Of a DNA stretch of 7,776 nucleotides, positions 1 through 7,776 are shown one piece after another. The notes beneath the pieces are model-generated. The model did not search any database and was not told where the DNA came from. It saw only the letters and a list, made by a program, of their open reading frames with translations. The stretch covers positions 1-7,776 of IMG/VR virus record IMGVR_UViG_2939152649_000004. One strand, 5' to 3'. The translations under genes were made by a program, and so were the position numbers. The stretch's first letter is position 1. The number at the start of each line of letters is the position of its first letter. This DNA is from a virus. Taxonomy: Duplodnaviria; Heunggongvirae; Uroviricota; Caudoviricetes.

Positions 1-276
1 TTACCGACTGCGGCCTGAGTTTTTTAAGTGACGTAAAATCGTGTTGAGGCCAACGCCCATAATGCGGGCTGTTGCCCGGCATCCAACGCCATTCATGGCC
101 ATATCAATGATTTTCTGGTGCGTACCGGGTTGAGAAGCGGTGTAAGTGAACTGCAGTTGCCATGTTTTACGGCAGTGAGAGCAGAGATAGCGCTGATGTC
201 CGGCGGTGCTTTTGCCGTTACGCACCACCCCGTCAGTAGCTGAACAGGAGGGACAGCTGATAGAAACAGAAGCCAC
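1..276 (-). CDS. insA: IS1 InsA (transposition regulator, zinc-finger/HTH protein)
   Basis: 91-aa [46 protein letters not shown]...LKNSGRSR, recognised as canonical IS1 InsA. CxxC...CxxC zinc-finger motif is present. Confidence 0.93.
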
Positions 277-308
277 TGGAGCACCTCAAAAACACCATCA
301 TACACTAA

Positions 309-331
309 ATCAGTAAGTTGGCAGCATCACC
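309..331. repeat. IS1 terminal inverted repeat (left end); IS1/flank junction at 331|332
   Basis: Sequence atcagtaagttggcagcatcacc is the reverse complement of the IS1 end GGTGATGCTGCCAACTTACTGAT. Only one IS end is in the window, so no target-site duplication can be assessed. Confidence 0.8.
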
Positions 332-335
332 AGCA

Positions 336-366
336 GTGACAATATAAAATATAGTCTTAATATTAT
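336..366 (+). promoter_or_regulatory. Candidate sigma70-like promoter upstream of the GGDEF ORF, immediately next to the IS1 end
   Basis: gtgaca at 336..341 (5/6 match to TTGACA) followed 17-19 bp later by overlapping AT-rich hexamers aatatt/tattat at 359..366. By-eye call only. Confidence 0.2.
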
Positions 367-388
367 ACAATACTCGCTGAATCGTCAT

Positions 389-1156
389 TTGTCGACGTGG
401 AATATCGTGTACACCAAAATAATATCAGTATTTTGGCTTGTATTACTTATCAGCTCATGCATCAGCATACGTAATTACTCAAAAATATGGTTGTGTATAA
501 TACTTATTTGTATAGTGTCAGTATGCAATAATCTAATTTTATTGTATTTTATTGATAAATCCCATCCTGCATGGTACATGACAAAATTTCTTGAATTGAT
601 ATCAATGATTTATATCATTTCAACACTCATGTATTATGTTTTCAGGAAATTAAATCATGCTAATCATATGGCAATTCATGATCCACTAACGAATACATAC
701 AATAGAAGATACTTTATTGACTCATTGAAGAATATATCAAAACACCATGATTTCTCAGTAATAATGTTAGATATTGACAATTTCAAAAGCATCAATGACA
801 AATGGGGGCATCATATGGGTGATCAAGTCATAGTAATGGTTACCAGAATAATAAAAAAATCCATCAGGAAAGAGGATATATTAGGGCGCTTAGGCGGTGA
901 GGAGTTCGGTATTATCATTAAAGGTAATACTCAAAAGCTCTTGCTATCAATTGCAGAGCGAATCAGAAAAAACATTGAGGAGCAATGCTCGAAAAAATTA
1001 TTATCGCATGGACCTGAGAAAATAACCGTCAGTATTGGTTGTTTTACTTCAAAAGAGAATAATCTCAGTCCATCTGAAATGTTAGTCAATGCCGATAAAG
1101 CGTTATATCAAGCCAAAAGAACCGGAAAGAACAAGGTGATAACTCACTCAAAATAA
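389..1156 (+). CDS. Membrane-anchored GGDEF-domain diguanylate cyclase (predicted active; I-site present); start codon uncertain
   Basis: 255-aa ORF. Three hydrophobic segments in the N-terminal ~85 aa are followed by a GGDEF domain: HDPLTNTYNRRYF, DIDNFKSINDKWGHHMGD, and RKEDILGRLGGEEFGIII, which carries the GGEEF active-site motif with an RxxD motif five residues upstream. The region is visibly AT-rich. The ORF as listed starts at TTG 389; there is no in-frame ATG before codon 63. Confidence 0.85.
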   Translation: MSTWNIVYTKIISVFWLVLLISSCISIRNYSKIWLCIILICIVSVCNNLILLYFIDKSHPAWYMTKFLELISMIYIISTLMYYVFRKLNHANHMAIHDPLTNTYNRRYFIDSLKNISKHHDFSVIMLDIDNFKSINDKWGHHMGDQVIVMVTRIIKKSIRKEDILGRLGGEEFGIIIKGNTQKLLLSIAERIRKNIEEQCSKKLLSHGPEKITVSIGCFTSKENNLSPSEMLVNADKALYQAKRTGKNKVITHSK

Positions 1157-1185
1157 ACACCTTTTTAAAATACAGCCCCAATAAA

Positions 1186-1218
1186 CTGCAGAATATTATC
1201 CCATATAATATCCTGCAG
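1186..1218 (-). terminator. Imperfect inverted repeat/hairpin between the convergent GGDEF and tfa genes; possible terminator for stf-tfa
   Basis: Arms ctgcagaatattat (1186..1199) and ataatatcctgcag (1205..1218) pair at 13 of 14 positions with a 5-nt loop. On the minus strand the hairpin is followed by TTTATTGGGG. It lies 12 nt past the tfa stop. Confidence 0.35.
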
Positions 1219-1229
1219 TTCGTAATGCA

Positions 1230-1814
1230 CTATTCGATAATGGGTCCTGTTGGCCATTCAATATCCGGTGCAGTTGATGTATCAACACGGTTCAGCAATA
1301 CCCGATACTTTTTCCATGCTTCCAGCAACGAGATTTCTTCCTCCGTTGCAATTTCCAGATCTGCAGCATCCTGAAGCGGCGCAATATGCTCACTGGCTAC
1401 CTGCATCAGGCTGTTTTTTGTTTCTTCCGCCTCCCGGATCCGGAACAGTTTTTCTGCTTCCGTATCCTTCACCCAGGCTGTGCCGTTCCACTTCTGATAT
1501 TCCCCTCCCGGCGATAACCAGGTAACATTTTCCGGTAACGGACCGAGTTCAGAAATAAATAACGCGTCGCCGGAAGCCACGTCATAAACCGTTTTACCCC
1601 GATGATTTTCAACGAGATGCCACGATGCCTCATCACTGTTGAAAACAGCCACGAAGCCTGCCGGAATATCTGGCGGTGCAATATCGATACTGTTTGCTGG
1701 CAGACCTGTATGAGGCGGAATATATGCGTCACCTTCACCAATAAATTCATTAGTTCCGGCCAGCAGATTATAAATTTTTATGGTCCGTGGTTGTTCACTC
1801 ATTCTGAATGCCAT
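1230..1814 (-). CDS. tfa: Tail fibre assembly protein Tfa (lambda-like)
   Basis: 194-aa [34 protein letters not shown]..., recognised as lambda Tfa with matching length. Its ATG overlaps the stf stop as TAATG, the arrangement expected for lambda stf-tfa. Confidence 0.93.
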
Positions 1815-3031
1815 TATGCAAGCCTCACAATATAGTTAAATGCGATGTTTTTGACGGTGTTTTCCGCGTTACCAGCAGCGTTAACGGTGATGGTGTGTCC
1901 ATGTGAGCCAATCGCAACCGAGTGCGTATGAGCACCAATACCCACAGTATGTGCGTGTGCACCTGCGCTTGCAGCAGTACCCGATACAGAGTGCGTATGA
2001 GCGCCTGCAGAAGAAGTGTTAACACTGTATTTAGAATAATCAGATGCTCCACTTCCCGGAGCACCACTGGAACCACCTGAAACAAATGTCATCGAATGGG
2101 TATGTGCACCGGCTGAAGCAGCCGTACCGCTAACACTATGGGTATGCGCACCAGTGTTATTCGTGGATTTAGTGCCGTAATCAAACGACGATGTGGTTTT
2201 CGTCCCCAAATCCGTACTGGATGCGCTGGCGCTGTGGGTGTGCGATTTAATGCCGTCCTGTTCCTGAGACAATACGGCCCGACCACTGGCGGGCTTGCCC
2301 TTAATCATCCAGCCACGCATATCAGGGATCACGCCTGACGGATAAGCCGCTGCAAGTTTCGGGTAAGCAGATTTGTCAAAAGTCTGCCCCTGCATCAGGG
2401 CATAACCAGACGGAACGGTATCCGATGGCCACGGGATTGGTGCGCCAGGCGGATAAAACTGCTCTGATGGCGTATAGAGTGAATAAACTGTACCGTCCGT
2501 TAACCCTTCCGGCTTATTAGCAGAATATGCTGGTGACGTATGAATCGTTACGCTGGCATTACTGGTATAATCCCATTGAATATTTACACCAGTCGCATAA
2601 TTTCCGATTGCAACGTAAATATCGTAAGTATCACCAGATGTATTGACCCAGGCAAAATTTGTAAACCCTGCCGATGTGCGCTGCCATAAAGCACCAGTAA
2701 TCCCCTTCGGATTACCATTACCTGCACGCAAAACAAGTTCAGATATACCTGCCTGTTGAGGTGAACCGACGTTATATCCAGCCCCACCAATCAACGTAAT
2801 TGAAACAACAGAACTCGCCTGCGGCATGGTTACCGTTGCTAATTTGAACCAACCAGCACCACCGCTGAATGACATAGTTGTTGAGTTAAGCGTACCAATA
2901 TCTTTCGGTGTCAGTGTTATATCCGCTGAAAGCGCCTTACCATTCACCTTACGGGCAGAAGGTACCCGAAATCCCCTGAAAGCACAGCGGCTGGCTGAGG
3001 AGATAAATAATAAACGGGGAGCTGTATGCAC
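1814..3031 (-). CDS. stf: Side tail fibre protein Stf, C-terminal portion; probably a 5'-truncated remnant
   Basis: C-terminus ...[31 protein letters not shown] is recognised as lambda-type Stf. It contains the tail-fibre motif [17 protein letters not shown] and repeated GAHTHS His motifs. The ORF opens with a GTG and a basic, non-fibre-like ~30-aa leader, the frame closes at 3050..3052, and no tail genes lie upstream. Confidence 0.8.
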
Positions 3032-3217
3032 AAAGCATCTCCTGTTGAGTTAAGAACGAGCATTGAGATGGCACATAGCCTCGCTCAAATTGGAGTCAGG
3101 TTTGTGCCAATACCAGTAGAAACAGACGAAGAATTTCATACGTTAGCCGCATCCCTTTCACAAAAGCTGGAAATGATGGTGGCGAAAGCAGAAGCAGATG
3201 AGAGAGACCAGGTATGA
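3026..3217 (+). CDS. Small exo-xis-region protein, lambda Orf63-like (63 aa)
   Basis: 63-aa [70 protein letters not shown] lies 4 nt upstream of the ATG. Length and position relative to the TraR-like ORF and xis/int match lambda orf63; identity is by recollection, not alignment. Confidence 0.65.
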
Positions 3218-3293
3218 CAACCACTGAATGCATTTTTCTGGCAGCGGGCTTCATATTCTGTGTGCTTATGCTTGCCGACATGGGACTTGTTCA

Positions 3294-3509
3294 ATGACAC
3301 ATCAGCAGGAAAACGCCCTTCGCAGTATTGCCCGTCAGGCTAATTCTGAAATCAAAAAAGCCAGACAGCAGTTTCCGGATAAAAACGTCGATGACATTTG
3401 CCGTAGCGTACTTAAGAAGCACCGCGAAACGGTAACGCTGATGGGATTCACACCGACTCATTTAAGCCTGGCGATCGGCATGTTAAACGGCGTCTTTAAG
3501 GAACGGTGA
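3294..3509 (+). CDS. Small exo-xis-region protein in the position of lambda orf61 (71 aa from ATG 3294)
   Basis: The ORF track gives 3228..3509, but the internal ATG at 3294 overlaps the stop of an upstream micro-ORF (ATGA-type coupling) and yields MTHQQENALRSIARQANSEIKKARQQFPDKNVDD... Same strand and operon as the orf63-like and TraR-like ORFs. Confidence 0.55.
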   Translation: MTHQQENALRSIARQANSEIKKARQQFPDKNVDDICRSVLKKHRETVTLMGFTPTHLSLAIGMLNGVFKER

Positions 3510-3607
3510 ACATGAAAAGCAAAATCATCAGGGAGCTACAGGTTCCTTTTTTATTGTTCGCATTCATCCTCAAGCGTATTAACCAACAATTCAGGGATTA
3601 ATGGAAG

Positions 3608-3829
3608 ATGGCAGACATCATTGATTCAGCATCAGAAATCGAAGAATTACAGCGCAACACAGCAATAAAAATGCGCCGCCTGAACCACCAGGCTATATCT
3701 GCCACTCATTGTTGTGAGTGTGGCGATCCGATAGATGAACGAAGACGCCTGGTCGTTCAGGGTTGTCGGACTTGTGCAAGTTGCCAGGAGGATCTGGAGC
3801 TTATCAGTAAACAGAGAGGTTCGAAGTGA
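3608..3829 (+). CDS. TraR/DksA-family C4 zinc-finger protein (lambda Orf73-like)
   Basis: 73-aa ORF with CCECG...(17 aa)...CRTCASC, i.e. a CxxC-N17-CxxC zinc ribbon at the C-terminus typical of TraR-like proteins. Length matches lambda orf73 and it sits upstream of xis/int on the same strand. Confidence 0.8.
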   Translation: MADIIDSASEIEELQRNTAIKMRRLNHQAISATHCCECGDPIDERRRLVVQGCRTCASCQEDLELISKQRGSK

Positions 3830-3980
3830 GCGAAATTAACTAGAAGCCAAAGATAAAATCATCGCTGAGCAGGAGAAAATCGCTAACGGAGAAAAGACAG
3901 TAAGTCAGTATATGAAAACCGCATGATATCATCAGATAAAAATCGGTCGTAAAGCGAAATATTAATACCAGAACAAACGA

Positions 3981-4006
3981 GTCGAGGTAAATTATATTAC
4001 CTCGAT
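3981..4006 (-). terminator. Hairpin between the convergent TraR-like gene and the membrane-protein gene; candidate terminator
   Basis: Perfect 8-bp stem cgaggtaa/ttacctcg (3983..3990 with 3997..4004) around loop attata, extendable by a t-a pair and a g.t wobble. The minus-strand side downstream is moderately U-rich. It lies about 35 nt past the stop of the 4040..4642 ORF. Confidence 0.35.
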
Positions 4007-4039
4007 AAATTAACTAAAACTTGCCCGCTATATACTATA

Positions 4040-4642
4040 TCATTCAGTATCATCACGCGCGGTCTGTGCATATGTCACTACCGCACCTAATATATTAATT
4101 TTCTTTTCAACATAGATAATATTATCGTACTCATAATTGCCATACGGATAGCAAATGCGAATATTCTCATGTAGATCGGGGTCATCCACCTCAGCTCCAG
4201 AACAACTTTTTGAACTACCGGAAGTATACCGATACGGTGCAACATAAGACGATGTCTCTCCAGGCAAAAAATAAGTTAGTGTCGTAAGGGGTATAATCAG
4301 AAAAAATCCTGCAAATATGCACATCCCTGCATAAACCTTAAGGTATGCTGACAGACTCTTCCAGCCTCTTTGTTTTACTATCCCCTTCTTAACCCAAAAC
4401 AGAGATAATAGAAAAGCTATTCCCATGCTAAACAGAATGTAATAGTGGGATATACTCTGATTAAGAAACGTGACCCTGTAGATATCTGCCCGCCACCAGA
4501 AGAAAAGGAAAATAAAGATCAGCCCTGAAACTGTCATGCAAATCAAATAAGGATACGAATCTTTTTTCATGTTTAGCGCCCATAAAATTTTTCCTGACCC
4601 GGACAAATTTACCATCCATTTTTTGCGCAGAAAATAGCTCAT
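4040..4642 (-). CDS. Hypothetical integral membrane protein (prophage cargo gene; about 3 TM helices plus a ~70-aa C-terminal domain); start uncertain
   Basis: 200-aa ORF with hydrophobic segments LICMTVSGLIFIFLFFWW, YYILFSMGIAFLLSLFWV and MCIFAGFFLIIPLTTLTYFL, then a hydrophilic Cys/Tyr-containing tail (...CSGAEVDDPDLHENIRICYPYGNYEYDNIIYVEKK...). AT-rich and opposite in orientation to the surrounding operon. Alternative starts at codon 10 or codon 25 (MKKDSYPYL, ATG at 4568..4570). Confidence 0.65.
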   Translation of the reverse strand: MSYFLRKKWMVNLSGSGKILWALNMKKDSYPYLICMTVSGLIFIFLFFWWRADIYRVTFLNQSISHYYILFSMGIAFLLSLFWVKKGIVKQRGWKSLSAYLKVYAGMCIFAGFFLIIPLTTLTYFLPGETSSYVAPYRYTSGSSKSCSGAEVDDPDLHENIRICYPYGNYEYDNIIYVEKKINILGAVVTYAQTARDDTE

Positions 4643-4884
4643 TACTTACTGCACAATAATACACAAAATTGCGTAAATTTTTTGCATGGATTTTAGCTCT
4701 TTCAGCCGACATTTAAGGGGTAAATAGCATTTCCTAAAAGCAACTGCACCAACCCAACAGAATGGGCTACCGCTTACGTTGAGAGCAAAAAAGTGTATAG
4801 CAGCAATGAACAGCATCCTCGCACTGACGAGGATTTCTTTTATCTGAACTCGCTACGGCGGGTTTTGTTTTATGGAGATGATAA

Positions 4885-5052
4885 ATGCACTTCCGAGTCA
4901 CAGGTGAATGGAATGGAGAACCATTCAACAGAGTTATCGAAGCCGAGAACATCAGCGACTGCTATGACCACTGGATGCTGTGGGCGCAGATAGCACATGC
5001 AGACGTAACCAATATTCGAATTGAAGAACTGAAAGAACACCAAGCCGCCTGA
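4885..5052 (+). CDS. Small protein upstream of xis (lambda orf55-like, 55 aa)
   Basis: ATG at 4885 preceded by GGAG at 4874..4877; translation MHFRVTGEWNGEPFNRVIEAENISDCYDHWMLWAQIAHADVTNIRIEELKEHQAA. Not in the ORF track because it is under 60 aa. Position and length match the 55-codon ORF next to xis in lambda. Confidence 0.6.
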   Translation: MHFRVTGEWNGEPFNRVIEAENISDCYDHWMLWAQIAHADVTNIRIEELKEHQAA

Positions 5053-5064
5053 TGGCGGTTTTTT
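5044..5064 (+). terminator. GC-rich hairpin plus T6 run overlapping the orf55 stop; intrinsic-terminator-like
   Basis: gccgcc (5044..5049), loop tgat, ggcggt (5054..5059) gives a 6-bp stem including one G.U pair, followed by tttttt. Function not established. Confidence 0.45.
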
Positions 5065-5065
5065 C

Positions 5066-5105
5066 TTGCGTGTAATTGCGGAGACTTTGCGATGTACTTG
5101 ACACT
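5066..5105 (+). promoter_or_regulatory. pI-type int promoter region with cII-binding box TTGC-N6-TTGC
   Basis: TTGC at 5066..5069 and 5076..5079 separated by 6 bp, immediately upstream of the xis ATG at 5092. In lambda the cII-activated pI promoter sits at the xis start with its transcript beginning inside xis. Confidence 0.55.
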
Positions 5106-5310
5106 TCAGGAGTGGAACGCACGCCAGCGACGCCCAAGAAGCCTTGAAACAGTTCGTCGATGGGTACGCGAGTGCAGGATATTCCCTCCTCCGGTAAAGG
5201 ATGGAAGAGAGTATCTGTTCCACGAATCAGCGGTAAAGGTTGACTTAAATCGACCAGTAACAGGTAGCCTTTTGAAGAGGATCAGAAATGGGAAGAAGGC
5301 GAAGTCATGA
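5092..5310 (+). CDS. xis: Excisionase Xis (lambda)
   Basis: 72-aa ORF MYLTLQEWNARQRRPRSLETVRRWVRECRIFPPPVKDGREYLFHESAVKVDLNRP..., recognised as near-identical to lambda Xis. It overlaps the int start as in lambda. Confidence 0.96.
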   Translation: MYLTLQEWNARQRRPRSLETVRRWVRECRIFPPPVKDGREYLFHESAVKVDLNRPVTGSLLKRIRNGKKAKS

Positions 5311-6358
5311 GCGCCGGGATTTACCCCCTAACCTTTATATAAGAAACAATGGATATTACTGCTACAGGGACCCAAGGACGGGTAAAGAGTTTGGATTAGG
5401 CAGAGACAGGCGAATCGCAATCACTGAAGCCATACAGGCCAACATTGAGTTATTTTCAGGACACAAACACAAGCCTCTGACAGCGAGAATCAACAGTGAT
5501 AATTCCGTTACGTTACATTCATGGCTTGATCGCTACGAAAAAATCCTGGCCAGCAGAGAAATCAAGCAGAAGACACTCATAAATTACATGAGCAAAATTA
5601 AAGCAATAAGGAGGGGTCTGCCTGATGCTCCACTTGAAGACATCACCACAAAAGAAATTGCGGCAATGCTCAATGGATACATAGACGAGGGCAAGGCGGC
5701 GTCAGCCAAGTTAATCAGATCAACACTGAGCGATGCATTCCGAGAGGCAATAGCTGAAGGCCATATAACAACAAACCCTGTCGCTGCCACTCGCGCAGCA
5801 AAATCAGAGGTAAGGAGATCAAGACTTACGGCTGACGAATACCTGAAAATTTATCAAGCAGCAGAATCATCACCATGTTGGCTCAGACTTGCAATGGAAC
5901 TGGCTGTTGTTACCGGGCAACGAGTTGGTGATTTATGCGAAATGAAGTGGTCTGATATCGTAGATGGATATCTTTATGTCGAGCAAAGCAAAACAGGCGT
6001 AAAAATTGCCATCCCAACAACATTGCATGTTGATGCTCTCGGGATATCAATGAAGGAAACACTTGATAAATGCAAAGAGATTCTTGGCGGAGAAACCATA
6101 ATTGCATCTACTCGTCGTGAACCGCTTTCATCCGGCACAGTATCAAGGTATTTTATGCGCGCACGAAAAGCATCAGGTCTTTCCTTCGAAGGGGATCCGC
6201 CTACCTTTCACGAGTTGCGCAGTTTGTCTGCAAGACTCTATGAGAAGCAGATAAGCGATAAGTTTGCTCAACATCTTCTCGGGCATAAGTCGGACACCAT
6301 GGCATCACAGTATCGTGATGACAGAGGCAGGGAGTGGGACAAAATTGAAATCAAATAA
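5288..6358 (+). CDS. int: Tyrosine integrase Int (lambda)
   Basis: 356-aa ORF MGRRRSHERRDLPPNLYIRNNGYYCYRDPRTGKEFGLGRDRR...DKIEIK, recognised as near-identical to lambda Int. The catalytic region includes HELRSLSARLY and the tyrosine in ...MASQYRDDRG. Confidence 0.97.
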   Translation: MGRRRSHERRDLPPNLYIRNNGYYCYRDPRTGKEFGLGRDRRIAITEAIQANIELFSGHKHKPLTARINSDNSVTLHSWLDRYEKILASREIKQKTLINYMSKIKAIRRGLPDAPLEDITTKEIAAMLNGYIDEGKAASAKLIRSTLSDAFREAIAEGHITTNPVAATRAAKSEVRRSRLTADEYLKIYQAAESSPCWLRLAMELAVVTGQRVGDLCEMKWSDIVDGYLYVEQSKTGVKIAIPTTLHVDALGISMKETLDKCKEILGGETIIASTRREPLSSGTVSRYFMRARKASGLSFEGDPPTFHELRSLSARLYEKQISDKFAQHLLGHKSDTMASQYRDDRGREWDKIEIK

Positions 6359-6448
6359 TGATTTTATTTTGACTGATAGTGACCTGTTCGTTGCAACAAA
6401 TTGATAAGCAATGCTTTTTTATAATGCCAACTTAGTATAAAAAAGCAG
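6355..6448 (-). other. attL prophage-host junction: lambda P' arm (Int arm-type sites P'1-P'3, IHF H' site) plus the 15-bp att core
   Basis: Reverse complement reads GCCTGCTTTTTTATACTAAGTTGGCATTATAAAAAAGCATTGCTTATCAATTTGTTGCAACGAACAGGTCACTATCAGTCAAAATAAAATCATTA. Core GCTTTTTTATACTAA is at 6432..6446; arm-type sites are at 6355..6385; IHF-like TATCAATTTGTTG is near 6393..6407. Bacterial B-arm sequence follows the core. Confidence 0.88.
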
Positions 6449-6492
6449 GCTTCAACGGATTCATTTTTCTATTTCATAGCCCGGAGCAACCT

Positions 6493-7776
6493 GTGAACAC
6501 ATTTTCAGTTTCCCGTCTGGCGCTGGCATTGGCTTTTGGCGTGACGCTGACCGCCTGTAGCTCAACCCCGCCCGATCAACGTCCTTCTGATCAAACCGCG
6601 CCTGGTACCTCTTCTCGCCCGATTCTGTCGGCAAAAGAAGCGCAGAATTTCGATGCTCAACACTATTTTGCATCCCTGACACCAGGTGCTGCAGCGTGGA
6701 ATCCTTCCCCGATTACCCTGCCTGCGCAACCTGACTTTGTTGTCGGCCCGGCGGGCACTCAAGGTGTAACGCATACCACGATTCAGGCGGCGGTAGATGC
6801 GGCAATTATCAAGCGTACCAACAAGCGCCAGTATATTGCCGTGATGCCTGGTGAGTATCAGGGAACGGTATATGTCCCTGCCGCTCCGGGTGGAATTACT
6901 CTGTACGGTACAGGTGAAAAACCGATTGATGTGAAGATTGGGCTTTCCCTTGATGGTGGCATGAGCCCTGCCGACTGGCGTCACGACGTCAACCCGCGCG
7001 GCAAATATATGCCAGGTAAACCAGCGTGGTATATGTACGATAGCTGCCAGAGCAAACGCAGCGACAGTATCGGTGTTCTCTGCTCTGCGGTCTTCTGGTC
7101 ACAAAACAATGGCCTGCAACTGCAAAATCTGACCATCGAAAACACGCTGGGCGATAGCGTAGATGCAGGTAACCATCCGGCGGTGGCACTGCGTACTGAT
7201 GGTGACCAGGTACAGATTAACAACGTTAACATTCTCGGTCGTCAGAACACCTTCTTTGTCACCAACAGCGGTGTGCAGAACCGTCTGGAAACGAATCGTC
7301 AGCCGCGTACGCTGGTGACCAACAGCTACATTGAAGGGGATGTGGATATCGTTTCTGGTCGCGGCGCAGTGGTGTTCGATAACACCGAATTCCGCGTGGT
7401 GAACTCACGTACTCAGCAAGAAGCGTATGTGTTTGCACCGGCTACGCTGTCCAACATTTACTACGGTTTCCTCGCCGTAAACAGCCGTTTCAATGCTTTC
7501 GGTGATGGTGTGGCGCAACTGGGCCGCTCGCTGGATGTTGATGCCAATACCAACGGTCAGGTGGTGATCCGTGATAGCGCCATCAACGAAGGTTTTAACA
7601 CGGCTAAACCGTGGGCCGATGCGGTGATCTCTAATCGTCCGTTTGCGGGTAATACCGGCAGCGTAGATGATAACGACGAAATACAGCGCAATCTGAATGA
7701 CACTAACTACAACCGCATGTGGGAATACAATAACCGCGGCGTGGGTAGTAAAGTGGTTGCAGAGGCGAAGAAGTAA
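6493..7776 (+). CDS. ybhC: Host outer-membrane lipoprotein YbhC (pectinesterase-like family, putative acyl-CoA thioesterase)
   Basis: 427-aa ORF from a GTG start with GGAG 6 nt upstream. N-terminus MNTFSVSRLALALAFGVTLTAC carries a lipobox (LTAC). ybhC is the gene flanking att-lambda in E. coli; the complete ORF ends with TAA at 7774..7776. Confidence 0.9.
   Translation: MNTFSVSRLALALAFGVTLTACSSTPPDQRPSDQTAPGTSSRPILSAKEAQNFDAQHYFASLTPGAAAWNPSPITLPAQPDFVVGPAGTQGVTHTTIQAAVDAAIIKRTNKRQYIAVMPGEYQGTVYVPAAPGGITLYGTGEKPIDVKIGLSLDGGMSPADWRHDVNPRGKYMPGKPAWYMYDSCQSKRSDSIGVLCSAVFWSQNNGLQLQNLTIENTLGDSVDAGNHPAVALRTDGDQVQINNVNILGRQNTFFVTNSGVQNRLETNRQPRTLVTNSYIEGDVDIVSGRGAVVFDNTEFRVVNSRTQQEAYVFAPATLSNIYYGFLAVNSRFNAFGDGVAQLGRSLDVDANTNGQVVIRDSAINEGFNTAKPWADAVISNRPFAGNTGSVDDNDEIQRNLNDTNYNRMWEYNNRGVGSKVVAEAKK

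Follow-up and report, generated by a model that had tools for sequence, protein, structure and literature searches.

Beside the end of an IS1 element, at the left of a virus-derived stretch of DNA, lies a reading frame for a GGDEF cyclase that lacks an ATG start codon. The stretch is 7,776 nucleotides long (Caudoviricetes; IMG/VR record IMGVR_UViG_2939152649_000004, positions 1 to 7,776) and is referred to here as the window. The question is whether this gene naturally begins at a TTG or GTG codon, or whether IS1 has inserted into its 5' end and removed part of an N-terminal membrane or sensor module. A first-pass annotation of the window had raised both readings. We conclude, with little doubt, that the ORF at 389–1156 is part of the 3' 825 nt (codons 170–443) of dgcX, and that it is an IS1-truncated pseudogene of a known gene, with likely loss of function, and not a gene with an unusual start.

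The IS1 end

The left edge of the window carries the following features.

1–331, minus strand: left part of IS1 (IRL end and insA), outer end at base 331, cut by the window start
309–331, minus strand: IS1 IRL, the 23-bp terminal inverted repeat GGTGATGCTGCCAACTTACTGAT on the minus strand, located by pattern match
1–276, minus strand: insA, an intact ORF of 91 aa from the ORF list, transcribed away from the cyclase remnant

Window bases 1–3 are the insA stop codon (TTA on the plus strand), and the remainder of IS1, with insB' and IRR, lies outside the window.

The reference for matching window positions 256–331 was a 76-nt sequence that we take to be the canonical IS1 left end, and the window is its exact reverse complement there. 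The 91-aa translation is that of IS1 InsA, and IS1 family transposase is the RefSeq annotation at loci matching the window insA. The window therefore contains both a 23-bp terminal inverted repeat and, following it, a 91-aa insA. Compared with the complete IS1 (768 bp) of E. coli YD786 and PRO_A-2567, the fragment in the window differs at 4 of 331 nt. The full-length IS1 copies in the dgcX regions L016 and L018 carry this IRL sequence as well. IS1 copies that match at 99% or above number in the thousands in E. coli, so the match is not due to chance. The terminus that had been placed at base 331 is confirmed by the exact match over 256–331 and by the inverted repeat at 309–331.

The cyclase frame is the 3' part of dgcX

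A megablast search of window positions 1–1400 was run against 5426 complete E. coli genomes. Many chromosomes match from exactly base 332, and the gene annotated there is a 1332-nt "sensor domain-containing diguanylate cyclase". In IS1-free alleles the native dgcX is a 1332-nt gene for 443 aa with an ATG start. The dgcX coding sequence of E. coli S43 (locus L001) lies at 5494–6825, and the match to window base 332 starts at 6001; there are no mismatches in the 1069 nt shared by window 332–1400 and S43 6001–7069. On the 5' side of the junction the window carries the end of IS1, and the S43 sequence there is ...GCAAAAAATCTA. Counted from the native ATG, the junction comes after 507 nt and falls exactly between codons 169 and 170.

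332–1156, plus strand: dgcX remnant, codons 170–443 and stop codon of the 443-aa MASE4-GGDEF protein DgcX, from identity to S43 and Pfam

The retained share is the last 62% of dgcX. The gene is a horizontal acquisition that lambdoid prophages carry at their tail-fibre end. The remnant is identical to dgcX of O104:H4 at 816 of 825 nt (98.9%) and 270 of 274 aa (98.5%). A C-to-T change at the position equivalent to window base 334, found in regions L006 and L009, is synonymous (AGC to AGT).

The original description of DgcX is from E. coli O104:H4, and Richter et al. 2014 (PMC4287979) reported it from that strain type and from EAEC relatives. It is an extra diguanylate cyclase with intact A-site and I-site, and its N-terminal hydrophobic domain of about 270 aa has eight predicted transmembrane helices (PMC4287979). 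Expression of a dgcX::lacZ fusion was very high (Richter et al., PMC4287979). Cimdins-Ahne et al. 2023 (PMC10459773) describe DgcX as a MASE4-GGDEF protein inserted between ybhC and ybhB, and use E359A and E360A as its catalytic mutants. The numbering of these two residues fits the GGEEF motif at 357–361 of the 443-aa protein, which supports the identification as dgcX.

The native protein matches the Pfam families MASE4 at residues 40–274 and GGDEF at 283–437. The remnant contains a complete GGDEF domain and matches only positions 154–237 of the 239-position MASE4 profile, so the full architecture of MASE4 plus GGDEF behind an ATG start (443 aa) is not present in it. It has the GGEEF A-site (native residues 357–361) with the RxxD I-site five residues ahead: RKEDILGRLGGEEF. 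A hydropathy scan places the cut just past a hydrophobic segment at native residues 148–166, and three hydrophobic segments are kept before the GGDEF domain (197–215, 221–239 and 255–273). Absent from the window are codons 1–169, the ATG, the ribosome-binding site and the promoter region; the window lacks about five of the approximately eight transmembrane helices and approximately 60% of the MASE4 sensor domain. IS1 has indeed removed part of an N-terminal membrane or sensor module, as had been suggested, and the loss is larger than that suggestion implied, 169 codons, the start codon and the promoter region being missing from the window. The truncated copy is an ordinary broken gene and known biology.

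The two parts of the gene are found together. Among the 5426 complete genomes of E. coli, 768 contain the lost 5' 507 nt and 769 contain the retained 3' 825 nt, and nearly all of these genomes cover the query fully. Carriers of dgcX make up about 14% of complete E. coli genomes, essentially all of them with both halves. Full length is therefore the normal state of dgcX.

Prophage surroundings

In published strains dgcX is located at lambda attB, always directly adjoining lambdoid prophage DNA (PMC4287979). The surroundings of the remnant in the window are of the same kind.

1230–1814, minus strand: tfa, tail fibre assembly gene (Pfam Caudo_TAP, E = 3.8e-43), convergent with the dgcX remnant
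5288–6358, plus strand: lambda-type integrase gene (Pfam Arm-DNA-bind_1 and Phage_integrase)
6432–6446, minus strand: lambda att core GCTTTTTTATACTAA, from a core motif search
6493–7776: ybhC, annotation taken from strain MB06022

The remaining genes of the window are a truncated tail-fibre gene, early-region genes and xis. The tfa neighbour is also found in S43, J6, O104:H4 and metagenome contigs, and is conserved beside dgcX in lambdoid prophages; on the O104:H4 chromosome the gene order is ybhB-dgcX-tfa. The integrase gene and att core beside ybhC identify a remnant prophage at the lambda attB locus. Convergent tfa, int, xis, the att core and ybhC together place the remnant where dgcX is expected, beside lambdoid tail-fibre genes at lambda attB; the ybhB side of the locus would lie past IS1, outside the window.

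Several other features of this prophage were observed. A second breakpoint lies at 2968/2969 (window 2960–2975): positions 332–2969 are collinear with S43 (dgcX-tfa-stf') and are followed by the prophage early region. The breakpoint skips approximately 3 kb in S43 and approximately 8 kb in MB06022 (iss, rzpD, rrrD and IS/intron debris). In MB06022-type sequence both sides share a 7-bp microhomology, TACCCGA, which suggests a deletion by illegitimate recombination. Neither the complete E. coli genomes nor the other genome and metagenome collections that were scanned contain this junction. The tail-fibre ORF at 1814–3031 (minus strand) is a C-terminal remnant only, with a Collar domain and His-rich GAHTHS-type fibre repeats. 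The GTG at 3031 that looks like the start of this ORF is past the deletion junction, so the first 20 or so codons derive from the fusion and are not native. Exact-product look-up found no record of the chimeric 405-aa product.

A 200-aa predicted membrane protein is encoded in the early region at 4040–4642 (minus strand), between a TraR/DksA-type zinc-finger gene (3608–3829) and xis. Pfam gave no match for this protein, which MB06022 lists simply as hypothetical (WP_001348592.1); its gene may be an accessory (moron) gene of the prophage. An inverted repeat, ACTGCAG...CTGCAGT, lies at 1170–1215, within the 73 bp that separate the convergent stop codons of dgcX and tfa. This may be a bidirectional terminator, and a simple terminator scan made no call at it.

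Candidate start codons

The GGDEF frame has an in-frame upstream stop codon, TAA at 314–316, and is open across the junction to its stop at 1154–1156. The reading-frame check thus agrees with the first-pass annotation that the frame is open from inside IS1; this opening back into IS1 is a product of chance only. The first ATG, GTG or TTG codons of the frame are TTG389, GTG407 and ATG578. TTG389 sits 57 nt past base 331, and both the two possible starts named earlier and their distance from the IS1 end are correct. The first in-frame ATG had been given as codon 63, after two hydrophobic segments. The segments do precede it (native residues 197–215 and 221–239 in the hydropathy scan), and the codon number needs correction, ATG578 being the 64th codon counted from TTG389.

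389–409, plus strand: candidate restart codons TTG389 (native Leu189) and GTG407 (native Val195)

Alignment to the IS1-free S43 allele shows that ATG578 is native Met252. A weak Shine-Dalgarno-like GGA is found 8 nt 5' of GTG407, and no Shine-Dalgarno motif was found before TTG389. The equivalent of GTG407, giving a 249-aa product, is the start chosen by gene callers on contigs where dgcX is split by a frameshift. In exact-product look-ups the 255-aa product from TTG389 was absent from the records. The 249-aa product from GTG407 and the 192-aa product from ATG578 were found only on contigs with an otherwise broken dgcX or at contig ends.

It is so improbable as to be negligible that TTG389 or GTG407 is the natural start of the cyclase gene and that IS1 landed upstream of it without touching the coding sequence. 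The sole point in favour is that TTG and GTG codons occur soon past the junction. Against it, IS1-free alleles, whether examined here or annotated in RefSeq, continue in frame for 507 nt upstream of the junction to an ATG and encode the 443-aa MASE4-GGDEF protein, so that TTG389 and GTG407 are internal leucine and valine codons. The near-equal occurrence of the 5' part (768 genomes) and the 3' part (769 genomes) and the match of the remnant to the MASE4 Pfam model only from position 154 on also speak against it. The proposal of a natural non-ATG start, made from the window alone, is therefore refuted. In annotation, the 255- or 249-aa "GGDEF protein" should be recorded as a 5'-truncated dgcX pseudogene and not as a cyclase with a non-ATG start.

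Origin and effect of the truncation

IS1 abuts dgcX exactly between codons 169 and 170, with its IRL end facing the remnant and insA pointing away. This could have arisen by simple insertion of IS1, in which case the 5' 507 nt would lie on the far side of the element, with a 9-bp duplication of AGCAGTGAC. Such an insertion would leave dgcX nt 1–516 beyond IS1, ending in ...GCAAAAAATCTAAGCAGTGAC with the second AGCAGTGAC copy. The 5' part of dgcX could also have been removed by an IS1-mediated adjacent deletion or by recombination between two IS1 copies. The far side of IS1 is outside the window, so the window itself does not distinguish insertion from deletion. The exact IS1–dgcX junction is absent, as one contiguous piece, from the 5426 complete E. 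coli genomes, and is also absent from GTDB species representatives, JGI metagenome contigs and IMG/VR. Such a unique junction, together with the dense IS1 background, hints at a lineage beyond the complete RefSeq genomes of E. coli, perhaps Shigella.

In the window the remnant is cut off from its ATG, ribosome-binding site and strong native promoter, probably leading to loss of function, and its expression would be low or absent. Classical work on the gal and lac systems established that inserted IS1 elements exert polar effects whichever way they point. The window lacks the promoter, the ribosome-binding site, the start codon and the greater part of the sensor, and from this and from IS1 polarity we infer loss of function; judged from the sequence, the remnant is most likely a recent IS1-generated pseudogene. 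It shows no secondary decay, being 100% identical to an intact allele with a complete GGDEF domain. This counts against reading it as a dead gene; perfect identity to intact alleles implies that the event was recent and nothing more. Some residual activity of a product with three transmembrane segments and a GGDEF domain would be conceivable.

Promoter-like sequences at the junction

The first-pass annotation had noted a -35-like hexamer, GTGACA, immediately at the IS1 junction and had proposed that expression could come from an IS-adjacent or hybrid promoter. The hexamer is present at 336–341. With TAATAT at 358–363 and a 16-bp spacer it forms a 9/12 promoter-like match on the plus strand. 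Both hexamers are native dgcX coding sequence, and the same site is found in the IS1-free S43 allele (L001 6005–6032). The region contains 9 promoter-like matches, compared with 5.9 +/- 2.4 in shuffled sequences, and so is not enriched. Given its native coding origin and this shuffle-level count, the GTGACA site is neither created by the junction nor unusual. The hexamer itself stands, and the promoter proposed from it is not supported: all IS1-free alleles that were examined have the hexamer as part of their native coding sequence, and such matches occur at chance level. GTGACA at 336–341 was ruled out as a junction-created -35 on the ground that it is native coding sequence.

A different hexamer belongs to IS1 itself.

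318–323, plus strand: outward -35-like hexamer TTGGCA, part of the IS1 inverted repeat and separated by 8 bp from the end of the element

The last 23 bp of IS1 contain no outward -35-like hexamer other than TTGGCA. The -10 candidates at spacings of 16, 17 and 18 bp match TATAAT at 3/6, 3/6 and 1/6 positions, and TATAAA (5/6) is found at 19 bp. The outward -35 thus has no good -10 at a spacing of 16–18 bp, and a consensus promoter scan of the junction region found no promoter that uses the IS1 end. The AT-rich junction DNA offers several weak promoter-like hexamers. The best sigma-70-like site 5' of native dgcX, TTGACA-17-TAGTAT (10/12), lies 73–101 nt before the ATG, and the window lacks it. 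S43 and O104:H4 agree throughout this site and differ at one base just ahead of the TTGACA.

InsA binds the inverted repeats of IS1. The IS1 inverted repeat has an outward -35 box (PMC8764528). According to PMC8764528 and PMC9330008, the latter citing Prentki et al. 1986, a hybrid promoter forms only when this box has the right distance to a -10. The genes osmB and ugd are not activated by IS1 copies upstream of them, the spacing being wrong (PMC8764528).

The truncated dgcX might still be expressed, either from a hybrid promoter combining TTGGCA (318–323) with a -10 of the AT-rich target DNA or from a promoter inside the gene (336–363) that has become unmasked, with restart at GTG407. The 249-aa product would have three transmembrane segments ahead of an intact GGDEF domain and would act as a cyclase that lacks its sensor and may be deregulated. 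The GGDEF domain, GGEEF A-site and RxxD I-site are intact, the three hydrophobic segments that are kept make an N-out/C-in topology feasible, a weak GGA precedes GTG407 by 8 nt, and the 336–363 site matches at 9 of 12 positions. The outward -35 of IS1 has also been documented to form hybrid promoters where spacing permits (PMC8764528; PMC9330008, citing Prentki 1986). Even so, this outcome appears improbable. The partners of TTGGCA at 16–18 bp reach only 3/6, 3/6 and 1/6, and the 5/6 TATAAA needs a 19-bp spacer. The site at 336–363 is ordinary coding sequence of all intact alleles and occurs at chance density. InsA on the inverted repeats would, by established knowledge, occlude the IS1 -35. 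The elements upstream of osmB and ugd are inactive by wrong spacing (PMC8764528). The 100% identity to intact alleles marks a recent event, so the intactness of the remnant is no evidence of selection, and dgcX is commonly lost through many kinds of lesion. A shade less probable again is that a weak hybrid or unmasked intragenic promoter and restart at GTG407 yield a sensor-less three-segment GGDEF form of DgcX whose activity is uncoupled from MASE4 input. If this were true, IS1 would have generated a neo-allele of a c-di-GMP enzyme linked to virulence, and the locus would not be a dead gene.

Other lesions at the dgcX locus

We regard the window as carrying a pseudogene, and other copies of dgcX are also disrupted. 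Further IS1 elements are found in or near the gene; positions with a sign are relative to the native ATG.

+884: 768-bp IS1 within dgcX of E. coli PRO_A-2567-6M-A_ESBL (NZ_CM136147.1), with 9-bp duplication CAATAGAAG
About -160: IS1 upstream of dgcX in YD786, with 9-bp duplication AGCCTTGCC
-50: IS1 upstream of dgcX in TUM2820, without duplication, abutting the terminase gene
+447: IS1 IRL end in metagenome contig L005 (ENA ERZ27281939), 1–139, 60 bp from the site in the window
L016 3378–4145, L017 2333–3100 and L018 2564–3331: coordinates of the copies at +884, -50 and about -160, which with that in L005 make four independent positions

The two dgcX halves of PRO_A-2567 are annotated in RefSeq as partial "MASE4 domain-containing" and "GGDEF domain-containing" pseudogenes. 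The TUM2820 case, with no duplication and IS1 abutting the terminase gene, indicates a rearrangement. Insertion and rearrangement events are thus both seen at the dgcX locus elsewhere. The GC content of dgcX is 29%, compared with 52% for the neighbouring ybhB. This fits the preference of IS1 for AT-rich targets (Zerbib et al. 1985, as cited in PMC9330008). The gene and its upstream region look like a local hotspot for IS1. The shared orientation of IS1 at all five sites in the dgcX area was considered and rejected as meaningful, the three E. coli cases being a biased sample from a search that joined same-strand pieces only.

At least eight independent types of small frameshift or nonsense lesion split dgcX in other contigs and genomes (regions L003, L004, L006, L007, L008, L011, L012, L013 and L019). 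They include the following.

Near nt 497: +1 in an A-tract
Near nt 430–440: deletions of 8 bp and 10 bp
Codon 121: stop codon
nt 657 and nt 720: 5-bp insertions
nt 592: 1-bp deletion
nt 1028: +1 in strain MB06022, annotated as frameshifted

These contigs were found through their truncated products and are a biased sample, which speaks to repeated independent loss only and not to lesion frequency. The repeated loss of dgcX in different lineages fits a highly expressed gene that is costly or dispensable outside particular pathotypes. The window adds one further loss of this highly expressed, prophage-borne c-di-GMP synthase.

Comparison with known systems

The closest known system is DgcX of E. 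coli O104:H4 and of other EAEC and ETEC strains. The window contains the same gene, with the same convergent tfa neighbour, at the same lambda attB locus, and the remnant has the same GGEEF A-site and RxxD I-site. It differs from intact DgcX in that the MASE4 sensor is cut to its last third and that codons 1–169, the ATG, the ribosome-binding site and the promoter region are missing from the window. E. coli K-12 has two chromosomal MASE4-GGDEF paralogues, DgcT (YcdT) and CdgI (YeaI) (PMC4287979, PMC10459773). According to these papers they have the domain architecture of full-length DgcX, a likeness that we draw from their description only; they are different genes at loci different from that of dgcX.

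The other IS1 events at the dgcX locus resemble that in the window in placing IS1 in or near the AT-rich dgcX, at +884, about -160 and -50 compared with +507 here. In two of these cases IS1 is flanked by the 9-bp target duplication expected when the element simply inserts. Like the IS1 hybrid promoters known from Prentki et al. 1986, as cited in PMC9330008, and from afaA in ST131 (PMC8764528), the junction has an IS1 end with an outward -35-like hexamer beside AT-rich DNA containing -10-like hexamers. Unlike those promoters, it has no -10 with at least 4/6 matches at 16–18 bp, and the ORF downstream has no proper start codon or ribosome-binding site.

Follow-up and report, generated by a model that had tools for sequence, protein, structure and literature searches.

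A 5′-truncated copy of the diguanylate cyclase gene dgcX abutting IS1 in a lambdoid prophage remnant at attB

Introduction

The GGDEF open reading frame (ORF) found near one end of the window analysed here (7,776 nt, positions 1 to 7,776 of the IMG/VR virus record IMGVR_UViG_2939152649_000004) is, with a probability of roughly 0.87, a 5′-truncated, IS1-disrupted copy of dgcX that lies in a 7.3-kb prophage remnant at attB. With the same probability, this copy is a pseudogene that would provide no functional signal-regulated cyclase. Judged by its sequence, the ORF belongs to dgcX, a gene already known from E. coli prophages, which encodes a diguanylate cyclase of the MASE4-GGDEF type with 443 aa.

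dgcX was described as an extra GGDEF gene in O104:H4, EAEC 55989, HUSEC041, ETEC H10407 and E24377A, inserted at lambda attB beside prophage DNA (Richter et al., 2014, PMC4287979). Its product has an intact A-site, an RxxD I-site five residues upstream and, at its N-terminus, a hydrophobic domain (~270 aa) that is common to YcdT and YeaI, and its expression exceeds that of every other E. coli cyclase gene (PMC4287979). The same authors proposed that dgcX had been hitch-hiking by means of specialised transduction (PMC4287979). Later, DgcX was classed as a MASE4-GGDEF protein, E359A/E360A mutants were made, and GGEEF-dependent phenotypes were reported for the same sequence as the one studied here (Cimdins-Ahne et al., 2023, PMC10459773). 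The gene, its att-lambda location and its role in the biofilm matrix are therefore already published (2014 and 2023). The first-pass annotation of the window had proposed that a prophage-borne cyclase might couple lysogeny to biofilm and motility; the link itself is in the literature, and the idea is not a new one.

The coordinates of the features identified in the window are collected in Table 1.

Table 1. Features of the window, with the evidence for each
Feature	Position	Strand	Basis or remark
IS1 left end	1..331	-	insA 1-276 (both InsA domains, N- and C-terminal, by Pfam); terminal inverted repeat up to 331
dgcX 3′ remnant, codons 170-443 + stop	332..1156	+	DNA identity to L001; Pfam
ORF as delimited in the first-pass annotation, 255 aa, TTG start	389..1156	+	uninterrupted; TTG 389 = L189 of full-length dgcX
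I-site RKED, R348-D351 in full-length numbering	866..877	+	aligns with PleD R359-D362
A-site GGEEF, G357-F361 in full-length numbering	893..907	+	PleD alignment
Hairpin between the dgcX and tfa stop codons	1184..1220	.	RNA folding; terminator role inferred
tfa, tail fibre assembly, 194 aa	1230..1814	-	Pfam Caudo_TAP E = 4e-43; relatives annotated alike
stf (side tail fibre) 3′ remnant, about 380 of ~1,130 codons	1814..2962	-	Pfam Collar, Phage_fiber
stf/DUF1317 deletion joint, joins the 3′ part of the DUF1317 gene	2960..2969	.	homology endpoints
int-proximal early-left lambdoid genes and small ORFs	2963..5091	+	Pfam; annotation in H10407, PK8277, MB06022
DUF1382	3026-3217		within early-left region; Pfam
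TraR/DksA-like gene	3608-3829		within early-left region; Pfam
200-aa membrane ORF	4040-4642	-	within early-left region
xis	5092-5310	+	Pfam Exc E = 4e-41
int, lambda-type	5288-6358	+	Pfam Arm-DNA-bind_1, Phage_integrase
attL core GCTTTTTTATACTAA, lambda P′ arm flanking	6432..6446	-	exact core match
ybhC, host gene on the chromosomal side of attB, pectinesterase family	6493..7776	+	annotation in relatives

IS1 junction and truncation of dgcX

The window begins inside IS1, whose terminal repeat (...GGCAGCATCACC) can be read directly up to base 331; an annotated IS1A copy matches this end at 100% identity and terminates at the same base. The next base, 332, directly abuts the element and is, in frame, the first base of dgcX codon 170. 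From this point, positions 332-1230 are 100% identical (899 nt) to positions 8001-8899 of L001, a contig of E. coli 13C1065T, where the counterpart is a 1,332-nt CDS annotated as ‘sensor domain-containing diguanylate cyclase’ (443 aa) that starts 507 nt farther upstream. Both in L001 and in L041 (described below), the native ATG precedes the point that corresponds to the junction by 507 nt; in the window, IS1 occupies its place. Thus, the dgcX promoter, its start codon and codons 1-169 have been removed or displaced by IS1. No substitution separates the retained 825 nt from full-length alleles encoding 443 aa (100% identity). This indicates that the truncation is recent, which would explain why the GGDEF domain is still intact in sequence.

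When the frame is followed backwards, it extends into the IS1 repeat and reaches an in-frame TAA at 314-316. This stop codon ruled out an ORF fusion reading from IS1 into dgcX, and no start codon was found between it and TTG 389. The TTG is therefore merely the first start-like codon past the IS1 stop and not the native start. It shows no Shine-Dalgarno pairing (anti-Shine-Dalgarno pairing of +0.4 kcal/mol, against -3.3 for GTG 407 and -2.1 for ATG 578), a criterion that is not decisive because pairing at the native start is likewise weak (-3.8 kcal/mol). An exact look-up of the 255-aa product retrieved no gene on record in the collection searched, and none was found for the 405-aa product of the stf remnant. 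A look-up of the 192-aa version that starts at ATG 578 returned only short contigs that either split the gene or end inside it. The first-pass annotation had described a compact cyclase with a short membrane anchor and no sensory domain. Both traits turn out to be artefacts of truncation: with IS1 abutting codon 170, the ‘anchor’ is the end of MASE4, and 169 codons of that sensor have been removed or displaced.

Domain architecture and catalytic residues

The uninterrupted ORF with its GGEEF motif and RKED-x5-GGEEF arrangement, as first reported, was borne out. The Pfam GGDEF model (PF00990) is matched over its full length (1-161 of 161, E = 3e-45), and the RxxD I-site precedes the A-site by five residues (RKED-ILGRL-GGEEF). 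In an alignment with PleD (1w25), residues D316, N324, D333, R355, E359 and K431 of the full-length protein correspond to D327, N335, D344, R366, E370 and K442 of PleD, and the equivalents of PleD R359xxD362 and E370/E371 are also present in the window copy. The sole change at the PleD-equivalent positions is conservative (K435 for R446). A full-length domain, the A-site and the metal- and substrate-binding residues are all present, which places the predicted product in the GGDEF family. With the domain and both motifs undamaged, the sequence alone would be compatible with activity.

The N-terminal part is where the damage lies. MASE4 is matched over model positions 133-237 of 239 in the window and over positions 4-237 in the full-length protein, leaving the last ~105 of the 239 positions. 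According to a crude hydropathy scan, the full protein has ~8 hydrophobic segments, three of them past residue 170. The lost residues 1-169 would therefore hold about five of the eight membrane helices and over half of the sensor domain, including an NDIAIYYLFRQ block that is conserved in DgcX, DgcT and CdgI, and what remains is the last ~3 MASE4 membrane helices together with the whole GGDEF domain.

Identity with DgcX and comparison with other GGDEF proteins

The DgcX identity that the first-pass annotation had suggested proved to be right. It is supported by the 100% DNA identity to full-length alleles, and the link to the published protein is provided by the H10407 copy and by residue numbering (PMC4287979, PMC10459773): the retained protein is 98% identical to that of H10407, differing at 5 of 274 residues, and GGEEF falls at 357-361 in the full-length allele, in agreement with the E359/E360 of PMC10459773. 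Across the whole protein, the H10407 product and the 13C1065T allele differ at 6 of 443 residues, five of which are in the retained part. In the H10407 prophage, the gene order is int...J-lom-stf-tfa, followed by a convergent cyclase gene of 1,332 nt and ybhB.

Published DgcX is a highly expressed protein of 443 aa with a strong native promoter and eight membrane helices (six in another account) (PMC4287979, PMC10459773). The window copy resembles it in near-identity of sequence, in GGEEF at 357-361, in RxxD spacing, in its place by a lambdoid tfa at attB and in low GC, and differs from it in its incomplete MASE4 and in the loss of the native promoter region, the start codon and the first 169 codons, with IS1 at codon 169/170. 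Its GC content is 0.32 (GC3 0.35) in the dgcX segment versus 0.48 in tfa and 0.53 in ybhC, in agreement with the AT-richness noted in the first-pass annotation.

Aligned over both domains, full-length DgcX shares 37% identity with DgcT (YcdT) and 38% with CdgI (YeaI), the other MASE4-GGDEF proteins of E. coli, here from K-12. These two paralogues belong to the chromosomal core and are not carried by prophages, the A-site of CdgI is degenerate (EGEVF), and, unlike them, the window copy keeps only the C-terminal part of MASE4. A closer precedent for the pitfall met here is yneF (dgcF) of E. coli K-12, a GGDEF gene that has lost its 5′ part, carries a mis-annotated start codon and is unexpressed (PMC4287979). 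In yneF, however, the truncation is due to a deletion and not to IS1, the N-terminal domain belongs to another family and there is no I-site.

Prophage context

An exact look-up of the integrase led to L041 (GCA_016661665.1, a draft E. coli contig), which is collinear with window positions 332-7776 over 7,445 bp with 3 mismatches and no gaps. In L041, bioB-bioA-ybhB and the attR core are followed by an intact MASE4-GGDEF gene (443 aa), tfa, the stf remnant as in the window, the same early genes, int, attL and ybhC, with the att cores 7.3 kb apart. On this collinearity, the window is an L041-type 7.3-kb lambdoid remnant plus one IS1 insertion, with a content of dgcX, tfa, stf′ and the genes from DUF1382 through xis and int.

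The window holds int, the attL core and ybhC; attR and the ybhB side were read in the relatives, where the attR core (L001 6839-6853, L005 38775-38789, L041 3883-3897) is flanked every time by ybhB and dgcX. It follows that dgcX belongs to the phage genome, with tfa on one side and attR on the other, which is the lambda b-region position that the first-pass annotation had assigned to it directly after tfa. The same att position argues that dgcX is ordinary phage cargo and not host DNA acquired by specialised transduction. Lambda ea47, ea31 and ea59 and the morons lom and bor are likewise non-essential cargo of atypical composition; dgcX occupies the same place between tfa and att as the lambda b-region genes, and its intact alleles have a promoter of their own. 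There is, however, no sequence relationship between dgcX and any of these genes, and dgcX is read towards tfa.

The two convergent genes, dgcX and tfa, adjoin each other with a gap of 73 bp between their stop codons. This gap contains a 15-bp interrupted hairpin (AACUGCAG.AUAUUAU / AUAAUAU.CUGCAGUU), and folding of the stretch 1150-1235 gave an MFE of -16 kcal/mol (z = -5.3 versus shuffles). The hairpin is probably a bidirectional terminator; a consensus terminator scan did not call it.

Beyond tfa, intact stf genes have 3.4 kb in H10407. In the window, stf homology stops at 2969 and early-region homology begins at 2963; from these endpoints, most of the prophage is judged to be absent at this joint. 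An origin of the joint from an IS3 element, which abuts DUF1317 in MB06022, was considered and ruled out by the differing endpoints. The stf′/DUF1317′ joint recurs in E. coli EC20-4B-2 (L013, about 9600-9760), in another remnant at the DLP12 site (intD, by tRNA-Arg), with the same stf endpoint, 19 more DUF1317 bases and 95% identity over 800 bp. This recurrence suggests that the joint is old and has moved between prophage remnants by recombination.

Two small reading frames of the early-left region deserve mention. The minus-strand membrane ORF between the TraR/DksA-like gene and xis has several hydrophobic segments and 39% GC, is antisense to its neighbours and has no Pfam match. It is kept in many lambdoid prophages at attB, where it is annotated as ‘hypothetical’ (WP_001348592.1), and is shortened to 49 aa in some prophages (L036, L037, L044); it may be a further accessory cargo gene. 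The longest ORF in window positions 3228-3509 has 93 aa. Relatives annotate a product of 93 aa or 71 aa (216 nt) here, named ‘cell division protein ZapA’ in one RefSeq record and hypothetical in others.

Distribution and other broken copies

Among 5,426 complete E. coli genomes, the 5′ part of dgcX (507 nt) was found in 768 and the 3′ part (825 nt) in 769; at a coverage of at least 80%, the counts were 766 and 767. Carriers thus make up about 14% of the complete E. coli genomes and nearly always have both halves, and the near-equal frequency of the two halves indicates that full-length dgcX is the norm. A junction-spanning megablast detected the IS1-dgcX junction in 0 of these 5,426 genomes, plasmids searched by megablast did not share it, and an exact-junction scan of genome contigs, at one genome per species and hence without strain resolution, returned nothing. 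In the complete genomes, no single place covered at least 80% of the whole window. In 50,697 phage records searched by tblastn, no close relative of dgcX was found, the best match having 38% identity and covering the GGDEF domain only. The gene was thus not found in a sequenced viable phage genome; in IMG/VR it is present in prophage-type contigs only.

Other damaged copies were met. In MB06022 (L012 3271-4603), dgcX is annotated as ‘frameshifted’ in a remnant whose remaining sequence matches the window at 100% identity from position 2963 on, and in two short public contigs (L008, L009) its MASE4 and GGDEF parts are annotated as two ORFs. It seems that dgcX has been inactivated repeatedly and independently in some lineages, unless some of these cases are sequencing errors. 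The 4,990-bp draft contig L026 (IMGVR_UViG_2534682092_000018) begins 1 nt upstream of the equivalent of window position 332; its first base is the native A and not the terminal C of IS1, no IS sequence is present in the contig, and its tfa/stf DNA is 97.6% identical to the window. This break hints at a repeat element near the same site in another strain. A 2.5-kb contig labelled ‘MAG: Bacillota bacterium’ (L033, JAEWTL010000008.1) encodes DgcX at 99% identity and is almost certainly a fragment of E. coli mis-binned into a Bacillota MAG.

Discussion

The evidence favours a recently broken allele of a known gene. By abutting codon 170, IS1 has parted the GGDEF part from its native promoter, start codon and residues 1-169. 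Intact alleles elsewhere would make c-di-GMP, be subject to product inhibition through the I-site and favour formation of cellulose and biofilm matrix, as published for DgcX. For the window copy, the activity that the first-pass annotation had predicted is unsupported, given that everything upstream of codon 170, promoter and start codon included, has been removed or displaced. The reading proposed there, of a native compact membrane-anchored cyclase of 255 aa with no sensor domain, draws on an uninterrupted ORF and a permitted start codon and is refuted: the frame continues into the IS1 repeat, everything past 331 corresponds to codon 170 onward of a 443-aa gene, the near-identical locus in L041 has the gene intact, and the exact 255-aa product is absent from the collection searched. 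A different objection is that the junction could be an artefact of assembly or of the window limits and that the strain really has an intact dgcX. IS1 is a multi-copy repeat, and assemblies often break or mis-join at such elements. This nature of IS1 favours a mis-join, and the junction is seen in no complete genome; yet the join coincides precisely with the final base of the IS1 inverted repeat, which is what a genuine transposition end would show, and the contig of another draft genome (L026) starts no more than 1 nt away from this position. An artefact is accordingly considered very unlikely.

Somewhat more room, although still little, is left for the possibility that IS1 made a new gene. 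An outward IS1 promoter, or a hybrid of an IS1 -35 and a -10 in the AT-rich flank, would drive transcription, and translation from TTG 389, GTG 407 or ATG 578 would yield a protein with 1-3 helices, devoid of MASE4 input, that would act as a deregulated cyclase. In favour of this are the intact GGDEF domain, A-site and I-site, a TTGGCA at 318-323 (8 nt from the IS1 end), a promoter-like site GTGACA-16-TAATAT at 336-363, and the Shine-Dalgarno pairing of GTG 407, which is modest (-3.3 kcal/mol) and near that of the native start. In addition, both an outward -35 and an outward promoter have been reported for the ends of IS1 (PMC4287979, citing Prentki 1986). However, there is no good -10 hexamer 16-18 nt from the TTGGCA (the best, CAATAT and AATATA, match at 3 of 6 positions), the promoter scan did not report the TTGGCA site, and promoter-like sites are no commoner than in shuffled sequence (9 observed versus 5.9 +/- 2.4 expected). 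Further, nothing indicates that a stump deprived of five of its eight helices inserts, folds, dimerises or is stable, and the occurrence of the junction in 0 of 5,426 complete genomes gives no sign of selective maintenance. A gene created by IS1 is for these reasons improbable. Slightly less probable again is the specific outcome that IS1 turned a sensor-gated cyclase into a sensor-less, membrane-tethered one making c-di-GMP independently of the MASE4 signal; if true, this conversion would amount to a natural domain-deletion experiment on DgcX.

In conclusion, a disrupted copy of dgcX that is probably a pseudogene carries little weight as a discovery, the gene being known and the allele broken. 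Its interest lies in annotation: a clean 255-aa GGDEF ORF with perfect motifs can be a gene fragment, as here, and this ORF should not be counted as an active cyclase of the strain without expression data. What the comparison adds to published knowledge is that dgcX falls within the limits of the prophage and that it persists in a 7.3-kb remnant after the near-total loss of phage genes.

Follow-up and report, generated by a model that had tools for sequence, protein, structure and literature searches.

In the 7,776-nt stretch of viral DNA analysed here (the window), a truncated side tail fibre gene (stf) is fused to the exo-xis region of a prophage. Compared with an intact relative, the joint at 2963..2969 is an internal deletion scar in a lambda-type prophage at attB-lambda (ybhB/ybhC). 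The stf endpoint of this scar (in stf sense, GGG^TACC) is found at exactly the same nucleotide in other rearrangements, with at least 22 different partner sequences joined there, and this recurrence points to a so far unrecognised activity that breaks or joins DNA site-specifically. We regard the explanation as a whole, which combines the deletion scar, the stf hot spot and a putative recombinase-like exchange, as probable.

Deletion junction between stf and orf60a

The window contains the following features:

1..331, minus: partial IS1 (insA 1..276), 100% identical to an IS1A copy in L001
332..1156, plus: gene for a prophage-borne MASE4-GGDEF diguanylate cyclase, of which the 3' two-thirds are present (Pfam GGDEF, E=3e-45; MASE4 positions 154-237 only)
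1230..1814, minus: tfa, tail fibre assembly chaperone, intact, 194 aa (Pfam Caudo_TAP, E=4e-43)
1814..2969, minus: stf', last 384 codons of the gene for a 926-aa side tail fibre (residues 543-926; Pfam Collar and Phage_fiber, residue mapping)
2963..2969, no strand: deletion junction with the 7-bp microhomology TACCCGA (three-way alignment); recurrent crossover TA at 2963..2964
2970..3031, minus: non-fibre leader (21 codons) with which the chimeric ORF begins, read from the strand opposite the 3' end of orf60a and the beginning of orf63
2963..3053, plus: orf60a (DUF1317) 3' remnant, last ~29 codons (Pfam DUF1317 positions 32-60; equals lambda 31,259..31,169)
3026..3217, plus: orf63 (DUF1382), intact (Pfam DUF1382, E=3e-31)
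3294..3509, plus: gene in the orf61 position, 71 aa, without Pfam family (annotation in L001 and L028)
3608..3829, plus: orf73, TraR/DksA-type zinc-finger protein (Pfam zf-dskA_traR)
4040..4642, minus: ORF of 200 aa that contains hydrophobic stretches and matches no Pfam family, in the ea22/ea8.5 position
5092..5310, plus: xis, intact, lambda-type (Pfam Exc)
5288..6358, plus: int, intact, lambda-type (Pfam Arm-DNA-bind_1 and Phage_integrase)
6359..6446, no strand: attL, P' arm and 15-bp core (TTAGTATAAAAAAGC at 6432..6446), then the bacterial B arm
6493..7776, plus: ybhC, host gene flanking the lambda attachment site (annotation in L001, L002 and L028)

Int and Xis lie beside a hybrid attL (B-O-P') adjoining ybhC, the arrangement of a lambda-type prophage at attB-lambda; the remnant, whose genes run in prophage order, has kept int/xis and attL, as the initial annotation had recognised. 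The xis/int region (5092..6358) and the sequence on to the core edge share 98.5% DNA identity with lambda, and the homology ends at 6446, which corresponds to lambda 27,724, the edge of the annotated core. Homology to lambda is interrupted at 3842..4814, around the 200-aa ORF. The exact protein encoded by this ORF was found in 7,071 blocks of the collection; in 10 of the 10 places listed its neighbours were lambda-type int/xis at ybhC, and the prophages at those ten places still have exo, bet, gam and replication genes.

At the other end, the IS1 terminal inverted repeat ends at 331, inside the interrupted GGDEF gene, which is cut at nt 508 of 1332; a full-length 443-aa version is present in L003, L008 and L028. 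In relatives, attR is positioned between the GGDEF gene and ybhB, and the left edge of the window lies inside IS1. Positions 332..2969 are 100% identical to L003, L008 and others, and the exact Tfa protein also occurs in intact prophages at the same attachment site.

The stf parent (L003, L005, L008) agrees with the window up to 2969 and the exo-xis parent (L005, L001, L028) from 2963 on. The two overlap in TACCCGA, inside orf60a (lambda 31,253-31,259). A deletion junction of the exo-xis region with mid-stf had been read correctly in the initial annotation, although placed at 3026..3052 near orf63 and not at 2963..2969 in orf60a. In other genomes, the sequences to which the two flanks correspond (99.96-100% identity) stand apart from each other; the junction is no chance feature. 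No extended homology was detected between the stf and orf60a parents, their best local score falling within that of shuffles. A hairpin on the stf side was not significant (z=0.3), and on the orf60a side a terminator-like hairpin is present, which a simple terminator scan missed. Positions 2900..3060 contain no IS sequence, and there is no IS terminus at the joint. If only the window were considered, its 7-bp microhomology would be enough to account for a one-off illegitimate event.

The fusion created a minus-strand ORF (1814..3031, 405 codons), for which a GTG start and a non-fibre leader had been noted from the start. The GTG is at 3031..3029, and the leader derives from the antisense strand of orf60a/orf63. 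The leader comprises 21 codons and not the 27 aa first counted: the last six residues, RVPSAR, already belong to Stf (R543-R548 in the 926-aa parental protein of L008), and the remainder of the ORF is Stf residues 543-926. Upstream, the frame is closed by an in-frame TAA (reverse complement of 3050..3052), and orf63 starts at 3026 within the leader, both as originally described. On the plus strand, a 75-aa ORF (2826..3053) matches Pfam DUF1317 at positions 32-60 of 60 (E=1.6e-14). Exact-protein searches with the 405-aa and 75-aa chimeric ORFs returned no match, and a gapped junction pattern gave 0 matches in genome_contigs and metagenome_contigs. The "stf" ORF of 405 codons thus arose by accident as a chimera, and there is no reason for its expression as a fibre.

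Comparison with L028 (strain 700481), an intact prophage at the ybhB/ybhC site, showed agreement in genes, gene order and orientation. The flanks of the joint are collinear with L028, mapping to 4444 and 43212 (microhomology copies at 4438-4444 and 43212-43218). Since the breakpoints are 38.8 kb apart in L028 with essential genes between them, the prophage in the window is a deletion remnant. The interval covers lom through Nu1, the lysis genes, Q, O, P, the repressor, gam, bet and exo.

The loss is larger than the roughly 30 kb first estimated (~38.8 kb on L028), and that it occurred as a single event is not established. In L005 (MB06022), both flanks are present at ~100% identity (99.96%) and only 8.1 kb apart (microhomology copies at 14204-14210 and 22302-22308), in a prophage already without head, tail and early genes, which were lost in other events of a several-step decay. 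The deletion may therefore measure 38.8 kb, as on the intact relative, or only 8.1 kb in its last step.

No tail-fibre sequence continues upstream of the joint, and in none of the 181 phage records with a match does stf adjoin orf63. The window's own junction was found in 0 of 5,426 complete E. coli genomes; the sole record among them that spanned the query (L004) is a defective remnant with a related, independent stf'/orf60a' scar. The DNA between stf codon 542/543 and orf60a codon ~31/32 was lost, with the join made at TACCCGA. This took out all immunity, replication, lysis and virion genes; attL-int-xis-(exo-xis genes)-orf60a' and stf'-tfa-GGDEF' remained, joined head-on. Such a remnant cannot make phage. 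The alignments demonstrate the deletion as such, and a gutted prophage is routine.

Recurrence of the stf endpoint

The initial annotation missed the stf endpoint as a nucleotide-precise recurrent breakpoint. The partners joined at this nucleotide lie about 0.28-38.8 kb away and are collinear; they fall in stf, lom, J, K, A (two sites), Nu1, ylcI and orf60a (two sites), and a further one is in a P2-like H gene. Counts were made from IMG/VR contigs, and because lineages may have been sampled repeatedly there, different partner sequences served as the unit instead of contigs.

Two anchor-based searches were blind to the position of a breakpoint. An anchor 38 nt downstream of the site retrieved 16 viral contigs, of which 12 read on into stf, and the breaks in the other four were all exactly at G^TACC (4/4). 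An anchor 363 nt downstream retrieved 121 loci, 82 of them parental. Here, 21 loci with 17 different partners were joined at the stf site, and only five other junction events occurred in the intervening 363 nt. The H-prefixed pattern searches by design return only joints at that stf nucleotide, and the look-up of the 353-aa product detects only breakpoints within a few hundred nt.

The complete genome L004 has its junction at the same stf nucleotide, in a prophage at the argU/DLP12 site. Each flank there is an allele other than the window's and matches intact genes as far as the joint, so the event was independent of the window's. Shared descent of the two junctions through a secondary 19-bp deletion was rejected on the same grounds. 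A junction at this nucleotide is also present in L030 (an NCBI assembly) and in six metagenome contigs. A second recurrent site in the survey is ^TACTGG, which is not GGTACC. Together, these counts show the stf endpoint to be a hot spot for rearrangement ends in the contigs and genomes covered.

The C-terminal stf module and tfa (~1.72 kb) are common to lambdoid and P2-like prophages. Nearly all events retain the C-terminal module, and only one joint of the reciprocal type was found. This polarity could result from selection together with little dispensable DNA downstream, rather than from the mechanism.

Anatomy of the crossover and possible mechanisms

In 17 of the 20 partner sites with readable, uninterrupted parental sequence, the dinucleotide TA is present at the crossover; the three others are the protease site of L101 and the sites in Nu1 (L042), which reads CA, and in the stf N-terminus (L065), which reads TG. 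An exchange of the serine-recombinase type calls for matching central dinucleotides in the two partners. Microhomology at the joints is 0-8 nt long and overlaps the TA wherever present, with none in the Nu1 partner (L042). The partner sites are scattered and TA-bearing, often within G-rich...TACC-like sequence. L075 and L104 carry the reciprocal joints of an inversion with a site in the portal gene, with one TA in each and no loss or gain of sequence; they are two contigs of one metagenome, and their origin from a single genome is not proven. Two patterns were searched for reciprocal joints that retain the stf N-terminus: one gave chance matches only, the other one true case (L075).

Random slippage accounts for these features less well than does a conservative exchange with a 2-bp core. 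We infer that a break or exchange would take place at the TA of the stf site (GGTCGGG^TACCTTCTGCC in stf sense), and the best fit would be a conservative, recombinase-like exchange with a 2-bp core, in which a primary site recombines with secondary sites. The secondary site in the window's lineage would be GGGTAAC in orf60a. Candidate recombinases in these genomes are pin (L004) and, in L028 and its relatives, a large serine recombinase of the ybcK type. No similar sites were found near ybcK, and neither the window nor L028 contains an invertase gene.

A rival mechanism, which we consider unlikely, is a site-specific break or nick at G^TACC (by a sequence-specific nuclease, a relaxed KpnI-type GGTACC restriction activity, or at a strong gyrase/topoisomerase IV site, G^GTAC^C), with repair via 0-4 nt of terminal microhomology and variable degradation of the upstream end. 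It would account for the one fixed end and for microhomology that mostly runs 0-4 nt rightwards from the same T. GGTACC is rare in the prophage (five sites in the 50-kb locus L028), and several partners are one-mismatch GGTACC variants, that of L167 being canonical. The gyrase version, G^GTAC^C, agrees with scission before G, quinolone-stabilised gyrase cutting before G with a 4-nt stagger (PMC6379681). However, the retained end was never resected, and in at least seven joints the first position of GTAC derives from the partner but positions 2-4 from stf, contrary to what a 4-nt heteroduplex would give. The inversion pair L075/L104 is perfectly reciprocal, and ^TACTGG, as a site other than GGTACC, does not fit either.

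Random illegitimate recombination as a one-off event, by slippage or end joining at TACCCGA, with the recurrence as a search effect, is already disfavoured, and we give it little credence. The 7-bp microhomology without extended homology would fit, as would the bias of the pattern searches and the 353-aa look-up towards the stf nucleotide. Yet the position-blind anchors placed 4/4 breaks and 17 of ~22 distinct junction events on one nucleotide of several hundred, and the independent events in L004 and the window have the same stf end.

Deletion by an insertion sequence, either an IS3-family element in orf60a or the nearby IS1, appears very improbable. In MB06022, the right end of an IS3-family element abuts orf60a 8 bp from the window's breakpoint, and in the window IS1 is 2.6 kb away. 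The joint is free of IS sequence, whereas adjacent deletions keep the IS; the breakpoint lies 8 bp outside the IS end, and the stf end is common to many junctions with no IS nearby. Among the 5,426 complete genomes, none has an IS between 2962 and 2970 with the window's flanks. A natural mosaic arrangement or an assembly artefact can be dismissed almost entirely, despite the high mosaicism of tail-fibre genes and the wide sharing of the stf C-terminus and tfa module: the upstream partner is antisense orf60a and not fibre sequence, not one phage record covers the joint, both complete genomes and independent samples contain equivalent joints, and overlaps of 0-7 bp are too short for short-read assemblers to join unique sequences.

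Several special cases were also rejected. An invertible segment was discarded as no second or inverted copy of the stf site was found in the prophage and the e14 pix sites differ; the stf site shows little dyad symmetry beyond GGTACC. A mobile cassette did not hold up, the right boundary of the module being the ordinary tfa end (DIEWP), at no fixed nucleotide. Mimicry of IS5 ends, loxP, the lambda att core, the integron core, cos or Chi was judged to misplace the cut. In the literature, nothing relevant was found on a described hot spot or on the lambda "crg" IS2.

Known systems and implications for prophage decay

The remnant resembles the cryptic prophages of E. coli K-12 (DLP12, Qin, Rac, e14) and other att-lambda remnants, in which essential genes are deleted internally and the int and tail-fibre ends are kept. 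In Qin, nohA (a Nu1 homologue) stands beside a truncated stfQ, whose module lacks the hot-spot sequence. E. coli B REL606 carries a remnant at the same ybhB/ybhC site, but a different one. The deletion endpoints of the K-12 cryptic prophages and of the REL606 remnant are unlike those of the window.

Int-promoted deletions of the lambda b-region and secondary-site recombination have one end fixed at att and the other at weakly similar secondary sites. As in the stf events, one endpoint is fixed to the nucleotide, the others are scattered with short similarity, and both deletions and inversions are possible. In contrast to these deletions, the fixed site is in stf, identity at the crossover is ~2 bp (TA) and not a 7-bp overlap, and the att core is uninvolved.

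Din-family serine invertases (Cin/Gin/Pin) acting at quasi-sites and serine transposases such as TnpX/TndX require a matching central dinucleotide. The stf exchange would share with these systems a conservative, reciprocal course, a 2-bp core, weak flanking similarity and the location in a tail-fibre gene at the boundary of a host-range module. It differs from the e14 pix site (TTCTCCCAAACC-AA-...), which it does not match in sequence and from whose core-like position the crossover is 16 nt away. A search for the 26-bp Din-family crossover site (AAACC-NN-GGTTT core) recovered the e14 pix sites as a control; the core is absent from the stf site, and no inverted partner site was found.

Nick-site illegitimate recombination in rolling-circle replicons (M13, pC194) was reportedly described by Michel and Ehrlich in 1986. 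There too, one end is fixed, at the nick, and the other falls where a few nucleotides agree with the nick sequence. Unlike these replicons, stf has no associated rolling-circle origin or HUH nickase, and a reciprocal inversion would be unexpected there.

The most far-reaching version of our proposal is possible and put forward tentatively. GGTCGGG-TA-CCTTCTGCC, at the start of the widely shared Stf receptor-binding module, may be the primary site of an undescribed conservative exchange with a TA core, host- or prophage-encoded, that recombines with secondary sites throughout the prophage. By repeatedly deleting or inverting everything upstream, it would disarm E. coli prophages in a directed manner and keep the host-range cassette (stf C-terminus and tfa).

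An endpoint that recurs to the nucleotide in more than 20 independent events, across lambdoid and P2-like prophages, several chromosomal sites and samples, is not routine. In annotation, a chimeric "tail fibre" ORF whose N-terminus is odd at the stf site is to be read as a scar and not as a variant fibre. If a defined cutting or exchange activity acts at this site, it would explain why many cryptic prophages end in a truncated stf and tfa, and the domestication of E. coli prophages would be partly directed and not random decay.

Layout of the prophage end and its chimeric stf frame

A lambda-type prophage occupies the E. coli lambda attachment site here, and the window is its int-proximal end. 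Domains were assigned with Pfam, and near-identical loci were compared through their RefSeq annotations.

Features of the window, from right to left
6493..7776, ybhC
6432..6446, attL, 15-bp core, where lambda homology ends
5288..6358, int (with xis, 98.5% DNA identity to lambda)
5092..5310, xis
between xis and the 200-aa ORF, a 55-aa ORF
opposite strand, a 200-aa ORF with hydrophobic stretches, in place of the ea22/ea8.5 segment
left of the 200-aa ORF, orf73 (TraR/DksA)
between orf73 and orf63, the gene at the orf61 position
start 3026, orf63 (DUF1382)
minus strand, truncated stf, then tfa
3' two-thirds only of a MASE4-GGDEF gene, interrupted by IS1
1..331, IS1

Within 1-1156, the prophage-borne MASE4-GGDEF diguanylate cyclase gene is interrupted by IS1 at nt 508 of 1332, and the first base of the window already lies within IS1. 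Lambda homology has a gap at 3842-4814, where the 200-aa ORF matches no Pfam family. The assembly collection lists this exact protein in 7,071 blocks, and in each of the ten places displayed it adjoins lambda-type int/xis.

The minus-strand ORF at 1814..3031 has 405 codons, starts with GTG and is bounded upstream by an in-frame TAA at 3052..3050. This agrees with the initial annotation, as does the start of orf63. The non-fibre leader described there is also present, with a length of 21 rather than 27 residues, and corresponds to the orf60a 3' end read in antisense. From R22 on, the ORF corresponds to R543...A926 of the 926-aa Stf fibre of intact relatives (5221..8001 in locus L008). On the plus strand, the ORF at 2826..3053 matches positions 32-60 of the 60 positions of DUF1317 (Pfam).

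The stf/orf60a junction

Positions 332..2969 are 100% identical to the GGDEF-tfa-stf region of strain S43 and eight other loci, and 2963..7776 shows 99.96% identity to strain MB06022 and 99.4-99.6% to many prophages with full orf60a and exo upstream. Alignment thus places the joint proposed within 2900-3060 at 2963..2969, where the two parental matches overlap by 7 bp (TACCCGA); the parent comparison found no further similarity between stf and orf60a around the joint. Converted to lambda coordinates (34,222 minus window position), the orf60a breakpoint is 31,253-31,259, within that gene (31,169-31,351).

Between ybhB and ybhC, strain 700481 (L028) has a complete prophage with the window's orientation, in the order GGDEF, tfa, stf, lom, J...Nu1, ylcI, iss, Rz, R, S, porin gene, Q, nin genes, P, O, repressor region, kil, gam, bet, exo, orf60a, orf63, orf61, orf73, 200-aa ORF, xis, int. 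The microhomology copies lie there at 4438-4444 and 43212-43218; therefore, the equivalent deletion is 38,774 bp, a large internal loss as had been proposed, of more than the roughly 30 kb suggested. None of the phage records and none of the complete E. coli genomes had the window's own junction. We found neither an intact fibre gene continuing upstream nor complete phages naturally carrying this arrangement, and the reading as a deletion scar in a cryptic prophage therefore stands once its coordinates and size are corrected. As the remnant lacks repressor, replication, lysis and virion genes, it is not inducible to phage.

A strong terminator-like hairpin lies inside orf60a (AGGCTGGGTATTTCCCGGCCT then TTTCTGTT; -17.6 kcal/mol, z=-2.8; lambda 31,262-31,290), in a position that may be that of terminator tL3. 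Rearrangement has left four marks no more than 28 bp from it (window 2940-2975 equivalents; L028 43185-43218; lambda 31,253-31,290).

Rearrangement marks near the orf60a hairpin (lambda coordinates)
31,253-31,259, window joint
31,266^31,267, misc_recomb feature in lambda GenBank records, given there without explanation
31,267/8, end of the IS3-family element of MB06022
31,277-31,280, joint of EC20-4B-2 (L004), 19 bp from the window joint

A recurrent, nucleotide-precise stf endpoint

A deletion scar by itself is ordinary. Unlike the scar, the recurrent nucleotide-precise stf endpoint, GGG^TACC in stf sense (TA at 2963..2964), is not, and no description of it was found in the searchable literature. 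The complete genome of EC20-4B-2 carries an stf'/orf60a' joint in another remnant, at the argU/DLP12 site with intD, with the same stf end, orf60a retained 19 bases further and the microhomology GGTA. On the left flank, identity is 99.76% to the 700481 stf allele versus 97.7% to that of the window; on the right flank it is 100% to a common intact orf60a allele over the first 304 nt and only about 96% to window-lineage alleles over 851 nt. Since these are other alleles, the joint is independent of the window's. In L030, a look-up of the 353-aa product from the first internal Met revealed terminase A' fused at the same stf nucleotide.

Break-blind searches used conserved anchors downstream of the site in IMG/VR contigs, so that the position of the break was not preset. 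A 35-mer anchor 38 nt downstream recovered 16 contigs: 12 continue into stf for at least 225 nt, and the four that break all do so at G^TACC. A 38-mer anchor 363 nt downstream recovered 119 contigs (121 loci including earlier ones), 82 of them parental at the site; 21 loci, with 17 distinct upstream sequences, are fused precisely at that nucleotide. The intervening 363 nt contain just five further junction events, two of them at ^TACTGG. With metagenome and assembly hits added, there are at least 22 distinct partners; every one mapped on L028 is collinear.

Partners and their distance from the site, measured on L028
stf fibre repeat, 0.28 kb
stf N-terminus, 1.5 kb
lom, 2.1 kb
J, 4.2 kb
K, 7.3 kb
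A (two sites), 19.2 and 19.8 kb
Nu1, 21.1 kb
ylcI, 21.8 kb
ylcI-iss spacer, 22.0 kb
orf60a (two sites), 38.8 kb

Further partners are a P2-like H gene (second codon) and, in another phage type, genes for terminase, portal and protease. TA stands at the crossover in 17 of the 20 partner sites with uninterrupted sequence available (TAC in about nine, TACC in about six), and positions -2 and -3 are G-rich; the window's partner sequence is GGGTAAC. Microhomology is absent at Nu1 and longest, at 8 nt, in L167, whose site is a canonical GGTACC; where present, it always overlaps TA.

Two contigs of one metagenome carry joints that retain opposite parts of stf: L075 reads stf-N...GGG-TA-AGTGCC... and L104 reads ...GGGCGCTG-TA-CCTTCT...stf-C. 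The portal gene in L101 reads ...GGGCGCTG-TA-AGTGCC..., and the two are therefore probably reciprocal joints of an inversion, with one TA each and no bases lost or gained. Pattern searches found no other stf-N-retaining joints besides L075. Their scarcity may reflect the DNA at stake, as only about 3.5 kb downstream of the site would be dispensable before the host bio genes, versus 40 kb of harmful prophage DNA upstream.

Several other rearrangements were observed in stf. A second recurrent breakpoint, GGGGAT^TACTGG (stf sense), lies 265 nt downstream (window about 2699/2700) and has two different partners (L076, L135); one J partner site (GCAGCATG^TACCGG) is joined to both stf sites (L076 and L094). 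In L059, seven bases absent from the partner parent (TCAACGT) separate a ylcI-region partner from ^TACC and may be filler or a second small event. Two E. coli assemblies encode P0007 (1,336 aa), an in-frame portal(1-447)::Stf fusion protein; it reflects a further head-to-fibre deletion, whose stf end is close to the N-terminus and not at the hot spot. In metagenome contigs L031-L033, a variant IS1 has inserted into the same stf module, downstream of the hot spot by about 80 nt (…CACTACC|CGCTTAACTC), which yields the same 353-aa called product by another route.

Mechanism and prophage decay

A conservative 2-bp (TA) exchange between the primary stf site and secondary sites fits all joints and the probable reciprocal inversion. 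Conservative 2-bp exchange at quasi-sites is the behaviour of serine recombinases. Candidate enzymes are a ybcK-type large serine recombinase of these prophages and pin (L004), with no link found to either. The former (508 aa) is encoded in the nin region of L028 (33309-34835) and in L018, L022 and L025; prophages carrying it integrate by lambda Int.

A 4-nt staggered cut at G^GTAC^C, by gyrase, which with quinolones cleaves before G (PMC6379681), or by a KpnI-type enzyme, would account for the targeting of the rare GGTACC, but predicts four overlap bases inherited en bloc, whereas in at least seven joints the first base is the partner's and the next three are from stf. A tyrosine recombinase should leave crossovers at two points 6-8 bp apart, which were not observed. 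Sequence rules out the Pin/Gin family: a control search recovered the e14 pix sites, and the crossover falls elsewhere. In addition, no second copy of the site was found. Insertion sequences are excluded, as none is present at the joints, and random slippage would not produce a single-nucleotide spike. We therefore infer that the stf end arises at the TA of GGG-TA-CC, through exchange or breakage directed to that site.

The window's last step may have removed 38.8 kb or 8.1 kb, as either size is compatible with it. MB06022 contains both flanks (0 and 2 mismatches), and its microhomology copies are separated by 8,098 bp. This interval holds a 5'-truncated stf fused to ylcI, then iss, Rz, R, a truncated S and an IS3-family element that IS30 and a group II intron (ltrA) have split. 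The right end of the IS3-family element adjoins orf60a 8 bp from the window's breakpoint. The stf'/ylcI joint is common to S43, L009, L014 and L017, and the intact J-lom-stf versions L008, L012, L013 and L015 match the left flank equally well. Segment 13055-22300 of MB06022, which occupies the window prophage's site, may represent an intermediate remnant.

In different E. coli lineages, many lambdoid remnants with different deletions occupy the ybhB/ybhC site.

Remnants at ybhB/ybhC
L002, J'/ea8.5'
S43 (L003), R'/orf60a
REL606 (L029), P22-like mosaic
L030, A'/stf'

These remnants could serve as a natural series on prophage decay.

Follow-up and report, generated by a model that had tools for sequence, protein, structure and literature searches.

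The window analyzed here (a stretch of 7,776 nt of viral DNA) contains a run of five small plus-strand ORFs, two of which are so short that the question arises whether they are genes or incidental open frames between established ones. The initial annotation had read the run as an operon of small genes with tight coupling, belonging to the lambdoid exo-xis region. Its coordinates for the five chained ORFs were all correct and the overlaps were as described, and the assignment to the exo-xis region was confirmed, with the qualification that in the window itself the block is cut off from the promoter pL (Table 1). Overlooked at that stage was the main point of interest, namely that the 27-aa ORF (m27) overlaps the N-terminal extension with which orf61 is annotated (as 61 aa in lambda and 93 aa in Stx phages) and competes with it; a terminator-like hairpin, t2, enclosed by the 29-aa ORF had also been missed. 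Taken together, the data are probably best explained by an exo-xis block in which m27 is a genuine coding gene for a putative membrane peptide and in which the 29/31-aa ORF acts mainly in cis over t2.

Table 1. Features of the exo-xis block and its upstream junction in the window
Feature	Position	Strand	Evidence
Side tail-fibre gene, C-terminal part	1814-2965	-	Pfam Collar and Phage_fiber matches
orf60a, 3' remnant (last ~29 codons)	2966..3053	+	alignment with lambda and 434
orf63, 63 aa, DUF1382	3026..3217	+	PF07131, 107.8 bits (cut-off 27); phrog_292, E = 3.6e-36
m27, 27-aa ORF, predicted single-pass membrane peptide, ATGA overlaps at both ends	3214..3297	+	selection, conservation, hydropathy
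orf61, true 71-aa form (phrog_303 residues 23-93)	3294..3509	+	selection, PGAP call, variant class, AlphaFold2
31-aa ORF from GTG3506; 29-aa form from ATG3512	3506..3601 (29-aa form 3512-3601)	+	ORF list, phage annotations, literature
t2, intrinsic-terminator-like hairpin and U6 tract	3530..3554 (stem 3530-3537/3541-3548)	+	scan, fold energy, conservation
7-codon ORF, MEDGRHH (MKDGRHH in lambda)	3601..3624	+	read from sequence
orf73, 73 aa, TraR/DksA-type C4 zinc finger	3608..3829	+	PF01258, 34.8 bits (cut-off 24.9); phrog_54, E = 7.8e-25

Positions 2966-3829 of the window displayed 97.4-97.8% DNA identity with lambda and 434, as part of a lambda/434-like prophage remnant, and encode orf63, m27, orf61, the 29/31-aa ORF and the TraR-like orf73 in this order. 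This identity marks the interval as the early exo-xis block, a conserved and well-known set of genes, from a prophage of the lambda/434 type. The Orf61 homologue encoded directly 3' of orf63 matched phrog_303 (E = 1.3e-35, profile positions 23-93) and was 97-100% identical to E. coli prophage proteins, and the orf73 product scored 54.7 bits against TIGR02419, just under the cut-off of 59.7. The lambda Orf73 protein is an RNA polymerase-binding inhibitor of rRNA promoters (PMC9239242).

The block resembles that of lambda and Stx phages (orf60a-orf63-orf61-orf73-ea22) in gene content and gene order, with 97-98% DNA identity, but it differs in its setting. In the alignment, homology to the exo-xis regions of lambda and 434 begins at about 2966, inside orf60a. 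While the block of an intact phage is transcribed from pL, here it is truncated inside orf60a and fused to the tail-fibre gene; the stretch from exo up to pL has been lost, and the usual placement between exo and xis under pL transcription is not found. xis and int are present downstream. From this layout, the window is a deletion derivative in which the block was joined to the tail-fibre gene and severed from pL. No sigma-70-like site was detected upstream of orf63 by a consensus scan of the window, and no RNA family matched within 2800-4100 at E <= 1 (Rfam). Instead of ea22, the window carries a 434-type membrane-protein gene on the opposite strand, and its orf61 is the intact 71-aa form, whereas orf61 of laboratory lambda carries a +1 A frameshift. 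The literature model of the lambda/Stx-phage block differs from the present one in having no 27-aa gene.

The m27 ATG (3214) overlaps the orf63 TGA as ATGA, and the m27 TGA overlaps the orf61 ATG (3294) in the same way. orf63 is preceded by a GGGGAG Shine-Dalgarno sequence (-7.3 kcal/mol), m27 by one of -5.6 kcal/mol (spacer 6) and orf61 by one of -3.9 kcal/mol. Translation of m27 would most likely begin by termination-reinitiation at the orf63 stop, aided by its moderate Shine-Dalgarno sequence, and termination at the second ATGA would pass the ribosomes on to orf61, whose own Shine-Dalgarno sequence is weak. In an intact phage, ribosomes on the pL transcript would thus be handed from gene to gene via overlapping or abutting stop and start codons from orf63 to orf73; the efficiency of coupling between the chained ORFs is a quantity that we infer. 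The ATGA at the m27 start was kept in every intact context. In place of orf63, 13 contexts carry a phage N6A-methyltransferase gene (TIGR01712, 162 bits) that ends on the same ATGA; a GGAGG Shine-Dalgarno sequence precedes this ATGA, and homology to the window begins exactly at 3214. The gene boundary at the m27 start is respected by mosaic recombination.

The start codon of the 31-aa ORF is GTG in the window and ATG in lambda and in 47 of the 116 haplotypes, and it overlaps the orf61 stop as (A/G)TGA. The AGGA-type ribosome-binding site proposed for the 29-aa form is present as AAGGA at 3497-3501, but its spacer to ATG3512 is 10 nt and not about 8 nt; at -8.0 kcal/mol, it is the strongest Shine-Dalgarno sequence in the block. 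The two micro-ORFs had been called unannotated. Both are blank in RefSeq lambda and PGAP, but the annotations of 434B, mEp332 and the lambda record PV340536 include the 29/31-aa ORF, its peptide is also a "hypothetical protein" entry in GenBank/UniProt, and m27 is listed under the same name in a few GenBank/UniProt records.

Moreover, the 29-aa ORF is not new. According to PMC8614690, the ribosome profiling of lambda by Liu et al. (2013) gave a 31-aa orf2313 and a 7-aa orf2311 in the exo-xis block; in that numbering, Orf2310 corresponds to Orf73 (PMC9239242). The 31-aa ORF is very probably orf2313, since its length and its position directly upstream of orf73 (Orf2310) fit these secondary citations. 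The 7-codon ORF, which also matches in length and lies directly upstream of orf73, is a candidate for orf2311. It starts at an ATG that shares bases with the stop codon (TAA) of the 29-aa ORF, its frame crosses the start of orf73, which lies 6 nt after the 29-aa ORF stop, and it was present in 115 of the 116 haplotypes. The 27-aa ORF is not among the profiled ORFs summarized in PMC8614690/PMC9239242.

Codons 7-15 of the 29-aa ORF coincide with t2, a hairpin with an 8-pair stem, a 3-nt loop and U6 directly after it. This hairpin is identical to the predicted terminator t2 in Table 4 of Bloch et al. (2014; PMC4195576), where lambda mRNA for orf73, ea22 and ea8.5 was also lower than for the upstream ORFs, an indirect sign of termination. 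The promoter p1 predicted in the same study was not recovered by the consensus scan of the window. For t2, the fold energy in lambda was -10.2 kcal/mol (z = -3.7), compared with -7.8 kcal/mol in the window, and a single non-singleton variable site occurred in its 25 nt, wobble positions included.

It is quite possible that the frame of the 29/31-aa ORF is open only incidentally, across a regulatory element (t2, possibly p1), with its translation being noise and its peptide without function. The hairpin and U-tract are nearly invariant even at wobble positions, while the flanks carry common non-synonymous alleles (S3N, R7M and T19I in 29-aa numbering); dN/dS was about 0.31-0.37 (P = 0.03-0.08), and no protein family was found for the peptide in Pfam, PHROG and NCBIfam profile searches. 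Against an incidental frame stand its full length in 114 of the 116 haplotypes, its being open even in the ~13%-diverged 3' half of L007, the overlap of its start with the orf61 stop, its strong Shine-Dalgarno sequence and the translation in lambda reported in the cited summaries. The peptide is only weakly constrained, and the conservation of the ORF is most readily attributed to its RNA.

We favor a role of the 29/31-aa ORF mainly in cis. Ribosomes crossing the t2 hairpin would carry translation on to orf73 while masking the terminator, and read-through into orf73 and the downstream genes would depend on transcription-translation coupling or N antitermination.

In pyrBI-type attenuation, a leader ORF runs through an intrinsic terminator, and a ribosome close behind the polymerase prevents formation of the hairpin. 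The present arrangement is alike in that a short ORF (29-31 codons here) spans a hairpin and U-tract, which a closely following ribosome would likewise keep from forming. Unlike in pyrBI-type attenuators, no U-rich, nucleotide-sensitive pause site lies upstream of t2, where the sequence is AAAAGCAAAATCATC, and no U-run occurs between the start codon of the 29/31-aa ORF and the hairpin (ATGAAAAGCAAAATCATC). Moreover, pyrBI has a dedicated leader, while the 29/31-aa ORF would be fed by coupling from orf61; and in lambda, N antitermination overrides terminators. N-modified polymerase would ignore t2 in lambda.

Selection was observed to be frame-specific over m27. Among 116 distinct haplotypes, all from E. 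coli lambdoids of 93-100% identity and hence with few events, the m27 frame displayed 15 synonymous and 11 non-synonymous variants (dN/dS ~0.23, P = 2.4e-4), and nine and two, respectively, after removal of singletons (dN/dS ~0.07, P = 9e-5). The non-singleton constraint was as tight as for orf61 (dN/dS 0.11) and orf73 (0.17), and the other sense frames over m27 gave dN/dS ~1. All four bases were found at site 3225, every one synonymous for Thr4 of m27. Of 96 distinct sequence contexts containing the region, 94 kept the frame at its full 27 codons, and 138 of 176 phage records encoded a 100% identical peptide (tblastn) while their DNA was 95-99% identical. The chained arrangement exceeds what would be expected by chance, because the 27-codon frame is kept in nearly all contexts and synonymous changes are in excess. 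m27 evolves like a real protein-coding gene under purifying selection that is masked by a wrongly extended orf61 annotation, and disruption of its frame in close relatives, named by the initial annotation as counter-evidence, was found in one case only.

The single natural disruption of m27 among ~100 distinct contexts was found in L007, where a 14-nt deletion fuses the m27 ATG to the orf61 frame. m27 was absent altogether from ten contexts, indicating that orf61 can work without it. No homologues outside the E. coli lambdoids were identified by tblastn against phages. A GTDB scan returned 22 loci, of which about 13 were lambda sequence with the laboratory frameshift from unrelated genera, and added no diversity. 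Three apparent distant relatives were rejected as artefacts: an indel-ridden assembly (P0070/L109), an IS element inside orf61 (P0035/L110) and a deletion junction with host DNA (P0019/L231).

In the searchable exo-xis literature, m27 is not described as a gene. The micro-ORF peptide sequences gave no match in full-text and supplement searches, and the supplements of the Sakai small-gene study do not contain m27 either. Bacterial ribosome profiling cannot separate m27 from the overlapping annotated orf61.

That m27 serves merely to relay ribosomes from orf63 to orf61, its peptide being of no importance, is unlikely. The ATGA overlaps at both ends together with the weak Shine-Dalgarno sequence of orf61 would suit such a relay, as would the existence of orf61 without m27 where it has a good Shine-Dalgarno sequence of its own. 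A relay, however, needs only an open frame, yet the amino acids of m27 are conserved (the peptide was identical in 81 of the 94 intact contexts, and the non-singleton variants are mostly synonymous) and its composition is strongly TM-like. There was also no RNA structure signal over the m27 region (z = +1.4).

Still less credible is the view that m27 is not a gene and that its conservation is that of the N-terminus of an Orf61 starting upstream, either at ATG3228 (93 aa) or as the lambda 61-aa form. The long forms are used by many phage records and by phrog_303/phrog_26061, and in L007 an ATG with a GGAGG Shine-Dalgarno sequence is in frame with orf61 and would give a 93-aa product; the L007 fusion is nevertheless explained by the 14-nt deletion in a degenerate prophage. 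The long orf61 frame was neutral over the overlap (S = 1, N = 6, dN/dS ~1-1.9), in significant contrast to the m27 frame (Fisher test, P = 0.013), and ATG3228 has no usable Shine-Dalgarno sequence (-3.8 kcal/mol, spacer 13). For the 93-aa form, AlphaFold2 confidence (pLDDT) was 45-53 for residues 1-20 and 74-91 for residues 21-90, consistent with the disagreement of published Orf61 models over the residues of the upstream extension (PMC8614690). PGAP calls the 71-aa form (WP_000188870.1), and in a variant class of ten contexts orf61 starts at the ATG equivalent to 3294 with its own GAGG Shine-Dalgarno sequence. The start codon of this form is ATG, or GTG in ten haplotypes, and its dN/dS was about 0.11-0.25. 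On this evidence, the extensions upstream of codon 23 of "orf61", both in the lambda 61-aa ORF and in the 93-aa ORF of Stx phages and PHROG 303, are not coding.

The weakest alternative, which we consider extremely improbable, attributes the codon-periodic conservation of 3214-3297 to a 61-aa antisense ORF (3096-3281, minus strand) sharing wobble positions with m27. Among 100 haplotypes with orf63, 96 keep this ORF open, and it shows dN/dS ~0.14-0.36 over the m27 part; the synonymous excess of the antisense frame (0.15-0.32) resembles that of m27, the wobble positions being shared. It is rejected because it is neutral over the two-thirds overlapping orf63 (dN/dS 0.66-0.88). It is also destroyed in the methyltransferase-type contexts where m27 is intact, and C3279T, a change synonymous in m27, strikes its start codon. 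Its strand is opposite to that of the pL transcript, and the scan gave no promoter for it.

With respect to the identity of Orf61, the NCBI name ZapA was not supported (PF05164, 15.2 bits versus a cut-off of 23.8; nothing at E <= 0.001 in Foldseek against the PDB). The comparison with homeodomains likewise found no support, the model having no significant PDB match in Foldseek.

As a coding gene, m27 would specify a membrane peptide. The initial annotation had described it as entirely hydrophobic, which is slightly too strong, as the N-terminal MTTTE, D22 and Q27 are polar; its hydropathy is nevertheless TM-like, with a GRAVY of 1.62 and a best 19-residue Kyte-Doolittle window of 2.33 (usual threshold ~1.6). 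Among stop-free 27-mers from all six frames of the window, it thereby ranks within the top 0.6%. The summed Hessa scale gave +0.3 kcal/mol. These values fit a single hydrophobic helix of approximately residues 6-26. The net charge is -2 and there is no positively charged residue, therefore the orientation in the membrane is undefined. Judged from the sequence, the peptide would insert into the inner membrane, and its target there would be a membrane component of the host, either early in lytic development or when the choice between lysis and lysogeny is made.

Two groups of small proteins are comparable. Type I toxins and SOS peptides (Ibs, ShoB, DinQ, TisB and Hok) have 18-50 residues and one hydrophobic helix, like m27; DinQ also has 27 aa, and Ibs peptides likewise lack charged C-termini. 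Unlike these toxins, m27 has neither its own promoter nor a structured leader and sits in an operon via ATGA coupling. Searches for type I toxin-antitoxin hallmarks at m27 revealed no antisense RNA (Rfam, E <= 1) and no promoter-like site nearby (scan). The small inner-membrane regulators AcrZ, MgtS, KdpF and PmrR, and SidA of Caulobacter, share with m27 a single helix and a length of <50 aa, and they act by binding a larger membrane protein. This is the mode of action considered most likely for m27, which differs from these regulators in having no sequence similarity to them and in being phage-encoded and expressed early.

The exo-xis region affects the lysis-lysogeny decision and prophage induction, and hence Shiga-toxin production, by a mechanism that is still unclear. 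Published orf61 deletion or frameshift phenotypes concern lysogenization, induction timing and adsorption of Φ24B. The Δorf61 mutants are described as replacing the annotated orf61, so m27 should have been removed too. If m27 is real, each Δorf61 mutant, in lambda as in Φ24B, would be mutated in two genes, laboratory lambda would combine an intact m27 with a frameshifted orf61, and the map on which all genetic studies of the region rely would miss one gene and mis-draw another. [quoted passage not shown] More generally, an over-extended neighboring ORF can conceal a small gene from annotation pipelines and ribosome profiling alike. With its DNA carried by 3143 of 5426 complete E. coli genomes, m27 would be among the commonest unnamed prophage peptides in this species.

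The five plus-strand ORFs of the initial annotation matched the ORF list and the sequence exactly in position. The DNA of the block is 97.4-97.8% identical to lambda and 434. At the orf63/m27 and m27/orf61 junctions (m27 being the 27-aa hydrophobic ORF) stop and start overlap as ATGA, GTG3506 shares bases with the TGA of orf61, and the ATG of orf73 lies 6 nt after the stop of m29, the second micro-ORF. A 7-codon ORF at the m29 stop was kept in 115 of 116 haplotypes. In lambda, Orf73 binds RNA polymerase and inhibits rRNA promoters (PMC9239242).

Features of the exo-xis gene block in the window, with Shine-Dalgarno pairing energies (kcal/mol)
Feature	Position	Strand	Energy	Remarks
orf63	3026-3217	+	-7.3	DUF1382
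m27 (27-aa ORF)	3214-3297	+	-5.6	spacer 6
ATG3228 (long-orf61 start)			-3.8	spacer 13
orf61 (71 aa)	3294-3509	+	-3.9	matches phrog_303
m31 (31-aa form of m29)	3506-3601	+	-6.1	GTG start
m29 (29-aa ORF)	3512-3601	+	-8.0	
7-codon ORF	3601-3624			MEDGRHH (lambda: MKDGRHH); starts in TAATG at m29 stop; crosses orf73 start
orf73 (73 aa)	3608-3829	+	-4.9	TraR/DksA zinc-finger protein

About 200 loci were gathered from IMG/VR, GTDB and phage records, and 116 distinct sequences of 3020-3835 were aligned. Every distinct codon variant was counted once in the dN/dS test, and event counts were small because all relatives are closely related. The comparison of synonymous (S) and nonsynonymous (N) change proposed in the initial annotation favoured the 27-aa ORF. 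Its frame showed S=15 and N=11 over all variants of the 116 haplotypes (dN/dS ≈0.23, P=2.4e-4) and S=9 and N=2 among non-singletons (≈0.07, P=9e-5), whereas the annotated upstream extension of orf61, read from the same bases in another frame, was near-neutral (≈0.97 for all variants; S=1, N=6, ≈1.9 for non-singletons; Fisher test between frames, P=0.013). The values for all variants and non-singletons were ≈0.25 and ≈0.11 in the 71-aa orf61, ≈0.28 and ≈0.17 in orf73, and ≈0.56 and ≈0.47 in orf63. Of 96 contexts, 94 kept the ORF at 27 codons and 81 had it identical; with tblastn, 138 of 176 phage records gave 100% identity, and 3143 of the 5426 complete E. coli genomes contained its DNA. The hydropathy of the peptide was high (GRAVY 1.62; best 19-residue window 2.33). 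On these sequence comparisons, the best account of m27 is that of a real gene with coupled translation, encoding a small membrane peptide whose membrane location we infer.

The antisense frame sharing wobble positions with m27 gave a shadow signal, as expected. A minus-strand ORF of 61 codons (3096-3281) was open in 96 of 100 haplotypes. It was rejected as a gene, being neutral over the orf63 part (0.66-0.88), and as the source of the m27 signal, being broken in contexts with intact m27; judged from the alignment, it is a typical shadow ORF.

Mosaic boundaries were found in three types of context. In 13 contexts, a phage N6-adenine methyltransferase gene (TIGR01712) replaced orf63 and m27 was kept (e.g. 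L050, L038 and L083, 867-1424); its TGA overlaps the m27 ATG (ATGA), preceded by GGAGG as Shine-Dalgarno, and 3214 is the exact point where homology to the window begins. A 250-aa gene replaced both orf63 and m27 in 10 contexts (e.g. L187, L154 and L117), ending 8 nt before the orf61 ATG, which is equivalent to that at 3294 and has its own GAGG Shine-Dalgarno. In locus L007, from one Escherichia sp. genome, a 14-nt deletion joins the m27 ATG to the orf61 frame, and a 355-aa protein with a DGQHR motif (371-1438) is encoded between orf60a and orf61, with an ATGA overlap at the m27 ATG. Together, these contexts place gene boundaries at 3214 and 3294 and indicate that m27 is separable from orf61. 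Micro-ORF frames broken in relatives with intact flanking genes would have spoken against the initial annotation; L007 was the sole natural disruption of m27 seen, and its orf73 is also degenerate. In 10 distinct haplotypes the variant A3294G gives orf61 a GTG start in place of ATG, without altering the m27 peptide (CAA to CAG).

In laboratory lambda, the A-run of orf61 that follows 3353 (~3353-3354; ~1855 in L001) is longer by one A, and 3225 carries G for T, removing a TGA. The extra A frameshifts the true orf61 to a 29-aa product, and the two changes together make the annotated 61-aa orf61 of lambda a composite of three pieces: 33 codons that precede the true start and share the frame of orf61, not that of m27, then the first 21 codons of true orf61, then the frameshifted tail. 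Only five of the 116 distinct haplotypes carry the extra A, those identified being lambda or lambda-derived records. Lambda Orf61 was already called truncated by Donaldson, and residues 1-23 of the 93-aa Φ24B form were modelled inconsistently (PMC8614690). For the 93-aa form, AlphaFold2 gave pLDDT of 45-53 over the first 20 residues and 74-91 over the three-helix domain. We conclude that the stretches annotated as orf61 upstream of its true start are artefacts. As described in PMC6213356, orf61 was deleted in lambda and Φ24B by replacing the ORF as annotated; if so, m27 was removed too, and phenotypes credited to orf61 would be confounded.

Many Orf61 homologues are named "cell division protein ZapA" by NCBI, but the Pfam ZapA hit scores 15.2 bits, below the cut-off of 23.8, and a Foldseek search of the PDB with the AlphaFold2 model gave nothing significant. 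In one E. coli chromosome (L231, 1380-1560), orf61 from about codon 16, m29 and orf73 are joined to host DNA near aroE, which by eye resembles an rRNA-operon promoter region; the database protein P0019 (76 aa) is an artefact of this junction. The lambda block with the laboratory frameshift also occurs on GTDB contigs of ~48.4-48.5 kb and fragments (L010-L023) in assemblies of Shewanella, Pseudomonas, Bradyrhizobium, Paenibacillus and others, which look like lambda control-DNA contamination.

For m29, S=8 and N=12 were counted over all variants of the 116 haplotypes (dN/dS ≈0.37, P=0.03) and S=4 and N=5 among non-singletons (≈0.31, P=0.08). Its hydrophobic core has just 10 residues and is thus not TM-like. 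m29/31 contains a hairpin (3530-3548) with U6 after it, identical to t2, a predicted terminator of Bloch et al. 2014, who also predicted promoter p1 at this position and measured lower mRNA of lambda orf73, ea22 and ea8.5 than of the upstream ORFs (PMC4195576). The lambda hairpin folds at -10.2 kcal/mol (z = -3.7). At 3543 the window has T and 114 of 115 other haplotypes have C; C3543T, unique among the 116, turns a G-C stem pair into G-U (-7.8 kcal/mol) and Ala11 of the 29-aa ORF into Val. One non-singleton variable site fell in the 25 nt of hairpin and U-tract and six in the next 47 nt. The conservation of m29/31 is mostly RNA-level. According to PMC8614690, ribosome profiling added two more genes here, orf2311 of 7 aa and orf2313 of 31 aa, and Orf73 is Orf2310 in this numbering (PMC9239242). 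Length and numbering fit m31 as orf2313, and on the same grounds the 7-codon ORF is probably orf2311 of lambda. As far as these two papers go, translation of m29/31 has been reported before. We favour a role in cis, in which m29/31 would relay ribosomes to orf73 or t2 would be masked by translation.

The description of both micro-ORFs as unannotated holds for RefSeq lambda, where orf63 and the 61-aa orf61 (30839..31024) are followed by nothing up to ea22, and for PGAP on E. coli chromosomes, where orf63, the 71-aa orf61 and the TraR gene are called and both micro-ORFs are gaps. It fails for the 29/31-aa ORF, which is listed in the records of 434B and mEp332 and in a single lambda record, and for "hypothetical protein" entries of both. 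Exact-sequence look-up found the 27-aa peptide under that name in a few GenBank genomes and UniProt A0A0A2SGE8, and on 981 contigs; the 29/31-aa peptide was present in phages 1H12, SfI and others. Neither had a family match in Pfam, PHROG or NCBIfam.

Homology to the phage block starts at ~2966, within orf60a. On its left flank, the minus strand carries a side tail-fibre gene, present as its C-terminal part, together with the associated assembly gene; a GGDEF gene also lies on this side. The right flank holds a gene for a 434-type membrane protein, then xis and int, and ybhC of the host. We take the window to be a lambdoid prophage, integrated at att-lambda, from which the whole stretch between orf60a and stf was lost, the early promoter pL with it. 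A scan of the window found no promoter-like site upstream of orf63. "Operon" would describe the ancestral phage, pL being deleted here, and carries no claim of expression for the window. The junction at ~2965 (feature 1814-3053), where the block is joined inside orf60a to the opposite-strand tail-fibre part, lies just downstream of the position of another predicted terminator, t1, in lambda and looks like one large internal deletion. At most 66% of the window occurred in one place in any complete E. coli genome. In the gap separating orf73 from the 200-aa membrane-protein gene that converges on it (4040-4642, minus strand) is a 9-pair hairpin (3982-4005). Scored as a terminator of the minus strand, it may end the transcript of that gene. 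Positions 1-330 match an IS1-like element in E. coli chromosomes. Next, at 389-1156, comes the GGDEF gene; it encodes a diguanylate cyclase with part of a MASE4 domain and recurs as prophage cargo in related loci, L050 among them.

Follow-up and report, generated by a model that had tools for sequence, protein, structure and literature searches.

The locus examined here encodes Orf73 of phage lambda, which was studied by Gopalkrishnan et al. in 2022 (PMC9239242) with the same protein sequence as the product described below. The purified lambda protein competes with DksA for E. coli RNA polymerase, where it occupies the DksA site. Its IC50 for inhibition of rrnB P1 is ~50 nM, a value equal to that of TraR and reached with no need for ppGpp (PMC9239242). 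A ribosomal-protein promoter is also inhibited, and a dksA null strain is complemented by lambda Orf73 on minimal medium (PMC9239242). Expression of Orf73 from pL of an engineered defective prophage lowered 16S precursor and rpsT mRNA, slowed growth and reduced plating efficiency by ~10^4-fold (PMC9239242). Phage yield after induction was 3-4 fold higher with Orf73, and the gain was abolished by D3A+D6A (PMC9239242). Activation of thrABC, argI and rpoH P3 by the lambda protein was weak if any, which the authors tentatively tied to its two extra cysteines (PMC9239242).

The same study defined the DxxDxA motif and reported that R48/R49 of TraR contact the rim helices and beta' Si3 (PMC9239242). 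The roles of this arginine pair and of a conserved acidic residue in the C-terminal helix have been described (PMC9239242, PMC8614690), and a published AlphaFold model of lambda Orf73 has a pLDDT of 93 (PMC8614690). As known from experiments with this sequence, Orf73 occupies the secondary channel of RNA polymerase at the DksA site, with its N-terminal helix pointing DxxDxA at the active site, the C4 zinc ribbon forming the globular domain and a C-terminal helix following. Without ppGpp, it blocks rRNA and ribosomal-protein promoters, leading to slower host growth and higher phage yield. The live phage makes Orf73 from pL with N antitermination.

The window, by which we mean the whole stretch of 7,776 nucleotides that was analysed, contains a frame at 3608-3829 that runs from an ATG start to a TGA stop and encodes a 73 aa product, MADIIDSASEIEELQRNTAIKMRRLNHQAISATHCCECGDPIDERRRLVVQGCRTCASCQEDLELISKQRGSK. 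A regular-expression search of the translation placed the zinc-ribbon pattern C-x2-C-x17-C-x2-C at residues 35-59 (C35, C38, C56, C59) and also found two extra cysteines, C36 and C53. Position, length and CxxC-N17-CxxC spacing are thus as given in a preliminary description of this DNA, which had proposed a TraR-type zinc-ribbon protein. That proposal was borne out and can be sharpened, as the product is identical to Orf73 in the Lambda imm21 record at 73/73 residues (100%). The copy in phage 434 shows 99% amino acid identity to the window product, the sole substitution being V50A. At the nucleotide level, only two differences from lambda were found, both synonymous (codon 11, ATC/ATA; codon 64, GAG/GAA).

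Family searches gave the same answer, with matches well beyond what chance would produce. The product matched Pfam PF01258 (zf-dskA_traR) with 34.8 bits and E=1.6e-8, the curated gathering cut-off of this family being 24.9 bits, and residues 1-71 matched PHROG 54, 'DksA-like zinc-finger protein', with E=7.8e-25. Among PDB sequences, chains 5w1s and 6n57 of F-plasmid TraR matched best, the former over residues 1-64. The RefSeq entry, WP_000763367.1, is named 'TraR/DksA family transcriptional regulator'. An exact-sequence look-up, which recovers identical proteins only, located the same protein in lambda/DE3-type prophages carrying RexA/RexB/Ea22/Ea8.5; in the assembly index it is listed in over 21,000 blocks. 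Moreover, DNA resembling orf73 is present in 3315 of 5426 complete E. coli genomes (~61%), frequently in several copies. By identity and synteny, the frame is phage lambda orf73, and by all sequence criteria tested its product is a member of the TraR family.

Next to these matches, the residues singled out as important in PMC9239242 are in place. The preliminary description had named loss of the acidic tip residues or of the zinc ligands as the observation that would speak against it; in the alignment to F TraR, D3, D6, A8, C35, C38, C56 and C59 are all present and invariant. Q60 and E64 of the C-terminal helix are also invariant. The records of 434 and Lambda imm21 both carry an annotated ribosome-binding site at the place equivalent to the one listed in Table 1. 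A single-sequence AF2 model (mean pLDDT 56, pTM 0.28) predicted helices at residues 5-33 and 56-70 with low confidence. They flank a non-helical zinc-ribbon segment, an arrangement that agrees with the TraR layout and is too weak to use.

Table 1. Features of the window, in order of position
Feature	Position	Strand	Basis
IS1 end	1-331		ORFs, Pfam, locus comparison
Prophage-borne GGDEF diguanylate cyclase gene, IS1-interrupted	332/389-1156	+	ORFs, Pfam, locus comparison
Tail-fibre assembly gene tfa, intact	1230-1814	-	Pfam Caudo_TAP, Collar, Phage_fiber for tfa/stf region; 100% identity to S43
Side tail-fibre gene stf, C-terminal part, ~380 codons	1814-~2962	-	100% identity to S43
Deletion junction, 7-bp microhomology TACCCGA	2963-2969		Locus identity break points, base-by-base view
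orf60a 3' remnant (DUF1317), last ~30 codons	2963-3053	+	Transferred from related locus CDS 1409-1591; lambda/434 alignment
orf63 (DUF1382), intact	3026-3217	+	Pfam PF07131 E=3e-31; annotated in related locus and phage 434
orf61-region ORF, 71 aa per RefSeq; 93 aa from upstream ATG at 3228	3294-3509	+	phrog_303
Predicted promoter 'p1', overlapping t2	-35 TCATCA 3525-3530; -10 region 3549-3557	+	Published prediction, position check
Terminator-like hairpin and U-run, published prediction 't2', between orf61 and orf73	3530-3557	+	Terminator scan
Ribosome-binding region: AGGGA at -15 to -11, GGAAG at -5 to -1	3593-3607	+	Read from sequence
orf73 coding sequence	3608-3829	+	ORF list, translation, protein alignment, Pfam, RefSeq
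DxxDxA tip motif DIIDSA, codons 3-8, N-terminal helix	3614-3631	+	D3, D6, A8 invariant versus F TraR
C4 zinc ribbon CxxC-N17-CxxC, codons 35-59	3710-3784	+	C35, C38, C56, C59 invariant versus TraR
R46-R47 codons, equivalents of TraR R48/R49	3743-3748	+	Invariant columns in TraR alignment
200-aa predicted membrane protein	4040-4642	-	Phage 434 'putative membrane protein'; phrog_1416, unknown function
orf55, 55 aa, intact	4885-5052	+	ORF list; phrog_676
xis (5092-5310) and int (5288-6358, 356 aa), lambda type, intact	5092-6358	+	ORF list; annotations
att core GCTTTTTTATACTAA (attL)	6432-6446	-	Exact match, 0 expected by chance

The finding itself is already known, as the protein is named in RefSeq and the mechanism of the identical protein was published in 2022. 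The in vitro, reporter and growth tests suggested in the preliminary description are likewise in the literature for this protein (PMC9239242). Its proposal that the product mimics the effects of DksA and ppGpp holds for the inhibitory arm and not for the activation of amino-acid promoters, given the weak if any response of thrABC, argI and rpoH P3 (PMC9239242).

The surroundings of orf73 place it in a lambdoid element. The gene order orf60a'-orf63-orf61-orf73 ... orf55-xis-int-attL-ybhC is the lambda exo-xis order at the lambda attachment site, window 2963-3841 aligns collinearly with lambda and 434, and the annotated host gene ybhC begins at 6493, after attL. This segment is the exo-xis part of a lambdoid leftward early operon, integrated at the lambda attachment site. 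Within it, the orf61-region frame has 93 aa (71 aa per RefSeq) in the window, in phage 434 and in wild prophages. The Lambda imm21 record carries one extra A in an A-run near window 3373, which causes a frameshift and a 51-aa product, and the 'orf61' of that lambda record may be a shortened version of a conserved gene that is longer elsewhere (phrog_303).

Downstream of orf73, the predicted 200-aa membrane protein takes the place of lambda ea22/ea8.5, as it does in phage 434 and many prophages. No Pfam match was found for this protein, and its phrog_1416 match is confined to the C-terminal 88 residues. A terminator-like palindrome at 3982-4005 follows this reverse-strand gene, which is possibly an independently transcribed moron or exclusion gene. 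Further along, orf55 encodes a protein whose lambda counterpart has been likened in a modelling paper to T7 Gp2, an RNA polymerase inhibitor (PMC8614690). If the modelled likeness holds, the remnant may keep two small proteins directed at RNA polymerase, Orf73 and Orf55.

At the other end of the window, the diguanylate cyclase gene is cut by IS1. In strains S43 and 2015-01-2097, this MASE4-GGDEF gene is full length at 443 aa; in the window, ~255 codons from its 3' end remain, with the GGDEF domain complete, and a promoter-like site (336-364) lies directly at the IS1 boundary. The tail-fibre genes that follow bear on the suggestion that the element had lost all replication and structural genes. 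The loss of replication genes holds for the window, and that of structural genes does not, as tfa is intact and the C-terminal part of stf is present.

We then compared both sides of the point where the tail-fibre gene fragment meets the ~30-codon 3' end of orf60a. A lambdoid prophage in E. coli S43 matches window 332-2969 with its right end at 100% identity, and the att-lambda remnant of strain MB06022 matches window 2963-7776 at 99.96%. Missing between stf and orf60a are the 5' part of stf, J...A (tail, head), lysis, Q, nin, P, O, cro, cI, N, pL, gam, bet and exo. We read the join as a deletion, because the flanks continue in S43 on the tail-fibre side and in other prophages on the exo/bet/gam side, and because a 7-bp microhomology lies at the junction. 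An internal deletion on the scale of ~35 kb has taken out pL, N and cI together with every gene for replication, lysis, head and tail shaft, and has fused the oppositely oriented tail-fibre fragment to the tail of orf60a. That the join is a natural gene order was considered and rejected, since both flanks run collinearly into fuller prophage copies.

The whole window, taken as one place, is absent from all 5426 complete E. coli genomes, and the junction is spanned in only one of them, strain EC20-4B-2, at about 94-95% identity. The 44-nt junction sequence had no exact match in the species-representative genome collection. The EC20-4B-2 remnant lies at a different site, with intD adjoining tRNA-Arg (the DLP12 position), and encodes a TraR homologue 86% identical to that of the window. 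It has the same tail-fibre breakpoint as the window (...GAAGGTA; 6150-6450 of the compared locus) plus 19 bases of orf60a. From these sequences, the window junction looks like the EC20-4B-2 junction plus a 19-bp secondary deletion, which suggests that an old deletion may have been transferred between resident lambdoid prophages by recombination.

Related remnants at att-lambda are broken at other points. In MB06022, the break lies ~16 bp further into orf60a, beside IS3 and group II intron debris (locus 5498-6091). In the CP010160 remnant, IS5 abuts at the equivalent of window 3462, 146 bp upstream of an intact orf73 (locus 8728-10222). A third type, listed for five genomes, passes from a J fragment to orf55'-xis-int and has lost orf73 (locus 8441-8896). 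Thus, orf73 is intact in at least three independently truncated remnants (the window, MB06022 and CP010160). The deletion end points at att-lambda look arbitrary, since the sister remnants either lack orf73 or keep it behind IS5. Together they form a natural deletion series that can be used for testing preferential retention of orf73.

With the identity of the gene settled, its transcription in the remnant was considered. Homology to the lambda early-left region starts only at 2963, inside orf60a, and upstream of that point lies the tail-fibre gene on the opposite strand. The natural promoter pL, nutL and the antiterminator N are all absent from the orf73 locus, and pL/N transcription is lost with them. 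A consensus promoter scan, which is crude and misses non-canonical promoters, found no sigma-70-like consensus site on the + strand from 1836 to orf73. Over positions 1-5300 the scan returned 15 such sites versus 12.7 expected from shuffled sequence, that is, chance level.

Between orf61 and orf73, Bloch et al. 2014 predicted the terminator t2 and, with BPROM, the promoter p1 (PMC4195576). The t2 hairpin, 60 bp upstream of the orf73 start, is conserved in both lambda and 434. In lambda, the reduced level of orf73/ea22/ea8.5 mRNA beyond t2 has been ascribed to this terminator (PMC4195576), and in the remnant, without N, readthrough from upstream would tend to end there. A C>T change relative to lambda at 3543 turns a G-C pair of the hairpin into G-U, and the fold energy is -7.8 kcal/mol in the window versus -10.2 in lambda and 434; the weaker hairpin would block readthrough less well than lambda t2. 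A second change, A>G at 3556, alters the -10 string published for p1; this string reads TTTTATTGT in the window versus TTTTATTAT as published, and phage 434 has the same G. Compared with the consensus, p1 matches at 3/6 positions in the -35 and at 4/6 in the best-spaced -10 (TTTTAT), which lacks the key A at position 2, and it stays below the scan criteria. In phage Phi24B, H2O2 treatment raised the mRNA of orf73 and ea22 beyond that of the remaining region, which is compatible with a promoter of their own (PMC4195576).

Taken together, the data are probably best explained as a whole by lambda orf73, with its known mechanism, surviving in a remnant as a silent or near-silent passenger. Judged from the DNA upstream, the remnant gene would be transcriptionally silent or nearly so, and it is most likely an unexpressed passenger. 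An intact orf73 is expected even without selection, because related prophages and remnants of other strains match this one at ~99-100% identity. Furthermore, as strong expression is severely deleterious, little or no expression best explains an intact copy in a remnant that lacks the repressor. The gene would have survived through its position close to int and because too little time has passed for decay, rather than through selection by the host.

The preliminary description had drawn the opposite conclusion, that retention of the gene suggests possible continued modulation of host transcription. We found no support for this claim: pL and N are deleted, no consensus promoter was detected upstream, a terminator-like hairpin precedes the gene, the copy is nearly identical to those of other strains, and other remnants at the site have lost orf73. 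A rival reading is that orf73 has become a domesticated regulator, with weak or stress-dependent expression from a promoter of its own (p1 or one near the junction), and is kept by selection as a ppGpp-independent brake on ribosome synthesis. We consider this unlikely, although several observations can be cited for it. A promoter is predicted upstream and its -35, TCATCA (3525-3530), is retained; an H2O2-specific excess of orf73/ea22 mRNA occurs in Phi24B (PMC4195576); and little protein would be required at an IC50 of ~50 nM (PMC9239242). The G-C to G-U change weakens the t2 hairpin, and the intact gene in three differently truncated remnants is readable as retention. However, p1 is a software prediction with a poor match to the consensus that fails the scan, and the window departs from lambda within its published -10 string. 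In addition, pL-driven expression is strongly deleterious, with ~10^4-fold lower plating (PMC9239242), other remnants have lost the gene with no apparent consequence, and near-identity to the copies of other strains means that intactness is no signal of selection. In a literature search, we came across no TraR-type protein described as a domesticated regulator working from a cryptic prophage. The more specific proposal, in which p1, overlapping the weakened t2, would drive transcription, for example under oxidative stress, and the host would retain the gene as a brake on ribosome synthesis, is likewise improbable.

Were the remnant gene expressed, a cryptic prophage would be supplying a regulator resembling the stringent response that bypasses ppGpp, and a growth-arrest factor of a phage would have been domesticated from a dead prophage. 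This would be relevant to studies of growth-rate control and of prophage domestication, and nothing that we found points there. Host action of the retained gene is the only aspect that goes beyond the existing literature, and the evidence leans against it. As it is, the practical value lies in a clear name for the gene, which can be annotated as lambda Orf73 within a lambdoid remnant at att-lambda.

A different objection concerns the protein rather than the copy, namely that the main activity of Orf73 is not control of initiation through RNA polymerase and is, for instance, to block directly the start of host replication or the cell cycle. Earlier work (ref. 21 of PMC9239242) linked orf73 and adjacent genes to inhibition of the start of host replication, a replication or cell-cycle block was earlier ascribed to the orf73-ea22-ea8.5-orf55 cluster, and deletion studies described orf73 as pro-lysogenic and saw the opposite effect on phage yield (PMC8614690). 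We regard this view as very improbable, as the biochemistry shows that Orf73 binds RNA polymerase and inhibits particular promoters, 10-40 fold more protein is needed at the dnaA promoters than at rrnB P1, and dnaA mRNA was barely altered at prophage-level expression (PMC9239242). The replication effects are explicable as secondary to changes in rRNA transcription and supercoiling (PMC9239242), and ea22 and ea8.5 are absent from the window remnant.

Finally, that a frame so short, within a degraded element, arose by chance or is decaying with no functional product was already refuted by the sequence comparisons and has next to no probability, since the frame is complete and its product matches a protein of demonstrated activity at 100% identity, both of its nucleotide changes versus lambda are synonymous, three libraries give strong family matches, and lambda ribosome profiling reportedly confirms the exo-xis ORFs as expressed genes (PMC8614690).

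Among the known systems for comparison is the chromosomal E. coli protein YbiI (PDB 2KGO). It is a small, chromosomally fixed member of the TraR/DksA family that is not phage-borne, and only its zinc ribbon aligns with the product (residues 29-65, E=1e-4). E. coli DksA belongs to the same C4 zinc-finger family in Pfam as Orf73 and binds RNA polymerase at the same site. It is about twice as long as Orf73 (151 aa). DksA carries its acidic tip on a coiled coil, whereas proteins of the TraR type use a single N-terminal helix (PMC8614690), and DksA requires ppGpp for full activity whereas they do not (PMC9239242). The features of DksA proper, a long coiled coil and ppGpp dependence, are lacking in the 73-aa window product, which has its acidic motif at residues 3-8 of a single helix; it is therefore not a DksA orthologue.

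Other members of the family come from phages. P2 Orf82, VHML Orf8, VP882 Orf61 and X. bovienii Gp34 all bind RNA polymerase and inhibit rrnB P1 (PMC9239242). P2 Orf82 and other phage TraR homologues need 5-16 fold more protein than Orf73 on the E. coli enzyme, and DxxDxA is not fully conserved in P2 Orf82 and Gp34 (PMC9239242).

F-plasmid TraR, known from PDB 5W1S, 6N57 and related cryo-EM complexes with RNA polymerase, is also 73 aa long, aligns end to end with Orf73 and has the same architecture. The two proteins share the N-terminal DxxDxA, the CxxC-N17-CxxC pattern, the RR pair and the C-terminal helix, and both inhibit rrnB P1 with an IC50 of ~50 nM free of ppGpp (PMC9239242). In contrast, their identity is only 32%, the two extra cysteines belong to Orf73, and TraR activates thrABC, argI and rpoH P3 where Orf73 does so weakly if at all (PMC9239242). 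TraR is borne on a plasmid in the tra operon, and Orf73 comes from a phage early-left operon.

The closest system is lambda itself, with which the window shares, in addition to the 73/73 identical protein, the upstream neighbours orf60a, orf63 and the orf61 region, the int-xis-orf55 module and the att site. The window differs from lambda in having lost the pL, nutL and N transcription unit, and in adjoining a 434-type reverse-strand membrane-protein gene where lambda has ea22/ea8.5. The remaining differences are two synonymous changes and two single bases, of which one lies in the t2 hairpin and the other within the -10 string predicted for p1.

Follow-up and report, generated by a model that had tools for sequence, protein, structure and literature searches.

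A moron-like cargo gene for a predicted inner-membrane protein replaces ea22 and ea8.5 in a lambdoid prophage and recurs in P2-like prophages

The window analyzed here is a stretch of DNA of 7,776 nucleotides and covers the left end of a lambdoid prophage that is integrated at E. coli attB-lambda. We found that nucleotides 3842-4814 are an imported cargo module in the exo-xis region, which contains one autonomous gene antisense to the pL operon. Such an autonomous cargo unit in a temperate phage is a moron in the sense of Juhala and Hendrix. The module travels among cargo slots of unrelated temperate phages, namely the ea22/ea8.5 site of lambda, the gpA-portal hotspot of P2, and a slot next to an integrase.

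Results

An imported module occupies the place of ea22 and ea8.5

The int and xis genes are preceded, in turn, by orf55, the cargo gene, orf73, an orf61-like gene, and orf63 (Table 1). Only a stump of the prophage is present: its homology to lambda and 434 starts at 2963, within orf60a, which is fused there to the mid-portion of a tail-fibre gene. Beyond this junction come a gene for tail-fibre assembly, an AT-rich GGDEF gene that IS1 interrupts, and then the IS1 element. A functional link of the cargo gene to the GGDEF gene was considered, because the Enterobacter orthologues adjoin a diguanylate cyclase gene and the window has one too. It was rejected, as the similarity is generic (28-33% identity) and a strain-specific deletion brought the two genes close together in the window.

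The borders of the module could be defined exactly. Nucleotides 3500-3841 of the window are 97.7% identical to lambda 30721-30380, and nucleotides 4815-5100 are 96% identical to lambda 29355-29070. Lambda homology thus ends at 3841 and restarts at 4815, and because it is present on both sides and absent between them, the module takes the place of lambda ea22 and ea8.5 in an exact replacement, as had been proposed in the original prediction. The left flanking gene, orf73, is 100% identical to a lambda ORF that was left unannotated in NC_001416. Also in accordance with the prediction, the cargo ORF is located on the minus strand, opposite to int and xis, and the composition is atypical. The GC content is 0.348 for 3830-4039, 0.388 for the ORF, and 0.401 for 4643-4884, compared with 0.461 for the neighbouring phage genes.

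Several of the features by which morons are recognized were found in this segment. Between the same conserved flanks, lambda carries ea22 and ea8.5, whereas the window, 434 and mEp332 carry the module. The GC content of the module is 0.38, versus 0.46 in the flanks, and a hairpin at 4005-3982 is predicted to be its own terminator.

Table 1. Features in and around the cargo module, with positions in the window unless given as residues (aa)
Feature	Position	Strand	Basis or remark
Left conserved flank: orf73, TraR/DksA zinc-finger protein	3608-3829	+	Pfam PF01258
VSEIN-stop, first five codons of lambda ea22	3826-3843	+	just upstream of the Ea22-like remnant
Ead/Ea22-like gene remnant, coiled-coil segment LEAKDKIIAEQEKIA	3840-3883	+	nucleotide and tblastn matches
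Imported 973-bp module in place of lambda ea22 and ea8.5	3842-4814	n/a	homology break, GC 0.38
Terminator-like hairpin, 9-bp stem, 6-nt loop, 35 nt past the stop codon	3982-4005	-	folding
True coding sequence, 176 aa plus stop (4040-4042)	4040-4570	-	alignment of 24 homologues
Transmembrane helices	about aa 7-27, 40-60, 78-101 of the 176-aa protein		hydropathy
C-terminal five-stranded beta-barrel, about 75 aa	aa 105-171		AlphaFold2 model
24-codon "N-terminal extension" of the annotated ORF, most likely promoter and 5' UTR	4571-4642	-	homologue comparison
Candidate extended -10 element TGGTAAATT, 44 nt upstream of the M25 ATG	4606-4614	-	motif conservation; prediction only
56-aa ORF, hypothetical/membrane protein in the annotation of 434 and mEp332	4646-4816	-	probably not a gene
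Fragment resembling P2 cos-proximal backbone downstream of the portal gene	4650-4765	-	weak nucleotide match
tL4 terminator hairpin of the pL operon, then T-run	4815-4834	+	maps onto the tL4 feature of GenBank M60848
Right conserved flank: orf55, then xis and int	4885-5052	+	phrog_676; 96% identity to lambda lambdap35
xis	5092-5310	+	pointing toward host gene ybhC
int	5288-6358	+	pointing toward host gene ybhC (6493 onward)

The conserved gene product comprises 176 rather than 200 amino acids

The annotated gene is a 603-nt ORF of 200 codons on the minus strand (4040-4642). PGAP gives the same coordinates, as WP_001348592.1, for an E. coli chromosome that is 100% identical over 3830-4884. An ORF of 200 aa had been predicted originally, and it is indeed present, but its first 24 codons do not belong to the conserved protein. 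When 24 homologues were aligned, the alignment started at M25 of the 200-aa ORF (MKKDSYPYL, ATG at 4570), and this methionine is invariant. The 24 residues that precede it are unconserved and are missing from all homologues other than the near-identical lambda-type copies; an in-frame stop codon interrupts the "extension" of the P2-type copies. In addition, chromosomal orthologues have a Shine-Dalgarno motif (AAGGAGG or AAGGA) ahead of the ATG that is equivalent to M25, and a -10-like motif is positioned downstream of the annotated start. On the basis of the homologue starts, the stop codon, the Shine-Dalgarno motifs and the position of the -10-like motif, M25 was assigned as the start. The comparisons thus indicate that the conserved protein is 176 aa long and that the annotated ORF is too long. 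The alternative start at MKKDSYPYL, which had been offered in the original prediction, was the correct choice.

Next, the possibility was considered that the ORF arose by chance, or is a decaying pseudogene, in AT-rich filler DNA. Database records seemed to favour this, because RefSeq calls several P2-type copies "frameshifted" and many entries are truncations of 112 aa or 90 aa. However, an intact 176-aa ORF was present in all six P2-type copies examined, four of which carried the flag. The flags arose because the copies had been compared with the over-long 200-aa reference; hence, frameshifts in otherwise identical prophages, which had been named in advance as a finding that would speak against the gene, proved to be an annotation artefact. 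For the truncated entries, GTG or ATG codons within the gene were taken as starts, in one case after a G6 run resembling a Shine-Dalgarno motif, and they look like gene-caller choices. Furthermore, when 3830-4884 was shuffled 5,000 times, the longest ORF had a mean length of 67 aa and a maximum of 159 aa. Because not a single shuffle exceeded 159 aa, and thus none reached 176 aa, chance does not account for the ORF. For the lambda-type, E. coli P2-type and Salmonella P2-type alleles, dN/dS values of 0.09-0.15 were obtained at dS values of 1-2. Across the 24 homologues, with identities down to 42%, 29 alignment columns are invariant, at least 75 of 80 IMG/VR loci (viral contigs) have an intact ORF, and the fold prediction is confident. 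The substitution pattern indicates that the gene is real and under purifying selection; the conservation data effectively refute the view that it is not a gene, which we regard as extremely improbable.

The protein is predicted to expose a conserved beta-barrel to the periplasm

Hydropathy analysis revealed three hydrophobic segments, and the AlphaFold2 model (pLDDT 85 for the full protein, 87 for the C-domain alone) contained three helices followed by a five-stranded beta-barrel. The about three N-terminal transmembrane helices of the original prediction were thereby recovered. Its Cys/Tyr-containing C-terminal domain was confirmed by the alignment and corresponds to the barrel of the model. 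The barrel has the motif CSGAxV[DE][DE]P..I[RK]ICYPxG, and C123 and C140 are invariant. The loop between helices 2 and 3, KKGIVKQRGWKSLSAYLK, contains six positive and no negative charges. According to the positive-inside rule, this loop would be cytoplasmic, and the protein is therefore predicted to be an inner-membrane protein with N-in/C-out topology, the barrel of which faces the periplasm. The barrel is probably disulfide-bonded and is predicted to pack against the first periplasmic loop, IYRxTFL, which is conserved as well. The predicted periplasmic parts, that is, loop 1 and the barrel, hold most of the conservation. The predicted cytoplasmic parts comprise about 25 residues, i.e. about five N-terminal residues and the 17-residue loop.

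Scans of the protein with Pfam, NCBIfam and PADLOC profiles yielded no family match. None of the families in PADLOC-DB v2, including the PD-T4, PD-lambda and PDC candidates, was matched at E <= 0.1, and at the same threshold no exclusion family was matched in PHROGs. The sole PHROGs hit was phrog_1416, which carries no functional annotation. It matched residues 113-200 of the 200-aa ORF with E = 7e-51 and thus represents the same family; its profile of 90 positions corresponds to N-terminally truncated gene calls that cover the last helix and the barrel. A sequence-profile search of the PDB yielded nothing, and fold searches in PDB and BFVD found no counterpart for the combination of three transmembrane helices with a periplasmic beta-barrel. 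DUF1093/YxeA-type and OB-like small beta-barrels (PDB 3npp and 2k5q; cold-shock domains) are among the closest known systems. No family had been recognized originally either, and the searches of Pfam, NCBIfam, PADLOC, PHROGs function, and PDB sequences and folds were all negative.

When 1.84 billion cluster representatives were searched exhaustively with a profile, 61 proteins (clusters) were retrieved, almost all of them of about 170 aa and of the same architecture. One candidate relative, a 3,074-aa repeat protein (P0122), was discarded because its resemblance was confined to a short Cys motif and was uninformative. Searches of the literature by accession, by gene or phage name, and for the exo-xis region found no study of this gene. 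In the accessible parts of the supplementary tables of Vassallo 2022 and DefensePredictor, WP_001348592 and WP_000711113 are absent. The family is thus uncharacterized and undetected by PADLOC and in the accessible parts of these tables, and the gene has often been deposited as "hypothetical".

The module contains candidate expression signals and pieces of other phage genes

All four prophage cassettes that were compared share the motif TGnTAAATT at an identical position, downstream of the annotated ATG at 4642 and upstream of M25. The Citrobacter orthologue has TGGTAATTT at -48. A standard sigma-70 -35/-10 scan upstream of the gene detected no promoter. Scanning of 3800-5100 with Rfam yielded no match, and thus no known RNA element is present in the conserved leader.

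On the other side of the gene, a hairpin just past the stop codon had been noticed originally, and folding of the minus strand supported it. The 3' region of the gene folds at -20.1 kcal/mol (z = -2.9), and none of 200 shuffles was as stable. The hairpin is common to the window and the E. coli P2-type copy; its T-tract is imperfect, and its role as a terminator is a prediction from sequence.

The AT-rich DNA on both sides of the ORF had been taken for simple non-coding spacer. This view had to be abandoned, because it contains an Ea22-like remnant, a fragment resembling P2 backbone, and tL4. The remnant is 77% identical over 44 nt to the Ea22-like gene of three loci (L015, L022 and L023), and 73% over 15 aa in tblastn. 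It is convergent with the cargo gene, which is the same arrangement as in the P2-type loci. The backbone-like fragment matches the P2 loci L023 and L110, which carry cargo unrelated to this gene, in two colinear segments with about 73% identity and E values of 0.001-0.005. The P2 cos-proximal backbone itself is found in more than 1,000 genomes. Direct TTGTGCA repeats are present within 4650-4765. The tL4 hairpin, known from lambda and 434, sits in lambda-homologous DNA.

A two-gene cassette that would include the 56-aa ORF was also considered and rejected. This ORF is not conserved beyond the lambda-type copies, its start lies inside the tL4 hairpin, and among 39 haplotypes it showed no synonymous and four non-synonymous polymorphisms, plus two gapped sites.

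Homologues are found in several prophage slots and on enterobacterial chromosomes

The lambda-type module is present in the phages 434, mEp332 and 2B8. Among 5,426 complete E. coli genomes, 906 (about 17%) carry it, including O157:H7 and O55:H7 strains. Some part of 3830-4884 is matched by 2,216 genomes, mostly by the short lambdoid flanks; at least 80% of it is held by 904 genomes, which thus carry the module. The named homologues and the retrieved genome loci were all from Enterobacteriaceae, except for one 3.6-kb metagenome bin labelled Nanosynbacter, which contains an identical lambda-type cassette.

Homologues from E. coli (78% identity) and Salmonella (71%) are encoded in P2-like prophages between the portal gene gpQ and the replication gene gpA, and homologues with 51% identity were also found there. 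This location was confirmed for eight loci (L015-L020, L022 and L024) and 14 IMG/VR loci; it applies to the homologues and not to the copy in the window. P4 satellites are parasites of the P2 helper. In their equivalent hotspot, six of eight randomly chosen cargoes of unknown function gave protection against phages (PMC13586616). The P2 gpA-gpQ locus is an experimentally established anti-phage hotspot that holds old and tin, and the P2-type protein WP_000711113 is listed for it as "hypothetical" in Table S5A, outside the systems tested (Rousset et al. 2022, PMC9122126). Like old and tin, the homologues (51-78% identity) reside in this cos-proximal locus in E. coli and Salmonella prophages; they are unrelated in sequence to Old (an ATPase-TOPRIM protein) or Tin, and their neighbours are not known defence genes. 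These neighbours include ParM/StbB partition genes and the Ea22-like remnant, and PADLOC recognized no defence genes among them, apart from a weak PDC-M03A hit on a HipA-like gene. Two further homologues lie beside the integrase at a prophage end, adjoining an HNH gene or an HTH-HipA gene.

Diverged homologues (36-55% identity) are chromosomal genes in Citrobacter, Klebsiella and Pseudescherichia, with varied metabolic and regulatory neighbours. Five species of the Enterobacter cloacae complex have syntenic chromosomal orthologues with a near-genomic GC content of 0.50-0.535 and dN/dS values of 0.22-0.40. The neighbours in Enterobacter and Citrobacter include a HAMP-GAF-GGDEF protein and a HAMP histidine kinase, i.e. 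membrane-bound signalling proteins. The gene is therefore not the orphan that it had been thought to be, but belongs to a conserved family with members in 434, mEp332 and 2B8, in P2-like prophages, and in the Enterobacter cloacae complex.

Comparison of the window with the E. coli P2-type locus revealed 76% nucleotide identity over 3950-4707. The shared unit of about 760 bp comprises the ORF together with its hairpin and 137 nt of DNA ahead of it, and its recurrence in P2-like prophages bears out the idea of a self-contained cargo unit. In the P2-type loci the cargo gene truncates an Ea22-like gene, and in the window the left joint lies five codons into ea22. Lambda Ea22 and the P2-type Ea22-like protein have the N-terminus SEIN.QALRE in common. 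The presence of P2 backbone-like DNA together with an Ea22-like remnant in the lambda-type module indicates movement as a block between phage families. We infer that transfer from the P2-like hotspot to the lambdoid exo-xis region would be the simplest reading of these arrangements, and the Ea22 homology may have helped it.

Discussion

The type of element is familiar: it is a moron encoding a small membrane protein. HK97 gp15, T4 Imm and P22 SieA are inner-membrane superinfection-exclusion proteins encoded by such morons. Like these morons, the gene encodes a small integral inner-membrane protein and forms an autonomous AT-rich unit between conserved phage genes. The likeness extends to a promoter of its own (a candidate here) and a terminator (predicted here), and to an expected expression in the lysogen and action at the envelope. 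It differs from them in that no exclusion family of PHROGs was matched in sequence at E <= 0.1 and no counterpart of its architecture was found in PDB or BFVD.

Judged only from location and architecture, the protein may be an exclusion factor that is expressed in the lysogen and acts against other phages at the inner membrane and in the periplasm; we put this forward as our leading, though tentative, proposal. The gene would be expressed from the repressed prophage, and the periplasmic domain would disturb infection by other phages at a step in the envelope, most likely the delivery of the genome through the periplasm and the inner membrane. The outcome would be superinfection exclusion and not cell suicide. 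Consistent with this proposal, the gene forms a unit of its own on the strand opposite to the early operon, and it is found in three prophage cargo slots, one of which is a validated defence hotspot. The strongest support for a defence role comes from the homologues in the P2 gpA-portal hotspot. Against it, similarity to known exclusion or defence families was not found with PADLOC and PHROGs, the immediate neighbours in the P2 hotspots are not recognized as defence genes, the promoter is a motif match only, and the chromosomal orthologues would be explained just as well by a cellular envelope function. Reports of phenotype, expression or interaction were found for no family member in searches by name and accession. 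Still more speculatively, the homologues might constitute a new family of single-component, periplasm-facing exclusion factors, in which a three-helix anchor carries a disulfide-locked barrel that blocks the entry of competing genomes, and which shuttles as a promoter-gene-terminator block between P2-like and lambdoid hotspots.

The cellular envelope function deserves consideration as the main rival explanation, only somewhat less likely than exclusion. The protein would then act in lysogenic conversion or on the host envelope, with no part in phage defence, and prophages would have captured its gene from an enterobacterial chromosome. It might, for example, confer immunity to a T6SS/CDI toxin or to a bacteriocin that acts in the periplasm, or it might modulate a sensor or transporter of the inner membrane. 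The orthologues of the Enterobacter cloacae complex, with their synteny, near-genomic GC content and purifying selection, would be in line with such a role. The same is true for the Citrobacter, Klebsiella and Pseudescherichia homologues, which are flanked by ordinary genes of metabolism and regulation, for the membrane-bound signalling proteins encoded next to the Enterobacter and Citrobacter genes, and for the lack of a defence-family similarity in PADLOC. However, the E. coli and Salmonella gene occupies three prophage cargo slots that include the validated hotspot, and residence on a chromosome is compatible with a role in defence as well. Moreover, the chromosomal neighbourhoods differ between the genera, and thus no conserved functional partner is visible.

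Exclusion was favoured over abortive infection because the conserved surface is mostly periplasmic and little cytoplasmic mass is available for sensing. An abortive-infection effector would permeabilize or depolarize the inner membrane when triggered by infection and kill the cell before the phage matures. Transmembrane proteins of defence hotspots are commonly interpreted as such suicide effectors (PMC9122126), and a single autonomous unit in a hotspot would be in agreement with this. However, a cytoplasmic infection-sensing domain is absent, with only about five N-terminal residues and the 17-residue loop facing the cytoplasm, and it is the periplasmic barrel that is most strongly conserved. 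A conserved partner gene is also absent, as the upstream ORFs differ between loci or are lacking, and the gene is maintained intact in 17% of the complete E. coli genomes. Abortive infection is therefore improbable. We consider it more improbable still that the gene serves the cycle of its own carrier phage, by standing in for the pro-lysogenic Ea22 or by regulating lysis or injection from the membrane. It does occupy the ea22/ea8.5 position in the exo-xis region, the genes of which influence the lysis-lysogeny decision (PMC7093339), and in the P2-type loci part of an Ea22-like gene is displaced as well. However, being antisense to the pL operon and having its own predicted terminator, the gene lies outside the early transcript, and the same gene is found in P2-like phages and as a phage-independent chromosomal gene. 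Lambda Ea22 and Ea8.5 are cytoplasmic proteins and belong to the pL early transcript. The cargo gene shares with them the slot between orf73 and orf55, and the module retains the first five codons of ea22, but the cargo gene lies on the opposite strand, and its unrelated product, which has no similarity to either protein, is predicted to be membrane-bound.

Independently of what the protein does, the module records how a block of cargo passed between the cos-proximal hotspot of P2 and the exo-xis region of lambda while keeping parts of the donor backbone. The analysis also exposed a systematic annotation error, i.e. a reference protein that is 24 residues too long and has led to the flagging of intact P2-type copies as frameshifted pseudogenes. 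If the protein does exclude phages, it would represent a new envelope-level defence family that has been missed by current predictors. Such a family would be present in the textbook phage 434, in about one sixth of E. coli genomes, and in O157:H7 prophages, and it would bear on the host range in phage therapy.

Structure of the prophage left end

The prophage in the window is a deletion stump. The DNA that matches the exo-xis region of lambda and 434 starts in the interior of orf60a, at position 2963, and at a junction at about 2962/2963 (region 1814-3031) it is joined to the middle part of a minus-strand tail-fibre gene. As a result, the prophage lacks the entire stretch that runs from exo up to and into the tail genes. 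The junction was absent from all 5,426 complete E. coli genomes, and therefore it is either strain-specific or recent.

At the start of the window (1-1156), the 5'-end of a gene for a MASE4-GGDEF protein, annotated as a sensor diguanylate cyclase, was severed by an IS1 copy (see table); matching to the intact gene of other E. coli begins at about position 332. DgcX has been described as a diguanylate cyclase adjoining prophage remnants located at attB-lambda in O104:H4, EAEC, and ETEC strains (PMC4287979), and the gene in the window fits this description. The orf73 protein was 100% identical to the product of a lambda ORF that carries no annotation in the reference record NC_001416.

In the record of phage 434B (OL657227), positions 1-1600, which lie beyond int, contained fragments annotated as NleC-like and NleH-like T3SS effectors as well as a fragment of an IS1414 transposase. 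This is an unexpected cargo for a laboratory phage.

Coordinates of features in the window and in related records
Feature	Window	Other record	Remarks
IS1 copy	insA at 1-276		
MASE4-GGDEF "sensor diguanylate cyclase" gene	ORF 389-1156		AT-rich
orf73, TraR/DksA-type zinc-finger protein	3608-3829	lambda NC_001416, 30395-30613	
TTGTGCA direct repeats, n=3	4650-4700	P2-type locus L015, 4880-4925	spacing 10-11 nt; minus strand in window

Annotation of the target gene in P2-like prophages

Intact copies of the target gene in P2-like prophages were labelled as "frameshifted" pseudogenes by PGAP in RefSeq E. coli chromosomes (L024, L026, L028, and L029), because PGAP uses as its reference a 200-aa protein that includes the non-coding N-terminal extension. 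All six P2-type copies examined, including four with the PGAP flag, encoded the full 176 aa.

In databases, the P2-type protein most often appears as a 112-aa call (P0131/P0133; at least 1,000 contigs). It begins at a GTG directly after a run of six G (locus L015, about 5180-5195: GAGGGGGG), and this run resembles a Shine-Dalgarno sequence. The 112-aa form is either an artefact of gene calling, or it reflects a real internal start that yields a one-helix isoform, or the poly-G run is a slippage site.

Genomic surroundings of the target gene

The TTGTGCA repeats are located upstream of the target gene in DNA resembling the P2 backbone, and they were retained in lambda-type as well as P2-type loci; in a Salmonella locus, one repeat was deleted. 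The repeats could represent an operator, a promoter of the hotspot, or a site related to terminase or cos.

In five chromosomes of the Enterobacter cloacae complex (L007-L010 and L014; match at 6001-6500), the orthologues of the target gene shared synteny and were convergent with a gene for a HAMP-GAF-GGDEF diguanylate cyclase. Directly upstream, the DNA varied and could be a LysR gene, an AT-rich stretch, or another sequence, giving the impression that the orthologues lie on the margin of a variable island.

Many P2 hotspots, between the portal gene and gpA, have in common a partition-like ParM/StbA and StbB pair that adjoins gpA (e.g., in the P2-like prophages L023 and L110). Past this pair the cargo varies, and it can be an Ea22-like gene, a ClpX zinc-finger gene together with Fic, a gene of the XF1762 family, or the target gene. 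Intact Ead/Ea22-like genes are also frequent cargo of these hotspots.
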